Below are positions 1 through 64,000 of a DNA stretch of 64,000 bases, piece by piece; within the stretch, counting starts at the first letter, position 1; each line of letters begins with the position of its first letter. The translations under genes and the position numbers were made by a program. The stretch is from the sequence record NC_019410.1; one strand, 5' to 3'. The notes beneath the pieces are model-generated. The model did not search any database. It was not told where the DNA came from and was given only the letters and a program-made list of their open reading frames with translations.

Positions 1-3000
1 TACCTGACCGGCAACCCGACCTCGCCCACGCGGGGCGCGCCGACGTTCGGCCGCCGCCAGCCCTATACCGGCACCATGACCTTCGACGCGCGCCCGGCGG
101 GCCGGGCCGGTGGCATGGGCGGCCTGTTCGCCGCCATGGGTTCGGGCGCGGCGACCGCCGCCACCGGAGCCTTCACGGGCCTGCGCAAGGCGCTCAACGT
201 CCTGCCCGGCGTCGCCCTCGGCGCGGCGGTCGCCCTGGCGATCTTCGGCAACAGCATCACCAAGCTGAACGACAAGGCCGTCTCGTACAACAACATCGCC
301 GCCGGAGCCCTGGGCACGGCGGGCGACGAGATCGGCAACGGCATGACCGGGCTGATCAACGGCATCCGGGGTCTTTTCGGCGCCCAGCAGAAGGCCCAGG
401 GCACCGGCGATTGGCTGGTGGACCTCTCTGCCACGCTGATCGTCTTCGGCAAGGCCATCTTCACCCTGGCGACCACGCTCGGTAAAATCCTCGGCACGCT
501 GATGGCCAATGTCATCATCCCGTGGATCGAACTGGGCCAAAAGGTCGCTTCGGGCGACCTGAAGGGCGCGGCGGGCAAGGCCGGCGAGGTCCTGATGGGG
601 CAGATCGGCAAGGGCAATCGCGAGCGCTGGGCCGAACTGGGTAAGGAACTGGGCAAGGACTGGGGCAAGGCCCTGGACTACGCGGGCACGCGCCAGTCGA
701 TCGTCAACGGCGCCCTGAAGTCGGCGGCCGGCGACAGCGCCGCCCAGCAGGGGGCCAACGCCGCCGAGAAGATGACCGAGGCGGCTCTGGCGCAGATGAA
801 GGCCGCCGACCAGCAGGCCCTCGCCGCCGCCGACTTGAAGGACGCCACGGCGAACTTCAAGAAGGACCTGGAGCCGCTCAACTTCAACGACCTCTTCAAG
901 CGCGCCGCCGCCCTGGCCGACGGCAGCTTCGCGCGCACCGCCGCCGCGTCCAAGCCGGGTGGCATGATGGCGCCGCCGGCCGTGGCGACGCAACAGACCG
1001 CCGCCGCCGTCAAGGCGACCATCGCCTCGATGGGCGATCGCGTGTACGCGACGGCCGGGCAGCATCTCGGTCAGACCGAGGCCAAGGACGCCGCGTCCCT
1101 GCAAGCCTACTTCAAGGCCAACGGCGTCACCATCGATCCCAAGAAGCTCTCCTGGTGCGCGGCCTTCGTCAACGCCGTCCTGGCCCAGAACGGGCTCTCG
1201 GGCTCGGGCTCGCTGGCGGCCTCGTCCTTCAAGGACTATGGCGACGAGGTCTCGCGCACCGACGCCCGCAAGGGCGACATCGTCGTCCTCAAGCCCCAGG
1301 CGGCGGGCGCGACCGGTCACGTCGGCTTCCTCGACGGCTTCGACCGCCACGGCAATGTGCGGGTGCTGGGCGGCAACCAGGGCGCGGCCGGCGGCGGCGG
1401 CGTCAACGTCTCGACCTTCGCCTCCAATCAGGTCGTCTCCTTCCGCCGCACGGGCAGCGGCGGGGCCTCCAACTTCCTGGGCGGCGGCATCACCGAGGCC
1501 CAGGGCGAAGAAGGCGGCTCGCGCTACGAGCGCCGGATGAACGCCTTCAAGGCGCTCGGGACGATCACCGGCCAAGCCTCGCCGGCCGCCGACGCCCTGG
1601 CCGACTACCAAGGCAACCTCGAAAAGCTGCGCGACATCATCGTCTCGGAAGAGAAGCTGCTGAAGGACGTCGGGGCCGACGGCCAGTCGTTCTTCAACAA
1701 GACGAACCTGGAAGCCCTGGTCGCCGCTCAGAAGAAGTGGAACCGCTCGATCGTCGAGGCGCTCAACCCGATCGCCAAGGAAGCCCGGACCCTGTCTGAG
1801 GCCAACGACGTCCTGCAATTGCGCGCCAAGGGCCTGTCGCAGGAAGCCGACTGGCAAGAGCGTCTGACCGAACTGCGCAACTCCGGCATCAATGTCGACC
1901 TGATGCAGGATGAGGCCAAGTGGACCCAGTACCTGAACGAGTTGAAGAAGCAGGGCCTGGAGATCGACGTCAAGGCCCTGCAACTGAAGCCGGACGAACT
2001 GCGCTACCAGCAGGGTCGCGCCGAGGCGCTCCAGGCTGAACTCGACCTGACCAAGGCGCTGAACGACGCCAAGCTGGCGGGCATCGCCCGCACCGGCTCC
2101 AGCTACGACCGCACCCTGTCGGGCCTCGTCGCTGGCAAGGGCCGCGACGGCGAGACGCTCGACCAGACCCGCCAGCGTCTGGCGGGTTCGGTTGGCAGCG
2201 ACGGCCGCAACGCGCTGGAGGCCCTGCAAGAGCAGGCCGGCGTGATGGAAGGCTCGCGCATGGCCGACGTCAAGGCCAGCATGCAGTCGCAGCTTGAGAT
2301 CATGCGCGAGAGCGCGCGCCTCAACAACACCCAGCGCGGCATCTACGACGACTACCGCAACATCCTGGGCGAACTGCTGAACAAGCAGGGCGCCTCGCTG
2401 AAGGAACTGCTGGACTCGGCCGACGAGGAGACCAAGCGTCTCGCCCAGTCGTTCGTCCGCGCCAAGGCGGACTTCGAAAACCCGCCCGGCTTCCAGAAGT
2501 GGGCCGACTCCCTGGAGCCGCTGAACAAGCGCCTCCAGGACATCAAGGCCAACTTCCTCGACAACTTCTCCGGCGGCATCACCGATGCGCTGCTGGGCGA
2601 GAAGGTCGACTGGAAGGCGATGCTGCACGACACCTTCAAACAGATGCTGCGCGCCCAGGTCGATGAGGGTCTGAAGAGCCTCACCTACAAGCTGCTCGGC
2701 CAAGGAGGCGACCAGGGCGCGGCCCAAACCCCCGAAGCCCAGGCGCTGGTCTCGGCGGCCGATGTCCAATTGCAGGCCGGCAACAGCCTGCAACAAGCCG
2801 CCGCCAGCCTGATGCAGGCGGCTCAGACCACCGCGACCGCCGGCGCGGGCGGCGGCCTGGGCGTGATGACGGGCGGACCCGCGATGGGCGGCCTCGGCGG
2901 TCTCCTGGGTGGTGGCGGCGGCCTCGGCGCGCTGGCCGGCGTCCTGGGCGGCGGCGACGGCACGGCGACCAACCCGTTCTCGATCGCCGACACCATCCTC

Positions 3001-3783
3001 AAGCCCCTGGTCGTCGACCAGACCGGCGGACCGGGTTTCCAGGCGGCGGGCGCGGCGCTCCAGGGCCTGAACATCACTCCGCCGGGCGGCGGCGGCTTCC
3101 TGTCGGGCCTGGGCTCGATGTTCCAAGGGGGCCTGGGCTCGATGCTGCAAGGCGCTCTGAGCTTCGCCGGCCCGCTGCTGGGCGGCCTGCTGACGGGGGG
3201 CAAGAAGAGCCCCAAGACGCCGGCGAGCTATCGCATGCCGGGCGGCGTCATCGGTCAGGCGAGCACCAACAGCGTCTCGGGTCGCGTGATCGGTCCCAAG
3301 CAGAACCTGATCGGCTCTCTAGCGAACCTGGGCTTCCAGTTGTTCGCGGGCGGCATGGGTGGCGGCGGCGGCCTGATGAGCATGTTCGGCATGGGCGGCG
3401 CTGGCGGCGCGGGAAGCTTCATCGGCTTCAAGGAAGGCGGCCTGACGGGCGCGCCAGTCAACCGTTACACCGTCTCCTCGCTGGGCTCGATGTTCGCCAA
3501 CGCTCCGCACTATGCCGAGGGCACCAGCAACACCAAGCTGGCCAACGGCGGCATGCCGGCGATCGTCCACCCGGACGAGGCGGTGATCCCGCTGTCGCGT
3601 GGCCGCAACGTCCCGGTGGAACTGAAGGGCGCCGGCGGCGGAAGCTCGACCACCGTGGTCTCGCCGATCACCGTCTACGCCAACGACGTCGATAGCTTCC
3701 GCCCGGCCCAGGCGCAGATCGCCCGCAAGCAGAACCGCACCCTGCGCCGCGCGGCCCTGCGCAACGCCTCGATGGTCAACTAG
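1..3783 (+). CDS. Tail tape measure protein (5'-truncated by the window edge) with an internal TIGR02594-like peptidoglycan peptidase domain
   Basis: The frame is open from base 1. The protein is Ala/Gly-rich and helical, contains WCAAFVN...GDIVVL...GHVGF...VLGGNQ, ends in a GTA-type TMP C-terminus (YAEG...AIVHPDEAVIPLSRG) and lies directly upstream of the Dit gene. Confidence 0.9.
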   Translation, partial: YLTGNPTSPTRGAPTFGRRQPYTGTMTFDARPAGRAGGMGGLFAAMGSGAATAATGAFTGLRKALNVLPGVALGAAVALAIFGNSITKLNDKAVSYNNIAAGALGTAGDEIGNGMTGLINGIRGLFGAQQKAQGTGDWLVDLSATLIVFGKAIFTLATTLGKILGTLMANVIIPWIELGQKVASGDLKGAAGKAGEVLMGQIGKGNRERWAELGKELGKDWGKALDYAGTRQSIVNGALKSAAGDSAAQQGANAAEKMTEAALAQMKAADQQALAAADLKDATANFKKDLEPLNFNDLFKRAAALADGSFARTAAASKPGGMMAPPAVATQQTAAAVKATIASMGDRVYATAGQHLGQTEAKDAASLQAYFKANGVTIDPKKLSWCAAFVNAVLAQNGLSGSGSLAASSFKDYGDEVSRTDARKGDIVVLKPQAAGATGHVGFLDGFDRHGNVRVLGGNQGAAGGGGVNVSTFASNQVVSFRRTGSGGASNFLGGGITEAQGEEGGSRYERRMNAFKALGTITGQASPAADALADYQGNLEKLRDIIVSEEKLLKDVGADGQSFFNKTNLEALVAAQKKWNRSIVEALNPIAKEARTLSEANDVLQLRAKGLSQEADWQERLTELRNSGINVDLMQDEAKWTQYLNELKKQGLEIDVKALQLKPDELRYQQGRAEALQAELDLTKALNDAKLAGIARTGSSYDRTLSGLVAGKGRDGETLDQTRQRLAGSVGSDGRNALEALQEQAGVMEGSRMADVKASMQSQLEIMRESARLNNTQRGIYDDYRNILGELLNKQGASLKELLDSADEETKRLAQSFVRAKADFENPPGFQKWADSLEPLNKRLQDIKANFLDNFSGGITDALLGEKVDWKAMLHDTFKQMLRAQVDEGLKSLTYKLLGQGGDQGAAQTPEAQALVSAADVQLQAGNSLQQAAASLMQAAQTTATAGAGGGLGVMTGGPAMGGLGGLLGGGGGLGALAGVLGGGDGTATNPFSIADTILKPLVVDQTGGPGFQAAGAALQGLNITPPGGGGFLSGLGSMFQGGLGSMLQGALSFAGPLLGGLLTGGKKSPKTPASYRMPGGVIGQASTNSVSGRVIGPKQNLIGSLANLGFQLFAGGMGGGGGLMSMFGMGGAGGAGSFIGFKEGGLTGAPVNRYTVSSLGSMFANAPHYAEGTSNTKLANGGMPAIVHPDEAVIPLSRGRNVPVELKGAGGGSSTTVVSPITVYANDVDSFRPAQAQIARKQNRTLRRAALRNASMVN

Positions 3784-3798
3784 CTGTCACCCACGACA

Positions 3799-3814
3799 GT
3801 CGTGAATCTTGACG
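3799..3814 (+). promoter_or_regulatory. Recurrent phage promoter/operator motif GTCGTGAATCTTGACG (contains -35 TTGAC)
   Basis: Intergenic copy before the Dit gene; ATGGTTAA follows at 3853-3860. Confidence 0.65.
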
Positions 3815-3866
3815 TTCCTGGATGATCGTGGCATCCAGGGACACCTCCTTTCATGGTTAATGCCCG

Positions 3867-4517
3867 ATGCCGAGCTTCCACGACGTCCTGTTCCCCGAGA
3901 CTATCAGCTACGGCTCGTCAGGCGGGCCGAAGTTCAAGACCACGATCTTCCAGGCCGACAGCGGCTTTGAGCAGCGCAACAAGGACTGGAGCGACATCCG
4001 CTGCGAGTACGATGTCGCCCAGTCGATCCGCTCGACCGAGGACATGGACGAGCTTCGCGCCTTCTTCATGGCCCGCAACGGTCGCGCCCATGGCTTCCGC
4101 TACAAGGACTGGGGCGACTTCCGCCTCAAGAACCAGTTGATCGGCGTCGGCGACGGCCTCACCAAGGTCTTCCAGATCGTCAAGACCTATACCAGCGTCG
4201 CCCACGACGGCACCGAGTACACCTACACCCGCACGATCCGCAAGCCCAAGTGGGACTCGATCGCCGGCGTCAAGGTCGGCGCCGTGGTTCAGGTCGCCCC
4301 GACCAACTACGAGGTCGACTATTCGACCGGCCTGATGACCTTCGTCACCGCGCCGCCGGCCGACGCCCCGGTCACCATTGGCCTGGGCGAGTTCCACGTC
4401 CCCGTCCGCTTCGACACCGACTTCATGGACGTCACCCAGGAGTTCTGGATGCGCGAGACGTGGCCCAACATCCCGATCGTCGAAATCCGTGACTGGCAAG
4501 AGGCCCTGACGCCGTGA
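3867..4517 (+). CDS. Distal tail protein (DUF2460/TIGR02217, GTA-like)
   Basis: FP..ISYGSSGGP.F.T, FF.AR.GRAHGFR.KDW.D and F.VPVRFDTD signatures; located after the TMP. Confidence 0.85.
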   Translation: MPSFHDVLFPETISYGSSGGPKFKTTIFQADSGFEQRNKDWSDIRCEYDVAQSIRSTEDMDELRAFFMARNGRAHGFRYKDWGDFRLKNQLIGVGDGLTKVFQIVKTYTSVAHDGTEYTYTRTIRKPKWDSIAGVKVGAVVQVAPTNYEVDYSTGLMTFVTAPPADAPVTIGLGEFHVPVRFDTDFMDVTQEFWMRETWPNIPIVEIRDWQEALTP

Positions 4518-6139
4518 AATCCGTCCCCGAAGACCTGATGGCGCACCTCCAGGAGGAGGTGACCACGCTCGCGACGTGCATCACGATCGTGCGCCAGGAC
4601 GGCAAGGCGTTCTTCATGACCGACCACGATCGGCCGATCAAGTTCGAGAACCAGACCTACGTCCCCTACGACTCCTACCAGCGCACGTCGATCCTGATGT
4701 CGTCGGAACTGGAAGTCGACACCGCCGACATCACCGCCTTCCTGACCTCGAACGGGGTGACGCGCGACGACGTGGCCTCGGGCCTGTTCGACTATGCCGC
4801 GATCAAGGTCCAGTTGCTGAACTACGAGCGGCCCGAGGACGGGGCGATCCTGCTCCGCAAGGGCACGTTCGGCGAAGTGACCATGAACCAGGACGAGACC
4901 TTCTCGGCCGAAATCCGGGGCATGACCCAGGTCCTGACCTACCGGGTCGGGGAGACCTACGCGCCCGAGTGCCGGGCCGACCTCGGCGACCGCCGCTGCA
5001 AGATCGGACTGATGCCGGAGGAATGGCAGGCCAACAAATACTACGGCCTCGACGCCTGCGTGCTGGGCGAACTCGTCGCCCCTACGTCGTTCGTCAATCC
5101 CGTGGTCGTCAACGGCAACTTCGAGGACGGCGCCCTCAACGCCGTCGTCACCGCGCCGACGGGCTGGGTGGCCTATGGCGATCCGACCAGCCGCTGGGTC
5201 TACAAGCACGACTGGTACAATCTGTCTCGCCCGCAGGTCGGCAATCAGTTCATCGCCGCCACCCGCACCTCGATCTCCGACAAGCAGGAAATCGCCGGCA
5301 TCTACCAGGACATCAACCTCGTCTCCGCCGGCGTGCCCGCCGCCGCGATCGACGGCGGCCTCTGCCGCGTGCGCTACAAGTCCTTCGCCGCCTGCCTCAA
5401 CAACCGCGCCCAATCGCGCGAGCGCCTGACCTGCATCAAGGCCGACGGCTCGGTGGAGACGATCTGGGACACCGGTGAGATCAAGTACCCCGAGGACCGC
5501 TGGATCGCGGTCAACGCCGACGACGTCCTGATCCCGGCCGGCACGCGCGTCCTGCGCATCGACCTGTGGTCCAAGAAGCGCAGCGTCCACGAGGAGGGCG
5601 CGGCCTATGACGGGATCAGCCTGTCGATCAACCTGCCGGCGGGCACGGCCGGCAACGCCAACGTCTATGGCGGGGTGATGTTCAAGTGCATCCAGGCGGG
5701 GATCAGCGGCGGCACCGAGCCGGCCTGGACCAACGAACTGGGGGCCACCTATACCGACGGCACGGTCATCTGGCAGTGCGTGTCCAACTACAAGAAGGTG
5801 GGCACGGTCGCCACGGTCGCCTCCAACAAGTCGTTCACCTCGACCGACATCACCGAGCCGGCCGGTCACTATGACGGCGGCGTGCTCTACTGGGAAACCG
5901 GCCGCAACGCCGGACGCGCCCAGGAGATCAAGACCTGGGCCGCCAACCTCTTCACGCTCTTCCAGCGCACCTACTATCCGATCACGGCGGGCGACCGCTT
6001 CGTGGTCTATCCCGGCTGCGACAAGCGCCGCGCCACCTGCGCCGACAAGTTCCACAACATCCACAACTTCCGCGCCGAGCCCGACGTGCCCGGTCAGGAC
6101 ATCTACTACCGCACGCCCAACGCTCCGGAGCAGGAATGA
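4514..6139 (+). CDS. Baseplate hub protein (DUF2163/BR0599-like) with an inserted carbohydrate-binding-like module
   Basis: N-terminal TTLATC..I.R.DG....TDHDR, central CRA.LGD.RC and C-terminal GD.F..YPGCDK....C..KF.N..NFR.EP.VPG. Confidence 0.85.
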   Translation: MKSVPEDLMAHLQEEVTTLATCITIVRQDGKAFFMTDHDRPIKFENQTYVPYDSYQRTSILMSSELEVDTADITAFLTSNGVTRDDVASGLFDYAAIKVQLLNYERPEDGAILLRKGTFGEVTMNQDETFSAEIRGMTQVLTYRVGETYAPECRADLGDRRCKIGLMPEEWQANKYYGLDACVLGELVAPTSFVNPVVVNGNFEDGALNAVVTAPTGWVAYGDPTSRWVYKHDWYNLSRPQVGNQFIAATRTSISDKQEIAGIYQDINLVSAGVPAAAIDGGLCRVRYKSFAACLNNRAQSRERLTCIKADGSVETIWDTGEIKYPEDRWIAVNADDVLIPAGTRVLRIDLWSKKRSVHEEGAAYDGISLSINLPAGTAGNANVYGGVMFKCIQAGISGGTEPAWTNELGATYTDGTVIWQCVSNYKKVGTVATVASNKSFTSTDITEPAGHYDGGVLYWETGRNAGRAQEIKTWAANLFTLFQRTYYPITAGDRFVVYPGCDKRRATCADKFHNIHNFRAEPDVPGQDIYYRTPNAPEQE

Positions 6140-6561
6140 CCCGCGACGACATCGTGACCGAAGCGCGCCGCTATGTCGCGCTCCAAACCCCCTGGCGTCA
6201 TCGAGGCCGCACCGAACGCGGCCTCGACTGCATCGGGCTGGCCGTCATGATCTTCGAGAAATTCAACCTGGAATACATGGACCAGGACGGTTACGCGCGC
6301 ACGCCCGACGGCGAGAAGTTCGTCGAGGTGATCCGCCAGCACATGACCCTGGCCGATCCGACGGCGCTCAAGCCGGGCATGCTGCTGCTGTTCAACGACG
6401 ACGCCCGGCCCTGCCATGTCGGCATCCTGGCGCGCCAGCACGGACGCCTGACCCTGATCCACGCGACCGCCGACAAGAAGCGGACGGTCGAGGAAGTCTA
6501 TGACCGCCGCTATGCCGCCCGGTTCCGCATGGCCTTCGATTTCCCCGGCGTTGAGGACTAA
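6136..6561 (+). CDS. NlpC/P60 family tail-associated cell wall peptidase
   Basis: TPWRHRGR...GLDCIGL and CHVGIL motifs; GTA-like gene order. Confidence 0.9.
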   Translation: MTRDDIVTEARRYVALQTPWRHRGRTERGLDCIGLAVMIFEKFNLEYMDQDGYARTPDGEKFVEVIRQHMTLADPTALKPGMLLLFNDDARPCHVGILARQHGRLTLIHATADKKRTVEEVYDRRYAARFRMAFDFPGVED

Positions 6562-6563
6562 TC

Positions 6564-9500
6564 ATGGCCGCCGCCATTGCCCTTCCGATCGTCTCCGCCA
6601 TTGTCAGCACGGCGATCAGCTACGCCTTCCCGAGTGACGGCCCGCGCCTGCGCGACACTAAGGTCTCGGCCTCGACCTATGGCAACGTGATCCCGGAAAT
6701 CTACGGGACCGCGCGTGTCGGCGGCAACATGATCTGGTCCAAGCCGTTCACCGAGAAGAAGAAAAAGAAGCGGGCCGGCAAGGGCGGCTCCTACTACAAC
6801 GAGTACACCTACTACTGCGACTTCGCCATGGCCTTCTGCCGGGGACCGGTCAAGGAAGTGCGCCGCATCTGGGCCGACGGCAAGGTGATCTACGACACCA
6901 CCGGCGGCTCGGAGGTGATCGACAACAACAAGTACCGCTTCCGCTTCTATCCCGGCGACGAGGCGCAGCTTCCCGACAGCCTCATCGTCGAGGACAAGGG
7001 CGCCGACTACGCGCCCGCCTATCGCGGGCTCTGCTATGTCGTGTTCGACGACTTCGCCCTGGCCGATTTCGGCAACCGCATCCCGCAGATCATGGCCGAA
7101 GTCTACGCCGGCGACGAAGGCGGCGCGGCGATCACCGACATCGTCCCGCTGCCTAGTTCTCCGGTCACCGGCGGCTCCTACCAGCTTGGCCAGATGATGA
7201 TCGACGCCGACCGGGGCTACTTCTACCTCGTCGATTCGGTGTCCAACCCGGCGGGCACCGTCCTGCGTCGCTTCCTGCTGGCGAACGGTAAGGAAGACCG
7301 TCGTGAGATCGTCTCGATCCCGCAGGCCCAGTTCCCGCCCTCGGTCTATGACAGCCCCGACCTGACCTCGGTCCGGGCGGTCACCTCCAAGGGCGAGCTT
7401 CTCTGCGTCTTCGGCGGCATCAACAACTACATGCGGATCGAGAAGCTCGATCCCTATTCCTGGCAGTCCCTGGGGACGATCGGCCGCAGCTATCCCTTCG
7501 AGGGTACTCCCGAAAACAGCCTGGAGCACTCCAACACCAACTTCGAGATTTCGCGGGACGAGAAGGGCAACTACCTCTGCCTGACGCTGGGGGTGTTTGG
7601 CGAATACAACATCTTCGACCCCTCCGACATGTCGTTCAAGGGCAAGGGGGAAATGGCCGGATGGGGCGGTCCGGCGACGCCGATGTACATCTGCGCCCGC
7701 CAAGGCGGCTCGGCGGCCTCCCGCCGCTTCTATCACGTCACCTATACGGGCGGGGCGTCCTTGCAGGTGTGCAGCCTGGGCGAGGTGCTCTACAATCACC
7801 CGCTCGACCATCCTGGCGATTCCCAGACCGCGACGTCCTGGGCTTTCTGGGACGAGGGCGATCCGGGCGTGGTCTTCTTCTATTCCGACGGCCCCAACCG
7901 CTACATCGCCAAGTGGTCCGAATCCACTGGCGTGCTGGCCTGGAAGACCCAGCTTCGCAACGGCGATCCGTTCTGCGGCTACGGAGTCTACGGCCTGCGC
8001 GCCCGGATCAAGGATAACGAGTTCCACTGGGTCTATAACAAGCACCTGTTCTCGATCAACACCGCCACGGGGCAGTGGATCGACCGGACCTTCGACCAGG
8101 ACTTCTACAAGAGCGACAACGACAAGACCGCCGAACAGGTCAACGACGGCGACAAGGGCCTGCTGCTGCCGCGCGACATCTCCGAGGACTATGTCATCTA
8201 CGATCCGCGCCGCAACATCGTGATTTGCATCGGGGCGATTCAAGCCCAGAACGGTATCGTCCACGTCGGCGGCTATACGGGCGGCAAGACTTCGGTGGGG
8301 GCCATCGTCGAGCGTCTGCTGGTCTCCACGGGGCAGATGACCTCGAACGACTATGATCTGACGCCGCTCTATGACATCCCGGTCTACGGGTATGGCTACG
8401 CCTCTTCGACCGATATCAAGTCGATCATCGCCGAACTGCGCAACCTCTTCATGTTCGATCTCGTCGAAAGCGACGGCCGGCTGGTCGCGCGCGTGCGCGG
8501 CGATCAGGACCCCGATGCCGAGGTGCCCTGGAAGCTCCTGGGCTCCCAGGGCGGCCCGACCCCGGACAAGGCCGACTACTGGAAAGAGACCCGGATGTCG
8601 GAGTCCGATCTTCCGGCCTCGATCGACCTGACCTATTCGAACATCGACGACGACTATAACCCGTCGACGGCCAAGTCCAAGCGGATCGCCTCGCCGGTGG
8701 CGACCATGCTGTCGCGCCAGCAGGTCAAGGCCGAGTGCAACCTCGTCATGGACGCGACCGAGGCCAAGAACCGCGTCAACATCATGCTCTACACCCAGTG
8801 GGAGGAGCGCACGCAGCACCAGACGGCCCTTCCCTGGCTCTACGCCAATCTCGACGCCTCGGACCTGATCTCGGTGACCATGGAGGACGGTCGCAACTAC
8901 TTCGAGCGGATCGGCTCGATCGAGTTCGGCGCCGACTTCTCCTCGCGCCTGGAAACCTACGGTACCGACAGCGGCGCCTACCTTTCGGACAAGACCGGCG
9001 ACGGCGGCGGCGCCGGACGGCCCACGGTCGTGCCGGCCCCCAAGCCGGTGGTGGGCTTCATCCTCAACACCCCGCTGCTGCGCGACACCCACGACAGCGG
9101 CGGCAACTTCTCCAACTGGTATAGCGCCATCGGCGCCGGCGCGCCGGGCGTGTTCCTCGGCGGCACGATGTTCAAGTCCGCCAATTCGCAGGACTACATC
9201 GATCTCTACCAGGAGCCGGAGAGCGCAGAGTGGGGCACGGTGATGGGTGTCGTGCCCTCGCCCTCGCATGGCTGGTTCGCGCTCGACTGGGAGACGCGCA
9301 TCACCATCACGCCGGCGGTCGACTTCTTCGAACTGGAATCGATCACCGACGACGAGCTTTGGGAAGGCCTCAACCTCGTGGTGATCGGCGACGAGGTCCT
9401 CCAGTTCCGCGACGCGGTCCAGAACGCCGACGGCACCTGGACGATCTGGAACCTGCTGCGCGGCCGGCGCGGGACGCAGTACGCCTGCGACAATCACAAG

Positions 9501-10040
9501 GCCGGCGAGCGGTTCGTCTTCCTTGACGAGCGCTCGATCGAGTTCCAGGCCGAAAACCTCGACACCTCGGGTCAGAACCGCTGGTATAAGGCCGTCGGCT
9601 CGGGCATGTCGCTGTTCGAGACCGATCCGATCCAGATCAACTACCAGCCCCGCGACCTCATGCCCTACCGCCCGGCCGACATCCGTCGGGCGGTCGCGGG
9701 CGGCGACGTCACCGTAACCTGGAAGCGCCGCACGCGTTTCACGGCCACGCTGAAGGATGGCACCGGCGTGGTCAGCCTCAATGAAGGGACGGAAGCCTAC
9801 GAGGCCTATGTGCTCGCCGCGCCGTACTCGGGGGACCTGTCGCGTCAAGACGCGCCGACCGTCTACCGTCGCAAATACACCCTGACGAGCCCGAGCTTCA
9901 CCTACACGGCGGCCGAGCAGACGGCCGACGGATTTGACGTGAATCTTGACACTCTGCACGTGGTGATCTATCAGTTGAGTTCGGTTGTTGGTCGGGGTTT
10001 CCCCGGCGCGCGCTCGATTGAGTCCTGGCAGGACTTCTAA
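6564..10040 (+). CDS. Central tail fibre / tip attachment (J-like, GTA host-specificity) protein
   Basis: STYG..IP.IYGT.RVGGN.IW, RIWADGK, PAYRGLCY.VF..F.L..FGNRIP and NLLRGRRGT motifs. Confidence 0.85.
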   Translation: MAAAIALPIVSAIVSTAISYAFPSDGPRLRDTKVSASTYGNVIPEIYGTARVGGNMIWSKPFTEKKKKKRAGKGGSYYNEYTYYCDFAMAFCRGPVKEVRRIWADGKVIYDTTGGSEVIDNNKYRFRFYPGDEAQLPDSLIVEDKGADYAPAYRGLCYVVFDDFALADFGNRIPQIMAEVYAGDEGGAAITDIVPLPSSPVTGGSYQLGQMMIDADRGYFYLVDSVSNPAGTVLRRFLLANGKEDRREIVSIPQAQFPPSVYDSPDLTSVRAVTSKGELLCVFGGINNYMRIEKLDPYSWQSLGTIGRSYPFEGTPENSLEHSNTNFEISRDEKGNYLCLTLGVFGEYNIFDPSDMSFKGKGEMAGWGGPATPMYICARQGGSAASRRFYHVTYTGGASLQVCSLGEVLYNHPLDHPGDSQTATSWAFWDEGDPGVVFFYSDGPNRYIAKWSESTGVLAWKTQLRNGDPFCGYGVYGLRARIKDNEFHWVYNKHLFSINTATGQWIDRTFDQDFYKSDNDKTAEQVNDGDKGLLLPRDISEDYVIYDPRRNIVICIGAIQAQNGIVHVGGYTGGKTSVGAIVERLLVSTGQMTSNDYDLTPLYDIPVYGYGYASSTDIKSIIAELRNLFMFDLVESDGRLVARVRGDQDPDAEVPWKLLGSQGGPTPDKADYWKETRMSESDLPASIDLTYSNIDDDYNPSTAKSKRIASPVATMLSRQQVKAECNLVMDATEAKNRVNIMLYTQWEERTQHQTALPWLYANLDASDLISVTMEDGRNYFERIGSIEFGADFSSRLETYGTDSGAYLSDKTGDGGGAGRPTVVPAPKPVVGFILNTPLLRDTHDSGGNFSNWYSAIGAGAPGVFLGGTMFKSANSQDYIDLYQEPESAEWGTVMGVVPSPSHGWFALDWETRITITPAVDFFELESITDDELWEGLNLVVIGDEVLQFRDAVQNADGTWTIWNLLRGRRGTQYACDNHKAGERFVFLDERSIEFQAENLDTSGQNRWYKAVGSGMSLFETDPIQINYQPRDLMPYRPADIRRAVAGGDVTVTWKRRTRFTATLKDGTGVVSLNEGTEAYEAYVLAAPYSGDLSRQDAPTVYRRKYTLTSPSFTYTAAEQTADGFDVNLDTLHVVIYQLSSVVGRGFPGARSIESWQDF

Positions 10041-10112
10041 GCCCCCTTTCCACAATCCCGCGATCCCGGCCTGGGCGCCGGGATCGTCCCTTGTCATAAA
10101 AGTCGTGGAACG

Positions 10113-10955
10113 ATGAGCAATACGCCGATCCTGAGCATCCCCCAGGTTGCCCCCAACCAGAACCAAAAAGAAGACACGATCAACACGGGTCTGGCGATCC
10201 TGGAGGCGGCCCAGAACGACGACATCCAGCTTACGGTGTCGTCTGGCAACTACAACCTCACCACCGTTCAGTTCACCCGCGCCTTCCTGCATCGCTATGC
10301 GGGCCACACCAACGCCACGGTCGTGGTGGTCATCCCCAACACCCCGCGCTGGTTCGCCGTCGCCAACGAAGGCGGCTACGCGATGGGCCTGAAGGTCTTC
10401 GGGCAAACCCCGGTGACCACCATCCAGCCGGGCAAGATCGTCCTCTTCCAGTCCGACGGGACCACGCTGCGCGCGATCTCCGAGGGCGTCAGCCGCATCT
10501 TCGACCTGTCCGACGTCGATGGCTCCGACACGCCGTCCGACGGACAGGTCCTGGTCTGGAGCGCCACGACCAGCCGGTTCGAGCCGGCCGATCTGCCGGC
10601 CGATGTCGACTTCTGGACGACGGGCGTCACCCCCAACGACGGCGTCGTGCTGCGCAAGCTCTTTCTGCGCCCCGTGCGCTTCCTGGCCAACTTCCTGGGC
10701 TCGGTCGCCAAGGCGGGCGTCGCGGCGACCGCCAGCACCGTCTTCACGGTCAAGAAGACCACCGGAGTCACCACCACCACGGTCGGGACCATCACCTTCA
10801 CGGGCTCTTCGGCCGCCTTCTCGACGGACCAGGGCAGCGGCGCGGTCACCGTCAACTTCGGGGCCGGCGACGTCATGACCATCACCGGACCGGCCTCGGC
10901 CGACGCCACCCTCGCTGACATCGTCGCTTCCCTCAAGGGCGTCATCCTGCAATGA
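10113..10955 (+). CDS. DUF2793-like tail fibre protein (short paralogue)
   Basis: N-terminal TP.L.IP.VAPNQNQKE.TIN.GL..LE; its N- and C-terminal domains are shared with the next gene. Confidence 0.7.
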   Translation: MSNTPILSIPQVAPNQNQKEDTINTGLAILEAAQNDDIQLTVSSGNYNLTTVQFTRAFLHRYAGHTNATVVVVIPNTPRWFAVANEGGYAMGLKVFGQTPVTTIQPGKIVLFQSDGTTLRAISEGVSRIFDLSDVDGSDTPSDGQVLVWSATTSRFEPADLPADVDFWTTGVTPNDGVVLRKLFLRPVRFLANFLGSVAKAGVAATASTVFTVKKTTGVTTTTVGTITFTGSSAAFSTDQGSGAVTVNFGAGDVMTITGPASADATLADIVASLKGVILQ

Positions 10956-13900
10956 CCGATTACACGCCGATCCTGAAGCTCCCTGAGGTCGCGCCGAACC
11001 AAAACCAGAAGGAAGACACGATCAACACCGCGCTCGCCATCCTGGAGAGCGCGATGAACAACGTGAAGGTCTATACCCTCACCGGCGCGGGGCCGCGCAA
11101 CCTCACCGAGGACGACTACACCCGCTACTTCCTGCACCGGTTCTCGGGCCAGACCGCCGCCTACGAGGTCACCGTGCCGGCCGCCCTGCCGCGTTGGTTC
11201 GCGGTCGAGAACGCCGGCAGCTTCGCCATCACCGTGCGCTGCCAGGGCGTCACCGGCGGCCTGCCGTTCGAGGTTCCGCCCGGCAAGATCGGGCTGGCGG
11301 TCTCCGACGGCTCGGACGTCCGCACCGTCGTGCCGCAGTCGGGCATGGGCCTGCTCCAGGACCTCTCGGACGTCTCGGGCGTGCCGACCGACAAGCAGGT
11401 CCTGCGCTACGACGCCGCCACCAGCCTGTGGAAGCCTTCGACTTTCACGATGGCCTTCACCCAACTGACCGACGTGCCGGGCAGCTATTCGGCCCAGCAA
11501 GGCAAGCTCGTGGCGGTCAACGCCGCCGGCACGGGTCTGGAGTTCGTCACCTCGGCCTCCAACGTCAACGACTTCCTCGACCTCACCGACACGCCCAGTT
11601 CCTATGCGGGCGCGGCGGGCAAGACCGTCAAGGTCTCGTCCGGCGGCACGGGCCTCGTGTTCGGGAGCCCGACCTTCCTGGAGAGCACCGACACCCCGTC
11701 CAGCTACAGCGGCGGCGCCAACAAGTTCGTCCGGGTCAATCCCGGCTCCAGCGCCCTGATCTTCTCGGACGTCAAGCTGACCGACCTCTCGGACGGGCCG
11801 GGGACCTATACCGGCTTCGGCGGCATGTTCCTGCGCGTCAAGAACGATGGCACGGGGTTCGAGTTCAACACCGGCTCGGGCGGCCCCGATAACTTCCTGG
11901 ACCTGACCGACACGCCTGACGCGTACACGGGTCAGGGGAACAAGGCCGTGCGGGTCAAATCCGACGTCTCGGGCCTGGAGTTCTATACCCCCAACTTCCT
12001 GCTCCTGTCGGACACCCCGGCCGACTACTCGGGCGCGGCCAACAAGGTCCTGCGCGTCAATGGCGCGGGCAACGCCGTCATCTTCAGCACCCTGGCCTTC
12101 CAGGACCTCCAGAACGTCCCGACGGCCCAGGCCAACAAGTGGCTGCGCTGGAACCCGACGGCCACGGCGCTGATCAACGACACCCCGACCTTCCTGGGTC
12201 TGTCGGACACCCCGGCGGCCTATACCGGCAACGAGGGCAAGTACGTCTACGTCAAGGGTGACGGCTCGGGCCTGGGCTTCACCGCGACCTCGGCCAATCT
12301 GTCGTTCCTGGAATTGAACGACACGATCGACACCACCTACGATTCCAAGACCGACATGGTGCCGATCGTCACCATCGTCTCGGGATCGCCGGTTCTGCAA
12401 CTGGGCTACTACGCCTTCGCCAAGTTGGCCGGGATCAGCCTGTCCTCGCCGACCGAGGGCCAAATCCTCGGCTACAACGCCACCTCCGGCCTGTGGACCA
12501 ACATCGACGCGCCCGAGGGCGGCGGTGGCTCGATCGGCGTGCCGTCGTATGGAGCGCATCCCTATTGGCGCCTGCTCCTGCACGCCACCGACGGTTCGAC
12601 CGTCGAGTACGGCATCCAGGAGATCGAGTTCAAGCACACCAAGACCGGGGCTGATCTGGCCAATGGCGGCACCGCCTCGGCCTCCTCGACGGCCGAAGGG
12701 TCGCCGGATGGGGCTTTTGACAACACCGTGGGTGCGGCGTGGTTCTCCTCGACGGCGGCGGATGGCCAGTGGATCAAGTACCACTTCACCGCGCCGGTCG
12801 ACGTGCGCTACCTGACCCTGAAGGGCTCGCAGTCGCGGCCTAACGGCTCGCCCTCGGCCTTTTCCGTCCAGTACAGCGACGACGACTCGGCCTGGACCAC
12901 CGCCTGGGAAGTCACGGGCCAGACGGGCTGGGCGGCGGGCCAGACCCGCGAGTTCCACGCCCCGATCGATCTCTTCTTCACCGACCTCGCCGACGCGCCG
13001 CCCAGCTACATCGGGCAGGCGGGCAAGGCCCTGCGCGTCAACACCGGCGAGACCGCCCTGGAGTTCTTCACGCCCGCCACGACCCTGGCGACCATGGGCG
13101 ACGTCGACTTCACCTTCCCGCCGACCGATGGGCAGGTCCTGGCCTTCGACAACGCGACGGGCAAGTGGAAGCCCTACACCCTGACGTCCGAGGCCCAGCA
13201 GCCGGCCTTCCGGGGGGAATGGTCCGGCTCGGGCGAGAACGTCACCCTGACCTTCGATTCCCTGACCATTCCAAGCGAGTTGACGCCCGACGCCACCGGT
13301 TGGACGATCGTGGGGCAGGCCGACGCTACGGCCGGCACCACCCAGGCCCTGAAAACGCGCCCGATCAGCCACAACGGGCTCTGCTATATCCAGCAGACCG
13401 TCAACTTTGTCGGCGATACGCCGTTCAAGGTGCGCTACAAGGTTTCCTCTGAATCGGTGGACCTGTTCCGCGTTCTGGTGGATGGCTCGCAGGTCTACTC
13501 CGACGGCGGGAACAACGGGACCTTCGAAGAGTTCTCGACGACCCTGTCGGGCACGCACACCATCCGTTATCAGTACACCAAGGACCCTAGCGCTTCCATC
13601 GGCGATGACTGTGTCTATATCAGCCAGATCAGCTACAAGAAGGTTCTGGACACGCCGTTCATCTACGGTGACACCGTCACCTATCTTGGCGAGACCTATT
13701 TCTGTCTGACCAGCAACACCACCGAGACGCCGGGCACGGGGAACGACTGGGTCAAATACGGCGGCTCGGGCTCGGGCACCTTCCTGGGTCTCACCGACAC
13801 CCCGGCCAGCTATTCGGGACAGTCGCTCAAGGCCGTGCGGGTCAAGGCCGACGAGACGGGCCTGGAGTTCTACACCGCCGCGACCGGCGGCAGCGGCGGT

Positions 13901-15190
13901 GCGGGCGGCGTCCTGCCCGAGCGCACGCGCCTGCATCGCACCACCACCCAGGCGATCCCGTCGGGGACCTGGACGGCCGTCCAGTGGGACTCGGAAGTGG
14001 AGGACCCGGTCGGGGCCTTCGTGTCGAGCGCCAATACCCGCATCACCGTCCCGGCCGGCGTCCAGAAGGCGCGGGTGACGGCCTATACGACCTGGAACAC
14101 CAGCCCCACCAGCGCGACGATTGGCTTGGCGCTGCGGCGCAATGGCGTCGAGATTGGCGCCTCGGGCGGCACCAACATCGCCGCCACCCGGACGGGGTTC
14201 GCCGAAAGCCACCTGAACCTCACCTCCGAATGGTTCTCGGTCACGCAGGGCGACTACTACGAGGTCTATGTCCTCCAGAACTCCGGCTCCTCCCAGTCCC
14301 TGAACGGGCCGGTGTCGAAGTTCGGCGAGCACTCCTATGTCCAGTTCGAGTGGGACGTGGGACCGGCGGCCCAGCAGTACGAAGCCCACGCCGCCCATCA
14401 GGGCTGGCGCGTGGTGGTCACCGAGAGCCAGACCGACACCTTCGCGACGATCGCGGAATTGAAGTTCTACGACCGGTCCGGAACCTTGGTCCCGACGACG
14501 GGCGGCAAGGTCTACGACACCAACTCCCACGGGACCTATCCGGCCTCCCAGGCGTTCGACGGCAACACCTCCACCTACTGGTCGTCGTTGCAGCAGACCT
14601 CGACCGACCTCCCCGGCGGTCCCGGCTATATCTTTGCCTCGGGCGTGGACGTGGGGTCGTTCAAGATCACCACCACCGGCTCGGACTTCAACACCACCAA
14701 CTCCCCCAAGAACTTCTCGCTGCAATATACCGACGACGATGGGGCGTCGTGGAAGACCTACGCGATCTATACCAACCAGACGGGCTGGGGCGTCAGCGAG
14801 GAGCGCACCTTCACCGTGCCGGTGGTGGGCGTGGCGGCCAACGCGCCGGGCGGCGGCAACACCTCGGCCGACTTTGGCTCCTTCATCGCCGGCAAGCCCC
14901 TGGCCAGCGAGAAAGCGATCCGCTTCGTGGTCGCCACCCCGTTCACGGTCACGACCGGCGTCCACCAAGGCTCGGCCGAGACGGCGGCGACCGCTTCGCG
15001 CACGTTCAGCTTCGCCAAGAATGGCGTTGAGTTCCTGACCGCGACCTTCGCGGCGGCGGGGACGGTGGCCACGTTCTCGGCCAACACCGCCACGAGCTTC
15101 GCCGCCGGGGACATCCTGCTGATCACCGCCCCGTCGACCCAGGACGCCACCCTGGCGGACATCTCCTTCACCCTCAAGGGAATCCGATAG
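10952..15190 (+). CDS. Large tail fibre protein: DUF2793-like N-terminus, tandem 'FL.L.DTP..Y.G...K.V.V...G.GLEF' repeats and two discoidin (F5/8C)-like domains
   Basis: 1412 aa; the repeats are visible in the translation; two YWR/GWR...I.E..F...AFD.N....W.S modules. Confidence 0.8.
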   Translation: MTDYTPILKLPEVAPNQNQKEDTINTALAILESAMNNVKVYTLTGAGPRNLTEDDYTRYFLHRFSGQTAAYEVTVPAALPRWFAVENAGSFAITVRCQGVTGGLPFEVPPGKIGLAVSDGSDVRTVVPQSGMGLLQDLSDVSGVPTDKQVLRYDAATSLWKPSTFTMAFTQLTDVPGSYSAQQGKLVAVNAAGTGLEFVTSASNVNDFLDLTDTPSSYAGAAGKTVKVSSGGTGLVFGSPTFLESTDTPSSYSGGANKFVRVNPGSSALIFSDVKLTDLSDGPGTYTGFGGMFLRVKNDGTGFEFNTGSGGPDNFLDLTDTPDAYTGQGNKAVRVKSDVSGLEFYTPNFLLLSDTPADYSGAANKVLRVNGAGNAVIFSTLAFQDLQNVPTAQANKWLRWNPTATALINDTPTFLGLSDTPAAYTGNEGKYVYVKGDGSGLGFTATSANLSFLELNDTIDTTYDSKTDMVPIVTIVSGSPVLQLGYYAFAKLAGISLSSPTEGQILGYNATSGLWTNIDAPEGGGGSIGVPSYGAHPYWRLLLHATDGSTVEYGIQEIEFKHTKTGADLANGGTASASSTAEGSPDGAFDNTVGAAWFSSTAADGQWIKYHFTAPVDVRYLTLKGSQSRPNGSPSAFSVQYSDDDSAWTTAWEVTGQTGWAAGQTREFHAPIDLFFTDLADAPPSYIGQAGKALRVNTGETALEFFTPATTLATMGDVDFTFPPTDGQVLAFDNATGKWKPYTLTSEAQQPAFRGEWSGSGENVTLTFDSLTIPSELTPDATGWTIVGQADATAGTTQALKTRPISHNGLCYIQQTVNFVGDTPFKVRYKVSSESVDLFRVLVDGSQVYSDGGNNGTFEEFSTTLSGTHTIRYQYTKDPSASIGDDCVYISQISYKKVLDTPFIYGDTVTYLGETYFCLTSNTTETPGTGNDWVKYGGSGSGTFLGLTDTPASYSGQSLKAVRVKADETGLEFYTAATGGSGGAGGVLPERTRLHRTTTQAIPSGTWTAVQWDSEVEDPVGAFVSSANTRITVPAGVQKARVTAYTTWNTSPTSATIGLALRRNGVEIGASGGTNIAATRTGFAESHLNLTSEWFSVTQGDYYEVYVLQNSGSSQSLNGPVSKFGEHSYVQFEWDVGPAAQQYEAHAAHQGWRVVVTESQTDTFATIAELKFYDRSGTLVPTTGGKVYDTNSHGTYPASQAFDGNTSTYWSSLQQTSTDLPGGPGYIFASGVDVGSFKITTTGSDFNTTNSPKNFSLQYTDDDGASWKTYAIYTNQTGWGVSEERTFTVPVVGVAANAPGGGNTSADFGSFIAGKPLASEKAIRFVVATPFTVTTGVHQGSAETAATASRTFSFAKNGVEFLTATFAAAGTVATFSANTATSFAAGDILLITAPSTQDATLADISFTLKGIR

Positions 15191-15400
15191 ATGGCCGACG
15201 GTACGGCTCGCGTAACACAGGAGACGGTGGAGATCATCTCCACCGGCCCCAAGCCCGTTCGCCTGACCCAGGAGACAGTGGAGGTCATCTCGACCTCCCA
15301 ACGTCCCACCCGTTTGACCCAGGTCACCGTGGAGGTGATCCGATCGATCGGGATCGTGACGGAACGCCCGCGCCGCCTCATCTTCATGCTCGGAGCCTGA
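15191..15400 (+). CDS. Small virion-module protein with three 17-aa repeats (R[VL]TQ[EV]TVE[IV]I)
   Basis: Abuts both neighbours in the operon; internal repeats are visible. Confidence 0.7.
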   Translation: MADGTARVTQETVEIISTGPKPVRLTQETVEVISTSQRPTRLTQVTVEVIRSIGIVTERPRRLIFMLGA

Positions 15401-15401
15401 C

Positions 15402-16490
15402 ATGGCCTATATTTTCGTCGACGGCTGCGACAGCGGCAGTAACGCCACCAACACCCCGATGGCTCAGAAGTGGAGTTGGGCCGTCACCAATACGAGCTAC
15501 CTTAACTGGGGAGGCACGGGGCGTTTCGGCGGTCAGGCCTACTATGGCGCCATCTCCTCGCTCAACATCTATGGCGCCGGGAAGTCTTTCCCGATCACCG
15601 GGACGGCGGTCGGCACCGATGAGTTCTTCATGGGGTGTAGCCTCTACATGGCCGGCACCGCCAGCGGTGGCTACATCATGACGTTCCAGAACTCGTCGCC
15701 GGTTCTCGACGGGTCGGTCACCTATAGCGCCACGGCTGCGCCCACCCAACTGGCGATCCGCCTGACCGGTTCAATGACTCTGGCGATCTATCGGGGCGCG
15801 ACGCTCCTGGCGACGGGCACCACGGTGCTGACGGCGGGCCAGTGGTATCGCATCGAGGCGCGGATCGTGATCTCCAACACTGGGGTGTTTGATATTCGCC
15901 TGAACGGCAATCCCGAGATCACCTTCTCGGGCGACACCTATGACACCGGCGACCAGGGCGTGCGACAGTTCTGCATCTTGCCGACCGCCAACACCTCCAC
16001 GTCGCTGCGTTTCGACGACATCGTGCTCTACAACAGCGCGGCGGTCGAAGGCGAGCCGACGACGTGGCTGGGCGATCTGCGGATCGACACCCTGCGGCCG
16101 ACCGCCAACGGCGATGTCGTCAACTCCACGCCGCTCTCGGGCGCGGCCTATGCGGCGGTCGATGAGGTGGCTATCGATGGCGACACCACCTATACCGAGT
16201 CGACCAATGTCGGCGACAAGGACCTCTACCAGCTAGGCGACCTGACCGAAACGCCGCAGACGATCCATGCGGTGGTCGTCACCGCCGTGGCCAAGTCGAC
16301 GGGTACGACCAATCGGGCGCTCAAGCTCAAGGTCAAGTCGAGCGTCGAGGGCGACAGCGCCGCCAAGACCGTGCCGCTGAGCGCCTATGGGAGCCTGCAA
16401 GCGTCGTTCTCGCGCGACCCGGCGACGGCGGCGGCCTGGACCGCGACCGCCGTCAACGGCATGCAGGCCGGCTGGCAGGTCGACACCTGA
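15402..16490 (+). CDS. Putative tail-associated beta-sandwich (lectin/LamG-like) protein
   Basis: Thr/Gly/aromatic-rich with GQWYRIE; last gene of the tail operon. Confidence 0.55.
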   Translation: MAYIFVDGCDSGSNATNTPMAQKWSWAVTNTSYLNWGGTGRFGGQAYYGAISSLNIYGAGKSFPITGTAVGTDEFFMGCSLYMAGTASGGYIMTFQNSSPVLDGSVTYSATAAPTQLAIRLTGSMTLAIYRGATLLATGTTVLTAGQWYRIEARIVISNTGVFDIRLNGNPEITFSGDTYDTGDQGVRQFCILPTANTSTSLRFDDIVLYNSAAVEGEPTTWLGDLRIDTLRPTANGDVVNSTPLSGAAYAAVDEVAIDGDTTYTESTNVGDKDLYQLGDLTETPQTIHAVVVTAVAKSTGTTNRALKLKVKSSVEGDSAAKTVPLSAYGSLQASFSRDPATAAAWTATAVNGMQAGWQVDT

Positions 16491-16495
16491 CGAAT

Positions 16496-16511
16496 GTCGT
16501 GAATCTTGACA
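16496..16511 (+). promoter_or_regulatory. Recurrent motif GTCGTGAATCTTGACA upstream of the lysis cassette
   Basis: Intergenic consensus copy. Confidence 0.65.
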
Positions 16512-16569
16512 TCGGCATATTTCCGGACCATAGTCAAGGCCTTGATTTTCAGCACTTCCGGAATTCCAC

Positions 16570-17211
16570 ATGCGTGTCTCCGACACCGGCCTGAAGCTGA
16601 TCCAGGCCTGGGAAGGCCTTGGTGACGGGAACCCCGCCACGGTCGACCTGGAGCCCTATGTCTGCCCGGCCAAGGTCTGGACGGTCGGTTGGGGGCACGC
16701 CCTGAAGACGCCGACCGGTCAGATCATCGACGTCGACGTCTTCGGCGCCGCCAGGGCCAAGGTCCTGGCGGCCGAATCCATGCAGCGCAAGTTTGGCAAG
16801 GGCGCGATCACCCGTGATCAGGCCGTCGCCCTGCTGCGCGAGGATGTCACGGGCTTCGAGCGCTCGGTCGACAAGATGATCGGCGCGGCCGGCGCCACCC
16901 AGGCCCAGTTCGACGCCCTGGTCTCGTTCGCCTTCAACTGCGGTTCGGCAAACCTCCAGTCCTCGACCCTCCTGCGCCTGCACAACGCCGGCAAGCGCGC
17001 GGTGGGCGATGTGTCGATGTCGGCGCTCTGCAAGGAGAGCAAGCTCTCCACGCCGATCGGCAACATCGCCGTGGCCTTCTCGCGCTGGAACAAGGTCAAC
17101 AAGGTCTGGGCGCTGGGACTGTTCCGCCGCCGGCTGTCCGAGGTCCTGGTCTATGGCGGGCATAATCCCGACGAGGCGGTCAAGGCCGCCCAGGGCTTCA
17201 AGGGCTGCTGA
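16570..17211 (+). CDS. Endolysin, GH24 (T4-lysozyme-like)
   Basis: LI..WEG...Y.CPA.VWTVGWG and QFDALVSFAFNCG motifs. Confidence 0.9.
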   Translation: MRVSDTGLKLIQAWEGLGDGNPATVDLEPYVCPAKVWTVGWGHALKTPTGQIIDVDVFGAARAKVLAAESMQRKFGKGAITRDQAVALLREDVTGFERSVDKMIGAAGATQAQFDALVSFAFNCGSANLQSSTLLRLHNAGKRAVGDVSMSALCKESKLSTPIGNIAVAFSRWNKVNKVWALGLFRRRLSEVLVYGGHNPDEAVKAAQGFKGC

Positions 17212-17213
17212 TC

Positions 17214-17702
17214 ATGAGCCTGTTCGGTGTCATCGCCCTGGCCTGGAAGTTCTTCCTCAACCCGGCTGTCATGGGCGTCGTCTTCGCGGCGATCGCCGCC
17301 CTGACGGGATTGTGGCTGCTGGGCGGCCCGGTCCTGTTCTGGAAGGTGGTGCGCGACGCGCGCCTCTGGCTCGTCGTCGCCTGCGCGGCGGTGCTCTTCG
17401 GCTACGCCCATCTCCAGACCAAGCTCGAAAAGGCCGAGCAGCGCCTGGAGGAGATCGCCGACCAGAAGCAGGCCCATGACGACGGCCAGGAGGTCGTCAA
17501 GAACAACATCAAAAAGCAGGTCAAGCGCGCCAAGCAGGCGGCCAAGTACCAAGAGGTTATTCACGATGCCCCGACTGGCGAAAAGCTCGACGCGCTCCTC
17601 GACGAGTTCGCGCGTGATCAAGGCGGTGCTGCTCCCGTCCCTGGTGATGCTCAGCCTGACCCTGGCGGCGTGTCAAACCGTCCCGGTCGGGTTCTCCCCT
17701 GA
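17214..17702 (+). CDS. Inner-membrane spanin (Rz-like)
   Basis: Hydrophobic N-terminal segments followed by a coiled coil; overlapped by a lipoprotein gene. Confidence 0.7.
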   Translation: MSLFGVIALAWKFFLNPAVMGVVFAAIAALTGLWLLGGPVLFWKVVRDARLWLVVACAAVLFGYAHLQTKLEKAEQRLEEIADQKQAHDDGQEVVKNNIKKQVKRAKQAAKYQEVIHDAPTGEKLDALLDEFARDQGGAAPVPGDAQPDPGGVSNRPGRVLP

Positions 17703-17955
17703 CGACCTCTATCCCAAGGAACTGCGGACCTGCGCGCCCGCGCCGCAGGTTCCCCCGCGCCCCGCGCCCGGCGCGCCCCGCCCCGAGGACGTCCAGGCCG
17801 GCTACGTCAAGGATGACCATCTCGCCGGCGCCGACTGCCGCGACAAGGTCGAATCCTGGAACGAGCGGGCCGTCAAGTACGAGGCCCAGTACAAGGCCAT
17901 GAACGCCGGCCCGGTCGGCAAGTTCTTCAGCAAGCTCAAGGGGAAGACGCAGTGA
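17566..17955 (+). CDS. Outer-membrane lipoprotein spanin (Rz1-like)
   Basis: GAGG RBS at 17553 before ATG 17566; lipobox LTLAAC; Pro-rich mature region; overlaps the 3' end of the i-spanin. Confidence 0.75.
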   Translation: MPRLAKSSTRSSTSSRVIKAVLLPSLVMLSLTLAACQTVPVGFSPDDLYPKELRTCAPAPQVPPRPAPGAPRPEDVQAGYVKDDHLAGADCRDKVESWNERAVKYEAQYKAMNAGPVGKFFSKLKGKTQ

Positions 17956-18431
17956 CGCCGCCCTGGATCGCCGCGCCGCTGCGGGTCTGCGGCAACTTCT
18001 TTCGCTGGGTCCGCCTGACCCTGGACACGCTCTGCGATCGCCCTGACCACCTCCAGCGCCTGTCGATCATCGGCTCGGGCATGGCGGCCTTCCCGCTGAT
18101 CATCGGGATCATCGCGATCCTGGTGCATTTCGGCCTGCACGGGCCGGACAGCGCCGCCGCCCTGGCGACCATCCCGATCATCGGCAACATGGGCTATGGC
18201 GCCCTGGCGCTCTACGCCCTCTCCCAGGTGGCGCTCCTGGGGATCATCAAGGGCGTGCGCCTTTCCGGTCCTGGCGGCGTCAATGTCGAGATCGAGACCA
18301 CCTCGGGCGATGGCGACGGCCTGTCCGACACCCACACCACGATCGTCGAGCGCGGCCGGCGTCACGGCCGCGATCACGATTGTGTCCCCAACCCTCAAGC
18401 CGGCTCTGGCGCCGGCGCTATCACGGAGTAG
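17952..18431 (+). CDS. Membrane protein, putative holin
   Basis: Two or more hydrophobic helices within the lysis cassette. Confidence 0.45.
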   Translation: MTPPWIAAPLRVCGNFFRWVRLTLDTLCDRPDHLQRLSIIGSGMAAFPLIIGIIAILVHFGLHGPDSAAALATIPIIGNMGYGALALYALSQVALLGIIKGVRLSGPGGVNVEIETTSGDGDGLSDTHTTIVERGRRHGRDHDCVPNPQAGSGAGAITE

Positions 18432-18436
18432 GGACC

Positions 18437-18610
18437 ATGCGCGAAGGCTTCATGCTGGAAGGCTATGGCGGTCTGAAGATCGGTCCGGGCGGCGGGGCTG
18501 ACCCGTACACGACCTTGGGCGACGGCGGCTCGGAAGGCTGCATCCCGGTCAAGGACGACATCTCCGGCGACAGCGGGACCGAGATCATCTCCCCGCTCGG
18601 CTATGGCTAA
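18437..18610 (+). CDS. Small hypothetical protein (57 aa)
   Basis: ATG 18437 follows GGAG/GGGA; last ORF of the lysis operon. Confidence 0.5.
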   Translation: MREGFMLEGYGGLKIGPGGGADPYTTLGDGGSEGCIPVKDDISGDSGTEIISPLGYG

Positions 18611-18630
18611 CCTTGCGACATAAGGTCGCA

Positions 18631-18670
18631 TGTCATGATCCTTGACAGAACGACGATCTTCGAGTATGGT
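18631..18670 (+). promoter_or_regulatory. Sigma70-type promoter: TTGACA (18642-47), N17, TATGGT (18665-70), embedded in a variant of the recurrent motif
   Basis: Consensus spacing; the motif variant reads TGTCATGATCCTTGACA. Confidence 0.7.
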
Positions 18671-18676
18671 CGCGGC

Positions 18677-18968
18677 TCTTCGACGGCATCCCACCGTCAC
18701 CCATGGCTCGCGACCCACCGTTCGCAGGGAGATGCTCGCGACCAAGGCGGTAGCCGGAACGACGCTAGGCTGCGAAGCCAAGCCTCCGGAACACGCAGCA
18801 GCCGGCTGGAACGCTAGGCCGTTACGTCCAAACGGGGCCAGGACCTGTGAGGCGAAAGCCGAAAGGCCCCACCACCCGACAAGGGTTCACGCGTGATGCG
18901 GAAGAGGGACGTCAGTCCTGAAGTGTCTCAGGTGCAGAAGGCCCGCCGGTTTCCCGGCGGGCCTTTTT
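18677..18968 (+). ncRNA. Unassigned structured ncRNA candidate (~290 nt)
   Basis: Has its own promoter and terminator, no credible ORF or RBS, and GNRA-capped hairpins; ends are approximate. Confidence 0.55.
18938..18968 (+). terminator. Rho-independent terminator
   Basis: AGGCCCGCCGG/CCGGCGGGCCT stem followed by TTTT. Confidence 0.85.
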
Positions 18969-18987
18969 CTGGTCTGGGGACTAGGAC

Positions 18988-19788
18988 TTAGTCGACCGCT
19001 TCCAGGCGCCGGCGCTTGGGCGCGCTCGCCGGCAGGGACGGGGCAAGATCGCCGATCTTGCCGACCACCTTGCCGAGGAACACGATCCGCTTGGGATCGA
19101 CGTCGACATGATCCTTCAGGTCGGCGCTATAGACCCGGAACGCGCCGCCCTTGGAGGGACGGGTGACGTGCGCGACCTGCATGACCTTGTCCAGGCCGTA
19201 GACGAACTCGCCGCCGGCGGTGCTGGGCTCGACGTCGCGGCGGACCACCGCCATGTCGCCCGGCTTGAGGCCAGGGGCGAAGTCGTGGATCGGGGCCAGG
19301 GCCAGATCGGTCGGCTCGGCCTCGAAGCGCTCGCGAAGCCAGTCGGGATCGAGGTTCCAGGTCCGGGCGCGCTTGAACTCGCCAAGGCGGCCTTTGAAGG
19401 TCACTTCCTCGACCGGGTTGGGCGCGCCGACCCCGAAGGTGATGTATTCGGGCGTCGTCTTCAGGACGTGGGCGATCTGCTCCAGCACGTCGATGTGCGG
19501 CTTGACGCTGTCGGACTCGTACATGATGTACGCCGTGCGCGCCAGCGGCCGGCGCTCGCCCGCCTGCTTCGGCTCCCAGCCCGGTTTGGTGCTGGAGTCC
19601 TTGCGGGAATTGCTCTGCTGGGTCAGGAAGATCATCTTGGCGACCTGTTCCTGAGTCAGGTCGAGGGCCTTCCGGCAGGCGGTGATCCGCTGCCCGATGG
19701 TCTGAGGATGCGCAAGATCGGCATCCTTGTGGATCAAGGAACGAGCGCGATGGGGCACCATCGGCTTCAGTTCGGCCACGGCTTGCAT
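18988..19788 (-). CDS. XRE-HTH / S24 peptidase (LexA/CI-like) repressor
   Basis: N-terminal HTH (RI...RKALDLTQEQVA...LEQIAHVLKTTPEYITFG) and a C-terminal S24-like domain (PGDMAVV...GKVVG). Confidence 0.75.
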   Translation of the reverse strand: MQAVAELKPMVPHRARSLIHKDADLAHPQTIGQRITACRKALDLTQEQVAKMIFLTQQSNSRKDSSTKPGWEPKQAGERRPLARTAYIMYESDSVKPHIDVLEQIAHVLKTTPEYITFGVGAPNPVEEVTFKGRLGEFKRARTWNLDPDWLRERFEAEPTDLALAPIHDFAPGLKPGDMAVVRRDVEPSTAGGEFVYGLDKVMQVAHVTRPSKGGAFRVYSADLKDHVDVDPKRIVFLGKVVGKIGDLAPSLPASAPKRRRLEAVD

Positions 19789-19965
19789 TTCGTTCTCCTC
19801 CGTCCGTCGGGAACCGCGTCATTCGGTGTCGGGGTAACACCTGACATTTGCGATGGTTCCACGCCGCAACGTTTCCTTGTCGAAATTGACAAAGAGGGGA
19901 TGTACACCCTCTTTGGCAACACATCAAGGCCAGAGATGAAAAAAGTTGTTAACCCGACTTAAGAC

Positions 19966-20649
19966 TCAGGCGCCGGTCGAGCCGAAGCCGCCCGCGCCCC
20001 GTTCGGTGTCGTCCAGGCTATCGACCTCGACGACCGGCACGATCAGGCACTGTTCGAGGATGATCTGGGCGATGCGATCGCCGGGCTTGATCTCCACGGT
20101 CTCCCCGAAGAAGGGCGCGCCGAAGACGTCGGCCTGCTTGCCGTGGTGGGTCAGGATGACCTTGACCTCGCCGGTGTAATCCTCGTCCACCACGCCGGCC
20201 AGGACCCCGATGCCCTTGACGCCCAGGCCCGAGCGCGGGGCGACGCGGGCGTAGGTTCCCTCGGGCGCGGTGATCGAGAGGCCCGTCGACAGCAGGGCGC
20301 GATCGCCGGGGTTCAGGCGCACCGTCTTCTCGCCGTCGTAATAGACGTCCAGGCCGGCGGCCTTGGGCGAGCCGCGCGTCGGGAGCTTGGCGGTTTGGGT
20401 CAGACGCTTGACCTTCAGAACCGGGCCGTCGTGCTGCATCTTGGTCAACCCCCTCGCCTCCTCCCAGGACAGAAACTGGACGTCGCGCGTGAAACGCCCG
20501 TAGAGCACGACGTTCTGATCGACGCCCGAGCGGACGTCCACCTCGATGCCGGCGCCCCGAAGGGCGTCGGCGAGGGTGTAGGCCTGCTCAGCTTGCGCAG
20601 CCCTTTGATAGAAGACGGTAGCTCGGCCGTAAAGGTGGGTCGGGGACAT
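19966..20649 (-). CDS. dut: dUTPase (trimeric type) with a ~70-aa N-terminal extension
   Basis: AAGLDV, PRSGLG, GVVDEDYTGE, GDRIAQ and RGAGGFGSTG motifs. Confidence 0.95.
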   Translation of the reverse strand: MSPTHLYGRATVFYQRAAQAEQAYTLADALRGAGIEVDVRSGVDQNVVLYGRFTRDVQFLSWEEARGLTKMQHDGPVLKVKRLTQTAKLPTRGSPKAAGLDVYYDGEKTVRLNPGDRALLSTGLSITAPEGTYARVAPRSGLGVKGIGVLAGVVDEDYTGEVKVILTHHGKQADVFGAPFFGETVEIKPGDRIAQIILEQCLIVPVVEVDSLDDTERGAGGFGSTGA

Positions 20650-20666
20650 TATTTTCGGGCCTCTGG

Positions 20667-22100
20667 TTAACGGGGGATGTCGAGGTGATCGGCCAGGGCG
20701 TCGGCGCCTCCGATGAAGGCTTCCTCCTCGCCGCCCGCGTCCAGCAGGAAGATCATCGGCGAGGTGTTCCAGGTCGGGTGGCCCCAGTTCTGGCGGACGT
20801 CCTCGAACTTGGCGCGGCGGTCCTCGTCGCTGGGCTGGACGGCGTCATAGGGGATGCCCTCACGATCCAGGTAGGCCTTGGCCCGGTCGCAGTGCGGGCA
20901 GTTGGCCTTGGTGTAGACCCGGTATTCCGGCGCGCCGGCCGGCGCGGTGACCGCCACCTCGTCGAGGCGCTTGACCGACCAGTAACGCGGCGTCTCGGGG
21001 ATCGCGCAGACGCCATCCTCGGCGCAGCCGTCGTCCTCGGGCGGCGGCGTCCAGACCGGACGCTGAAGGAAGCTGAACGCCCGCTCCCAGCCGGGGATTT
21101 CGCCCTTGCCGTACTCCGTCGAGCGCTGCTCGAAGAAGTTGGTGTGGGTCGGGGCGTTCATGATCCAGTCGAGCCAGTCGAACGGATTGTCCTTGACGCC
21201 GTAGTTGGGCTTCAGGCCCAGTTGCAGCAGCCGGCGGTCGGCGATGTAGCGGATGTACTGCTTGGTGTCCTCGGGCGTGACGCCCTCGATCTGGAGTTTG
21301 CGGAACTTGCCCGAGCGGCGCTCGGCGCGGTTCTTCGCCGCCGGCTTGGCCTCGGCCATGTCCGGGGCGATCGCGAAGGCCTGATCGATGAACGCGTCTT
21401 CGAGGTCGACCATGGCGCGGCAGGCGTCATAGATGCGCTTCTTGGTCTCGTCGTTCCAGGAGCGCGGGTGCTCCTTGATCAACTCGTGCAGGAGCTTGAT
21501 CATCGACTCCACGTGATGGCTCTCGTCGCGGATCGACCACTCGACGATCGTGGTCATGCCCTTCATGCGGTTGCGGCGCTGGAAGGACATCAGCAGGGCG
21601 AAGGACGAGAAAAGCTGCATCCCCTCGCCGAAGGCCGAGAACACGGCGATGTCGACCATCAGGTCGGCGATCGAGTTGCCGCTGTCCCGATTGAACATGT
21701 ACTCGTGCTTCTCGCGCATCGCCTCGTAGTCGAGGAAGGCGCGGAACTCGACCTCGGGCAGGCCCAGGGTGTCGATCAGCGTCGAGTAGGCGTCGATGTG
21801 GTTGGCCTCGGCGGCGATGAACGCGCCCAGCATCATCCGCACTTCCGGGTGCGGGAAGCGCGGGCCGTACTTCTCGAAGTAGCCGCGCGCCACGTCGACG
21901 TCGGCCTGGGTGAAGAACCGGAAGAGTTGCGTCAGCAGGGACTTCTCGTCCGGCGTCAGCTTCTCGTTCCAGTCCTGGATGTCCTGGTCCATGGGGGCTT
22001 CGTGCGGAAGCCAGTGCATGGCCTGCATGGTCTTGTAGGCCTCATAGGCCCAGGGGTAGACGAACGGCTTGTAGTAGTCGCGGGACTTGAGCAGGGACAT
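20667..22100 (-). CDS. nrdB: Class Ia ribonucleotide reductase beta subunit with a C-terminal glutaredoxin (CPHC) fusion
   Basis: FFTQADVDV, EANHIDAY, EGMQLFSSF, WSIRDESHH and NFFEQRSTEY, then YTKANCPHCDRAK. Confidence 0.92.
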   Translation of the reverse strand: MSLLKSRDYYKPFVYPWAYEAYKTMQAMHWLPHEAPMDQDIQDWNEKLTPDEKSLLTQLFRFFTQADVDVARGYFEKYGPRFPHPEVRMMLGAFIAAEANHIDAYSTLIDTLGLPEVEFRAFLDYEAMREKHEYMFNRDSGNSIADLMVDIAVFSAFGEGMQLFSSFALLMSFQRRNRMKGMTTIVEWSIRDESHHVESMIKLLHELIKEHPRSWNDETKKRIYDACRAMVDLEDAFIDQAFAIAPDMAEAKPAAKNRAERRSGKFRKLQIEGVTPEDTKQYIRYIADRRLLQLGLKPNYGVKDNPFDWLDWIMNAPTHTNFFEQRSTEYGKGEIPGWERAFSFLQRPVWTPPPEDDGCAEDGVCAIPETPRYWSVKRLDEVAVTAPAGAPEYRVYTKANCPHCDRAKAYLDREGIPYDAVQPSDEDRRAKFEDVRQNWGHPTWNTSPMIFLLDAGGEEEAFIGGADALADHLDIPR

Positions 22101-22153
22101 GAAGGGGTCTCAGGAAAAGGAGGGAAGGGGAGGATGAAGGGGCCGCCGGCCCC

Positions 22154-24961
22154 TTACCCCTCACATGCCAAGCAGTCGGACGAGGCCGTCGGGTTGAGGG
22201 CCAGCATCGCGGCCTCCTCGGCGGAGCCCTCGGTCACGGGCTCCTCGGCGATCTCGATCTTCTTGCGCTCGACCTTGGCGTTGGTGTTCTCGGCCCGCTT
22301 GGGGGTCGACGAGCGCAGGTAGTAGAAGGACTTGACGCCGGCGCCCTCGCCCCAGCCCAGGAAGTGGAGTTCCGAGAGGTACTCGGCGTCCGCGTCGTGG
22401 GGCACGAAGACGTTCAGGGACTGGCCCTGGCAGATCGACTTGGAGCGGTCGACCGCGAGGGTCACGACCCAGCGCTGGTCCATTTCGCGGGCGGTCCGGT
22501 AGACCTTCAGGAGATGCAGGCGCTCGGCTTCCGGCATGGTCACGCCGTGCTCGGCCAGGAACTCGGGCGTGAAGTGCTGGATCGAGCCCTCGGCCGCGAC
22601 GATCGACTTCCAGACCGCCTCGGTGTCCAGGCCCAGTTCGCCCAGGCGCTTCTTCAGCCAGCGGTTCTTGACGGCGAACGAGCCCGACAGGGTCTTGTGC
22701 AGGAAGGTGTTGGCCGGGATCGGCTCGATCGACGGCGAGGTGCCCCCGCAGAGGATCGAGGACGAGGCGTTGGGCGCCACGGCCAGCTTGTGGGCGAACC
22801 GCTCGCCCGTGCCTTCCATGTCCGGCGCCTCGCCGCGCTCCTTGCCCAGCAGCAGGGAAGCCGCGTCGGCCTGCTTGCGCATGTGGACGAACAGTTCCAG
22901 GTTCAGCCGGCGGGCGGCGTGACTCTCGAACGGGATGTCCAGCATCTGGAGCAGCGAGTGGAAGCCGAGCAGGCCCAGGCCCACCGACCGTTCGCGCACG
23001 GCGCTGTAGGCGGCGCGGTGCATCTCGTCCGGCGCGTTGTCGATGAACACCTGGAGGCAGTTGTCCAGCATGCGCAGCAGGTCTTCGATGAAGGTCGGGT
23101 GATCCCGCCACTCCGGCCACTTCTCGGCGTTGACGCTGGAGAGGCAGCAGACGGCGGTCCGCATCTTGCCGAAGATGTCGCGGCCCGAGCCCAGCATGAT
23201 CTCCGAGCAGTTGCCCGTCAGATAGCCGTTGAAGACCAGACGGTTGCGCAGGGGCTCGGTCGCGCAGAAGACGTCGGCCTTGTGCGCGAGCGGGTGGACG
23301 TCGGCGACCGTCGCCGCCAGGATCGAGGCCACCCCGATCGCGGCATCGCGCGGCTCGATCGCGTGGGCCAGGACGATGCCGCGATCCGACAGGTAGGCCA
23401 CGTCCCACTCGGCGAGCGAGAAGGCGCTGACCGTGTCGGTCAGGCGGATGCGCGGGTGAAGGCCGGACTCGATGGCCATGAGGCGCATCTGGCGGATCAG
23501 GTCGACGTCGGTCGAGCCGACGGTCAGCCAGCGCGCGCCGTCGATCTCGACCCACTCGCCGGCCGCGTCCAGCGCGCCGGCCAGCCACGTCAGGCGGCGT
23601 TCGACAGTCCAGGCGAATGGCACCACGCCGGGATTGATCACCTGCGGGTCAAAGCGCAGGGTCGTGCCGTGCTCGTCGCCTTCCAGGTTGGTCGACAGCG
23701 TCGACAGGCGCTTGAGCACCTCGCCGGGCAGGGTCTCGGGCACGAAGGCCGACAGCCGGTTCTTGTCGTCGAAGCCAGCGAAGGTCGTCCAGCCGGCGGC
23801 ATAGGCCTGCTCGATCGGCGGCGTCGCGTCGGCCAGTCCCTCGATCACCGGCGCCTGGGCCTTGGCCAGCACGGTCCCGAGCTTCAGTTCGCCGGCCCGA
23901 ACCTCCACGCCGTCCTTGGTGTAGAACTTGTGGTAGGGGGTGCAGTCGAGATAGTCGCCGTCCTCGAACCAGACGCGCACCAGCGAGGCCTTCTCGTCGG
24001 TGGGGTTGGTCTGCTGGATCAGGACGCGGCTGAATTCCTCGCCGTTCCAGACGTCGTGGTATTCGCCCTTCAGGGCCTCGATCGGCAGGTGGCCGTTGCG
24101 GGTCAGGATTTCGGTCTCGCCGGTCACGCAGAGGTTCGACTGGCGGACCTTGAGGCCGAGCTTCTTCTGCGCCTCGGGGAAGTGGCGGTTGGAGGTGTCG
24201 ATGAAGTGGATGTAGGGCTCGCCCGTCTGCATCCGCGTCTCGATCAGCAGGCGCCACAGTTCGCGCGCCCGCTCGACGCGGATCACCTCGCCGGTCTTGG
24301 GCGAACGCAGGGCGAACTCGGTGTCGTCGCGCACCGCGATCATGAACTCGTCGGTGACGTTGACGGCGTTGTGCAGATTGGTGATCTTGCGGTTCTGGTC
24401 GCCGCCGGTCGGCTTGCGGGCCGTGATGAACTCGCGGATTTCCGGGTGGCTGATGTCCAGATAGACGGCGTTGGAGCCCCGGCGCGTGCCGCCTTGGCTG
24501 ACGGCGAGAATCAGGCGATCGTCCACCGCCATGAACGGGATCACGCCGGTCGACTGCGAACCCTTCGAGGTCTTCTCGCCCAGGCCGCGCAGGGCGCCGT
24601 AGTAGGAGCCGATGCCGCCGCCCATCGACGAGAGCCAGATAACCTCGTCATAGTGCTCGGAGATCGACTCGCGGCTGTCCTCGATCGCGGTGAGGAAGCA
24701 GGAGATCGGCAGGCCGCGCGCGGACCCGCCGTTCGACAGCAGGGGCGTGGCGAACATGAACCAGAGGTTCGAGACATAGTCGTAGAGCCGCTGGCCGTGC
24801 TCGGCGTCATCCGCGAAGGCCGCACTCGCGCGCGCGAAGGCCTCCTGGGGCGAGCTTTCCCCAGGCAGCAGATAGCGTTCACGGAGGGTCTGAAGGGTGA
24901 AGTCGTCGAGCAGGGCGTCGCGGGTGAGATCGATCTTGATTTCGGAGGGTGCGACAGCCAT
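22154..24961 (-). CDS. nrdA: Class Ia ribonucleotide reductase alpha subunit containing an intein
   Basis: ATG 24961 with RBS; ATP.LSNGG..RGLPISCF, SNL/CSEI, CCLSS.N, VAPNASSSI and CLACEG motifs. Confidence 0.93.
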   Translation of the reverse strand: MAVAPSEIKIDLTRDALLDDFTLQTLRERYLLPGESSPQEAFARASAAFADDAEHGQRLYDYVSNLWFMFATPLLSNGGSARGLPISCFLTAIEDSRESISEHYDEVIWLSSMGGGIGSYYGALRGLGEKTSKGSQSTGVIPFMAVDDRLILAVSQGGTRRGSNAVYLDISHPEIREFITARKPTGGDQNRKITNLHNAVNVTDEFMIAVRDDTEFALRSPKTGEVIRVERARELWRLLIETRMQTGEPYIHFIDTSNRHFPEAQKKLGLKVRQSNLCVTGETEILTRNGHLPIEALKGEYHDVWNGEEFSRVLIQQTNPTDEKASLVRVWFEDGDYLDCTPYHKFYTKDGVEVRAGELKLGTVLAKAQAPVIEGLADATPPIEQAYAAGWTTFAGFDDKNRLSAFVPETLPGEVLKRLSTLSTNLEGDEHGTTLRFDPQVINPGVVPFAWTVERRLTWLAGALDAAGEWVEIDGARWLTVGSTDVDLIRQMRLMAIESGLHPRIRLTDTVSAFSLAEWDVAYLSDRGIVLAHAIEPRDAAIGVASILAATVADVHPLAHKADVFCATEPLRNRLVFNGYLTGNCSEIMLGSGRDIFGKMRTAVCCLSSVNAEKWPEWRDHPTFIEDLLRMLDNCLQVFIDNAPDEMHRAAYSAVRERSVGLGLLGFHSLLQMLDIPFESHAARRLNLELFVHMRKQADAASLLLGKERGEAPDMEGTGERFAHKLAVAPNASSSILCGGTSPSIEPIPANTFLHKTLSGSFAVKNRWLKKRLGELGLDTEAVWKSIVAAEGSIQHFTPEFLAEHGVTMPEAERLHLLKVYRTAREMDQRWVVTLAVDRSKSICQGQSLNVFVPHDADAEYLSELHFLGWGEGAGVKSFYYLRSSTPKRAENTNAKVERKKIEIAEEPVTEGSAEEAAMLALNPTASSDCLACEG
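23210..24130 (-). mobile_element. Intein (307 aa) at the RIR1-b site, with a degenerate LAGLIDADG region
   Basis: QSNL|CVTGET...CTPYHKF...VFC...LVFNGYLTGN|CSEI; the +1 residue is the radical cysteine; WLAGALDAAG resembles block E. Confidence 0.92.
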
Positions 24962-25067
24962 GGGGTCTCGTTCTCGCGTCGAGGCGCGATGCGTTAAAAA
25001 GCCCTGAGAAATCAGGGCCTTAGATTGACAGCAAAGGATGGTTAAGATAGCCTGAGGGGTCCCGAAA

Positions 25068-25082
25068 GTCAAGATTCACGAC
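25068..25082 (-). promoter_or_regulatory. Recurrent motif / nrdA promoter (TTGACT...GCTATCTT on the minus strand) with TTAACCAT downstream
   Basis: GTCAAGATTCACGAC on plus; ATGGTTAA at 25038-25045. Confidence 0.65.
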
Positions 25083-25123
25083 ACTCGTGGACCCCTCAAA
25101 GATTCCTTGACAGCCCCTCGGAT

Positions 25124-25360
25124 TTACTCGTCGGCGAACTTCATTCCGGCCGCCTGGAGGATGTCCTTGGTATTGCAGGGCTTTCCATCCAGGAGGAAAC
25201 AGAGGCGGGTTTCGCGGACCCGATCCCCCAGCGCGGCGATCGCGCGTTCGAGGATCGTCATCCCATCGCCGAGGGGAGCGATCAGCGCTCCGGTCTCGCG
25301 CGGGAGGCGAGGGCCGCTGCCCTTCGCCTCCTTCGGGGCCTTGCTCCGCTTACCGGACAA
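25124..25360 (-). CDS. Hypothetical protein
   Basis: Operon-packed ORF with phage-typical codons. Confidence 0.6.
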   Translation of the reverse strand: MSGKRSKAPKEAKGSGPRLPRETGALIAPLGDGMTILERAIAALGDRVRETRLCFLLDGKPCNTKDILQAAGMKFADE

Positions 25361-25697
25361 CGCCAGCCACCCCCACCACCGCCTGGAACTCGGCCAGGGC
25401 TTGGTCGACGTCGTGCCCGGCGGCGATCTTCGCCGAGAGGTCCGCGACGGCGGTGTTGACCCGGTCGAGTTCGGCCTTGAAGTAGTCCGGGGTCTCCTTC
25501 AGGATGTTGACCAGCGCCAGGGTGACGATGTCGACCACCGGGATGCGGATGGTCTCCCCGTCGGCTTCGTTGAACGAGGCCAGCGACAGGCCGATGGTGA
25601 AGCCGCTCGGATTGTCCGGCGTCTCGGTCAGGGCCAGAACCGATTGGGCGAGCGCGCGCTCTTCTTGGACCTGGGTGTCTTCAGAGGGGGAGGTCAT
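25350..25697 (-). CDS. Hypothetical protein
   Basis: Operon-packed ORF. Confidence 0.65.
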   Translation of the reverse strand: MTSPSEDTQVQEERALAQSVLALTETPDNPSGFTIGLSLASFNEADGETIRIPVVDIVTLALVNILKETPDYFKAELDRVNTAVADLSAKIAAGHDVDQALAEFQAVVGVAGVVR

Positions 25698-25986
25698 GGG
25701 ATTCCTGCTGCATGAGGAGGGTGATGCGGTTGACGGCGTCGACTTCGCTGATCGGCCCGGCCTTCAGGAGGGCGTCGATCGTGTCGGCGATCACCCCCTG
25801 CTGGTCGAGGGTCATGATCGCGAGCCCGTAGAGCAGCGCCTGGGACGCGTGGCGCCGGACGCTCGGGGTGGTGTGGTGGATGATCAGGTCGGCCTCGGCG
25901 CGATCCCCGCTGGCGGGCACGAAGGCCGAGAGCGAGAATTCCGGGGCCAGATCGTCCGGGATATCGAGAGGGGCGGGGGAGGACAT
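25681..25986 (-). CDS. Hypothetical protein
   Basis: Operon-packed ORF with an RBS. Confidence 0.65.
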   Translation of the reverse strand: MSSPAPLDIPDDLAPEFSLSAFVPASGDRAEADLIIHHTTPSVRRHASQALLYGLAIMTLDQQGVIADTIDALLKAGPISEVDAVNRITLLMQQESHDLPL

Positions 25987-26053
25987 GCTCGGCTCCGGTG
26001 ATGTCGTGTCTCCTGACGATTGATGTCAGGATTCACGACATCGGTCAACAAGG

Positions 26054-27013
26054 TTAATTCGCCGCAGGGGCGTCCCAGACGGCTTCGCCCGGCACGAACT
26101 TGCGGAACTGCTGGAAGCCCCGGAAATTGCCCTGGTGCGCCTTGGTCAGCGCGGCGCCCGGACGGGCGGCGCGGGCTTGGTGCTCCAGCGGCGAGGCATG
26201 GACCGGCTGGGAGGCGGCCAGCTTCAGGAAGGTCCCGACGTCACGGGTGATCGAGGCCTTGGAGCCGTCGAAGTCGCGGTAGCTGGCGCGCGCGCAGCGC
26301 GACGCCGACGAGACGATCAGGAGGCGGTCGATCTCGGAGACCTCGCGCAGATTGACGAAGGCGAAGTCGATCAGACCCAGATTGTAGTCGGCCTGAGCCC
26401 GCTCGTTGCGCAGGAAGCGCGAGATCGTGTCGATGTCCTCTTCCAGGTTGATGAACGGCAGGTGCCATTCGCCCGGCCGCAGCAGGCGCGGGGTCTGGGC
26501 GTACAGGTCCGCCTTGATCCGTCGCGCCAGGGTCTGGATTTCGTCCTGGGCACCGGCGTCGTCGCGCAGGGTCAGGAAGTTGATCCAGTCGGTGGCCGAG
26601 ACCACGACCGAGATGTAGCCGAACCATTCGGTGGCGCGGTTGACCCACTGCTTATGGATGTTGAGGCCGCCTTCCTCGCGCGGCAGGCCCAGCTTGGCGA
26701 CGCCGGCGCGCACCGCGTCCGCCATCTCCATCCAGATCGCCTCGGCCGCCTCCTGGTCGGCGTTCGACAGATATTCGCCCGGTTGCATGCCCGGCTTGTT
26801 CTCGCGGAACAGCGGCACGTAGGGCTCGTCCAGCAGCATCTTCTTGAGCGGGATGGCCCGGCTCGACGAGGCGTTGCGGCTGAACACCCGATGGGTCATG
26901 AAGTCGGCGTGGACCATGCGCGGATAGCGCAGCAGCAGACTGTCCAGGCGCTTGCCGTCCTGGGTGATCGACGCGGCCAGCGGCGTCGTTTGAACGAAAT
27001 CGAGGGTCGGCAT
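26054..27013 (-). CDS. thyX: Flavin-dependent thymidylate synthase
   Basis: HADFMTHRVFSRNASSSRAIP signature; HASPLEH. Confidence 0.9.
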   Translation of the reverse strand: MPTLDFVQTTPLAASITQDGKRLDSLLLRYPRMVHADFMTHRVFSRNASSSRAIPLKKMLLDEPYVPLFRENKPGMQPGEYLSNADQEAAEAIWMEMADAVRAGVAKLGLPREEGGLNIHKQWVNRATEWFGYISVVVSATDWINFLTLRDDAGAQDEIQTLARRIKADLYAQTPRLLRPGEWHLPFINLEEDIDTISRFLRNERAQADYNLGLIDFAFVNLREVSEIDRLLIVSSASRCARASYRDFDGSKASITRDVGTFLKLAASQPVHASPLEHQARAARPGAALTKAHQGNFRGFQQFRKFVPGEAVWDAPAAN

Positions 27014-27016
27014 GGA

Positions 27017-27553
27017 TCAGTCCTGGGCGGCGTCGAGCACGATCATGGCGATCGCGTTGTGGAGATCGTCGATCCCCCGGTCGTTGGTGATGGTCCAGTC
27101 GGGGACGATCAGGTCCATCTCCAGTTCGGAGGCGTGCTGGGAGGCGGCGTCCTTGGTGACCTTGCGCGGGTCCTCGACGCGGATGATCCGGCCCTTCAGC
27201 GCCCGCACGGCGGCGGCCTCGTTCAGGAAGCGGCAGTCCGAGCAGACGACATGGCTGTAGCCGCCGGCCGCCCGCTTGAAGGCCTCGATCCAGGTGTCCG
27301 ACTCATAGGAGCGGAACATCTCGGTGCCGATCTTCTGGAGGATGTCGCGGGGGCTCTTGAAGGGGTAGCGGTCCAGGACCGTCTCCTTGAGCACCGGGTC
27401 CGACATTTCGAGGTCGGTCACGCCATAGGCGATCTTGGCGATCTCCCGCAGCGGGTCGGCGAAGTTGATGTGGCGGTAGCCGGCGGCTTCCAGGCGGCGG
27501 GCGGCCGTCGTCTTGCCGTGCCCGCGCTTGCCGGTGATGGCAATCAGGTCCAT
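27017..27553 (-). CDS. Deoxynucleoside monophosphate kinase
   Basis: ITGKRGHGKTT, FADPLR, PRDILQKIGTE, SDCRFLNE and HASE motifs. Confidence 0.9.
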   Translation of the reverse strand: MDLIAITGKRGHGKTTAARRLEAAGYRHINFADPLREIAKIAYGVTDLEMSDPVLKETVLDRYPFKSPRDILQKIGTEMFRSYESDTWIEAFKRAAGGYSHVVCSDCRFLNEAAAVRALKGRIIRVEDPRKVTKDAASQHASELEMDLIVPDWTITNDRGIDDLHNAIAMIVLDAAQD

Positions 27554-27562
27554 GGGGTTCTC

Positions 27563-28897
27563 CTAGCGAAGGATGGTGAGGGTCTTGGCCGCGCGGGTGA
27601 TGCCCGTGTAGAGCCACTTGTCTTCGTCGGCCCGGAAGCAGCCGCTTTCGTCGATCAGGACGACATCGTCCCACTGCGAACCCTGGCTGGCATGGCAGGT
27701 GATGGCGTAGGCCCAGTCCGCGACGATCGAGCTTTTCAGCGCCCGCCAAGCCTTCTGCTCAGGCGCGGTGTAGCCCTTGTTGGTGCGCGAGAAGTGCTCC
27801 TCGAACATCCCCTGGAACATCGTCTTGTCGTGGTACTCGACGCCGTTCTCGTCGCTGAACGAGCCCTGGAACGTCGCGTCGCCATGGGTGAACTCGACCG
27901 ACTTGAGCGAGGTCACTTCCGTGCCGTTGGTCAGGTCCGGGTTGTCGCGGACGTTCTTGCGGATGATCAGCGGCTCGTTCTTCTGCGGCCCCACGCGCTC
28001 GCCAGGGTACTCGACGTAGCCGAATTCCGAGCGAAGCTGCTGGTTGACGTTCCACCGGGTCTTGTTGCGGCCGACGATGAACTGCGGGCGGTCCTCGAAA
28101 TCGAAGACCTCCTCATATTCGGCGCGGCGCATGACCTTCACCCCGCTGCCGTAGTCGCGGAACGGCAGGTCCTTGCCTTCGCGCGCCAGGGTCGACAGGT
28201 GGATGATCGGATTGTCCTGGGCCTGCCGGTGGATTTCCGACAGGAAGAAGTCCGGATCATTGGCCAGCAGGCCCGCGTCGTCCTCGACCGGGGGAAGCTG
28301 ACCAGGATCGCCCATGGCGAAGATCGGCACCCCGTATTCCATCAGGTCGTCGGTCATCCGGCGCCCGACCATGGACGCCTCGTCGACGACGATCAGGCTC
28401 GCCAACTGGATGGCGCTGTCGGGGTTCAGTTGGAAGTTGATCTTGTCCTCGCGGTAGGCCGCGCTGAGTTCGGCCTCCAGGCGCTTGATCAGCTTCTTTT
28501 GCGTGAAGATGTGCTGGTCCTTGTCCGGATCGCCGCCTTCCATGGCGCAGATGTAGAGCGCTTCGCTGAGCGCTTCCCGGTGGTTTTCCAGGTCGGTTTC
28601 GAGTTGTGAGATCGGGGCCGGCTTGGCGCGGTAGATCGCCGAATGGATCGTGCCCGCGTTGGTGTTGGCGTAGCCCTGGGCCTTCAGCTTGGTCCGCATG
28701 ACCTTGGCGGCCTTGCCCGTCGGGGCGACGAAGGCCACGGTCTCGGGCGCGATGCCGAGGCTGTCGAGAATGAACGGCAGGATGGTGGACTTGCCCGAGC
28801 CGGCGAAGCCGGTCATCGTCGTCAGGGGTTGCCCGTCCTTGATCTTTTCGACAACGACCTTGCGGGCCGTGTCCTGTTGTGCGCTGAGCGTAGTCAT
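27563..28897 (-). CDS. SF1B (Dda/RecD-like) DNA helicase
   Basis: GFAGSGKST, VVDEASM, GDPGQLPP and AYAITCHASQGSQW motifs. Confidence 0.9.
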   Translation of the reverse strand: MTTLSAQQDTARKVVVEKIKDGQPLTTMTGFAGSGKSTILPFILDSLGIAPETVAFVAPTGKAAKVMRTKLKAQGYANTNAGTIHSAIYRAKPAPISQLETDLENHREALSEALYICAMEGGDPDKDQHIFTQKKLIKRLEAELSAAYREDKINFQLNPDSAIQLASLIVVDEASMVGRRMTDDLMEYGVPIFAMGDPGQLPPVEDDAGLLANDPDFFLSEIHRQAQDNPIIHLSTLAREGKDLPFRDYGSGVKVMRRAEYEEVFDFEDRPQFIVGRNKTRWNVNQQLRSEFGYVEYPGERVGPQKNEPLIIRKNVRDNPDLTNGTEVTSLKSVEFTHGDATFQGSFSDENGVEYHDKTMFQGMFEEHFSRTNKGYTAPEQKAWRALKSSIVADWAYAITCHASQGSQWDDVVLIDESGCFRADEDKWLYTGITRAAKTLTILR

Positions 28898-28970
28898 CGG
28901 AGACTTTCGGACGAGACGAGGGAACCCGCCCGGACGCGCCGGGCGGGTTGGTCGAAGAGATCAGGAGCGC

Positions 28971-30059
28971 TTAGAAGCGACCCCGGCCGCGCGAGGCGCG
29001 TTCGGTGCGCTCCTCGCCTTCGTCCTCGTCGTCGCGACCCCGGCCGCGCGTCGGACGCTCGTCACGCTCGTCCTCCTCGTCGCGGCTGCGACGGGCGGGG
29101 CGCTCGTCACGCTCCTCGCGGTCGTCGTCGCGGCTGCGGCGAGCCGGGCGCTCGTCTTCCTCGTCGCGCGAGCGACGGGCCGGACGTTCGTCCTCGTCGT
29201 CACGGCTGCGGCGGGCGGGACGCTCTTCCGGTTCGTCGTCGCGCGCGGCGCGGCGGCTCGAACGCTCTTCGCGCTCCTCCGGCTCGTCATCGCGGCTGCG
29301 GCGGCTCGAACGCTCTTCGCGCTCTTCGCGGTCGTCGTCACGCGAACGACGGGCCGGACGCTCGTCCTCGTCGTCGCGGCTGCGACGCGAGCGCTTGTCC
29401 TCGACGGCCTTGGGCTTGTCGTCGTAGTCGTCCGGCGTGCCTTCCAGCAGCGCGGCCAGTTCCGTCTCCGGCATCCAGCGCACGATCTTGAACTTCGGCG
29501 CGTACTTGGTGACCTTCCGGCCGCCCTTGGTCTTGCCCTCGAAGGGGTTGGAGTCCAGGGCGATGATCGGCACCTCGCCGGGGTGGTTGCGGAAGCTGTT
29601 GCCGAAGTCCTTCAGGAACGCGGCCAGCGCCCGGCGCTTGGAGACGTTGTTGGCCTGGAAGACCATCTCGACGTAGGGCTCGTCGATCAGACGGAAATCG
29701 ATCGTGTACTGCTCGACCGGGCCGTCTTCCTCGCCGTAGGGACCGTGGTCCGGCAGGCTGTTCTTCGACGGCTGCGGGCCGTCTTGCAGGGCGACCATTT
29801 CTTCGTAGACGACCTTGCCGTCCACCCAGATCACCCAGCCGCGCTTGTAGGAGCGCAGGTTGGCGGCCATTTCGGTGCCGTTCTTCAGCGGCTCGTCTTC
29901 GGCGCCGTAGGAGTACGTGCCGTCGTTGCCGTCGAACTTCATGAAGGCCTTGCCGTCGCCGCCGCCCTTGAGGTTGTTGGCCTCGTTGGCGATCGCGGCG
30001 TAGAAATCGTCCTGGCTGGCCAGATAGCCGCCGGCCGAACGCGTGGTGAGTTCACCCAT
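28971..30059 (-). CDS. Putative ssDNA-binding protein with a long R/D/E/S low-complexity C-terminal tail
   Basis: Located in the replication block; beta-rich N-terminal domain; the tail is made of RPARRSRDDEDE-like repeats. Confidence 0.55.
   Translation of the reverse strand: MGELTTRSAGGYLASQDDFYAAIANEANNLKGGGDGKAFMKFDGNDGTYSYGAEDEPLKNGTEMAANLRSYKRGWVIWVDGKVVYEEMVALQDGPQPSKNSLPDHGPYGEEDGPVEQYTIDFRLIDEPYVEMVFQANNVSKRRALAAFLKDFGNSFRNHPGEVPIIALDSNPFEGKTKGGRKVTKYAPKFKIVRWMPETELAALLEGTPDDYDDKPKAVEDKRSRRSRDDEDERPARRSRDDDREEREERSSRRSRDDEPEEREERSSRRAARDDEPEERPARRSRDDEDERPARRSRDEEDERPARRSRDDDREERDERPARRSRDEEDERDERPTRGRGRDDEDEGEERTERASRGRGRF
28990..29400 (-). repeat. Imperfect tandem coding repeats (ERPARRSRDDE.E units, ~36-48 bp)
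   Basis: About eight imperfect units are visible in both DNA and protein. Confidence 0.85.
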
Positions 30060-30171
30060 TTGCTGATACCTATTTTCTGTGGAGTTCCTCGGAGGCGCGA
30101 GTGCCTCCGAGGCTGTTACTAGGACTAGGCTGAGACTAGGCTAGGACTGGTGGAAGACTTCGTAAGTTGAG

Positions 30172-31308
30172 CTACTCCTCGTCCGCCTTCTGAGCACCCT
30201 TTTCAGAGATGTTCAGGCGACCGTGGCCCTCGCCTTCCCTCATGTAGTCTTCGATGTTGAGACCATTTTCCGCCAGCGCTTCGCGAACGGCGCTGGTGTC
30301 GAGGGTCTTGCGACCCTTGATCCACGAGATGGAGGCCTTGATCTTTCCGTCTGCCGACTTCGCGACCCGGACTCCGGTGTTGTGGAACCACTGCTTCAGA
30401 GCCTCCGAAGCAGCCTTGTGTCCCACTTCGGCCGCCTTTTTCGCAGCCGAGGCGCACCGCTCCTCGGCCACAAGGCGTTCGAACTCTTCCAGGATCGGCG
30501 CGGGCGTCGTCTTCGAGTTGGCCTCGCCGCTCGTGGGGGTGGACTTCTTGGTCGTCTGGGCGCAGGCGACCTTGAACGGGCAGTAGGTGCAGGAGCTATC
30601 GATCTTGCCCTCGGCCATGACCTCCGACGGGTCCTTGATGGCGAAGACGTCGTGCGCGCGCTGCATGGCGACGTCGAACACCTTCTGGTCGAAGGGGACG
30701 ACGAACACCTCGATGTCGTCGAAGAACGAAGCGTCGATGTAGATGATGACCGCGTAGTTGGGCCGCCAGGACGAAAGCTGGCGCGTCAATCCCATCTGGA
30801 CGATCGTCTGGCCCCTATGGATGCTTTTCTCCTCCTTCAGGTTCACCCGAGGATCGATCGACTTGATCTCCAGGTTGAAGCAGTTGGAGGGGTGCTCGAC
30901 GTCCTTGCGCGAGCCGCCCAGGGAGGCGATGCCGTACTCGGCCAGGGCGTCGTCGTCGGCGTAGATCACCAGACCGTCGGGCGTGGCCGACAGGGGCGCT
31001 TCGGGCGAGATGAGGGTCCGCTGGTTCGCGCCGCCCCAGATCAACTGGGCGTCGCGGGTCAGGTTCTCGGTGATCCACTTCACGCCGGGCTCGACGAAGT
31101 AGTTCTCGATCAGGTCGCCGCGTTGCAGCGCGCCCCAGGACTGCTCGTAGTCCGGGTCCTTCGGGGCGCCGTGCTTGGCGAACCACACCTTGCGCAGGCA
31201 CCCGAACGCCTCCGAGGCGCCGACCGACTTGCTGCGGTCGTGCTTCCACACCTTCTGGTGGGCCTCGACGTATTCGTTAAACCCGGATTTGAAGTTGATC
31301 GCAGCCAT
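30172..31308 (-). CDS. Cas4-like PD-(D/E)xK exonuclease
   Basis: GASEAFGCLRK, ATPDG, LEIKS, Q...QMG and C-terminal CTYCPFKVAC (Fe-S cysteines). Confidence 0.8.
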   Translation of the reverse strand: MAAINFKSGFNEYVEAHQKVWKHDRSKSVGASEAFGCLRKVWFAKHGAPKDPDYEQSWGALQRGDLIENYFVEPGVKWITENLTRDAQLIWGGANQRTLISPEAPLSATPDGLVIYADDDALAEYGIASLGGSRKDVEHPSNCFNLEIKSIDPRVNLKEEKSIHRGQTIVQMGLTRQLSSWRPNYAVIIYIDASFFDDIEVFVVPFDQKVFDVAMQRAHDVFAIKDPSEVMAEGKIDSSCTYCPFKVACAQTTKKSTPTSGEANSKTTPAPILEEFERLVAEERCASAAKKAAEVGHKAASEALKQWFHNTGVRVAKSADGKIKASISWIKGRKTLDTSAVREALAENGLNIEDYMREGEGHGRLNISEKGAQKADEE

Positions 31309-31379
31309 CGCGCACCGTCACATTTCTCTGGTATCGTGACTTGGGTTCATCCAGGGTCACGGGCCTGGGGCGCGGCGCG

Positions 31380-31463
31380 CTAGGGGCGATCGAGCTTGTT
31401 ACGCAGCCAGATCAGGAAGGCGGCCCCGATGCAGCCGGCGGCGATCCAGAACAGGTCGGTCAC
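31380..31463 (-). CDS. 27-aa single-TM peptide (MTDLFWIAAGCIGAAFLIWLRNKLDRP), not in the ORF track
   Basis: GTG start overlaps the upstream stop (GTGA); hydrophobic core. Confidence 0.5.
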   Translation of the reverse strand: MTDLFWIAAGCIGAAFLIWLRNKLDRP

Positions 31464-32089
31464 GCGGCCTTCTCCCGCATCTTGGCCGCGACCATGTCTT
31501 CCATGGCGTAGTAGCAGCGCTGGGTGGCGAGGACGTCGGCGATGGCGGTGTGGGCGTCCTCGAACCCCTCGCCGATCAGGTGCTTGTGGAGGTCGATCAG
31601 CTTGGGCTTGCGATAGCCGCCCTGGCGGGCCGGCAGCTTCATCAGCGGCATGCCGGCCAGGATGGTGTCGAACATCGCCTTGCCCGCGAACGGATCGGCG
31701 TCCGGGCGGCCCAGGACGCGCCGGACGACATTGGTCATGATCTTGTTGTCGAACGAGACATGGTTGTGGCCGACGACCACGTCAGCGACCGCGACGAGGT
31801 CGCAGAAGGCCTCGATGACCAGCACCTCGGTGATCCCGATCTGCTCGGAAAGCTCGGGGCTGATCCCGTGGATGGCGGCGGCCCCGCCCTTGCCGTCCTT
31901 GCCGACGGTCCAGTCTTGCAGCACGTTCGCCGGGACATCGCCCAGGCGCAGGATCATGTCCAGGCGCTGCATCTCCTTGCGTTCCGGATTGGCCAGGATC
32001 GCGCCCAGTTGGACGACGCGAGGCTGTTCGTCCAGGGAGCGTTTGCTGTCCGGAAAGCCGGTGGTTTCGGTGTCGTAGAAAAGGATCAT
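31460..32089 (-). CDS. DEDDh 3'-5' exonuclease (DnaQ-like)
   Basis: FYDTETTG, VGHNHVSFD and DAHTAIADV motifs. Confidence 0.9.
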   Translation of the reverse strand: MILFYDTETTGFPDSKRSLDEQPRVVQLGAILANPERKEMQRLDMILRLGDVPANVLQDWTVGKDGKGGAAAIHGISPELSEQIGITEVLVIEAFCDLVAVADVVVGHNHVSFDNKIMTNVVRRVLGRPDADPFAGKAMFDTILAGMPLMKLPARQGGYRKPKLIDLHKHLIGEGFEDAHTAIADVLATQRCYYAMEDMVAAKMREKAA

Positions 32090-32136
32090 CGGGCGATCTC
32101 GTTCGGGAGTGTCTTGTTAACCAAGTTCCGGATGGG

Positions 32137-32153
32137 TGTCAAGATTCACGACA
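32137..32153 (-). promoter_or_regulatory. Recurrent motif TGTCGTGAATCTTGACA
   Basis: Perfect consensus copy; GTTAAC lies about 16 bp downstream on the minus strand. Confidence 0.65.
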
Positions 32154-32160
32154 TAGAAAG

Positions 32161-32835
32161 TCACGAAGCACGACTCACGCCCTGGGCTTTGATGATCTCG
32201 TAGATACGCTGGGCCGACAGGCTGTAGGCCTCGGCCAGTTGCGCCACCGGCTCGCCCTTGGCGTAGCAGTCGGCGATCTCGGCGTAGAACCGCTTCTTGG
32301 CCTCCTCCCGGCGCAGCTTGGCGTCGGGGGCGTGGCGGTCGATGAAGCGGTAGATCGCGATCCGGCTGACCCCGTAGTCCTTGGCGATCAAGGGCACGGG
32401 GGCGAAGGCGGCGTAGCTTTCGATGATGTCGGCGGCGTGGTCGGCGAGGGCCATGGGGTTCTCCAGGAGGGCGAGAGCGCGGTCGATCACCACCGCCGCG
32501 CGCTTCGAGGGCTGTTTGGTCAGGAAGCCGCAGCGGCGGCCGGCGGCGTAGGGCGGCTCCAGCCCTACGCAGAGGTACTGGTCGGCGGTCGGGTCCGCGC
32601 GGTAGCCGCCGGCGGCCTCAAGCCACCAGTGGGTCCCGCCGTCGGGGTCGCGCCCGACCATCGGCCGCCAGCCGCCGTCCCAACCGTCCAGCAGATGCCA
32701 GAGCGCCTCGGAGGCGACATAGCAGTGCCCGGCGGTCGGGTTGGAAGCCGTGTACGCGGAACGATAGGGCTCGTGCAGAAGCTCGGGTGTGAGGCTCTTC
32801 TGGACCGCGATAAGGGTTTCGAGCGGCGCCTGCAT
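32161..32835 (-). CDS. Hypothetical protein with C-terminal tandem HTH-like motifs
   Basis: ATG 32835 overlaps the polymerase stop (TGATG); LIAKDYGVSRIAIYR and LAEAYSLSAQRIYEII. Confidence 0.65.
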   Translation of the reverse strand: MQAPLETLIAVQKSLTPELLHEPYRSAYTASNPTAGHCYVASEALWHLLDGWDGGWRPMVGRDPDGGTHWWLEAAGGYRADPTADQYLCVGLEPPYAAGRRCGFLTKQPSKRAAVVIDRALALLENPMALADHAADIIESYAAFAPVPLIAKDYGVSRIAIYRFIDRHAPDAKLRREEAKKRFYAEIADCYAKGEPVAQLAEAYSLSAQRIYEIIKAQGVSRAS

Positions 32836-35081
32836 CAGTGCGTCTCCGCCCAGGTGCGGCCCCACTTGACGTCGACATCGACCGGCAGGCGGAAATCGAA
32901 CCGCTCGCCGGCTTCCTTCGCCGCGTCGACGATGTTGCGGCGGCAGATTTCCTTGATCGCCGGATCGTCGCGCACCGCCACCTGCATTTCGTCGTGGACC
33001 CAGGCCAGGACGGCGTAGTCGCCGTGCCAGCCATGGACGAGCCCGTCGTCTTCGTTGAAGGTCTCGAAGTTGACGCACCAGCCCTTGGCGATCGTGGCGC
33101 CGGCGCCCTGGAGCTTGGTGTTGAGGGCCGAGTGCTTGGCCCGCACGAAGAGGTGGCGGCCGTCGAGGGCGTCGACATAGCCGCGCTTGGCCTCGCGCTG
33201 GACGGACTTGACCACCTGTTGCAGCGCCGGGATGCGCGTCATGATCCGCCGCCGCATTTCCGCGCCCAGGGCCTTGGCCTTGGCGACGTTCATGGTCAGG
33301 GACGGGTCGACGGTGCAGCCCAGCTTGTAGTCCTGGGCGCCGTAGATCATGGCGTAGATGAAGGTCTTGGCGGTGTCGCGCGACTCCATCTCCATGGCCG
33401 CTTGGTGGACGCCGTGGACATCGCCATCGAGCACGATCTTGCCGTACTGCCCGTTGTCGAACTCCGCCATGAAGTGGGCCAGACAGCGCAGTTCGATACC
33501 GGCTTGGTCGGCGCCCATCAGGGTCCAGCCCTCGGGGACGTAGAAGAGGTCGCGGCAGTCCCAGCCGTGATCGCCCTCGCGGCCCTTCATCAGGACCTTC
33601 TTGGTGACCACCTCGCCCTTTTCGTTCAGGGTGAACTCGCCCTCGGGCGTCAGCACCGGGCGGCCCCGGATTTGCTTGCCGTCCGGGCCGAGCAGCGGGA
33701 TCGTCTTGGCCTCGTCCTTCCACTGCGGCGGCGACTTGAAGACGACGCGGGGGACCTGGGCGATGTTGGGGTTGGAGTGCGAGGCCCGGTTGGTCACCGT
33801 GCCCCCGACGTTGACGCGGCCGTGAATCTTGCCGTCGCCGTTCCACTCCTCGCACTTGACCAGCCAGCCGTTCTTGCCGTCGACCAACTGCCCCAGGCGC
33901 TTCTTGTAGTAGAAGATTTCCGCCAGGGTCTCGCAGATCGGGATCACCAGCTTCTTGGTGTTCTCGTCCTCGGCCTTGGCCAGATCGCGCAGCACCTCGT
34001 CGTCCACCACCGGCGAGCCGGTTTCGGTGAACTCCTGGGGTTGCCAGCCATAGACCTTGGTCAGGCGGTCGATGATCTGCGGACGCGAGTTGGGGTTGAA
34101 CGGCGTCAGCTTGACCGGGCAGAAGGCCGCGCCGGCGGTGCGGTCCCCCTTCATCGGGTCCTTGTACTTGACATCGCGCGTCGGGACCGTCACCTCGGCC
34201 CAGTGCTCGCGGCTGTCGTCCTCGCCGAACTCGGGGCGCGGCTTGTAGGCGACCTGCTCCTTCTCGGGCTTGCCGGTCTCGGGCGAGGTGTAGGTGGTCG
34301 ACTTGTGGCGCTTGAGCCACTTGCCCGGCACCCACCAGGAGCCAAAGTGCGCGATCGCCTCGTCCGACATCCTAGTGTGGGCGGTGCGCAGTTCCTCTTC
34401 CAGGCGGCGCGCGCGCTCGCGGTGGAACGGGAAGCCGTTGCGCTGCACCCGCTCCATCATGTCGTGGATCATGTGTTCGAGCGTGATCGCGGTCTTCGAC
34501 CACGGCCGGCTCTCGATCTTGCGCCACAGGGCCTCGGTGACCTCGACGTCTTGAATCGCGTAGTCTTCCATGTCCTGGTTCCAGGACCCCCAGACGTAGC
34601 GACTGATCTCGGCCTTGTCGGTGATGCCCTTGGCCTTGGCCTCTTCCTCGGCCACGTCGGCGTAATCGCCCTTGGGGAAGCCCAGGCGCTGGCCCCAGGC
34701 ACCCAGTTCATGCGAGCCGATATAGCCGCCCCACAGGTCGCCGCGCTTCCACATCCGGAAGTCGTCGTCCTTGAGGTCGGCGAACAGCATGCGCGTCATC
34801 ACCAGGGTGTCGCGGATGATCCCCTGGGGATTGAACTTGTCGCCGTAGACCTTCCACAGGGCCTCGCAGTCGAAGCCGATGATGTTGTGGCCGATCAGCA
34901 TGTCGGCGTCGTTCAGCATCGCGACGCCTTCGAGGATGTTGTCCTCGCGCTTGTTGCGGTGGAAGACCCAGCGCTGACGGGTGTCGGCGTCCTTGATCAC
35001 CAGGATGTGGATGCGCGTCAGTTGCAGCAGCAGCCCATCGGTTTCCAAGTCGAACAGGAGCCGGCGCTTACGGAGCTTCAT
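32835..35081 (-). CDS. Family A (T7-like) DNA polymerase with a 3'-5' exonuclease domain
   Basis: FDLETDG, GHNIIGFD, GADQAGIELR, AKTFIYAMIYGA and WVHDE motifs. Confidence 0.95.
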   Translation of the reverse strand: MKLRKRRLLFDLETDGLLLQLTRIHILVIKDADTRQRWVFHRNKREDNILEGVAMLNDADMLIGHNIIGFDCEALWKVYGDKFNPQGIIRDTLVMTRMLFADLKDDDFRMWKRGDLWGGYIGSHELGAWGQRLGFPKGDYADVAEEEAKAKGITDKAEISRYVWGSWNQDMEDYAIQDVEVTEALWRKIESRPWSKTAITLEHMIHDMMERVQRNGFPFHRERARRLEEELRTAHTRMSDEAIAHFGSWWVPGKWLKRHKSTTYTSPETGKPEKEQVAYKPRPEFGEDDSREHWAEVTVPTRDVKYKDPMKGDRTAGAAFCPVKLTPFNPNSRPQIIDRLTKVYGWQPQEFTETGSPVVDDEVLRDLAKAEDENTKKLVIPICETLAEIFYYKKRLGQLVDGKNGWLVKCEEWNGDGKIHGRVNVGGTVTNRASHSNPNIAQVPRVVFKSPPQWKDEAKTIPLLGPDGKQIRGRPVLTPEGEFTLNEKGEVVTKKVLMKGREGDHGWDCRDLFYVPEGWTLMGADQAGIELRCLAHFMAEFDNGQYGKIVLDGDVHGVHQAAMEMESRDTAKTFIYAMIYGAQDYKLGCTVDPSLTMNVAKAKALGAEMRRRIMTRIPALQQVVKSVQREAKRGYVDALDGRHLFVRAKHSALNTKLQGAGATIAKGWCVNFETFNEDDGLVHGWHGDYAVLAWVHDEMQVAVRDDPAIKEICRRNIVDAAKEAGERFDFRLPVDVDVKWGRTWAETH

Positions 35082-36126
35082 GGAGCACCTTGAGGATTTG
35101 ATCGCCGATCCAGTCCACCATCGGGACGATCAGGCTGTTGCCGACGATGGTCCGGCGCTCGGTGTCCGAGAGCCCTTCGATCGCGGTGTGGCCGACGGGC
35201 ATGCCCATCAGGCGCTCGTACTCGGACACGGTGTGATTGCGGATGCGCCAGTCCTCGCCTTCCTTGACGAGCAGCATGGCGACGCTGGAGCCGCCGCCGG
35301 CCGTGCGCAGGCAGTTGGCGATTACGCCGCGCTCTTCGATTTGCTGGTCGGGGCGTCCGCGAACAGCGAGGGATCGAGCCCGTGGGACAGGGCGGCCGTC
35401 AATTCCGGCGACAAGGTCCGACCGGCTCGGATCGCGTTGTTCAGGAGGGTCAAACGCCGGGACGGGCTCATGTACAATCCGGCGGGGATCGATTCCGGAG
35501 CGTCGAGTACACGCGACAAGCACAAGCCGGGGGCGGGACTGGGGGATTCCGAACTGGGGACCGTCGAAGACCGTCCAGGCGATCGCGCGGCGCGGTCCCA
35601 GCACATAACCACAGTCCGGCCACCGATTCCCTGCCGCGTCGTCGTCACCTTCGGGCTTTCCGTAGGGATAGAGGGGTTCTCGCTCGCCGGCGAGGCGTCC
35701 GAGGAATTGTCCAAAGGCGTTGTCCTTGTTGGAGAGGAGCTTGACCACGTTCTCGAAGCAGAAGATCGGAGGATCGACCTCGTCGATCACCCGCAGGCCC
35801 GAAAGGGTCAGTTGTCCGCGCGGGTCGGCCAGACCCAGGCCCTTGCCGGCCTCGCTCCACGGCTGGCAGGGGAACGACGCCCACAGGACGTCGACCTTGC
35901 CCTCGTGAGGCGTGCCGTCGATCTGTTCGAGGTTCCCGAGGTTCGGGACGGCCTTCCAGTGCGTCTCCAGGAGACGGATCGGGGCCGAGGCGATCTCGCT
36001 GAAGAAGCGGGCCTTGCCGCCCTTCTTCTCCCACGCCACCGAGGGGACGTCGGCGCCGGAGCAAAGGGTCGCAAAGACCCACGGCGTGACGCCGGAGGCG
36101 TCCGCAGGGGAGGGGTTCGGGGACAT
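35068..36126 (-). CDS. DNA cytosine-C5 methyltransferase
   Basis: SFPCQPWS.AG, ENV, QSRPR and ERLMG motifs. Confidence 0.88.
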   Translation of the reverse strand: MSPNPSPADASGVTPWVFATLCSGADVPSVAWEKKGGKARFFSEIASAPIRLLETHWKAVPNLGNLEQIDGTPHEGKVDVLWASFPCQPWSEAGKGLGLADPRGQLTLSGLRVIDEVDPPIFCFENVVKLLSNKDNAFGQFLGRLAGEREPLYPYGKPEGDDDAAGNRWPDCGYVLGPRRAIAWTVFDGPQFGIPQSRPRLVLVACTRRSGIDPRRIVHEPVPAFDPPEQRDPSRSDLVAGIDGRPVPRARSLAVRGRPDQQIEERGVIANCLRTAGGGSSVAMLLVKEGEDWRIRNHTVSEYERLMGMPVGHTAIEGLSDTERRTIVGNSLIVPMVDWIGDQILKVLHEAP

Positions 36127-36181
36127 GGCTCTATGGTTAACGGATGTCGTGAATCACGTCAAGAAATGTCGTCAACGACGA

Positions 36182-36970
36182 CTACTCTTGAGGGGCGGCG
36201 GGCCGTTGCAGGCGCGCGTGCATGGCCTCGATCTCCTCGTCCGACAGGGGCCGGCGGCCCGTGGTCTTGACCTCGCCACGCCAGATGACGTCGGCGAGCT
36301 TGAGGAACGCCTTGGCGAGCTTCTGCTTGTCGGTGTGCCCGATCGCGCGCTGAAGGCCCTCGGGCCAGCGCGGCGGCAGGGCGTAGAAATACATCAGCCC
36401 CGGCCGGGTCCAGACGTCGACGGCGAAGTCGCCCGCCTGCCGCTTTCCCACCGCGAACGACTGGTCGCCCAGCATCGCGACGTTGTTCTCGTCGTAGTAG
36501 CCGATCCCCAGCCTGATCTTGTCGATCTCACTGTCATAGGCCAGCCACAGGCAGCGCCCGTCGCCCAGGGGGACGTTCTCGATCTCCCAGTCCTGGGGAT
36601 GGCCCCAGACCGCGTCGTGGGCTTCGCGGATGGCGTCGGCCAGCATGCCGGTGATCGTCTTGGGCGAGACCGAATCCCCGACCACCAGGAACGAGCCGGG
36701 CTCGATCTCCAGGGTCTTGTCGACCCCGAAGTGCTCGGCCAGCCGCCCGGCCTTGAACGAGAAGCCCTCGCGCTCGATGCGGTCGGCGATCTCGTAGGCG
36801 AATCCAGGCTTGAGGTTGAGCGTCATCACGTGCGAGACGTTCAGGCCCGAGGCCGATTCATGCCCGAGCCCGATCTGGATCGAGTGGGTCTCAGACGTCA
36901 CCAGGGCATAGAGGAAGCCCCCGGAGGGCCGGGTCGGATAGGCGACCCGGCGGGAGAAGAGAAGGGTCAT
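36182..36970 (-). CDS. Hypothetical protein
   Basis: 262-aa ORF with typical codons. Confidence 0.7.
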   Translation of the reverse strand: MTLLFSRRVAYPTRPSGGFLYALVTSETHSIQIGLGHESASGLNVSHVMTLNLKPGFAYEIADRIEREGFSFKAGRLAEHFGVDKTLEIEPGSFLVVGDSVSPKTITGMLADAIREAHDAVWGHPQDWEIENVPLGDGRCLWLAYDSEIDKIRLGIGYYDENNVAMLGDQSFAVGKRQAGDFAVDVWTRPGLMYFYALPPRWPEGLQRAIGHTDKQKLAKAFLKLADVIWRGEVKTTGRRPLSDEEIEAMHARLQRPAAPQE

Positions 36971-36972
36971 GA

Positions 36973-37425
36973 TTACTCCTGAAGGCTTTCGTAGAAACTA
37001 ACCAGGGCCTTGAGGTCCTTTAGATCGCCACTGTTTTTGAGGCGATTGGCTTTCCAACTCACGATCACGACGTTTCCAGGGACATAGCCTTGGGTGTTGT
37101 CGATACGATCAAGAGATGGCGAGTGATCGTGCATCCGTCCGGAACCCGCCGAAAGACGAAGTCCTAGCGCCGGACAGACTTCGGGAATCGTGAGGTCAGC
37201 TTCCGTCAGCGTGAAGGGGATGCCTGCCTGCTTCGCTCGTCCACGCGCGGTCGACAGGAGGGCAGAAAGAAACCCTCCCGTCGCATAGCGGAACCGCCGT
37301 TTAGCGGAACGACAAACCGAACACGTGCGTCGCCGCCCATTATTTCTCGACCGGTCTTTGGAGAACTGGTCGAGGGTTTTACGAACTCCGCAGGCATTGC
37401 ATCGCTGCGTGATCACAAGCGCCAA
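36973..37425 (-). CDS. HNH (His-Me) endonuclease, probably mobile
   Basis: CxxC pairs and SLDRIDNTQGYVPGNV.IVS..AN..K; visibly lower GC than the flanks. Confidence 0.8.
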   Translation of the reverse strand: MALVITQRCNACGVRKTLDQFSKDRSRNNGRRRTCSVCRSAKRRFRYATGGFLSALLSTARGRAKQAGIPFTLTEADLTIPEVCPALGLRLSAGSGRMHDHSPSLDRIDNTQGYVPGNVVIVSWKANRLKNSGDLKDLKALVSFYESLQE

Positions 37426-39116
37426 TACCTGCCGTTGAAGGTGATCAGCGCCCGCTTGCCGTTCGGGTACTGCACGCAGTGGGTGTGCGCCCAGGACGAG
37501 GGGCCGGTGTTGTAGCCCATGTCCAGCTTCGAGGTCGTGCCGGTGTTGTAGGCGCTCTCGAAAATGCCGGGCGAGTGGGTATGACCAAACGTAGTCTTCG
37601 GGCCGATCTTGGCGAACTGCTGGATGTTGCCGCGCGAGCCGTTGGCGCCGTTATGCCCGTGGTTGGAGTGCTCGACCCCGCCAACGACGCAGGACTCGTC
37701 CTCGCGCAGGAACTTCACGCCGTTGCAGTTCCAGACGTCGAAGGCGTTGGTCATCACCTCCTCGAAGATCGAGAAGTTCTTTTCGCCGGTCCGGATCGAG
37801 GCGTAGACCGCCCGCTGGCAGGTGAGGAAGAACTCGGCGTTGACCGGGTCGGCGCGGTAGTCGGCCGTCTTCAGCCATTTGTTGAGCGCCAGATCGTGGT
37901 TGCTCTCGACCACCGTGACCTTCGAGTCCGGGGCCTGCCGGCCCAGGATGGTCAGGAACATCGCCACCTCGCGTAGTTCCTGCTCGACGCTTTCGGAGCC
38001 CTTGACATAGAGCCGGAAGCGATCGTGCGGATCGGCGATGTTGTGGTGGTTGCGCGCCCGGAAGTCGGAGACGTCGTGGACGAAGATGTGCTCGGGCCGC
38101 AGGACGTCGATCATCGACGGCGTCGCCACGCTACCCCACACCCGGCTCCCGTCGGCCGAGCGCTGCTCGGTCGGGAAGAAGCCGAAGGTGGCGGCCGACA
38201 CCTCGGGATCGATCTGCGCCACGTGGACGTCGCCGGGCGTCAGGCAGGCCACGCGATGGCCCTCGGTGACCACGCCGTCCTTGACGAAGACGTCCAGGTC
38301 ATAGAACGAGCCGTCGGTGTCGCCCAGCAGGTGGCGGCAGAAGAACTTGCCGTCCTCGTCGACCTCGACCAGCACCGCGCCCAACTGGTGGTGGAAGCTG
38401 GCCTTGATCCCGGCCTTCTTGGGAACGTAGTTCGGCTTGGTGACCGCGCCCGTCGTCATGATCTGCTTGGACGGGGTGTGCTTCATCGTCGGAACGCTGA
38501 CGAGTTGCACCTTGGCGTGGGGGAAGATGCCCCAGCGCTCGCGGGTGTAGGAGTGGAAGCCCGACAGCGGGTTCTCGGCCGTGGGGAGGGTGTTCATCTC
38601 GCCGCAGAAGTCGATCCGGTCGGCGATCCGCACGCGCTCGGCGACGAGGTATTCCATCACCCGCTTGTGGAAGAACGCCGCGTGCTTGGCGTGGTCCTCG
38701 AACAGGCGCTTGGAGTAGGTGAAGCCAGCGATCATGATCTCGCACGGCGCGTCCCGGCGCAGGTGCTCGGCATAGGCCTCCAGGTTGTCGACGAACTCCT
38801 CGTGGATGTGCGTCGAATCCTGGGCCGAGGACAGGATGAACCGCCGGCGCCCGGTGGTCTCATCCACCGTCACGGTCCGGGCGGCGGGCGCCGGCCGGTG
38901 CGACAGCGGGTCCTTGCGCATCGAGTAGAGGCGGTTCTGGAGCGTCGTGCGCTTGACGCTGTACTTGCGCGAGAACGCCCGCTGGCCGCCGGCCTTCTTG
39001 ACCATCGCGTTCAGTTCTTCCGGCGACACCGAGTAGATGTCGAACGGACCCTCGGCCGGCAGGGCGGCCTTGGGCTTCTTGCCCGCCTTGGAAGCGTGTT
39101 CGAACTCAGCCGGCAT
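37413..39116 (-). CDS. Calcineurin-like metallophosphoesterase/nuclease with an N-terminal HTH
   Basis: GDVH, HD..D, ESNHD, HGH and GHTH motifs. Confidence 0.7.
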   Translation of the reverse strand: MPAEFEHASKAGKKPKAALPAEGPFDIYSVSPEELNAMVKKAGGQRAFSRKYSVKRTTLQNRLYSMRKDPLSHRPAPAARTVTVDETTGRRRFILSSAQDSTHIHEEFVDNLEAYAEHLRRDAPCEIMIAGFTYSKRLFEDHAKHAAFFHKRVMEYLVAERVRIADRIDFCGEMNTLPTAENPLSGFHSYTRERWGIFPHAKVQLVSVPTMKHTPSKQIMTTGAVTKPNYVPKKAGIKASFHHQLGAVLVEVDEDGKFFCRHLLGDTDGSFYDLDVFVKDGVVTEGHRVACLTPGDVHVAQIDPEVSAATFGFFPTEQRSADGSRVWGSVATPSMIDVLRPEHIFVHDVSDFRARNHHNIADPHDRFRLYVKGSESVEQELREVAMFLTILGRQAPDSKVTVVESNHDLALNKWLKTADYRADPVNAEFFLTCQRAVYASIRTGEKNFSIFEEVMTNAFDVWNCNGVKFLREDESCVVGGVEHSNHGHNGANGSRGNIQQFAKIGPKTTFGHTHSPGIFESAYNTGTTSKLDMGYNTGPSSWAHTHCVQYPNGKRALITFNGRYWRL

Positions 39117-39807
39117 AGAGAAGCTCCGGTTTGGCGCTGACCGGCTTGGACCAATCCCAGACGTACCAAGCGTAGGCGAAGCGCGGGGCGCCCTTGGTGC
39201 CGGCGATCCAGCGGGGGCGGTGACGAAGGGTGACCTTCGCGGTGAAAGCGGGGTGATCGAACAGGTCCGCGCGCGAGCGCGCCGCGTCCCATTCGTGGCG
39301 GCAGAGGAAGGCCACGAGGCCCTGGTCGGCCTCCATCAGGTCCAGCGCGTGGCGCGCGGCGCGCTCGGCGTCCTTGCCGTAGGGCGGGTTGGTGATGATC
39401 GCGTCCGGACGCGGCGGCAACGGCGTGCTCTTGCGCTCCTCGCCCTTCTCGTCGACAACCGTCTCGGGCCGGACCTTCAGCGCGCCCAGGCGGTCGAGGT
39501 CGGCCGGCGTCAGCTTGAAGAAGTCCTCGACCGCGTCGACCTCGAAGCCCTCGTAGCGGTGGATGTCCGTGGCGAGGACTTCCTGCACGAAGGGCTTGAG
39601 CGGCGTGGCGATGGCGCCGTTGCCGGCGAAGGGCTCCCAGGCGAAGAACGGGGCGAAATCATCGCCCAGGGCCTCGATCAGGGCGTCGAAGGCCGGCCGA
39701 GGAGTCGGGTAAAAGTCCAGCGGGGTCCTGGCATATCCGGAGGCGCCCAGCATGGAGGGGTCTTTGCGACCAGCATCGGAGAGAGACATGGTCGTGAGGG
39801 ATGTCAT
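39106..39807 (-). CDS. Amino (N6-adenine/N4-cytosine) DNA methyltransferase-like protein
   Basis: DFYPTP, WEPFAGNG (SAM binding) and TNPPY motifs. Confidence 0.8.
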   Translation of the reverse strand: MTSLTTMSLSDAGRKDPSMLGASGYARTPLDFYPTPRPAFDALIEALGDDFAPFFAWEPFAGNGAIATPLKPFVQEVLATDIHRYEGFEVDAVEDFFKLTPADLDRLGALKVRPETVVDEKGEERKSTPLPPRPDAIITNPPYGKDAERAARHALDLMEADQGLVAFLCRHEWDAARSRADLFDHPAFTAKVTLRHRPRWIAGTKGAPRFAYAWYVWDWSKPVSAKPELLYAG

Positions 39808-39820
39808 GGTTAACGAAGGG

Positions 39821-39867
39821 TGTCAAGATTCACGACATTGACTGTCGTGACGCAGCACGTTAATCAG
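39821..39867. promoter_or_regulatory. Divergent promoter region: recurrent motif (minus, 39821-39837) and TTGACT (39838-43)...GTTAATC (plus)
   Basis: The motif abuts a plus-strand -35 element directed at the 630-nt RNA. Confidence 0.55.
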
Positions 39868-39869
39868 GA

Positions 39870-40498
39870 GGCAACGGGCCGTCCTTCTGCATTAGCCCCG
39901 CCGCCGCGCCTTCCAGGCGGCACGGGCCGGGACGGTGGTTGGTGACGAGCAGGCCGAGGCAGCGGCGGGCGAGTCGAAGGAGAACCCGGCGAGCGGCGGA
40001 AGGCGTCGTTGACGCCCTCGGACTCGACAAGCACGTGGTGATGCCGGAAATCACCGCGATCGCGCGGACGTCTGGACGTTGCTAGGCGTAAGGCAGGCCT
40101 GCCGAGAAGTGGAAACGGCCGGGGCGGGCGGGACTTGATCTCGTCCGCCTTTCCGCCTAAGCTTCCCTCATTGCAGGCGCAGCACCGCCCTTCGCTAACG
40201 GCCCCGAGGGGTACGCAAGGGCTAGAAGCCTTGCCTGGGACAGGACTGCCTCTGATCCAGGAACGCCCTGGGCCGCGTAGCGCCCATGACGCGAACGCCG
40301 GCCGAGAATGGGCGACTAGGCGTGACGGCGGCCAGAGGCCGCAGCGACATTCCAAGCTCGATAGAGCGATCGGCGGGCCGGGGCGAAAGCCCTGTTTCGA
40401 GAGCCAGGGCAACCCGTCATAGGTCCTGGTCGGGCGACGAGGCAGCAAGTCCCGCGAACGGAGCCTCTGAGGTGGCGTCACCAAGATGCAGCAGACGC
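39870..40498 (+). ncRNA. Unassigned large ornate ncRNA candidate (~630 nt)
   Basis: Nested end-to-end helices (39887-93/40485-91; 39939-47/40476-84), many GNRA hairpins, its own promoter and terminator, and no credible ORF. Confidence 0.65.
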
Positions 40499-40531
40499 AA
40501 AAAGGCCCCGATCGCGAGATCGGGGCCTTTT
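40499..40531. terminator. Bidirectional rho-independent terminator
   Basis: AAAAGGCCCCGATC-gcga-GATCGGGGCCTTTT. Confidence 0.9.
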
Positions 40532-40536
40532 CATGT

Positions 40537-40625
40537 TGGAGCTTCGGGAGGGACTCGAACCCTCATAGGTGTTCCCACCAGCAGAGATTTGCAATCCCGC
40601 GCCTAACCTCTCAGTCCACCGAAGC
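40537..40625 (-). tRNA. tRNA-Cys(GCA) with a long (class II-like) variable arm
   Basis: Acceptor GCTTCGG/CCGAAGC, U73, encoded CCA, anticodon loop TT-GCA-AA, variable arm GGTG-GGAA-CACC, T arm GAGGG-TTCGAGT-CCCTC. Confidence 0.85.
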
Positions 40626-40809
40626 ACAAAAGGACCTCGACGCCCGAAGGCCCGAGGTCCGATCCGTAACCAGGGGAGGGCCGTAGCTGTCCCCTGACCC
40701 TGAACGACAGGTGGCGGGCTTGGTCGTCATCCCGTCAGGCTCGCGGCGCCGCTCGCCTGAACCGCCGATATGCCACGAGGGCAGTGATCCGCAGGTCCCC
40801 ACAAATAGC

Positions 40810-40844
40810 AAAAAGGCCACGATCCGCGAGGACCGTGGCCTTTT
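40810..40844 (-). terminator. Rho-independent terminator closing the GOLLD-like RNA
   Basis: AAAAGGCCACG...CGTGGCCTTTTT on the minus strand. Confidence 0.85.
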
Positions 40845-40845
40845 C

Positions 40846-41722
40846 GTTTTCCGATGGGCTGAGACTACACCCATCAGCAATCCCGCTTCGAGGATTATTC
40901 CCCAGGTGCGACCCCAGGTATTCCCTCGACGTCCACCAGACCCCTTGCGGTAGTCCAGTCCGAGATCATCGCCGCCGTTCTTGCGCACCCCGAAGGGATT
41001 GCGGGTCTGGCGTTTGACCCATCATGGCGAACTACTCGACAGTTCCTTCCCCGCTGGGCTTGCGACCCACTCACCGGCGCTAACCGGCTGACGAAGCTCT
41101 TCCTATCGACACCTCGCGGGCTTGCGACCCTTGAGATGACTCCGTTACCCGAAGGCCGGAGCATTTGGCGACTTACGTCCGCCACTGGACCAGTCTTTGC
41201 GTTTTTCATCGAAGCGGGGATTGAACCCGCGACCGACAGCTTAAGAGGCTGTTGCACTACCACTGTGCTATTCGCAAACCCACCAAGACGTGCTGGTCCA
41301 GTTGTTCCCAGAGCTTTTGACCCCGGAAATGCAACACGCCTCATATCTTTCGCCTTGCGGGCTACTCGACTGCTCTTCAGGACTCCGTCTCCCCCAACCT
41401 TTCGGCCAGGATGCCCAGCACCCCTCGAACTGAAGCAAAGCTCTTCACCGCGAAGTGTCGAACCCTGCAACCCAAACGGTTATCCGTACTCCCTAGACAC
41501 GCTTGCACGGGATAGTCCGCTTGCGACGGACTGGCGGTTAAAGCCTCGGAGTTACCCCGGCCCCGCCTTGTCTCCCACGGTCTTCAGGTCTATCCCCTTT
41601 TGCAAGAGGCGGCCAGCTTCCCAGCCCGGACCCGTCGGCTTCCTCTGTCCTCTTGCGAGGTCGGGCGGCCTATGGGAGACCGTCCCTGTCACCCCGTCGC
41701 CGGGGCTTTCGTCAGAAGCGAC
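40846..41722 (-). ncRNA. GOLLD-like giant ornate RNA (~870 nt)
   Basis: Size, tRNA association, an embedded tRNA, GAGUA E-loop motifs, repeated GCAA tetraloops, and 3' motifs GAGCUUCGUCAGC and GGUGUAGUCUCA recalled from GOLLD; has its own promoter and terminator. Ends are approximate. Confidence 0.78.
41206..41277 (-). tRNA. tRNA-Lys(CTT)-like element embedded in the GOLLD-like RNA; acceptor stem broken, no CCA
   Basis: D arm GCAC-AGTGGTA-GTGC, anticodon arm ACAGC-CT CTT AA-GCTGT, T arm GCGGG-TTCAATC-CCCGC; acceptor TTGCGAA/TTCGATG has only 4 Watson-Crick pairs. Confidence 0.8.
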
Positions 41723-41728
41723 GATGAC

Positions 41729-41757
41729 GTTCTAGCGACAGCCCACGTCGTCGTCAA
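41729..41757 (-). promoter_or_regulatory. Caulobacter sigma73-type promoter TTGACG-N15-GCTAGAAC for the GOLLD-like RNA
   Basis: Matches the recalled Caulobacter housekeeping consensus TTGACGS...GCTANAWC. Confidence 0.75.
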
Positions 41758-41813
41758 CGACTTTTTCCGTCTCGATGTCGAATTTTTTCGACAGTCGTGG
41801 ATGACGACAGTGC

Positions 41814-41841
41814 TTGACATTCTCGTAAGCCCATGCTAGGT
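41814..41841 (+). promoter_or_regulatory. Promoter TTGACA-N15-GCTAGG for the tmRNA
   Basis: Divergent from the GOLLD promoter. Confidence 0.65.
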
Positions 41842-41844
41842 GTC

Positions 41845-42225
41845 GGAAATCGTTGTAATTCGGACAACGGAACTGGCGGCAAGACAGGGGTGCGAATCCC
41901 CTCGCCTCCACCATCGACGCCCGGCGCTGGGAGTACGCGACTCCTGGGCAGGGAGTGTTACCCTGGCGGGCTGCGGCCCGAGCCAAAGGTAGCCGGGCGT
42001 CGTTGATGGGGGCGACTAGCTTTCGATTGGCGCTCGGGACTGAAAGACGCAACGGTGGGTGACCTCCACATCGGCTTGCCGGTGATCGGGTCAGGCAACA
42101 GTAAATGTCGCCGACAATGACAACGACGTCGTGGCTTTCGCCTCGGCTCGTGAAGCCATCGCCGCCTAATAAGCGGTAGAGGAGCCCGCCGGGAGCTTGG
42201 CAACAGAATCCCGGCAACCCCCTTT
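41845..42225 (+). ncRNA. ssrA: Circularly permuted (two-piece, alphaproteobacterial-type) tmRNA; tag ADNDNDVVAFASAREAIAA
   Basis: The acceptor piece ends T arm-CGCCTCC-A-CCA at 41913. The coding piece starts GGGGGCG at 42008, giving a G3:U70 Ala identity pair. The tag ORF at 42110-42169 ends in AA followed by TAATAA. Confidence 0.92.
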
Positions 42226-42350
42226 CGCAGGCGGGAACACCAACAGGCGATCTGTCGGGCGACCGATTTCCGATCCGTGTTCCCGTCTTCGAAAGGTGGT
42301 CAGGCCTACCCTCTTGGTGTGCTATCCAAGGGTCTGGCCACTTTACAGAA

Positions 42351-42429
42351 CGCGGGGTAGAGGAGTCCGGTTGTCCTCGTCTGGCTCATAACCAGGAGAT
42401 CGTGGGTTCAAATCCCACTCCCGCTCCCA
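42351..42429 (+). tRNA. tRNA-fMet(CAT)-like
   Basis: CGCGGGG 5' end with a C1:U72 mismatch, CTCATAA loop, TTCAAAT T loop and encoded CCA. Confidence 0.88.
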
Positions 42430-42510
42430 ATGCGAACGCCGGCTGTTGAGAACGACGGCGTGACAAGCTCGGAGAGAACGAGCACTCCAGTCCGGGGTAT
42501 GAGGCCGGAC

Positions 42511-42707
42511 TAGCGGACGCCGTAGCGATTGCAGGCGTGACACCCGGAGATAGCGGGACCGGCTTTCCGAGCCGCATGCTCGGCGCGTAAGACCGCAGGC
42601 CTCGGCCATCGGGCAGTGTCAGGGGATGAGGCTAGTCCTCGGCTAACCACCTAGCGGTGAAGCTAGGGCATGCGGTTCGGAAAGCCGGGTTCGCGGTTCG
42701 TCCGCTA
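42511..42707 (+). ncRNA. Unassigned structured RNA with a 27-bp stem and multibranch loop
   Basis: 42553-79 pairs with 42668-94 (26 of 27 positions, 3 GU); outer helix 42511-19/42699-707. Confidence 0.55.
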
Positions 42708-42708
42708 C

Positions 42709-42790
42709 GAGATGGAGATGTCGCCGGTTCGAGTCCGGCAGGTCCCCCAAAAGGAGGCCTTAGCTCAGTCGGTAGAGCGCTCCTATCCCA
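42709..42790 (+). ncRNA. YrlA-like Y RNA / circularly permuted tRNA mimic
   Basis: The order is stem 5' strand, T arm (TTCGAGT), acceptor-like hairpin closed by CAAAA, D arm (AGTCGGTA), stem 3' strand. Confidence 0.7.
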
Positions 42791-42795
42791 CCTTT

Positions 42796-42880
42796 GGTAC
42801 GGTGGCTCGACAGGTAAGGCATCGGCCTCATAAGCCGAGGGTTCGTCCCAATCCTGGTTCAAATCCAGGTCGTACCTCCA
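42796..42880 (+). tRNA. tRNA with CAT anticodon, long variable arm and U73 (Met/Ile2 identity uncertain)
   Basis: Acceptor GGTACGG/TCGTACC, anticodon arm TCGGC-CTCATAA-GCCGA, variable arm GGG-TTCGT-CCC, encoded CCA. Confidence 0.85.
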
Positions 42881-42954
42881 AATCGACGCTTGACCCCAGG
42901 CCGCAGGCTGCTAAGCTTCCCCGGTCGGGATCGTCCCGCGTCCTTTCCAAGGTC

Positions 42955-42985
42955 AAGCCCCCGGAGCTTCGCTTCGGGGGCTTTT
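42955..42985 (+). terminator. Rho-independent terminator ending the tmRNA/tRNA unit
   Basis: AAGCCCCCGGAG-cttcg-CTTCGGGGGCTTTT. Confidence 0.85.
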
Positions 42986-43338
42986 CAGTTCTTGACCACC
43001 CGCAGGCGCCGGGCCTCGATGGCGCGCTCCTCCGCCGCCACGCGCGAGACGTCTTGCAGGTGCGCCTTGGCGATCAGGTCGGGCGCGCCCACGGCCCGGA
43101 AGGGCACCTTGACGGAGAGGTCGACATAGCGCCGCAAGAGAGGCTCGAATTCCAGACCCCGCGCCTGGGCGATCCGCGACAATGCGCCGGCGACGATCGC
43201 CACGACCAGGACGTTGGTCGGGGTCTCCTTGGTCAGGGTCCAGATGCCCGGTATCGATTGTCCAGGATGGAGTTCCTGCCGCGACACGTCATCGGCGGCG
43301 GCGCGGAAGAGGTTCTCGTAAGGGACGTTTTCGAGCAT
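42985..43338 (-). CDS. Hypothetical protein
   Basis: 117-aa ORF converging on the terminator. Confidence 0.55.
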   Translation of the reverse strand: MLENVPYENLFRAAADDVSRQELHPGQSIPGIWTLTKETPTNVLVVAIVAGALSRIAQARGLEFEPLLRRYVDLSVKVPFRAVGAPDLIAKAHLQDVSRVAAEERAIEARRLRVVKN

Positions 43339-43417
43339 GCGACAACGATAGCGATCTTTTGCCGCCTGTCTACCCTCTACTCTTGATAGTAGTAAAGCCC
43401 TGATTTCAACACAAGCG

Positions 43418-43810
43418 CTAAAGACGTCCGCCGTAATAGTCCCGCCACATCCCCTCCCAATAGTCGATGTGGTAGTCGGTGCAATCCGGGCAGAGCCGGC
43501 GATCCCTGTTGGGGTCCTCGCCCTTGCCGTCCCAATGGTAGCAGGTCATCGACGAGACCATGCCCAGGCGCCAGAAGGTCCCACATCGCTCGCAGCCGCC
43601 CAGGGCGATTTGCTGCATCTGCCGGTGACCGTTCCATTTCGCCAGCGGCCGGGACCAGAGGAGATCGACCACCGCGTGGCGGATGCTCCCGTACTGGGTG
43701 AGCCCGACTTGCACGACCTTGCGCTTACCCGTCCGCCGGGACACACCGCCCATGAACCGGTAGGCGTCGGTGTAATAGATGCGCACCTTTGGGAGGCGGA
43801 GCTTCTTCAC
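43418..43810 (-). CDS. Hypothetical Cys-containing protein (GTG start)
   Basis: GTG overlaps the helicase stop; two CxxC pairs. Confidence 0.6.
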   Translation of the reverse strand: MKKLRLPKVRIYYTDAYRFMGGVSRRTGKRKVVQVGLTQYGSIRHAVVDLLWSRPLAKWNGHRQMQQIALGGCERCGTFWRLGMVSSMTCYHWDGKGEDPNRDRRLCPDCTDYHIDYWEGMWRDYYGGRL

Positions 43811-45753
43811 GTGTCCATGACCTTTGCGATGTTGTCCTCCTTCTCCTTGGCGGCCTGGGCGATGCGTGCGTCGAGCGAGCCGTTCGCCACCAGGAAGAAG
43901 CACATGATTTTCTCGGCTGTCTGCCCGATCCGGCAGGCGCGGTCCTCGGCCTGCTCGATCAGAGTCGGCGTCCAGTCCCCCTCGGCGAACGCCACGTCGT
44001 GCGCCCGCGTCATGGTGAAGCCTACACCGGCGGCCTGGAGGTTGCAAACGATGACCCGGCAGGTCTCGTCGTCCTGGAACTTGTCGACCTGAAGCTGGCG
44101 CTTGTTGACGGGGGTCCCGCCATAGATCATCGCCGGATTGTAGTCCGCCAACGCCTCGGCGAGCGCCCTGACGACGTCGGAGTGGTAGGCGAACAGGATC
44201 AGCTTGTCGCCGCCGTCGAGGAAGTTCTTGACCCAGGGGATGATCGCCGGGAGCTTGGCCATCCCCAGTTCGCGGCGGACGGCGGCGATCTCCTCGAAGA
44301 GCACCGCCACGGCCGGCGGCGCGAGCCCCAGAACGGCGGCGGCGTAGTCGAGATTGAGCGCCCGCGAGTTGGGCTTGTCGGGATCGCCGTCCTGTCCCAC
44401 CGCCTTGTCGAAGCCGTAGCGCTGGGCCGTCTCCAGGATCGACAAACCCAGGCGGATGTCGCGCTGGTCCTCGGTCTCGTTCTCGCCGGCCAGCACCGTG
44501 GCCTCGTAGAGCTTCAGCGCCTGGGAAAGCTCGTCCTCGCGCGCCACGACCTCGCGGATTTCCGGGCTGTCGAGGAGGACGATCTGGCGGAACTTCGGCG
44601 GAAGCTCGGGTAGCACCTCGCGCTTGTTCCGCCGCACCATGAAGGTCGAGCGCAGCCGATAGCCCAGTTCCTCCAGGTTGGAGGCCCCGGTGAAATTGTA
44701 GGCGCCGTGCTTGCCACGCGTGTTGTCGAACCAGCCGTCGCAGTAGCGGTAGCCGAAGTCGTTGTAGCTCTTCCCCAGGCCGTCGGGATCGAAGGCCTTG
44801 ACGATCGACCACATCTCGATCGGGCGGTTCATCATCGGCGTGCCCGACAGGAACACGCGGCGCTTGGCGTCGACCGGGTTGAACCAGATGTCGGCCAGCA
44901 CCGGCTCGCGGTTCTCGGCCTCGGCCTTCTTGATCTCGGCGGCGTTGGCTTCCTTGCGCTTCTTGCGCACCGCCGCCTTCGAGCGCGCATCCATCTGCTC
45001 GCCGCCGAGGATGAAGATCGTGCGCCCGCTGTCGGGGGTCTTGATCGCGTGACATTCGTCGCAGACCAGGAGGTCCCACGGCTGCTCGTGGATTTCCTTG
45101 GAGAAGCGTTCCAGGATGTCGTAGTTGATGATCACGACATCGGTCTTGGGCCACCAGCGCGGGTGGACGACCTTCTTGAAACGCGGCTTGCCGTTCTTGT
45201 AGAAGCCGTCGCGCACGGTCTCGCGATAGCGCGTCTCGGCGATCCCGACGCTCAGGCCCTTGCTGCACCAGAGCAGCCATTCGCGCCGCCAGTTCTCCTT
45301 CAGCGAGGCGGGGACCACCACCAGCACGCGGCGGATTTTCTTGATCGCGTTGGAGACGCCGATCGCCTGGATCGTCTTGCCCAGACCCGGCGGATCGGCG
45401 ATCAGGGTGTCGCGCCGCCCCGGCAGGGTGGCGAAGTCGATCCCGGCCCGCTGGAAGGGCTTGAAGTCCCAGCCCTTGGCCTCGACCGCCTTGGAGATCG
45501 GCGGCCAGAAATCACAGTCGGCCTTGTAGGACAGCGCCCGGCTGATATTGGCCAGATGCTCGCGGCGCCCCAGTTCGTCAAGCGCGTTGCTCTTCCAGAC
45601 CACGCCGGGCACCGCCAGGGCTACGGCCGGGTTGTGGGTGATCAGCGCCCGGCGCGGCGGGCTCCAGGTGAAGCCGGCCTCCTGGAACCGCTTGCGGTCT
45701 TCCCATTCGGTGACGGCCCAGAAGTAGCCGTCGCGATAGTCGATAAAAGCCAT
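43807..45753 (-). CDS. SNF2-family DNA helicase/annealing ATPase
   Basis: IADPPGLGKT, CDECH, LSGTPMMNRP and QAEDRACRIGQ motifs. Confidence 0.92.
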   Translation of the reverse strand: MAFIDYRDGYFWAVTEWEDRKRFQEAGFTWSPPRRALITHNPAVALAVPGVVWKSNALDELGRREHLANISRALSYKADCDFWPPISKAVEAKGWDFKPFQRAGIDFATLPGRRDTLIADPPGLGKTIQAIGVSNAIKKIRRVLVVVPASLKENWRREWLLWCSKGLSVGIAETRYRETVRDGFYKNGKPRFKKVVHPRWWPKTDVVIINYDILERFSKEIHEQPWDLLVCDECHAIKTPDSGRTIFILGGEQMDARSKAAVRKKRKEANAAEIKKAEAENREPVLADIWFNPVDAKRRVFLSGTPMMNRPIEMWSIVKAFDPDGLGKSYNDFGYRYCDGWFDNTRGKHGAYNFTGASNLEELGYRLRSTFMVRRNKREVLPELPPKFRQIVLLDSPEIREVVAREDELSQALKLYEATVLAGENETEDQRDIRLGLSILETAQRYGFDKAVGQDGDPDKPNSRALNLDYAAAVLGLAPPAVAVLFEEIAAVRRELGMAKLPAIIPWVKNFLDGGDKLILFAYHSDVVRALAEALADYNPAMIYGGTPVNKRQLQVDKFQDDETCRVIVCNLQAAGVGFTMTRAHDVAFAEGDWTPTLIEQAEDRACRIGQTAEKIMCFFLVANGSLDARIAQAAKEKEDNIAKVMDT

Positions 45754-45803
45754 GGGCGCCGCACGTGGTTAACGCGCGGACTGTCGCCCATCACGACACT
45801 AGA

Positions 45804-45840
45804 TGTCAAGATTCATGACTTGACCCAAGGCGTTAACCAT
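45804..45840. promoter_or_regulatory. Divergent promoter region with the recurrent motif (minus) and TTAACCAT
   Basis: TGTCAAGATTCATGAC at 45804-19; TTAACCAT at 45833-40. Confidence 0.6.
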
Positions 45841-45891
45841 GTCACGTTCGCCGCACGGCCGAGAGATCGGCCGGTCACAAGGAGAACTATC

Positions 45892-46191
45892 ATGACCCTG
45901 ATCGTCAAGATCATGTCGGGCGAGGACCTGCCCGACACCGCGCCCGAAAAGCGCTTCACCCTCCACGCCGGCGTCAAGTCCTTCCATCCGGTGGTCCAGC
46001 CCCCGGAGGCTCCCGGCGGCCAGCCCTACTGCTATGTCCGGCTCTACATCGCCGACCCGGTCAAGACCGCCGCCGTGCCCGGCTTTGTCGAGCATGAGGT
46101 CACGGTCGAGGCGCCGGGCAACGTCTATGTGATGAACGAGGCCGGCAAGACCATCGCCACCTGGACCCCGCCCTGCGGCAGGCCGAACTAG
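45892..46191 (+). CDS. Hypothetical protein (99 aa)
   Basis: AAGGAG RBS before ATG 45892. Confidence 0.65.
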   Translation: MTLIVKIMSGEDLPDTAPEKRFTLHAGVKSFHPVVQPPEAPGGQPYCYVRLYIADPVKTAAVPGFVEHEVTVEAPGNVYVMNEAGKTIATWTPPCGRPN

Positions 46192-46424
46192 GTTTCGCCA
46201 GCTTCCGAACCCGGCGCGTCATCCCAGGCCGCCGGGTTCTTCTGCCAGCCCATCCGCTCCAGGACGGCTTGACAGTTCAGAGGCGCACTACCGTCCTTGG
46301 GCTCGTCCCCCAGGACCAGGAAGACGAACCGCCGTCCCTTGGGGGCTCGGTAACGCAAGCGCAGGTCCCCGTCCTCCGAGACGATCTCGCAAGACGTCAT
46401 ATTGACGACTTCACCAGCACGCAT
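46188..46424 (-). CDS. Hypothetical protein (78 aa)
   Basis: The start overlaps the upstream stop. Confidence 0.55.
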   Translation of the reverse strand: MRAGEVVNMTSCEIVSEDGDLRLRYRAPKGRRFVFLVLGDEPKDGSAPLNCQAVLERMGWQKNPAAWDDAPGSEAGET

Positions 46425-46996
46425 CACGCAGCTTCCTTGATTTCCCGAGCCCGCTCGGTCCAGATCATCAGATCGTAGTCGGCCGGGCTCATCCCGGCGC
46501 GATCGGCCAGCGCCAGGAAGGCCTCCTCCAGCCGCCGGTAGACCTTGGCGTTGCCCGGCGTGGCCTTGGGGACCTCGATCCCGTGTTCGGCCAGATGCGC
46601 CAGGATGTGGGTGTCGAGCGCCGCCAGCCGCTGGTTGGGGCGCGAGTGCATCAGGAACATTCGGGCCGTCTTCGGTCCGACGCCGTGGATCGTCTCGAAC
46701 TTCTCGACCGGGTCGGCGCGCAGGTCCAGGCCCCAGACGCTCTGGGTGAAGCAGGCCTCCAGGCGCCCGTACTGACCGATGCCGAACATCTCCATGTAGC
46801 GCCGCAGCTTGTCTTCGTGGATGGCGCACCGCAGCTTGTCGAACGGCGAGACGCCGGTCATGGCGTAGAGCATGCGGTCGAGCTTGGCGGCCTGGACGTC
46901 GGCGGTCTTGCCCGCGACGATGCAGGAAAACAGCCAGAATTCCTCCAACTCGGCGTCGGTGCGGTCGAACTTGGTGACGTTGCGCGGGTCGATCAT
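46424..46996 (-). CDS. HhH-GPD DNA glycosylase (Ogg/8-oxoG-like)
   Basis: HhH motif IHGVGPKTARMFL and LDTHIL (catalytic Asp-His). Confidence 0.75.
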   Translation of the reverse strand: MIDPRNVTKFDRTDAELEEFWLFSCIVAGKTADVQAAKLDRMLYAMTGVSPFDKLRCAIHEDKLRRYMEMFGIGQYGRLEACFTQSVWGLDLRADPVEKFETIHGVGPKTARMFLMHSRPNQRLAALDTHILAHLAEHGIEVPKATPGNAKVYRRLEEAFLALADRAGMSPADYDLMIWTERAREIKEAA

Positions 46997-47475
46997 CAGG
47001 GGGCCTTTGCGGCGGGGGTGGTCTTGTACTTCTTGGCGTGGCGCAGGCCCTTCCACGAGGCCTTGTAGCCGTCGAGGTTGCGCCAGCCGCCACAACAGGG
47101 CGCGCCGCAGGAACAGCGCATGTAGGCCTTCTCGGCGTGCCCGCGATTGACTAGGACCTTCATCGCCGAGGCGGTGTATTCGTCCGGCGTGGGAAAGACC
47201 TTCTCGGGGTCGGCCGCCATCTCGATCAGCAGCCGCTTGGGGCCGTCGTTTTGGCACCTGCGGCAGTAGGCGACCTCGTCATAGGCCAGGGCCTCGGCCT
47301 CTAGCTCGGCCTGGGCCTTGACCTCCTCGACGAGTTCCTCGTAGGTCTGAGCCCCGCTCAGGTAACGCGAGACCTCGTGGGTCCTCGGGAGCGCCTTGGC
47401 GCAATCCCGACAATGGACGGTGTAGGTCGCCGTCCAGGCGGCGCGCTCGATATCGTCGAGATCGTAGGCTGTCAC
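46996..47475 (-). CDS. Hypothetical Cys-rich protein (GTG start)
   Basis: CRDC, CRRC and CSCG..CC; operon-packed. Confidence 0.6.
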   Translation of the reverse strand: MTAYDLDDIERAAWTATYTVHCRDCAKALPRTHEVSRYLSGAQTYEELVEEVKAQAELEAEALAYDEVAYCRRCQNDGPKRLLIEMAADPEKVFPTPDEYTASAMKVLVNRGHAEKAYMRCSCGAPCCGGWRNLDGYKASWKGLRHAKKYKTTPAAKAP

Positions 47476-47921
47476 AGGTGCGGAGCCAGTTCGCGGTCCA
47501 TGCGGTCGAGTTCGCCACGCTTGTGGAGTTCGGCGACCCGGTGCAGGGCGATCAGTTTCTGCTCGATATAGGTCATGGTCGCGGGCGAACGGGTCGGGAG
47601 TTCCGACAGGCCCGTACCGATGCCGTCCGAGGGCCAGACCACGATGCCGCCTTTCTTGACGTGGGTGAAGAGCCGGCGGAAGTCCTCGTCGATCGTCCGG
47701 CACTGGGCGTCGACCGCCACCGGATCGTCGCCGAAGAAGTCGGTGTCGTGCATGCCCGGCGTGCGCTTGGTCGCCACGCCCACGGCGTTGGGCTCCCCGC
47801 GCATGTGCCCGGCTTGGCCGCCCATGCCCTTGCGGATCATGTTGTCGCCGAACACGTAGAGCACGTCGGGATTGCGGCGCAGGTCTTCGCGGAAGATGCG
47901 GTGTTGGTAGATGAGGGGCAT
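47472..47921 (-). CDS. Conserved phage protein (VFGDN..GxGGQA family; possibly macrodomain-like)
   Basis: YVFGDN...G.GGQA..MRGEPNAVGV.TK and DGIGTGL motifs. Confidence 0.5.
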   Translation of the reverse strand: MPLIYQHRIFREDLRRNPDVLYVFGDNMIRKGMGGQAGHMRGEPNAVGVATKRTPGMHDTDFFGDDPVAVDAQCRTIDEDFRRLFTHVKKGGIVVWPSDGIGTGLSELPTRSPATMTYIEQKLIALHRVAELHKRGELDRMDRELAPHL

Positions 47922-47979
47922 CGGGCGATCCTTGAAAAGGCGGGGACCGGCGAACCGGTCCCCTGGAGGTGGGGTTCTG

Positions 47980-49608
47980 TTAGGCGCCGTGCGCCGCGAC
48001 ATAGGCCTTGGCGTAGGCCTCGCGGTAGGCGGCCTCGTGGACCACGCCCGCTTCGTCGGTGAGGTCCTCGAACGCCTCGTAGTGGACGCCATTGGAGGCG
48101 TCCAGGTCGAAAACGCCGTCGAGCCGGGCCTGCTGGGCGTCGGCGCGGCCGTCGATGTCGCCCACGAGCTTGGCCCAGGCCGCGTATTGCGCCTCGACCA
48201 CCGCGTCGAAGGCGGCGATGTAGGCGTTGCTCATCGCCGCCTCGCTGTCGAGCGGCGATTCGGTGACGTCGTTGTAGCGCTCGCCCTCGAAGCCGTCGAG
48301 GATATCGACGATCGCGTCGGCCAACGCGTCTTCGTCGGTTTCGGCCATCGCCTCGGCGATCGCCTTATGGGCGTCTTGCTCGCCCCAGGTCCGAGCGATG
48401 CTCTCGCCCAGGACCGCGTCCTCGGTCGGGAAGCCGTTCTCGTCGAGCACCGGATCGGTGCTTTCGGCCGTTTCTTCGTCCTCGGCTTCGGGGCCGGGGT
48501 CGGTTTGCTCGGCGTCAGCCTTGCCGGCGGCGAAGGCCTCGCCATAGCCGCGCACATAGCCCTCCGAGTAGGCTTGCCGGGCCGAATCGGGGCCGTCGCT
48601 GAGTTCGCCCGGCATGTCGAAAGACGCGTCATACTCCCAGCCGTTCTCGGCGTCGGCGGCCCCGGCCTTGCGACCAGCTTCTTCGCCGGCCTTGTCCCAG
48701 TTGGTCTCGACGTCGTCGAACGACACCGACACCTCGGCGGTGGTCGCGGCTTCCGGCGCCGAGGCCGTCACGGTCACGCCGTCGGCGGCCGTGGCGTCGG
48801 TGGCGTCTTCCGGGTCCTCGACCGGCGCGGCGGCCTTCTCCTCGGCGAAGCGCCGCTCGACGGCGGCCGAGAAGTAGTTCTTGGCGTCGGCCTCGGGGAT
48901 TTCGGCCAGCACTTCCATCTTGCAGCAGCGCAGCTTGGCTTGGTTGTAGTCGGTCGGGATCGCCGTCACGTCGCTCGGATTGATCTCGACGATGATGATC
49001 TTGCCGACGCCGTTGTGGAACTGGAGCAGGTAGTCGAACGAGCAGGCGTGCAGGCCACGCGAGCAGAGCGAATTGCGGTTGGGGTCGCACTTGTCGCGGT
49101 CCATCTCGACCGTCGAGCCGATCTTGTATTCGACCGTGCCCGAGTGGTGGTCGAAGAAGTCGGCGCGCACGCGCTTGAAGGCGTGGAAGTTGCCGTCCGG
49201 GGTCAGGGGCAGGCGACCCTTCTCCAGGAAGGCGTAGAGGTCAGCCGCGATCGACTTGTCGGGGTTGAGGTGAACCTTCTCGATGAACTTGGTCAGCGGC
49301 TCGATGTCGAAGCCTTCCGACAGCACGCGCTTGAAGGTGCCGGCCGCCACGTAATCGATCACGTGGCCGTCCAGGCGCAGACGGTCGCGGTCATCGAGGA
49401 TGACGCGCCCGAACGACTGGGCCGCGACATAGGCGGCGACGTCGGCGATCAGGCGGATTTCGTCGATGTCCTGCGGCACCTTGCGCAGGGCTTCCTCCAG
49501 CTTCTTGGCCTGGGCCGAGGCGCGGGGGAACACGCGGTAGCGACCATCGAGCGTGATCGAGATCACGTCGTTGGTGATCGTCGACGCGATCTTCTTGGGG
49601 GTGGTCAT
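47980..49608 (-). CDS. rIIB: rIIB-like protein with an acidic C-terminal extension
   Basis: LPLTPDG.F.AFK.V..DF.D.HSG, CSRGLHACS..YL and DY...K.R.C motifs. Confidence 0.88.
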   Translation of the reverse strand: MTTPKKIASTITNDVISITLDGRYRVFPRASAQAKKLEEALRKVPQDIDEIRLIADVAAYVAAQSFGRVILDDRDRLRLDGHVIDYVAAGTFKRVLSEGFDIEPLTKFIEKVHLNPDKSIAADLYAFLEKGRLPLTPDGNFHAFKRVRADFFDHHSGTVEYKIGSTVEMDRDKCDPNRNSLCSRGLHACSFDYLLQFHNGVGKIIIVEINPSDVTAIPTDYNQAKLRCCKMEVLAEIPEADAKNYFSAAVERRFAEEKAAAPVEDPEDATDATAADGVTVTASAPEAATTAEVSVSFDDVETNWDKAGEEAGRKAGAADAENGWEYDASFDMPGELSDGPDSARQAYSEGYVRGYGEAFAAGKADAEQTDPGPEAEDEETAESTDPVLDENGFPTEDAVLGESIARTWGEQDAHKAIAEAMAETDEDALADAIVDILDGFEGERYNDVTESPLDSEAAMSNAYIAAFDAVVEAQYAAWAKLVGDIDGRADAQQARLDGVFDLDASNGVHYEAFEDLTDEAGVVHEAAYREAYAKAYVAAHGA

Positions 49609-49629
49609 GGTCGTCTCCTTGAGACCGGC

Positions 49630-51753
49630 TTAGCTGAACGCCAGGGTGAGCGGGATGGCCTTGATCAGGCCCGGCAGGGCCTTGATGCAGGCGGTGATCT
49701 GCGCCTCGGTCGAGGCGTGGTTCATCATGTCCAGGTATTTCCGGACCGGGTGGTTGTAGTGCTTGTAGACCTTCTGGTGGCCCTCTTCGATGATCTGGAT
49801 CGTCTTGCTCTTGGGCGGGGCCTTGTAGGAGCCGTTCTCCTCATAGAGCGACTTCAGGTAGGAGCGCTCGCGCTCGGTCCATTCGGCGATGTTCGCCGCC
49901 AGGAACGGCTTGAGCGCCACGAAGAAGGCCGCCAGCGGCGAGGAGGTCATGCGGCCCAGGGCGTCGTATTCCGCCGGGCAGTGCTTGACCGCGCGGGTGA
50001 AGAACCCGAAGGCCGTCGACGAGGAGGAGAACTTCCCCAGCAGGTTGACGCACTCGTCGAGCGCGATCTTGTGCTTGGCTTGCAGGGCCGCGTCCACGGC
50101 CGCGCGCAGCGACGGGATGTTGGCCTCCTCGACGTGCTTCTGGGCGGTCGGCGAGGCGATGTAGATGTGCTTGATCCCGAACTTGTTGGCCACCACGAAG
50201 GTGTCCTCGGGCTTCTTGCGGTACTGGTCCGACGAGACCCAGGCCACGCCGCCATCGAGATTGGTCTCGACCTCGACCACCGCCCGCTGCTCGCCCGCCC
50301 GCTTGGCCAGGGCCAGACCCCGGATCGGCGGGGTGTAGACCGCCTGCGGCTTCTTGCCCTCGACCCGGCGCGGCACCACGCCGCGCAGGTCGTCGATGTC
50401 GACCTCGACGAACTTGGCCTTCGGCAGGGCGCATTTCCAGAACTTGGCGGGCTTGTCGAACGCCAGCAGGAAGTCGCCGGACTTCACCTTCAGCTTCTCC
50501 TCCAGGTAGAGGCGGAAGAGCCGGGCCAGACGGCGGGTCTCGCTCTGGCTGAACTCGCTCTGCGTCGAGGCGTCGCGCGAGGGGTCCATCAGGTCGGAGA
50601 CGTCGCGGATCACGTAGAAGGTTCGCTCGGCGTCATTGTCGAGAGACAGGGTCTTCTCGATGCGGTAGCCCCAGCGCTCGCGGTACTGGTCGAACGTGGC
50701 CTTGTAGATGCACGACACGCCCGAGAAGGAGATGCTGGAGGTGGTCAGACCCGTCGCCGGATGGGTCACCGACTTGTTGAGGAACTGCGGCTTGAGCTTG
50801 TTGTAGGTCTTGAAGAACTCGACCACCGGCTCGATGTCCTTGACCTTGTCCCAGATCACCATCTCGACCTCGGTGGTGATCTCGCCGATCTTCTTGATCA
50901 GGGCCTCGACCGCGTCGGGCTTGTACTGAATCTCTTCCCGCGACGGGATCGGCTCCACCGTGCCGATCGGCACCGTGATCAGCCATTTGCGGCCCATGTC
51001 ATGCGGCAGCGTCAGCCCGCCCTTGTTGGCCAGCGGATAGATCACGCAGCCCTGGCGCACGTTCCAGACCGAGGGCAGGGCCGAATTCTCGTAGGCCGCC
51101 CAGGTGCCGTCGGCGGCCTCGAACTGCGGGGTCCCCAGGCCCTGGCCCAGGTCGATGTTGGTGTCGAACATCGGCGAGTAGCCGAGCGCGACGTTGCGGA
51201 TTGCCTTCTCGAAGGCGGGGAAGTCCTTGGCCGCCACGCCGACCGTGACGCGCACCCCGACCGGCTCGGCGCACTCCTCGGTGCCCTGGAGCATGATCCG
51301 GGGCCGGCCGCCCTCGCCGATCGCGGCGGTATAGTGACGCACCACGTCGCCGTCATAGCAGGACACCGAGAACTGGCTGGTGTAGGCGAACGGGCTCTTG
51401 GAGCCCAGGCCGAAGGCGCCGACCAGATCGTCGGTCTGGTCCTTGTCCGACTCGAACAGCGTCGAGTAGAGGAACATCACCTTCTCGTGGCTCATGCCGA
51501 CGCCATAGTCGCGGACGTAGAATTCCGGGCGCAGTTCGTTCGGAGCGTGGACGAAGAAGGTGCCCTTGTAGCCCGAAACCAATTGGGAGTCGTAGGCGTT
51601 GGTGGTGACTTCGCGCACCATCGAGCCGATCTTGTCCGAATAGAGACCGTCGATCAGCATCCGGAAGGCCTTGCCGGAGGCCTTGATCGTGAACTCCTGC
51701 TCCTCCTCGACCCCGATGGTTTCAAGGATGACGGGCTCGGCTCCAAGACGCAT
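49630..51753 (-). CDS. rIIA: rIIA-like protein (N-terminal GHKL/HATPase fold)
   Basis: LYSDK...VREVTTNA.D, VRDYGVGM and GAFGLGSKSPFAYT; adjacent to rIIB. Confidence 0.88.
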   Translation of the reverse strand: MRLGAEPVILETIGVEEEQEFTIKASGKAFRMLIDGLYSDKIGSMVREVTTNAYDSQLVSGYKGTFFVHAPNELRPEFYVRDYGVGMSHEKVMFLYSTLFESDKDQTDDLVGAFGLGSKSPFAYTSQFSVSCYDGDVVRHYTAAIGEGGRPRIMLQGTEECAEPVGVRVTVGVAAKDFPAFEKAIRNVALGYSPMFDTNIDLGQGLGTPQFEAADGTWAAYENSALPSVWNVRQGCVIYPLANKGGLTLPHDMGRKWLITVPIGTVEPIPSREEIQYKPDAVEALIKKIGEITTEVEMVIWDKVKDIEPVVEFFKTYNKLKPQFLNKSVTHPATGLTTSSISFSGVSCIYKATFDQYRERWGYRIEKTLSLDNDAERTFYVIRDVSDLMDPSRDASTQSEFSQSETRRLARLFRLYLEEKLKVKSGDFLLAFDKPAKFWKCALPKAKFVEVDIDDLRGVVPRRVEGKKPQAVYTPPIRGLALAKRAGEQRAVVEVETNLDGGVAWVSSDQYRKKPEDTFVVANKFGIKHIYIASPTAQKHVEEANIPSLRAAVDAALQAKHKIALDECVNLLGKFSSSSTAFGFFTRAVKHCPAEYDALGRMTSSPLAAFFVALKPFLAANIAEWTERERSYLKSLYEENGSYKAPPKSKTIQIIEEGHQKVYKHYNHPVRKYLDMMNHASTEAQITACIKALPGLIKAIPLTLAFS

Positions 51754-51845
51754 GGCAAACTCCGAAAGGCAGGCTTGAGTGAATGTGTTGCCGATCCTTC
51801 TAGCGAGGCGTTCTGGCTCTGTCAACACACTCCAGCCTGCCGGGA

Positions 51846-51862
51846 TGTCGTGAATCTTGACG
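51846..51862 (+). promoter_or_regulatory. Recurrent motif TGTCGTGAATCTTGACG
   Basis: Intergenic consensus copy at a divergent junction. Confidence 0.65.
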
Positions 51863-51880
51863 TTCCGCGACGCCTGAGGC

Positions 51881-52132
51881 ATGCTCGTATTCATGCGGAA
51901 CATCACGGCTGAAGCGACGGGCAAGACCCGCACTTGCACGTCCGAGGATTATCCCTGGCCCCCGCGCGGGTCCGAGGGATGCGATTGCATGGAAAAGTCC
52001 AGCAACCCCAAGCGCGACTTCATGCTGATCGCCGACCGCACCGGTGTAATCGTATGGTACGCGAGGATGACATGCCCGATTCACGGCCCGAAGATCAAGA
52101 CGTCGGACGTCGCAACCGAATCCACGACCTGA
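51881..52132 (+). CDS. Hypothetical Cys-containing protein
   Basis: GAGG RBS; located downstream of the motif promoter. Confidence 0.5.
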   Translation: MLVFMRNITAEATGKTRTCTSEDYPWPPRGSEGCDCMEKSSNPKRDFMLIADRTGVIVWYARMTCPIHGPKIKTSDVATESTT

Positions 52133-52479
52133 TCGTCGGCGACCCTCGGGAGGACGCCCGCTACGCCCGCAAGCTCAGCAACCGCGACAAGACGATGTTC
52201 GTCTGCGGGGTCCTCAACCATCCCGCCTCGGCTTTCGATCTCGATCTCCCGTTCCCGATCGAGGACTGGATCGCCTCGGACGACAATTCCCTGGTCTGCG
52301 CCGGGCTCTACCTGACCGATCTGCGCCTCCAGTTCTACGAGGCCCTGGCGCCGGCCCAGGACGACGAGCAGGCCTTCGTCCGCCAGGGCGAGGCCGAGTT
52401 CTGGTATCACCGCTTCAACGTCATGATCGAGCGGCGCGCCCACGGCGTGCTGGTCACCGACGGGCGCGTCCTCCATTGA
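52072..52479 (+). CDS. Hypothetical protein
   Basis: GAGG RBS before ATG 52072; typical codons. Confidence 0.65.
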   Translation: MPDSRPEDQDVGRRNRIHDLIVGDPREDARYARKLSNRDKTMFVCGVLNHPASAFDLDLPFPIEDWIASDDNSLVCAGLYLTDLRLQFYEALAPAQDDEQAFVRQGEAEFWYHRFNVMIERRAHGVLVTDGRVLH

Positions 52480-52850
52480 GCAGCGATCTGCCCCTCTACG
52501 ATGGCGCGCTGACGGGCAAGCTCGTCGGCCGCTTCGTGCGCGCCGGGCAGGCCTTCGACGTCGTGCGTCCCGGCTTCGACGCCCAGGGGATCAAGCGCCA
52601 GACCTGGACCCAGATCGTCCATGGCGGCGTTCCCGTCTTCGAGGTCAAGGTCCGCACCGATCTCGACAACGTGATCGACCGCTTCGACGAACTGTGGGAG
52701 CGCCATATCGGCGAGGACGAGGACCTGCTCGCCCGCGCCCTGGCCTCGGTCAAGAAGGAGCGGACCGCCAAGTTCCGGGATGGCAAGTCGGGGGTCACGC
52801 CGGCCCCGACCGTCCACGACGTCCGCATCCCCACCGCCTATAGCGGTTGA
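52476..52850 (+). CDS. Hypothetical protein (TTG start)
   Basis: The start overlaps the upstream stop. Confidence 0.65.
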   Translation: MSSDLPLYDGALTGKLVGRFVRAGQAFDVVRPGFDAQGIKRQTWTQIVHGGVPVFEVKVRTDLDNVIDRFDELWERHIGEDEDLLARALASVKKERTAKFRDGKSGVTPAPTVHDVRIPTAYSG

Positions 52851-52929
52851 CATTTTGTTGGCGTTCGAGGGTTGACAGCCCGGATTTCATGACTTAGATG
52901 CCTCCTCGACGACAACGAAGGAGGTTCTC

Positions 52930-53556
52930 ATGCCCAAGCGGATCAAAGGCAAGCGCATCGCCCTGCACCGGGCCAAGGTGCTCGACGCCGACGAGTTCAA
53001 CAACCTGATCGAAGGCGTGTCCCGCCGCGAGCACGGTCTGCGTGACCGCGTGCTCTTCAAGCTCTCCTTCTATTGCGGCCTGCGCGTCGCCGAGATCGCC
53101 GGCCTGGAGTGGCGCAAGCACCTGCTGGACGCCAGCGGCCGTCTGCGTCCCGCCATCCACGTCACCCACGACATCGGCAAGAACTCGGTCGAGCGCTTCA
53201 TCCCGATCGAAGCCTCGCTGGCCGAGGACCTGCGCACCCTGCGCAAGACCTGCCGCGACAAACGCTTCGTCATCTACCCCCTGCGCGTGACCATGCGCGG
53301 CGGCCCGGAGAAGACCGACGCCAACACCCTGGCGCAATACATGCGCCGGACGTTCCTGGAGTTCGGCCTGGACGGCGCCTCGTCGCACTCGGGCCGCCGC
53401 ACCTTCATCACCGATCTCGCGCGGAAAGCGAACCTCGTGGGTTGCTCGCTCCGGGACATCCAGGGCATGGTGGGTCACAAGCGGATCGAGACCACCGGCA
53501 GCTATATCGAGACCAGCCGGCAGCAGGACCAACTTGTCGCCCTGGTCCTGCGATAG
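52930..53556 (+). CDS. Tyrosine recombinase, catalytic domain only
   Basis: RDRVLF...[15 protein letters not shown] and MVGH..IETT..Y. Confidence 0.9.
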
Positions 53557-53565
53557 GAGGGCGCG

Positions 53566-53979
53566 ATGACCTATGTCTGCACCGCCGAGACCGACGAGAT
53601 CATCAACGCCCAGCCCGTCGATCTGGACGCGGCCGAGGCCCTGCTGCGTCCGCGTCCGAACTTCGCCAAGGCCAGGGGCGTCTGCCGCGAGTGCGGCGCG
53701 CCCAAGAACGAACGGCGCCTGGGTGCGGACTTCTGCTCGACCCGCTGCCGCTCGGATTTCCACAACCGGGCCAAGATCGAGGGCGCGTCGCTGATTCACA
53801 TCGTCAAGCGCTGGCGGCGCTATCGTCGCCCTGGCGACTTCGCCCTGATGACCAAGATGGCGGACGACCTGATCCGCGCCGACAAGCTCGCCAACCGCAA
53901 CTTCTATCCCGACCCGCCGGCCACGGCTCACGCCAAGGTCGTCGCCACCAACATCGCCGGGCGCCGCAAGGCCCGCTAG
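53566..53979 (+). CDS. Zn-finger hypothetical protein
   Basis: CRECG...FCSTRC. Confidence 0.65.
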   Translation: MTYVCTAETDEIINAQPVDLDAAEALLRPRPNFAKARGVCRECGAPKNERRLGADFCSTRCRSDFHNRAKIEGASLIHIVKRWRRYRRPGDFALMTKMADDLIRADKLANRNFYPDPPATAHAKVVATNIAGRRKAR

Positions 53980-53993
53980 TCCAGGAGTACAGT

Positions 53994-54248
53994 TTGACCA
54001 CACCGAACCAAGTCCCCGTCCACACCGTCGAGAGCGGTGGTCACCTCTTCCAGGTCTATGCGGCCCCGGAGAACCACACCCACCGCTACCTCGGCTATTG
54101 CGACGGGGCGATCAGCGTCAGCGGCTCCAGCGTTGACGTCGTCCTGCGGGCCTTGGTGACCAAACATCCGGCGGTGCGGCCCAGCGGCGAGGTGATCGAT
54201 TTCACCGCCTATCGCCTCAAACGCCTGGGCGAGGAGTTCGCCGCCTGA
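53994..54248 (+). CDS. Hypothetical protein (TTG start, 84 aa)
   Basis: AGGAG RBS at 53983. Confidence 0.55.
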   Translation: MTTPNQVPVHTVESGGHLFQVYAAPENHTHRYLGYCDGAISVSGSSVDVVLRALVTKHPAVRPSGEVIDFTAYRLKRLGEEFAA

Positions 54249-54264
54249 CGTCGTGATTTAACAC

Positions 54265-54281
54265 TGTCATGAATCTTGACA
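54265..54281 (+). promoter_or_regulatory. Recurrent motif TGTCATGAATCTTGACA upstream of the primase gene
   Basis: Intergenic copy. Confidence 0.65.
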
Positions 54282-54339
54282 CCTGTCGGGATTGGAGGCT
54301 AGATGGCTCCCGCCTTTCACCCCCGTCCCGACAGGCTTC

Positions 54340-57300
54340 ATGTCCCACTCTTTCGATTTCCTCGCCGCGCTGTTCGCGGCGCATGAAGGCCCGATCGCCT
54401 TCGAGCACAACAACAAGACCGTCAAGACCCGCGATCCCGCGTTCGTGGAAGAGCACGACGGCGAACTCTATGTCTCTCCGACGACCCCGGACGGCCGCGT
54501 GGCCTTCGTGTTCGGCACGGACCAGGACGTCGACGCCGATGTCTGGGAGGCGTTTCGCCTCAAGCCGACCGTCGTCCTGTACAAGGAAAAGACTGGCGAC
54601 ATGATCGTGGCCTGGGCCTTCGAGGAGACCCAGGAGATCGACGACGTGCGCCGCCTCGCCGAGGCGCTGGGCATGGCCGATCTGGAAGAGCCGATCCCGC
54701 TGCCCGGCACCAACGGCTGGTCGCTGGTCCGCGCCGAGGAGAGCGACTACTACCTCCTCGACGAGGTCGAGCGCGTCTATGCCCCGGCCAAGAAGACCGG
54801 CTACGACGACCCGCCGAAGAACCGGCAAGAAAATCGGCAATTTTCTGACACGCAATCGGCGCAAGCTGCGGAAAAGGCTGGCAAAAAAGCCTCTTCCAAG
54901 ACCGGCAAAAAGACCGGCGCCGACGCGCCGCCGTGGGACGAGGACCTCGGGACCTACGCCGACGCCGTGATCAAGCGTCCCTATGACGAGGGCGACCCGG
55001 CGCTGGCCCAGGAGATCATCGTCTCCGTCGGGGCCAACAGCAAGTCGATGAACTGGCAACCCAAGGCCATGCCGCTGGGCGCGTTCGTCGCCCAGTTCTG
55101 CCAGCACCGCGAGGGCGCCAAGGACGGCGTCTCCTTCGTGCTGGGCGACATGGTGCCGGGCCAGCGCAAGAAGACGGCGATCAAGGCCCTCTACGCCGTG
55201 GGCCTGGACGTCGACGTGGGCATGTCCTCGGCGGCGATCGACGCGGCCCTGGCCAAGTTCGGGCGCATGGCCGTCCGCTATACGACCCATTCCCACCTGA
55301 AGGCGGTCACCGACGTCAAGAAGGACGTCCTGATCAAGTGGTGCGAGCAGGAAGCCGACGGCGCCGACTACGAGGAGGACGAGGTCCTCCAGCGCTACTT
55401 CCTGGCCAAGGAACTGATGACCCCGGACGTCGCCAAGACGGTCGAGTTCAACGGGACCGAGCACAAGGACGGCGGCATCATGGTCACCGTCAAGCACGCG
55501 CCGATCGCCAAGCACCGGATCATCGTCCCCCTGGCGGCGGCCTTCGACATCTCCAAGGTCGCGCCGACCCAGAAGGAGGCGATGGACAAGTGGGCCAAGG
55601 TCCCGACCGCGCTCGCCCGCGAACTGGGCGTGCCGCTGGACAAGTCGTGCCTGGACCCCTCGCGCCTGTTCTATCTGCCGCGTCACGCCAAGGGCAAGCC
55701 GTTCGAGATCAGCCTGTTCGGCGGCGACCTGTTCGACTGGAAGAGCCTGACCCTCGACGATCCGTTCGAGGCCGAGATCGCCAAGCTGACCAAGGGGACC
55801 AGCAAGTCCAAGACCGAGGCCGGTCGCAACCTGGGCCGCTGGTCGATGAAGGCCGCCCACGGCTTCCAGGTCGTCCAGGTCATGGAGGAGCACTGCCCCG
55901 ACAAGCTGCGCCACCAAGTCTCGGCCGGCTACGAGATCGAGTGCCCGTTCGACGAGCTTCACTCCAACGCCGGCGACACCGAGGATCGCGCCTGTCTGGC
56001 GGTCAACGCCGGCGATGGTCCGAGCGAGTGGTTCACCGTCCGCTGCCAGCACGAGTCCTGCCGCGAGTTCACCAATCTCGACATGCTCGGCAAGATGGTC
56101 GAGGACGGCTGGTTCGACCGCGACGTGCTCGACGACGAGACCTACAACATCGTCGAGGCCGAGAACGCCCCCAACCCGCAGGCGGCCAAGAAGATCGAGA
56201 AGGAGGACAAGGCCAAGGAAGCCTATATGCAGGCGATCTTTGACCTCCCCGAATCCGACTTCACCGACGACGACGTTGAAAAGGTCCTGCGCGTCTGCTG
56301 CGAGGCCAATCTGGGGACCCTGGCCGAGAACAAGGCCAAGGAAGCCCTCAAGGCGCGCCTGGGCGTCACCGGCACGGTGATCAACAAGATGTTCAAGGAC
56401 ATGAAGGCCACGGTCGCGCGCGAGCAGAACGCCGAGGGCGCGGTCAAGGACCCGCTGGGCCGCAGCATCTTCGCCTATGCGGGCGAGTTCAACTTCGACG
56501 AGGCCTTCGCCTGCTGCTTCCGCGCGCTGGTCAACACCAACCGCGAGAAGGACCAGCCGATCTTCTCCTGCTTGCAGGACAAGCCCGTGCGCATGGCGCC
56601 CGAGCCGGATGGTCGTCTGAAGTTCACCGAGATCGGCACGGCCGCCTCCATGGGGGCCGAACTGAACGAGCTTGTCACCTTCGTGCGCAAGAACGAGCAG
56701 GGCCAGGGCGCGCGCGGAAGGGTTCCCGACGACGTGGCGCGCCACGTGTTCGAGAAGGCCTACACCCGCCTGCCGCGCACGCCCGAGATCATGTACACCC
56801 CGATCTATACGGCCGAGGGTGACTTGATCCGCAAGCCCGGCTGGTATCAGAACCTCGACATCCTGATGGCCGACATCGGCTTCGACGTTCCGAAGGTGTT
56901 CAGCGATCCGACGCCCGAGGAGGTCGAGGACGCCGTGAAGCTCCTGACCGACGAGGTCCTGATCGACTTCCCGTTCCTGGACTACGACACCGCCGGCAAC
57001 GAGCGGCGCGAGCCGTCCATGGCCAACGCCCTGGCGATGCTGATCACCCCGTTCATGCGCCGCATGATCGATAGCTGCACGCCGGTGTTCTTCGTCTCCA
57101 AGCCGACGCCGGGCACGGGCGGGACCTTCCTGGGGATGGTGCCGATCATCCTGTTCGACGGCGAGGAGCCGGCCCCGATTCGCTACACCCAGAACGAAGA
57201 GGAAATGCAGAAGGCGCTTTTGGCTTCTCTCATGAATTCAAAGGCTTACCTCTTCTTCGACGACGTCAAGGAGTTCAACAACCGGGTGTTGCTGATGGCG

Positions 57301-57996
57301 ATCACCTCGCGTTATATTGGTGGTCGCGTCCTCGGCTCCTCGAAGAACATCGAGATGCCGAACAACTCGATCTGGATCGCCACGGGCAACAACCCGCTGA
57401 TCTCCTCGGAAATGGCCCGGCGGGTGGTCGACATCCGCCTCAACGCCAAGACCTCGGACATCCAGAAGCGCACCTACAAGCACCCTGACTACGTCCAGTG
57501 GCTCAAGGCCAATCGCGGCGAGATCGTCCACGCGATCCTCACCCTGATCGCCCATTGGATCAACTGCGGCATGCCGAAGTTCACGGCCCGCAAGCGCGCG
57601 TCGTTCGAGGACTGGTCCGAGAAGGTGGGCGGCGTGCTGATGTGCGCCAACATCGAGGGCTTCCTGGACAACCGCCGCTCGGTCGCCGCCGACATGGACG
57701 AAGCCGCGATCAAGCAACTGGTCCGCGACTGGCTGCTCAAGTGGGGCGAGAAGACCCAGGTCAAGATCGCCGACCTGTGGAGCTACGCCTACGACATGGA
57801 ACTCGACATCGTTTCGGGGGCCAACGACGACCAGAAGAAGGCCCGCTTCATGCGCATCCTTCCGACCCTGGACGGCCGGACGTTCAAGATGCCGCGCGGC
57901 GACTGCATGGTCCGCGCCGGCTCCGACGCCGACGGCAATGTCACCTATCATCTGGAGCGCCTGAGCGCGACGGAGGAGGTCCTGGAGACTGCCTGA
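54340..57996 (+). CDS. DNA primase/replication protein (RepB/AEP-like N-terminal modules, Zn-binding CPF..LH motif, C-terminal P-loop-like domain)
   Basis: GLDVD, YTTHSH, DPSRLFYLP, ECPFDELHS...CQHESC and FFDDV...IATGNN motifs. Confidence 0.7.
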   Translation: MSHSFDFLAALFAAHEGPIAFEHNNKTVKTRDPAFVEEHDGELYVSPTTPDGRVAFVFGTDQDVDADVWEAFRLKPTVVLYKEKTGDMIVAWAFEETQEIDDVRRLAEALGMADLEEPIPLPGTNGWSLVRAEESDYYLLDEVERVYAPAKKTGYDDPPKNRQENRQFSDTQSAQAAEKAGKKASSKTGKKTGADAPPWDEDLGTYADAVIKRPYDEGDPALAQEIIVSVGANSKSMNWQPKAMPLGAFVAQFCQHREGAKDGVSFVLGDMVPGQRKKTAIKALYAVGLDVDVGMSSAAIDAALAKFGRMAVRYTTHSHLKAVTDVKKDVLIKWCEQEADGADYEEDEVLQRYFLAKELMTPDVAKTVEFNGTEHKDGGIMVTVKHAPIAKHRIIVPLAAAFDISKVAPTQKEAMDKWAKVPTALARELGVPLDKSCLDPSRLFYLPRHAKGKPFEISLFGGDLFDWKSLTLDDPFEAEIAKLTKGTSKSKTEAGRNLGRWSMKAAHGFQVVQVMEEHCPDKLRHQVSAGYEIECPFDELHSNAGDTEDRACLAVNAGDGPSEWFTVRCQHESCREFTNLDMLGKMVEDGWFDRDVLDDETYNIVEAENAPNPQAAKKIEKEDKAKEAYMQAIFDLPESDFTDDDVEKVLRVCCEANLGTLAENKAKEALKARLGVTGTVINKMFKDMKATVAREQNAEGAVKDPLGRSIFAYAGEFNFDEAFACCFRALVNTNREKDQPIFSCLQDKPVRMAPEPDGRLKFTEIGTAASMGAELNELVTFVRKNEQGQGARGRVPDDVARHVFEKAYTRLPRTPEIMYTPIYTAEGDLIRKPGWYQNLDILMADIGFDVPKVFSDPTPEEVEDAVKLLTDEVLIDFPFLDYDTAGNERREPSMANALAMLITPFMRRMIDSCTPVFFVSKPTPGTGGTFLGMVPIILFDGEEPAPIRYTQNEEEMQKALLASLMNSKAYLFFDDVKEFNNRVLLMAITSRYIGGRVLGSSKNIEMPNNSIWIATGNNPLISSEMARRVVDIRLNAKTSDIQKRTYKHPDYVQWLKANRGEIVHAILTLIAHWINCGMPKFTARKRASFEDWSEKVGGVLMCANIEGFLDNRRSVAADMDEAAIKQLVRDWLLKWGEKTQVKIADLWSYAYDMELDIVSGANDDQKKARFMRILPTLDGRTFKMPRGDCMVRAGSDADGNVTYHLERLSATEEVLETA

Positions 57997-58023
57997 CGGG
58001 GGTGAGTGCTCCAGGCCCACGAG

Positions 58024-58054
58024 AAAGGCCCCAGGATCGCTCCTGGGGCCTTTT
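58024..58054. terminator. Bidirectional terminator
   Basis: AAAGGCCCCAGGA-tcgc-TCCTGGGGCCTTTT between convergent genes. Confidence 0.88.
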
Positions 58055-58074
58055 GAGTGTCTGAGGCTGGCCGA

Positions 58075-58419
58075 CTAGAGCCAGATGATCTGAGGGGCCT
58101 TGCCGCGCTTCCTGACGATCTGCACGAGGCCTTCGGCGACGAGCTTGCCATACAGGCGGTCGAGCGAGGCGGTCTTGGTCCGGCCTTTGTCCCCGGCTTG
58201 CTGGCGCCGGCGCGCCTTGCGGTTCTGCGCCTCCCGTCCGTAGGTCATCTCGATCCCGGTCTGGAGGTCCTGGCGCGTCAGCTTGCCGCTGGCGAGGGCT
58301 TGATCGAGCACCGCCACGGCCTCGGGCGGGTACTTCTCCCGCGCGGCCTTCAGATAGGCCGCCTTCTCCTCGGGCGACAGGGTTTCGACGGGGTCTTGTT
58401 CGGGGGTCGGCGCGGTCAT
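58075..58419 (-). CDS. Small basic, putative winged-helix DNA-binding protein
   Basis: GGAG RBS before ATG 58419; LDRLYGKLVAEGLVQ. Confidence 0.55.
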   Translation of the reverse strand: MTAPTPEQDPVETLSPEEKAAYLKAAREKYPPEAVAVLDQALASGKLTRQDLQTGIEMTYGREAQNRKARRRQQAGDKGRTKTASLDRLYGKLVAEGLVQIVRKRGKAPQIIWL

Positions 58420-58534
58420 GAAAATCTCCAGGCGCGGGAATGTCACCCCTGATGACACACCCAGCACGAGACGTAAAGTGTTGACAGACGACACTCGAAG
58501 CCGGTATTGAAACTCCTGTACGGTAAGGGAAAAC

Positions 58535-59134
58535 ATGATCGACGACGATTCAGACTGGCAGGAAGGCGAGCTTTCGCCGCCCCGCGCCCCGATCACCACC
58601 AAGGACCTGACGGCCGCCGCCCAGAGCGTCGCCGGCGGGCGCATGGCGGCGATGCGGGCGGCCGGAGAATCCCATCGACGCGATTTCCTGATCCTGCGCG
58701 GGCCGCTGGGCGTCGTCCGGCTCTCGTTCGCGCATGTTCCGGTCCTCCAGGCGCTTTGGCGTGTCTGGGCTCGCAAGCGGCTCCAGCGGATCGATGATCC
58801 CGGCGCCAATCTTGCAGAGATCGGAGCCGAGATGGGTTTGGAGGTCAGCGCGGTCCGCCCGGTGATCACCAGCCTGCACAAGAACCGACTGATCCGCACG
58901 CGCCGCAGCCACCACGGCTGGCAGGGCGTGCGGGCGACCTACTACCCGTCGGAGATCGCCGTCCAGGCCCTGGGCTTGGCGGAGGTCCTCGGCCCTGGTC
59001 ACGCCGTCCAGGTGGGGCGTAACGCCTCGGCCTGGGCGAGCCGCAGCCAGACCGAGCCCGGCAACCTGTTCCAACACGCCGCGCTGTTGCGGGGCGGGGC
59101 TCATGCCAGGGCCTACGATTCGGAGTATTCATGA
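58535..59134 (+). CDS. Winged-helix (MarR-like) DNA-binding protein
   Basis: LAEIGAEMGLEVSAVRPVITSLHKNRLI. Confidence 0.6.
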   Translation: MIDDDSDWQEGELSPPRAPITTKDLTAAAQSVAGGRMAAMRAAGESHRRDFLILRGPLGVVRLSFAHVPVLQALWRVWARKRLQRIDDPGANLAEIGAEMGLEVSAVRPVITSLHKNRLIRTRRSHHGWQGVRATYYPSEIAVQALGLAEVLGPGHAVQVGRNASAWASRSQTEPGNLFQHAALLRGGAHARAYDSEYS

Positions 59135-59135
59135 A

Positions 59136-59552
59136 ATGCCGCAAACCGCGAAAGACCTCAAAGCCGCCGACGTCCAGCCCGCCGGGGCTAAGGGAAGCGC
59201 GCAGCCTGGAGGTGCTGAAGGGGCGGCCTCCACGGGTGCGGTCCTTCTGAGCAAGGAGGCCATCGGCCAGATCGGCGAAGCCCTCGGCGGCCGGACCCAT
59301 TGGCAGGCCTCGATCGCGCGTCGGGTCGGCGTCTCCAAGTCGCAGATCACCCGCTATCTCAACGGCGATCGCACGCCCAACACCGCCCTGGGCGACATCT
59401 TCATGGACCTGATCGTCGGGAACATCGAGGAACTGTCCGACCTCCTGAGCACGCCCGGCCTGCCCGAGGCCGAGGGCGCGGTGGTCGCCGAAGCCCAGCG
59501 CCACATCCAGCAAGCCGTGCAGTTGCTGCGCGACAAAATCCTGTATTCCTGA
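59136..59552 (+). CDS. XRE-family HTH protein
   Basis: WQASIARRVGVSKSQITRYLNGDRTP. Confidence 0.75.
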   Translation: MPQTAKDLKAADVQPAGAKGSAQPGGAEGAASTGAVLLSKEAIGQIGEALGGRTHWQASIARRVGVSKSQITRYLNGDRTPNTALGDIFMDLIVGNIEELSDLLSTPGLPEAEGAVVAEAQRHIQQAVQLLRDKILYS

Positions 59553-59560
59553 GGTCCCGC

Positions 59561-60031
59561 ATGTCCCTGATCGAGAAGCTCAACAACGACGCCCTGGCCG
59601 CCCGCAAGGCGGCGATGCGCAAGGAAGCCGGCGGCGAGCACGCCGTTCTCCTGGCGACGGTCGCGGCGGACGCCGCCATGATCGCCAAGAACGACCGCCA
59701 GAACCCCGGCCGCGACGTCACGGACGAGGACGTCGTCGCCACGCTGAAGAAGCACATCGGCGGCATCGACACCACCCTGGCGGAACTGACCAAGCGCGGC
59801 CGGTCCGAGGAGGAGCAGTCGCGCTTCATCGTCGAGCGCCGGCGCCTGGAGGCCTATCTGCCCCAGACCCTGTCGGGCGGCGATCTGACCGACGCGATCC
59901 ACGCCACGGCCGCCAAGCTCGGCGTCGACCTGCACGTCAAGAGCACCAAGGCGATCGTCGCCGATCTGCAAGAGCAGTTCCCTGGCCAGATTGATTCTTC
60001 GGAAGTCGCGCGCTATCTTAAGAACGTCTGA
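59561..60031 (+). CDS. GatB/YqeY-domain protein
   Basis: SL..KL..D...A.K, E...LEAYLPQ.LS and terminal V...L. Confidence 0.8.
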   Translation: MSLIEKLNNDALAARKAAMRKEAGGEHAVLLATVAADAAMIAKNDRQNPGRDVTDEDVVATLKKHIGGIDTTLAELTKRGRSEEEQSRFIVERRRLEAYLPQTLSGGDLTDAIHATAAKLGVDLHVKSTKAIVADLQEQFPGQIDSSEVARYLKNV

Positions 60032-60058
60032 TCCCAGACGAAATCCCAGTCAGAACTT

Positions 60059-60091
60059 AAAAGGCCCCGGAGCGATCCGGGGCCTTCTTCT
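60059..60091. terminator. Bidirectional terminator
   Basis: AAAAGGCCCCGGA-gcga-TCCGGGGCCTTCTT. Confidence 0.8.
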
Positions 60092-60109
60092 ATGCGTGGA
60101 TCGGAAGTC

Positions 60110-61180
60110 CTACGCCGCTTCCGTCTCGGGACCATCCTCGATCCAGGCCGCATAGAGGTCCTCCAGGACCTTGACGCGGGCCGGGTCCATGTCGGACGGA
60201 TCGCGGATGCCTTCGAAGACCCCATGGCGCGGCAGGTCATAGTCGCCGGCCAGGGCGTAGCTCATCTTGATGAACTTCCCCAGCGGCGGGTTGTCATAGA
60301 ACTCCGCCTTCTGCTTGGCGTTGAGCCCCGAGGCGACCCTGGCGACCTTGCCCGGCCATTCGGGGAACAGGACCAGGAGCCCGCCGGCGATCCCCTTGGC
60401 GACCTTGCCGGCCTTGTGGGTCGAGCGCTTGGTGTAGCCGCGCTCGTCGAGCGTGGCCTCGTTGGTGTTGGCCTTCTCCTCGTAGCGTCCGATGCAGACA
60501 CCCTCCAGGTCGGCCTTGTCCTTGGCCTTGACGTTGAACCCCTCCAGGACGGTCGAGCGGCCGGGCTTGTAGGGCGCGTCCAGCGAGCAGAAGATCAGAC
60601 CCTCGTCGTCGTTTTCGAGGGCCTCGTAGAACATCGCCACTGCCTCCTGGGCGTTCTTGAGCAGGCGCTGCTCCAGGATGACCACCCAGGACGGCAGCGA
60701 CAACTCCAGGGCCTTCAGGGCGTCCAGACGCTCGGTCTTGCCGCCCGGCGCCAGGAAGTGCTCGAAGACATAGTAGCGGATGTCCGGCTCGCCTTCCTGG
60801 GTCATGACCGCCGAGGTCGACCCCCGGAAGTTCAGCTTGCCGTCGGTCAGGATGCCGATCTCGCCGTCCAGGCCGTGGGGCAGGGTCGACAGCAGCCGCC
60901 GCACGTGGTGATTGGGGATGTACTTCAGCGACCGGGTGATCCCGTGGCCGATCTCGTCGGCCTCCAGGGTGATCCAGCCGGCCTCGGTGTGGACGAGGGA
61001 GGTCTCGATCTTGTCGGGGTGGACGGGCGACACGCTGGCCCGCACCCCGTCCTTCTTGAACGAGGCGTAGCAGGGGAACTGGATGCGGGCCTCGAACTCC
61101 TCGGGACGCACCGAGTCGGTGTCGGCCAGGGCGATCCGGAACCGCTTGTAGGGCTTGAAAGGCTTGGGTTTCTTGGTCAT
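60110..61180 (-). CDS. ATP-dependent DNA ligase
   Basis: KKDGVR (KxDG), GLDGEI, EGLI, K.KD and LPRH.VF..IRD motifs. Confidence 0.9.
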   Translation of the reverse strand: MTKKPKPFKPYKRFRIALADTDSVRPEEFEARIQFPCYASFKKDGVRASVSPVHPDKIETSLVHTEAGWITLEADEIGHGITRSLKYIPNHHVRRLLSTLPHGLDGEIGILTDGKLNFRGSTSAVMTQEGEPDIRYYVFEHFLAPGGKTERLDALKALELSLPSWVVILEQRLLKNAQEAVAMFYEALENDDEGLIFCSLDAPYKPGRSTVLEGFNVKAKDKADLEGVCIGRYEEKANTNEATLDERGYTKRSTHKAGKVAKGIAGGLLVLFPEWPGKVARVASGLNAKQKAEFYDNPPLGKFIKMSYALAGDYDLPRHGVFEGIRDPSDMDPARVKVLEDLYAAWIEDGPETEAA

Positions 61181-61629
61181 CTCAACTTCCCCTCGATCAG
61201 TTTGAGGCCGGGCTGGTCCCGGTTCATTTGGTAGACGATGTAGCGATCGCCGCTGAACTCGACGCTGTAGACCGTCATGCCGGCGTCGAGGCACTGCATC
61301 CACATGTGCCGCGTCCCCGGCCCGCCGGGGAAGGCCACGCAGACGTTGGCCCCGCTCTCCACGCGCATCCGGGTGTTGCGGTTCTTGGGCGCGTCGTCGC
61401 CCTCGCCATCCAGGAGCGGATCGACCTTGTAGACCTCGGTGGCGAAGCCCCACTTCTCGGCCCAGGCGCGGCAGAGCCGGTCGTAGCCCTCGGCGTCGCC
61501 GTCGACCCAGACCATGTCGCGCGGCCAGCGAAGCATCGAGACCAGGGCCGACAGGACCAGACGCGGGGCCTGCTCGACGACCCCGACCCGGCCGCCGCAG
61601 ACCACCGCCTTGAACGGATCAGGCTTCAT
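61177..61629 (-). CDS. SLOG-superfamily (DUF2493/YspA-like) protein
   Basis: VVCGGR, GDAEGYD.L...WA, RN..M and VAFPGG.GT..M motifs. Confidence 0.75.
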   Translation of the reverse strand: MKPDPFKAVVCGGRVGVVEQAPRLVLSALVSMLRWPRDMVWVDGDAEGYDRLCRAWAEKWGFATEVYKVDPLLDGEGDDAPKNRNTRMRVESGANVCVAFPGGPGTRHMWMQCLDAGMTVYSVEFSGDRYIVYQMNRDQPGLKLIEGKLR

Positions 61630-63254
61630 CGCCGAAAATCTCCGGATCGAGCACGTCTTCCTCCATGTCGATGAACCCCTGTAGCGGCTGGCGCGGCTCG
61701 ACGCGCCTGTTCTCCAGCATGATCTCGTCATGCACCCGCATCTGCGGGATGTAGTCGTACTCGAAGCGCCGCTGCCGGCGTCCGAGCGCGTCGAGGCTCA
61801 GATGGCTCCCGTGATGGCGCTGGGCGTCGGACAGGAATTCCTGATAGGCGGTCCGCGTCGAGGCGGCATGGGTGGTGGCGGCGGACAGCGCGACGGTCAG
61901 GGGCTTGAACGAGGTGGCCCCGTCGCTCATCTCGGTGATGGTGTCGAAGAAGGGCTCCAGGTCCGCCACCCCGCGCGGGCCGATCCCCAGCCATCCCGCC
62001 AGCCGCTCGGGCTTGACGTCGTAGCACGAGCCGTCGATCGCCCAGGCGCCCTCCTTGGGGTCCCAGGTCCAGGGCGCGTCGTTCATCGTCGCCAACACCC
62101 CGAAGGCGTCGCAGCGGTCCTTGCCGTCGCGCAGCACCCCGTAGCCGAACTTGGCCTTGCCAAGCATCGTGGTCCATTCGAGCAACACCGTCGGCTCGAT
62201 GTTCAGCGCCGAAAGATGCCGGGCCAGACGGCGCGTGTTGGCGGAGGCCGGCGAGGAAATGCCCAGCACGTCGTGCTCGAAGATCGCCCAGTCCTCGTAG
62301 TCGGCGAACCGGCAATGTTCGGGATAGTCCTCGAACACGCGGTCGCGGTCGTATTTCGGATCGTAGATGTCGCGGAAGTCGTAGTGCCGCCCGCCGCCGC
62401 GAATCAGGGTGGGGTTCGTGTTGAGCCTCAGGGCGTAGCCAAGTTCGATGTAGCGATTTTGGCGCTCGGCCGCGCGTCCCAGCGTCGAGGAATCAGGCAT
62501 CCAGCACCCGGTCCACTCCCCTTCCGGTCCCCAGATGAACAACTGCGCGATCTCCGGGCGGATGTTACGAAGGTGCGGCTCGGTGGGCGGCAGATAATAG
62601 GCCAGATCACCGATCTTGAACCGCATGCTCTGGACGTGCTGTTCGTAGCGGCGCACGGCGTCGTTATAGCGACCGCCTGAAAAAGGCTCGATCATCCTGG
62701 TCGCCATCGCGTAGTCCTTACTCATCAGCCAGTCCATGGCTTGCTTCTGATAGGGGTAGGGCTGAAAGGCCTTGACCATCTTCTGGCTTATGACCGTCTC
62801 GGACTTCAGTATCTGAGCCATGGTCTCCTGGAGGCGCGACTTGCCGGCTTGCCGGGGCGCGACGAGGAGGTCGCCCAGGCCCAGGGTGGTGTCCTCGATG
62901 ATCTTGAGATCGTTCCAGGACGTCGCGTGCGCGGTGACGCTTCCCACGGGCGAAGCGGGGTCGACCCCGAGGATCATCTTGCCGATCTTGTGGTCGAACG
63001 CCGCCACGATCTGCTCGATCTTCGAGAGCGGCGCGGTGTCGTCGAGGGGATAGGCCACATCGAGCGTGCTCGCCGGCAGCGGCGGCTTGGCGTAGGCTTC
63101 CCGCAGCTTCATGAGCGCGTCGGCCGCCTTGCCGGTCGGGGCGATGACCTGGGCGATCGCCGTTTCCGGCGGACGGGCGGTCTTGCCGCCCAGGCCCAGA
63201 TTGCTCAGGAAGGCCGGCTCAGGCGGAACGGAGGGGGACGACAGGCTGATCACC
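61619..63254 (-). CDS. Mosaic hypothetical protein (start uncertain; the frame is open to 63373)
   Basis: Long ORF of heterogeneous composition; candidate starts are GTG near 63254 or ATG near 63113. Confidence 0.55.
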
Positions 63255-63893
63255 TCGGAGATAGAGGGGATGGCGCGGGTGGCCGTCCTTGGACTTCCCG
63301 AGGCACTTGACCTCGACCCCCGTGATTTCCGCCTGCTGGACCGCGCCATAATCCTGATCCTTGAACTCTCCATGCACGCCCCAGGCGGCGATCACGTCGG
63401 CGCCGGCGGTCATGGCATATTCGAACACGTGCTGGAGGACGCGGGCGTTCATCGGCCCGATCGGGTCCTCGGCCGCCTTCATCTCCGCCGGCGAGGGCGA
63501 GCGGAAGGCGAAGAGATTGGCGACGATGATCCCGCCATAGTCGTCCCGACGCGCAAAGCCCATGCAGCGGCGGATCGTCGGATCGTCCAGCCGCGCCGTC
63601 GCGGTCGACGGGTTCAGCATCAGGAAGATCAGCAGCGGCTTGCCGGGGTCCCAGACCCGCATGAGGAGGTAGCGGAAGGTCTCGCACCGCGACAGCAGGG
63701 CGGCCTTGATCACGCCTTCCTCCATCACCGCGTCGCCGTAGACGTCGGTCAGGTCGGGATCGAACACGGCCTCCAGCGAGGTTCCGTCCAGGACCTGGAG
63801 CAGGCCTTTCCAGGTGGCTTCCGCCACCTCGGCGTCGATCTGGGGTGCTGTCGTCATTCCTGACATTTGCCCTGAAACGCCAGGGCCTGTCAA
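63219..63893 (-). CDS. DUF1643-family protein
   Basis: RYLL.R.WD, MLNPSTA...DDPTIRRC..FAR, NLFAFRS and G.PRHPLY motifs; the true start may be about 63857-63866. Confidence 0.85.
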   Translation of the reverse strand: MTGPGVSGQMSGMTTAPQIDAEVAEATWKGLLQVLDGTSLEAVFDPDLTDVYGDAVMEEGVIKAALLSRCETFRYLLMRVWDPGKPLLIFLMLNPSTATARLDDPTIRRCMGFARRDDYGGIIVANLFAFRSPSPAEMKAAEDPIGPMNARVLQHVFEYAMTAGADVIAAWGVHGEFKDQDYGAVQQAEITGVEVKCLGKSKDGHPRHPLYLRGDQPVVPLRSA

Positions 63894-63904
63894 CGCTTGA
63901 AATC

Positions 63905-63935
63905 AAAAGGGCCGCCCCGGCGGGACGGCCCTTTC
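63905..63935 (-). terminator. Rho-independent terminator (for minus-strand genes beyond the window)
   Basis: AAAGGGCCG...CGGCCCTTT inverted repeat. Confidence 0.7.
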
Positions 63936-64000
63936 TCGATCTTGTCGAACTTCGCCGATCCGAAACCGGGGCTTCCCGGCGACCGCCTCGGAGTTCGACC

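What the first reader, a model, noticed from the sequence alone, without database searches (positions are those of the whole stretch)
42709..42790. Circularly permuted tRNA mimic (YrlA-type Y RNA architecture)
Seen: the 3' half of a tRNA precedes the 5' half. The order is GAGATGGAG, ATGTC, T arm GCCGG-TTCGAGT-CCGGC, AGGTCCCC/GGAGGCCT closed by a CAAAA loop, TA, D arm GCTC-AGTCGGTA-GAGC, then CTCCTATCCC, which pairs back with the 5' end. Established: this topology (acceptor stem closed by a loop, RNA ends at the anticodon-stem position) defines YrlA Y RNAs, which partner Ro60/Rsr and are associated with RtcB. No Ro60/TROVE gene is in this window, and I could not see a canonical bulged-C Ro site. 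Inference: it is an RNA-damage decoy or scaffold, released by processing of the flanking tRNAs.
Basis: partly seen in the sequence, partly recalled or inferred. Interest (0 to 1): 0.7.

Follow-up and report, generated by a model that had tools for sequence, protein, structure and literature searches.

The report
Orphan permuted tRNA mimic in phage
A Caulobacter phage (Karma, a phiCbK relative) carries a small RNA element folded like a tRNA whose ends are swapped and whose amino-acid end is sealed by a loop, the design of bacterial YrlA Y RNAs. The phage has neither the Ro60 partner protein nor the Ro-binding stem, so it offers a tractable case of such a mimic apparently working without Ro.

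Summary
Window 42709-42790 (+) reads closing stem, 5-nt variable loop, T arm, 7-8 bp loop-capped acceptor stem, U8-A9, D arm, G26, closing stem. All canonical tRNA tertiary-contact nucleotides are present. A strict descriptor finds this architecture once in the 221,828-bp Karma genome and never in shuffles. Rfam YrlA matches only the tRNA-like module (29.7 bits, gathering score 69).

The YrlA filing is only half right. No Ro60/TROVE gene exists in any Shapirovirus or Poindextervirus. Relatives CcrColossus, CcrPW and Brevundimonas phages have Ro plus separate Y-RNA arrays. The Rsr-binding motif and basal stem are absent. RtcB is present (gp180, outside the window) but occurs in all relatives regardless of the module.

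The element is a roughly 105-nt insertion. It lies between a conserved, covarying, unannotated ~260-nt RNA ("X", 42430-42692) and a tRNA-Met, inside a tmRNA-tRNA operon. Equivalent permuted modules sit at the same site in Colossus-type and Brevundimonas phages, with compensatory changes in all seven acceptor pairs. It is lost or replaced in other sister phages.

Best reading: a Ro-independent, non-chargeable tRNA-body mimic forming the 3' domain of a processed spacer RNA. Its function is inferred, not shown.

The parts
41821..42260 (+). Permuted (two-piece type) tmRNA gene, the first gene of the RNA operon that contains the element
   Evidence: ARAGORN permuted tmRNA with tag peptide. Rfam tmRNA_permuted 71.9 bits, gathering score 47.
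42351..42429 (+). tRNA-Met(CAU) no. 1, with a C1.U72 mismatch and an encoded CCA. Its 3' maturation would define the 5' end of the spacer RNA.
   Evidence: ARAGORN and Rfam tRNA 48.4 bits. Annotated tRNA-fMet in CcrBL10.
42430..42692 (+). 'X' RNA: a conserved, unannotated structured RNA. It has two small hairpins, a nested stem and a roughly 28-bp long stem capped by a three-way junction. The tRNA-like insertion follows it directly.
   Evidence: Conserved in all Shapirovirus and Poindextervirus genomes examined. RNAalifold predicts 69 pairs, 9 with compensatory changes. No Rfam family at E<=10.
42693..42705 (+). Small hairpin GCGG-UUCGU-CCGC at the start of the insertion. It occupies the position of the capped hairpin GCGCC-UCCUA-GGGCG in CcrColossus.
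   Evidence: Read from the sequence and from the alignment with CcrColossus.
42709..42717 (+). 5' strand of the closing ('anticodon-stem') helix, GAGAUGGAG
   Evidence: Pairs with 42780-42789 in the MFE fold: 4 bp, a bulged U, 3 bp, a mismatch, 1 bp.
42718..42722 (+). Variable loop AUGUC (tRNA positions 44-48)
   Evidence: A44, U45, G46 and C48 fit the 26-44, 10-45, 22-46 and 15-48 contacts.
42723..42739 (+). T arm GCCGG-UUCGAGU-CCGGC
   Evidence: Identical (17 of 17) to the T arm at the same site in CcrColossus and CcrPW.
42740..42760 (+). Loop-capped acceptor stem: AGGUCCC(C) / CAAAA / (G)GAGGCCU. It is 7 bp plus a possible G-1:C73 pair, with an A2.C71 mismatch and a G4.U69 pair.
   Evidence: All seven pair positions show compensatory change across lineages.
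42761..42779 (+). U8-A9, D arm GCUC-AGUCGGUA-GAGC, and G26
42780..42795 (+). 3' strand of the closing helix (CUCCUAUCCC) plus a 6-nt U-rich leader (ACCUUU) that runs up to the tRNA-Met no. 2 5' end. RNase P cleavage there would create the 3' end of the element.
   Evidence: The RNase P step is an inference from the established 5' maturation of tRNAs.
42796..42880 (+). tRNA-Met(CAU) no. 2, with a long variable arm. Permuted modules in relatives always lie directly upstream of this gene.
42952..42985 (+). Intrinsic terminator ending the tmRNA-tRNA-X-module-tRNA unit
   Evidence: Terminator scan and the GC-rich hairpin plus U-run read.

Best explanation
The element is a real, structurally selected 'tRNA body' mimic of the YrlA type. 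It has a T arm, D arm and variable loop with every elbow- and core-forming nucleotide. Its acceptor stem is sealed by a loop, so it has no CCA end and cannot be charged. It has no anticodon loop.

It is not a complete Y RNA, because it lacks both the Ro60-binding stem or motif and a Ro60 gene.

It forms the 3' domain of a roughly 365-nt spacer RNA (X RNA, a small hairpin, then the mimic). This spacer is transcribed with the phage's permuted tmRNA and two tRNA-Met genes and ends at a terminator.

Inferred steps:
- The spacer RNA is released by 3' maturation of tRNA-Met no. 1 and by RNase P cleavage at tRNA-Met no. 2.
- The L-shaped domain gives the RNA a nuclease-resistant end.
- It displays a tRNA elbow that can engage tRNA-recognising proteins (modification or processing enzymes, or tRNA-targeting host factors) without entering translation.

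It is accessory rather than essential, because sister phages have lost or replaced it.
For: Shown:
- The exact architecture and all tertiary-contact nucleotides are present.
- The architecture is unique in the 221,828-bp genome and absent from shuffles and from tandem tRNA junctions.
- Rfam YrlA matches the tRNA-like module only. Bona fide Ro-adjacent phage YrlA-like RNAs score in the same sub-threshold range, 28-52 bits.
- A tandem-tRNA junction in Vibrio phage VspSw_1 was not called as YrlA.
- Modules with the same order of parts lie directly upstream of the same long-arm tRNA-Met in CcrColossus, CcrPW and four Brevundimonas phages. They have different acceptor and D-stem sequences that still pair. 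In the acceptor, 7 of 7 positions are compensatory and 46 of 49 cells are paired. In the D stem, 3 of 4 positions are compensatory.
- The T arm is 17 of 17 identical to that of CcrColossus.
- The element sits on the same strand as, and between, tmRNA, tRNAs and a terminator.
- No Ro is found in the whole clade, and the Ro-stem motifs are absent.

From the literature:
- YrlA tRNA-like modules are substrates of TruB and DusA.
- The stable tRNA fold was proposed to protect the RNA from nucleases (PMC4201824).
- The crystal structure shows true tRNA mimicry with a conserved elbow proposed as a binding site for an unknown factor (bioRxiv 10.1101/312249).
Against: - No transcript ends or abundance could be measured. 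The only RNA runs holding the locus are assembled contigs, in which 41461-43100 lies inside one 10-18 kb contig.
- Carriers of the Karma-type module have identical sequences (Karma, phiCbK, Ccr10, RBC57). Within-type covariation is therefore nil.
- Homology to the Colossus and Brevundimonas modules rests on synteny, shared architecture and the shared T arm. A covariance model built from Brevundimonas modules alone scores Karma only 10 bits and CcrColossus 11.9 bits, below some tandem-tRNA junctions.
- My cross-lineage pair count used a parse that required pairing, so it is partly circular.
- The closing helix is 7-8 bp in Karma but only 3-4 bp in relatives.
- Distribution is patchy. The module is absent in Rogue, BL64, BL10, BL57 and RBC63/8/11, and is replaced by an unrelated roughly 145-nt segment in Magneto and Swift. 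This shows it is dispensable.
- With its 5' flank included, alternative folds compete.
Confidence: 0.6

Rival explanations
1. Evolutionary relic. The element would be a leftover of a tandem isoacceptor tRNA duplication, or of a Ro-linked Y RNA, that lost its outer parts when the Shapirovirus lineage lost the Ro locus. It would be transcribed passively and have no function.
For: - The phage has no Ro and the element has no Ro-binding motif.
- The Ro/Y-RNA locus that sits between the lysis cassette and the HTH gene in CcrColossus is missing at the syntenic place in Karma.
- Distribution among sister phages is patchy.
- The relaxed descriptor picks up the tRNA-Pro/tRNA-Pro tandem junction, which shows how such a topology can arise.
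- Wang et al. discuss an origin of YrlA from dimeric tRNA (10.1101/312249).
Against: - Every tertiary-contact nucleotide is intact.
- The acceptor strands, which would come from two different tRNA copies, still pair and covary across genera.
- Ro-encoding relatives keep this inter-tRNA-Met module in addition to their Ro-linked Y-RNA arrays. It is therefore not simply what remains after Ro loss.
Confidence: 0.2
2. RNase P-opened two-piece tRNA-like RNA, as in Mycobacterium smegmatis YrlA. RNase P would cut in the CAAAA loop, the 3' side would be trimmed and receive CCA, and the split molecule would then have a free acceptor end and might even be charged. This would parallel the two-piece tmRNA encoded 0.5 kb upstream.
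For: - The acceptor stem has the full 7 bp (plus G-1:C73) stacked on a 5-bp T stem. Chen et al. identify this as the determinant that makes M. smegmatis YrlA an RNase P substrate in vivo (PMC4201824).
- The 3' side of the stem runs straight into C-C-A-A-A-A.
- The same operon already uses permuted acceptor topology for tmRNA.
Against: - The syntenic modules in relatives cap the stem with 13-22-nt loops that form further helices, and they have no CCA-like sequence. An open acceptor end is therefore not the conserved state.
- There is an A2.C71 mismatch next to the would-be cleavage site.
- There is no anticodon or identity set.
- There is no experimental data.
Confidence: 0.12
3. A true Y RNA that works with a Ro60/Rsr protein supplied by the host, or by a divergent phage protein that went undetected.
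For: - There is a YrlA model match.
- Related phages combine Ro with similar tRNA-like units. In Brevundimonas phage Gurke, the Ro/Y-RNA locus lies only about 3-5 kb from the tmRNA-tRNA-Met island, on the same strand.
Against: - No GNCGAAN0-1G motif or basal stem is present, and the model match stops at the tRNA-like module.
- tblastn at E<=10 finds no Ro in the phage.
- The 80 best bacterial relatives of the CcrColossus Ro (the 80 kept of 142 found) include Asticcacaulis and Hyphomonadaceae but no Caulobacter. This is weak evidence, because the search is pattern-based and capped.
Confidence: 0.05
4. A circularly permuted tRNA gene that matures into a working tRNA by end-joining (for example by the phage RtcB) followed by opening of the acceptor loop, as in Cyanidioschyzon merolae.
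For: - The topology is the same as that of permuted pre-tRNAs.
- RtcB is encoded by the phage.
- The 3' strand continues as CUCCU-AUCCCAC, which resembles an anticodon stem strand plus a loop with U33 and a CCC triplet.
Against: - There is no bulge-helix-bulge motif, and bacteria have no known splicing endonuclease.
- RNase P would leave a 3'-OH end, which is not an RtcB substrate.
- The 5' side has no matching loop half.
- Joining the predicted ends would give an oversized loop.
- Relatives have no such sequence.
- RtcB is not specifically associated with the module.
Confidence: 0.03

Closest known systems
YrlA (Y RNA-like A; Rfam RF02553) of Salmonella Typhimurium, Mycobacterium smegmatis and other species
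   Same: The tRNA-like module has the same order of parts: AC-stem strand, variable loop, T arm, closed acceptor stem-loop, D arm, AC-stem strand. It has the same conserved T- and D-loop sequences and tertiary-contact nucleotides. The Rfam model aligns over positions 23-85. The 7-bp acceptor stem resembles that of the M. smegmatis form.
   Different: It has no Rsr/Ro60-binding module (no GNCGAAN0-1G, no long basal stem) and no rsr gene nearby or anywhere in the genome. It scores 29.7 bits against a gathering score of 69. The tRNA-like domain is not nested inside a Ro-binding stem. Instead it is appended 3' of a separate 260-nt structured RNA and lies within a tmRNA/tRNA operon.
Ro-linked Y-RNA arrays of related phages (CcrColossus gp139 locus, Brevundimonas phage Gurke, Xanthomonas phage Tabio, Mycobacterium prophage prophiT37-1)
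   Same: They come from the same virus subfamily (Dolichocephalovirinae) or from other phages. Their units contain the same T arm, capped acceptor and D arm module, and their sub-threshold Rfam YrlA scores are similar (28-52 bits).
   Different: Those units lie directly upstream of a TROVE+vWA Ro60 gene. In CcrColossus they carry a repeated 5' GGGTGGCGTAG..(T/A)CTTCG and 3' GTTCCCCC(T/A)C signature. Karma has neither the gene nor the signature.
Inter-tRNA-Met modules of CcrColossus, CcrPW and Brevundimonas phages (undescribed; found here)
   Same: They occupy the same genomic slot (after tmRNA and tRNA-Met no. 1, directly before the long-arm tRNA-Met no. 2) and show the same permuted order. 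The T arm is identical in CcrColossus and CcrPW.
   Different: They have an additional upstream T arm and hairpin, long or structured acceptor caps, non-canonical D arms (GAGG/CCUC or GUGU/GCAC), a GGAUAAACGG motif and a short closing helix. They are not detected by Rfam YrlA at E<=0.05.
Two-piece (permuted) tmRNA of alphaproteobacteria and of this phage
   Same: It uses the permuted gene order in which the T arm and 3' acceptor strand precede the 5' acceptor strand. It is encoded in the same operon.
   Different: tmRNA is cut into two pieces, ends in CCA, is alanylated, lacks a D stem and carries a tag reading frame. The element here has a full D arm, no CCA and no reading frame.
Circularly permuted tRNA genes (Cyanidioschyzon merolae and some archaea)
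   Same: The 3' half precedes the 5' half. The acceptor stem is initially a closed loop. The ends pair as an extended anticodon stem.
   Different: Those genes mature to real tRNAs through a bulge-helix-bulge endonuclease and a circular intermediate. No such motif, enzyme or reconstructable anticodon loop is found here.

Membership tests
YrlA / bacterial Y RNA | tRNA-like effector module: T arm, loop-closed acceptor stem and D arm, closed by an anticodon-stem-like helix formed from flanking strands | tested here: met
   Sequence reading and fold. Tertiary nucleotides. Rfam YrlA alignment to model positions 23-85.
YrlA / bacterial Y RNA | Ro60/Rsr-binding module: long basal stem formed by the 5' and 3' ends, with the conserved GNCGAAN0-1G motif on the 5' strand (Chen et al. 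2014) | tested here: not met
   The Rfam match is local and omits model positions 1-22 and 86-114. The flanks contain no such motif (read). Only 6 nt separate the element from the next tRNA. The CcrColossus Y-RNA signature GGTGGCGTAG is absent from the RNA island.
YrlA / bacterial Y RNA | Encoded next to, or in the same genome as, a Ro60/Rsr (TROVE) gene | tested here: not met
   tblastn of the Tabio Ro against all phage records at E<=10 hits CcrColossus, CcrPW and seven Brevundimonas phages at 57-61% identity. It hits no Shapirovirus or Poindextervirus. No annotated Ro is present in the 409 Karma features.
YrlA / bacterial Y RNA | Reaches the Rfam RF02553 gathering score (69 bits) | tested here: not met
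   The score is 29.7 bits. Genuine Ro-adjacent phage YrlA-like RNAs also fail this threshold at 28-52 bits, so the test is weak for phages.
YrlA / bacterial Y RNA | Physical association with Ro60 and an effector such as PNPase; tRNA-type modifications (pseudouridine-55, dihydrouridine) | not testable with these tools
   Requires immunoprecipitation and modification mapping.
Association with an RtcB RNA-repair system | RtcB encoded in the genome and specifically co-occurring with the RNA | tested here: inconclusive
   RtcB is present (Karma gp180, Pfam PF01139, E 3e-124). It lies about 33 kb away and is found in all 30 phiCbK-like Caulobacter phage records and their Brevundimonas relatives, irrespective of the module.
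Ordinary tRNA gene, or a junction of two tandem tRNA genes | Complete cloverleaf(s): the upstream partner must supply a 5' acceptor strand, D arm and anticodon arm, and the downstream partner an anticodon arm, T arm and 3' acceptor strand | tested here: not met
   ARAGORN and Rfam tRNA find no tRNA overlapping 42430-42795. The upstream sequence is the X RNA stem. The downstream sequence is 6 nt followed by tRNA-Met. Real tandem junctions (Vibrio phage, Karma tRNA clusters) do not satisfy the descriptor at 6 of 7 pairs.
Circularly permuted tRNA gene (Cyanidioschyzon type) | Bulge-helix-bulge motif at the ends, and a reconstructable 7-nt anticodon loop after joining | tested here: not met
   Read. 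The 3' strand offers AUCCCAC, but the 5' strand has no matching half. The closing helix has a single bulged U and a mismatch, not a bulge-helix-bulge motif.
Two-piece tmRNA acceptor piece | Encoded CCA after the 3' acceptor strand, a G3.U70 alanine identity pair, no D stem, and a partner coding piece | tested here: not met
   The sequence after the acceptor strand is CCAAAA, with no N73-CCA register. The G.U pair is at 4-69. A full D arm is present. The phage's real permuted tmRNA is at 41821-42260.

The most novel reading that the evidence does not exclude
The module would represent a Ro-independent class of phage-encoded tRNA-elbow mimics, kept for a long time in one genomic slot (tmRNA, tRNA-Met, [X RNA], mimic, long-arm tRNA-Met) across Caulobacter and Brevundimonas giant siphophages. 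It would act during infection as a decoy or adaptor for tRNA-recognising factors, for instance by soaking up a host tRNA-targeting defence nuclease, or by steering tRNA-processing or repair enzymes (RNase P, the CCA-adding enzyme, RtcB) toward the phage's own tRNA/tmRNA set. In this reading the attached X RNA would be the effector part.
Probability: 0.2. Interest if true: 0.75.

Novelty: new variant of a known kind. Interest (0 to 1): 0.55.

Why it matters
All YrlA-type tRNA mimics described so far were found next to Ro60, and they have been interpreted through Ro60. What the tRNA-like module itself binds is still an open question. The crystal-structure paper proposes an unknown factor that recognises the conserved D and T stems.

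A copy that has neither Ro60 nor a Ro-binding stem separates the two halves of the problem. Here that copy lies in phiCbK-type phages, which infect a genetically tractable host (Caulobacter crescentus). Natural 'minus' and 'replaced' alleles exist in sister phages.

The finding also shows that the phage's tmRNA/tRNA operon carries two further structured RNAs that genome annotations miss. It gives a concrete example of how a permuted tRNA mimic can sit among, and perhaps arise from, tandem tRNA genes.

Tried and rejected
1. RNA-seq end mapping. Four RNA runs hold the locus, but only as assembled contigs. The element lies inside one 10-18 kb contig with uniform depth, so there is no information on transcript ends or abundance.

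2. Wider homologues.
- An IMG/VR scan with an invariant X-RNA motif returned only the three known isolates.
- A JGI metagenome scan with the invariant tRNA-Met no. 2 motif returned nothing.
- I left the second allowed metagenome scan unused because I had no better pattern.

3. Covariance model. A model built from the four Brevundimonas modules (R1) scored Karma at 10 bits and CcrColossus at 11.9 bits, below some tandem tRNA junctions. It therefore gives no sequence-level proof of homology. MAFFT misaligned the modules, so I counted pairs from a register-fixed parse instead. That parse is partly circular.

4. Origin from a phage tRNA. The best match among the 25 tRNAs ARAGORN finds in Karma 1-100,000 (the main tRNA cluster) is only a generic 22-nt D-arm identity to tRNA-Pro(CGG). 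No recent donor was found.

5. Long-range pairing of the insertion's CGUCCGCUA with the invariant UAGCGGACG of X, seen in the 366-nt MFE fold. A 9-nt complement is expected by chance about once in ten such regions, and the motif is equally invariant in phages without the insertion. I did not adopt it.

6. gp120 'nucleotidyltransferase' as a CCA-adding enzyme. It has no Pfam hit and only a generic PHROG name, so this stays unresolved.

7. Host Rsr.

8. Literature. The phiCbK genome paper mentions no tmRNA, tRNA-like RNA, RtcB or TROVE. No paper links phiCbK with GOLLD.
Full report
**Where the window comes from.** The window is Caulobacter virus Karma (NC_019410.1), a phiCbK-like giant siphophage of genus Shapirovirus, subfamily Dolichocephalovirinae. 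Window coordinate plus 62,000 gives the record coordinate.

**The surrounding RNA island.** The finding lies in an RNA-rich island containing:
- tRNA-Cys (40537-40625, minus strand)
- a GOLLD RNA (40856-41342, minus strand; 171 bits) with an embedded tRNA-Lys
- a permuted tmRNA (41821-42260, plus strand)
- tRNA-Met no. 1 (42351-42429)
- 366 nt of unannotated sequence
- tRNA-Met no. 2 (42796-42880)
- an intrinsic terminator (about 42952-42985)

**Checking the observation.** Folded alone, 42706-42792 adopts the predicted permuted cloverleaf as its minimum-free-energy structure. The energy z-score is ordinary, as it is for real tRNAs.

In tRNA numbering, the element keeps U8-A14, G15-C48, G18-U55, G19-C56, U54-A58, G26-A44, G10-U45, G22-G46, A9-A23 and G53-C61. 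This is the full set of contacts that builds the L-shape. The capped acceptor stem is 7 bp with an A2.C71 mismatch and a G4.U69 pair. A further G-1:C73 pair is possible. The loop is CAAAA.

**Is it more than chance?** I wrote a strict descriptor requiring:
- a 4-bp T stem with a TTCRANN loop
- an acceptor stem of at least 6 of 7 pairs, in fixed register
- U[AG]
- a 4-bp D stem with a GG-containing loop
- G26

Results:
- It hits exactly once in the whole Karma genome (221,828 bp, both strands), at this element.
- It never hits in five shuffles of 352 kb.
- Its other hits in about 350 kb of phage loci are all either YrlA-like units next to Ro60 genes or the syntenic modules described below.
- Relaxing the acceptor to 5 of 7 adds only the junction between two tandem tRNA-Pro genes.

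That last hit is an instructive control. It shows both that ordinary tandem junctions fail the test and how such a topology could arise.

**Relation to YrlA.** Rfam's YrlA model (RF02553) matches 42715-42782 at 29.7 bits. The E-value is 1.3e-4 in 371 nt and 1e-3 in 2.8 kb, and the gathering score is 69. The match covers only model positions 23-85 of 114, which is the tRNA-like module without the Ro-binding stem.

The weak BLAST neighbours of the element are informative:
- In Xanthomonas phage Tabio and Mycobacterium prophage prophiT37-1, they are YrlA-like RNAs (28-52 bits) immediately upstream of genes with TROVE and Ro60-vWA domains.
- In Vibrio phage VspSw_1, the neighbour is merely the junction of two tRNAs. 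The YrlA model does not call it.

Bona fide Ro-linked phage Y RNAs thus also fall below Rfam's threshold, and the Karma score is in their range.

**Does the phage have Ro60?** It does not. I ran tblastn with the Tabio Ro against all 50,697 phage records at E<=10. It finds Ro in CcrColossus, CcrPW and seven Brevundimonas phages (57-61% identity). It finds nothing in any Shapirovirus or Poindextervirus. None of Karma's 409 annotated features is a Ro.

In CcrColossus the Ro gene (gp139) lies between the lysis cassette and an HTH/dUTPase pair. It is preceded by about six tandem Y-RNA-like units, each framed by 5' GGGTGGCGTAG..(T/A)CTTCG and 3' GTTCCCCC(T/A)C. In Karma the same neighbours are adjacent with no such locus between them, and the signature is absent from the RNA island. 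The Rsr-recognition motif reported by Chen et al. (GNCGAAN0-1G; PMC4201824) is not in the flanks either.

The 80 best bacterial relatives of the CcrColossus Ro include Asticcacaulis and Hyphomonadaceae but no Caulobacter. This is weak evidence against a host Rsr.

**RtcB.** RtcB is encoded by Karma (gp180, PF01139, E 3e-124), about 33 kb away and outside the window. It is present in all 30 phiCbK-like records and in the Brevundimonas relatives whether or not they carry the module. It therefore says nothing specific about the element.

**What surrounds the element.** I aligned the inter-tRNA-Met region of eight phages. The first roughly 260 nt (42430-42692, here called 'X') are conserved throughout Shapirovirus and Poindextervirus. 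X folds into a well-supported structure of 69 pairs, 9 with compensatory changes, including a roughly 28-bp stem capped by a three-way junction. X matches no Rfam family.

The tRNA-like element is part of a roughly 105-nt insertion between X and tRNA-Met no. 2. Its distribution is as follows:
- Present and sequence-identical in Karma, phiCbK, Ccr5/32/34, S2L, Ccr2/10/29 and RBC57.
- Absent in Rogue, BL64, BL10, BL57 and RBC63/8/11, where tRNA-Met no. 2 follows X directly.
- Replaced by an unrelated roughly 145-nt structured segment in Magneto and Swift.

Only the 3' side of the element abuts a tRNA. The likely product is X plus mimic, with its 3' end made by RNase P at 42795/42796. This processing step is an inference.

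**Deeper relatives.** In CcrColossus and CcrPW (which also have an X homologue) and in Brevundimonas phages Gurke, Bambus, Domovoi and Kabachok, the sequence directly upstream of the same long-arm tRNA-Met parses into the same order of parts. That order is T arm, 7-bp capped acceptor, U(A/G), 4-bp D stem with a GG loop, G26 and a short closing strand.
- The CcrColossus and CcrPW T arm is identical to Karma's (17 of 17).
- The acceptor and D stems have entirely different sequences that still pair.
- All seven acceptor positions and three of four D-stem positions show changes on both sides. In the acceptor, 46 of 49 cells are paired.

The two acceptor strands belong to the '3' half' and the '5' half'.

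Caveats on this comparison:
- The parse required pairing in a fixed register, so the count is partly circular.
- MAFFT could not align the lineages.
- A covariance model from the Brevundimonas modules alone gives Karma only 10 bits.

Homology therefore rests on synteny, architecture and the shared T arm, not on sequence statistics. The relatives also differ from Karma. They have an extra upstream T arm and hairpin, long structured acceptor caps, non-canonical D arms and a short closing helix. Rfam YrlA does not detect them at E<=0.05. These Ro-encoding phages keep the inter-tRNA-Met module in addition to their Ro-linked arrays, so the module is not simply debris from Ro loss.

**Expression.** Four RNA-seq runs of a phiCbK-like infection hold the locus, but only as assembled contigs. 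Positions 41461-43100 lie inside single 10-18 kb contigs of uniform depth, so neither abundance nor ends can be read. The same data show enormous depth over the GOLLD RNA.

**Mechanism.**

Shown:
- a unique tRNA-body mimic with intact tertiary contacts and a sealed acceptor end
- no anticodon loop
- encoded on the same strand as a tmRNA/tRNA operon, ahead of a terminator
- structurally conserved at this slot across genera
- no Ro60 gene and no Ro-binding module

Inferred:
- It is released as the 3' domain of the X spacer RNA by tRNA-processing enzymes.
- It cannot be charged.
- It acts through its elbow and body, either as a nuclease-resistant cap (the role Chen et al. proposed for the tRNA fold) or as a binding site or decoy for tRNA-recognising proteins. 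The YrlA crystal-structure paper proposes an unknown factor binding the conserved D and T stems (10.1101/312249).

I put about 0.6 on 'real, selected, Ro-independent tRNA mimic'. I put much less on any specific partner.

The rivals are:
- a neutral relic (0.2)
- an RNase P-opened, CCA-tailed two-piece form like M. smegmatis YrlA (0.12). The 7-bp stem and the CCAAAA sequence favour it. The structured caps of relatives argue against it.
- a Ro-dependent Y RNA using an undetected Ro (0.05)
- a permuted tRNA gene matured by ligation (0.03)

**Comparison and novelty.** The element works like, and probably descends from the same stock as, the tRNA-like module of YrlA. It fails the defining tests of the family on three counts: the Ro-binding module, linkage to rsr, and the gathering score. 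I therefore file it as a new variant of a known kind, an orphan Ro-less YrlA-type mimic fused to another structured RNA in a tmRNA/tRNA operon. It is not a member of the family.

I found no description of it, of X or of the phage tmRNA in the phiCbK genome paper or elsewhere in the searchable literature.

Interest is moderate. The topology itself is known, including in phages. What is new is a Ro-independent copy in a model phage-host pair, with natural presence, absence and replacement alleles. This makes the open question of what the YrlA tRNA-like domain binds directly testable.

Noticed in passing
window 42430-42692 (+): 'X': an unannotated roughly 260-nt RNA between the two tRNA-Met genes, conserved in all Shapirovirus and Poindextervirus genomes, with a partial homologue in CcrColossus and CcrPW. 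RNAalifold predicts 69 pairs, 9 of them compensatory. It contains two repeated hairpin+GUGACA units and a roughly 28-bp stem capped by a three-way junction that holds an invariant GGGGAUGAGGCUAGUCC hairpin. It has no Rfam match. RBC57 annotates a 41-codon ORF on its opposite strand, probably spuriously.
   Followed up: partly
window 40856-41342 (-): A GOLLD RNA (171 bits) with a tRNA embedded in its variable region. In infected-cell RNA-seq contigs its word depth is about 13,000 to more than 25,000, against about 600-900 for the flanking 10-18 kb contigs. It therefore appears to be one of the most abundant phage RNAs.
   Followed up: partly
window 41205-41278 (-), especially 41242-41246: The tRNA embedded in GOLLD is tRNA-Lys(CUU) in Karma, Magneto and Swift but is annotated tRNA-Gly in phiCbK and Ccr10-type phages. 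The RNA-seq strain shows a compensating 1-nt deletion and insertion plus A>G exactly there. This is an anticodon-loop switch between close relatives.
   Followed up: no
window 41821-42260 (+): The phage encodes a permuted (two-piece type) tmRNA with predicted tag VADNDNDVVAFASAREAIAA. It is not annotated in the GenBank or RefSeq records and is not mentioned in the 2012 genome paper. Homologues occur in CcrColossus and Brevundimonas phage Gurke.
   Followed up: partly
window 42796-42880 (+): tRNA 'Met' no. 2 has a CAU anticodon but a class-II-like build: 85 nt, a long variable arm with a UUCG-capped stem, a Ser/Tyr-like D arm and a U73 discriminator. It is conserved from Karma to the Brevundimonas phages. 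Its amino-acid identity may not be methionine. tRNA-Met no. 1 (42351-42429) has a C1.U72 mismatch like an initiator.
   Followed up: no
L002:962-1109 (CcrMagneto; same in CcrSwift), in place of window 42693-42795: Magneto and Swift carry a different roughly 145-nt insertion at the same slot. It folds well (-59.8 kcal/mol, z -2.2) and has no tRNA-like features. The slot between X and tRNA-Met no. 2 behaves like a cassette site.
   Followed up: partly
L014:1950-2930 (CcrColossus, upstream of Ro gp139): An array of about six tandem Y-RNA-like units, each bounded by GGGTGGCGTAG..(T/A)CTTCG and GTTCCCCC(T/A)C. One unit is annotated as tRNA-Gln. In Brevundimonas phage Gurke, a YrlA-like unit overlaps an annotated 'tRNA-Ser' (L015:5643-5766).
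   Followed up: partly
L015 (Brevundimonas phage Gurke, 152000-160000): In Gurke the Ro/Y-RNA locus is contiguous with the tRNA-Cys, tmRNA, tRNA-Met, module, tRNA-Met island on one strand. This suggests an ancestral RNA quality-control island that Shapiroviruses have partly lost.
   Followed up: no
Karma record 137203-138435 (L020:37203-38435, -), outside the window: An RtcB RNA ligase (PF01139, E 3e-124) is conserved in all phiCbK-like phages. In RBC57 and BL57 the tblastn match is split into three pieces, so the gene may be interrupted or frameshifted there.
   Followed up: no
window 42748-42759: The capped acceptor loop and 5' strand read AAAAGGAGG, a perfect Shine-Dalgarno-like string. No start codon follows within range, so this is probably incidental.
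   Followed up: no
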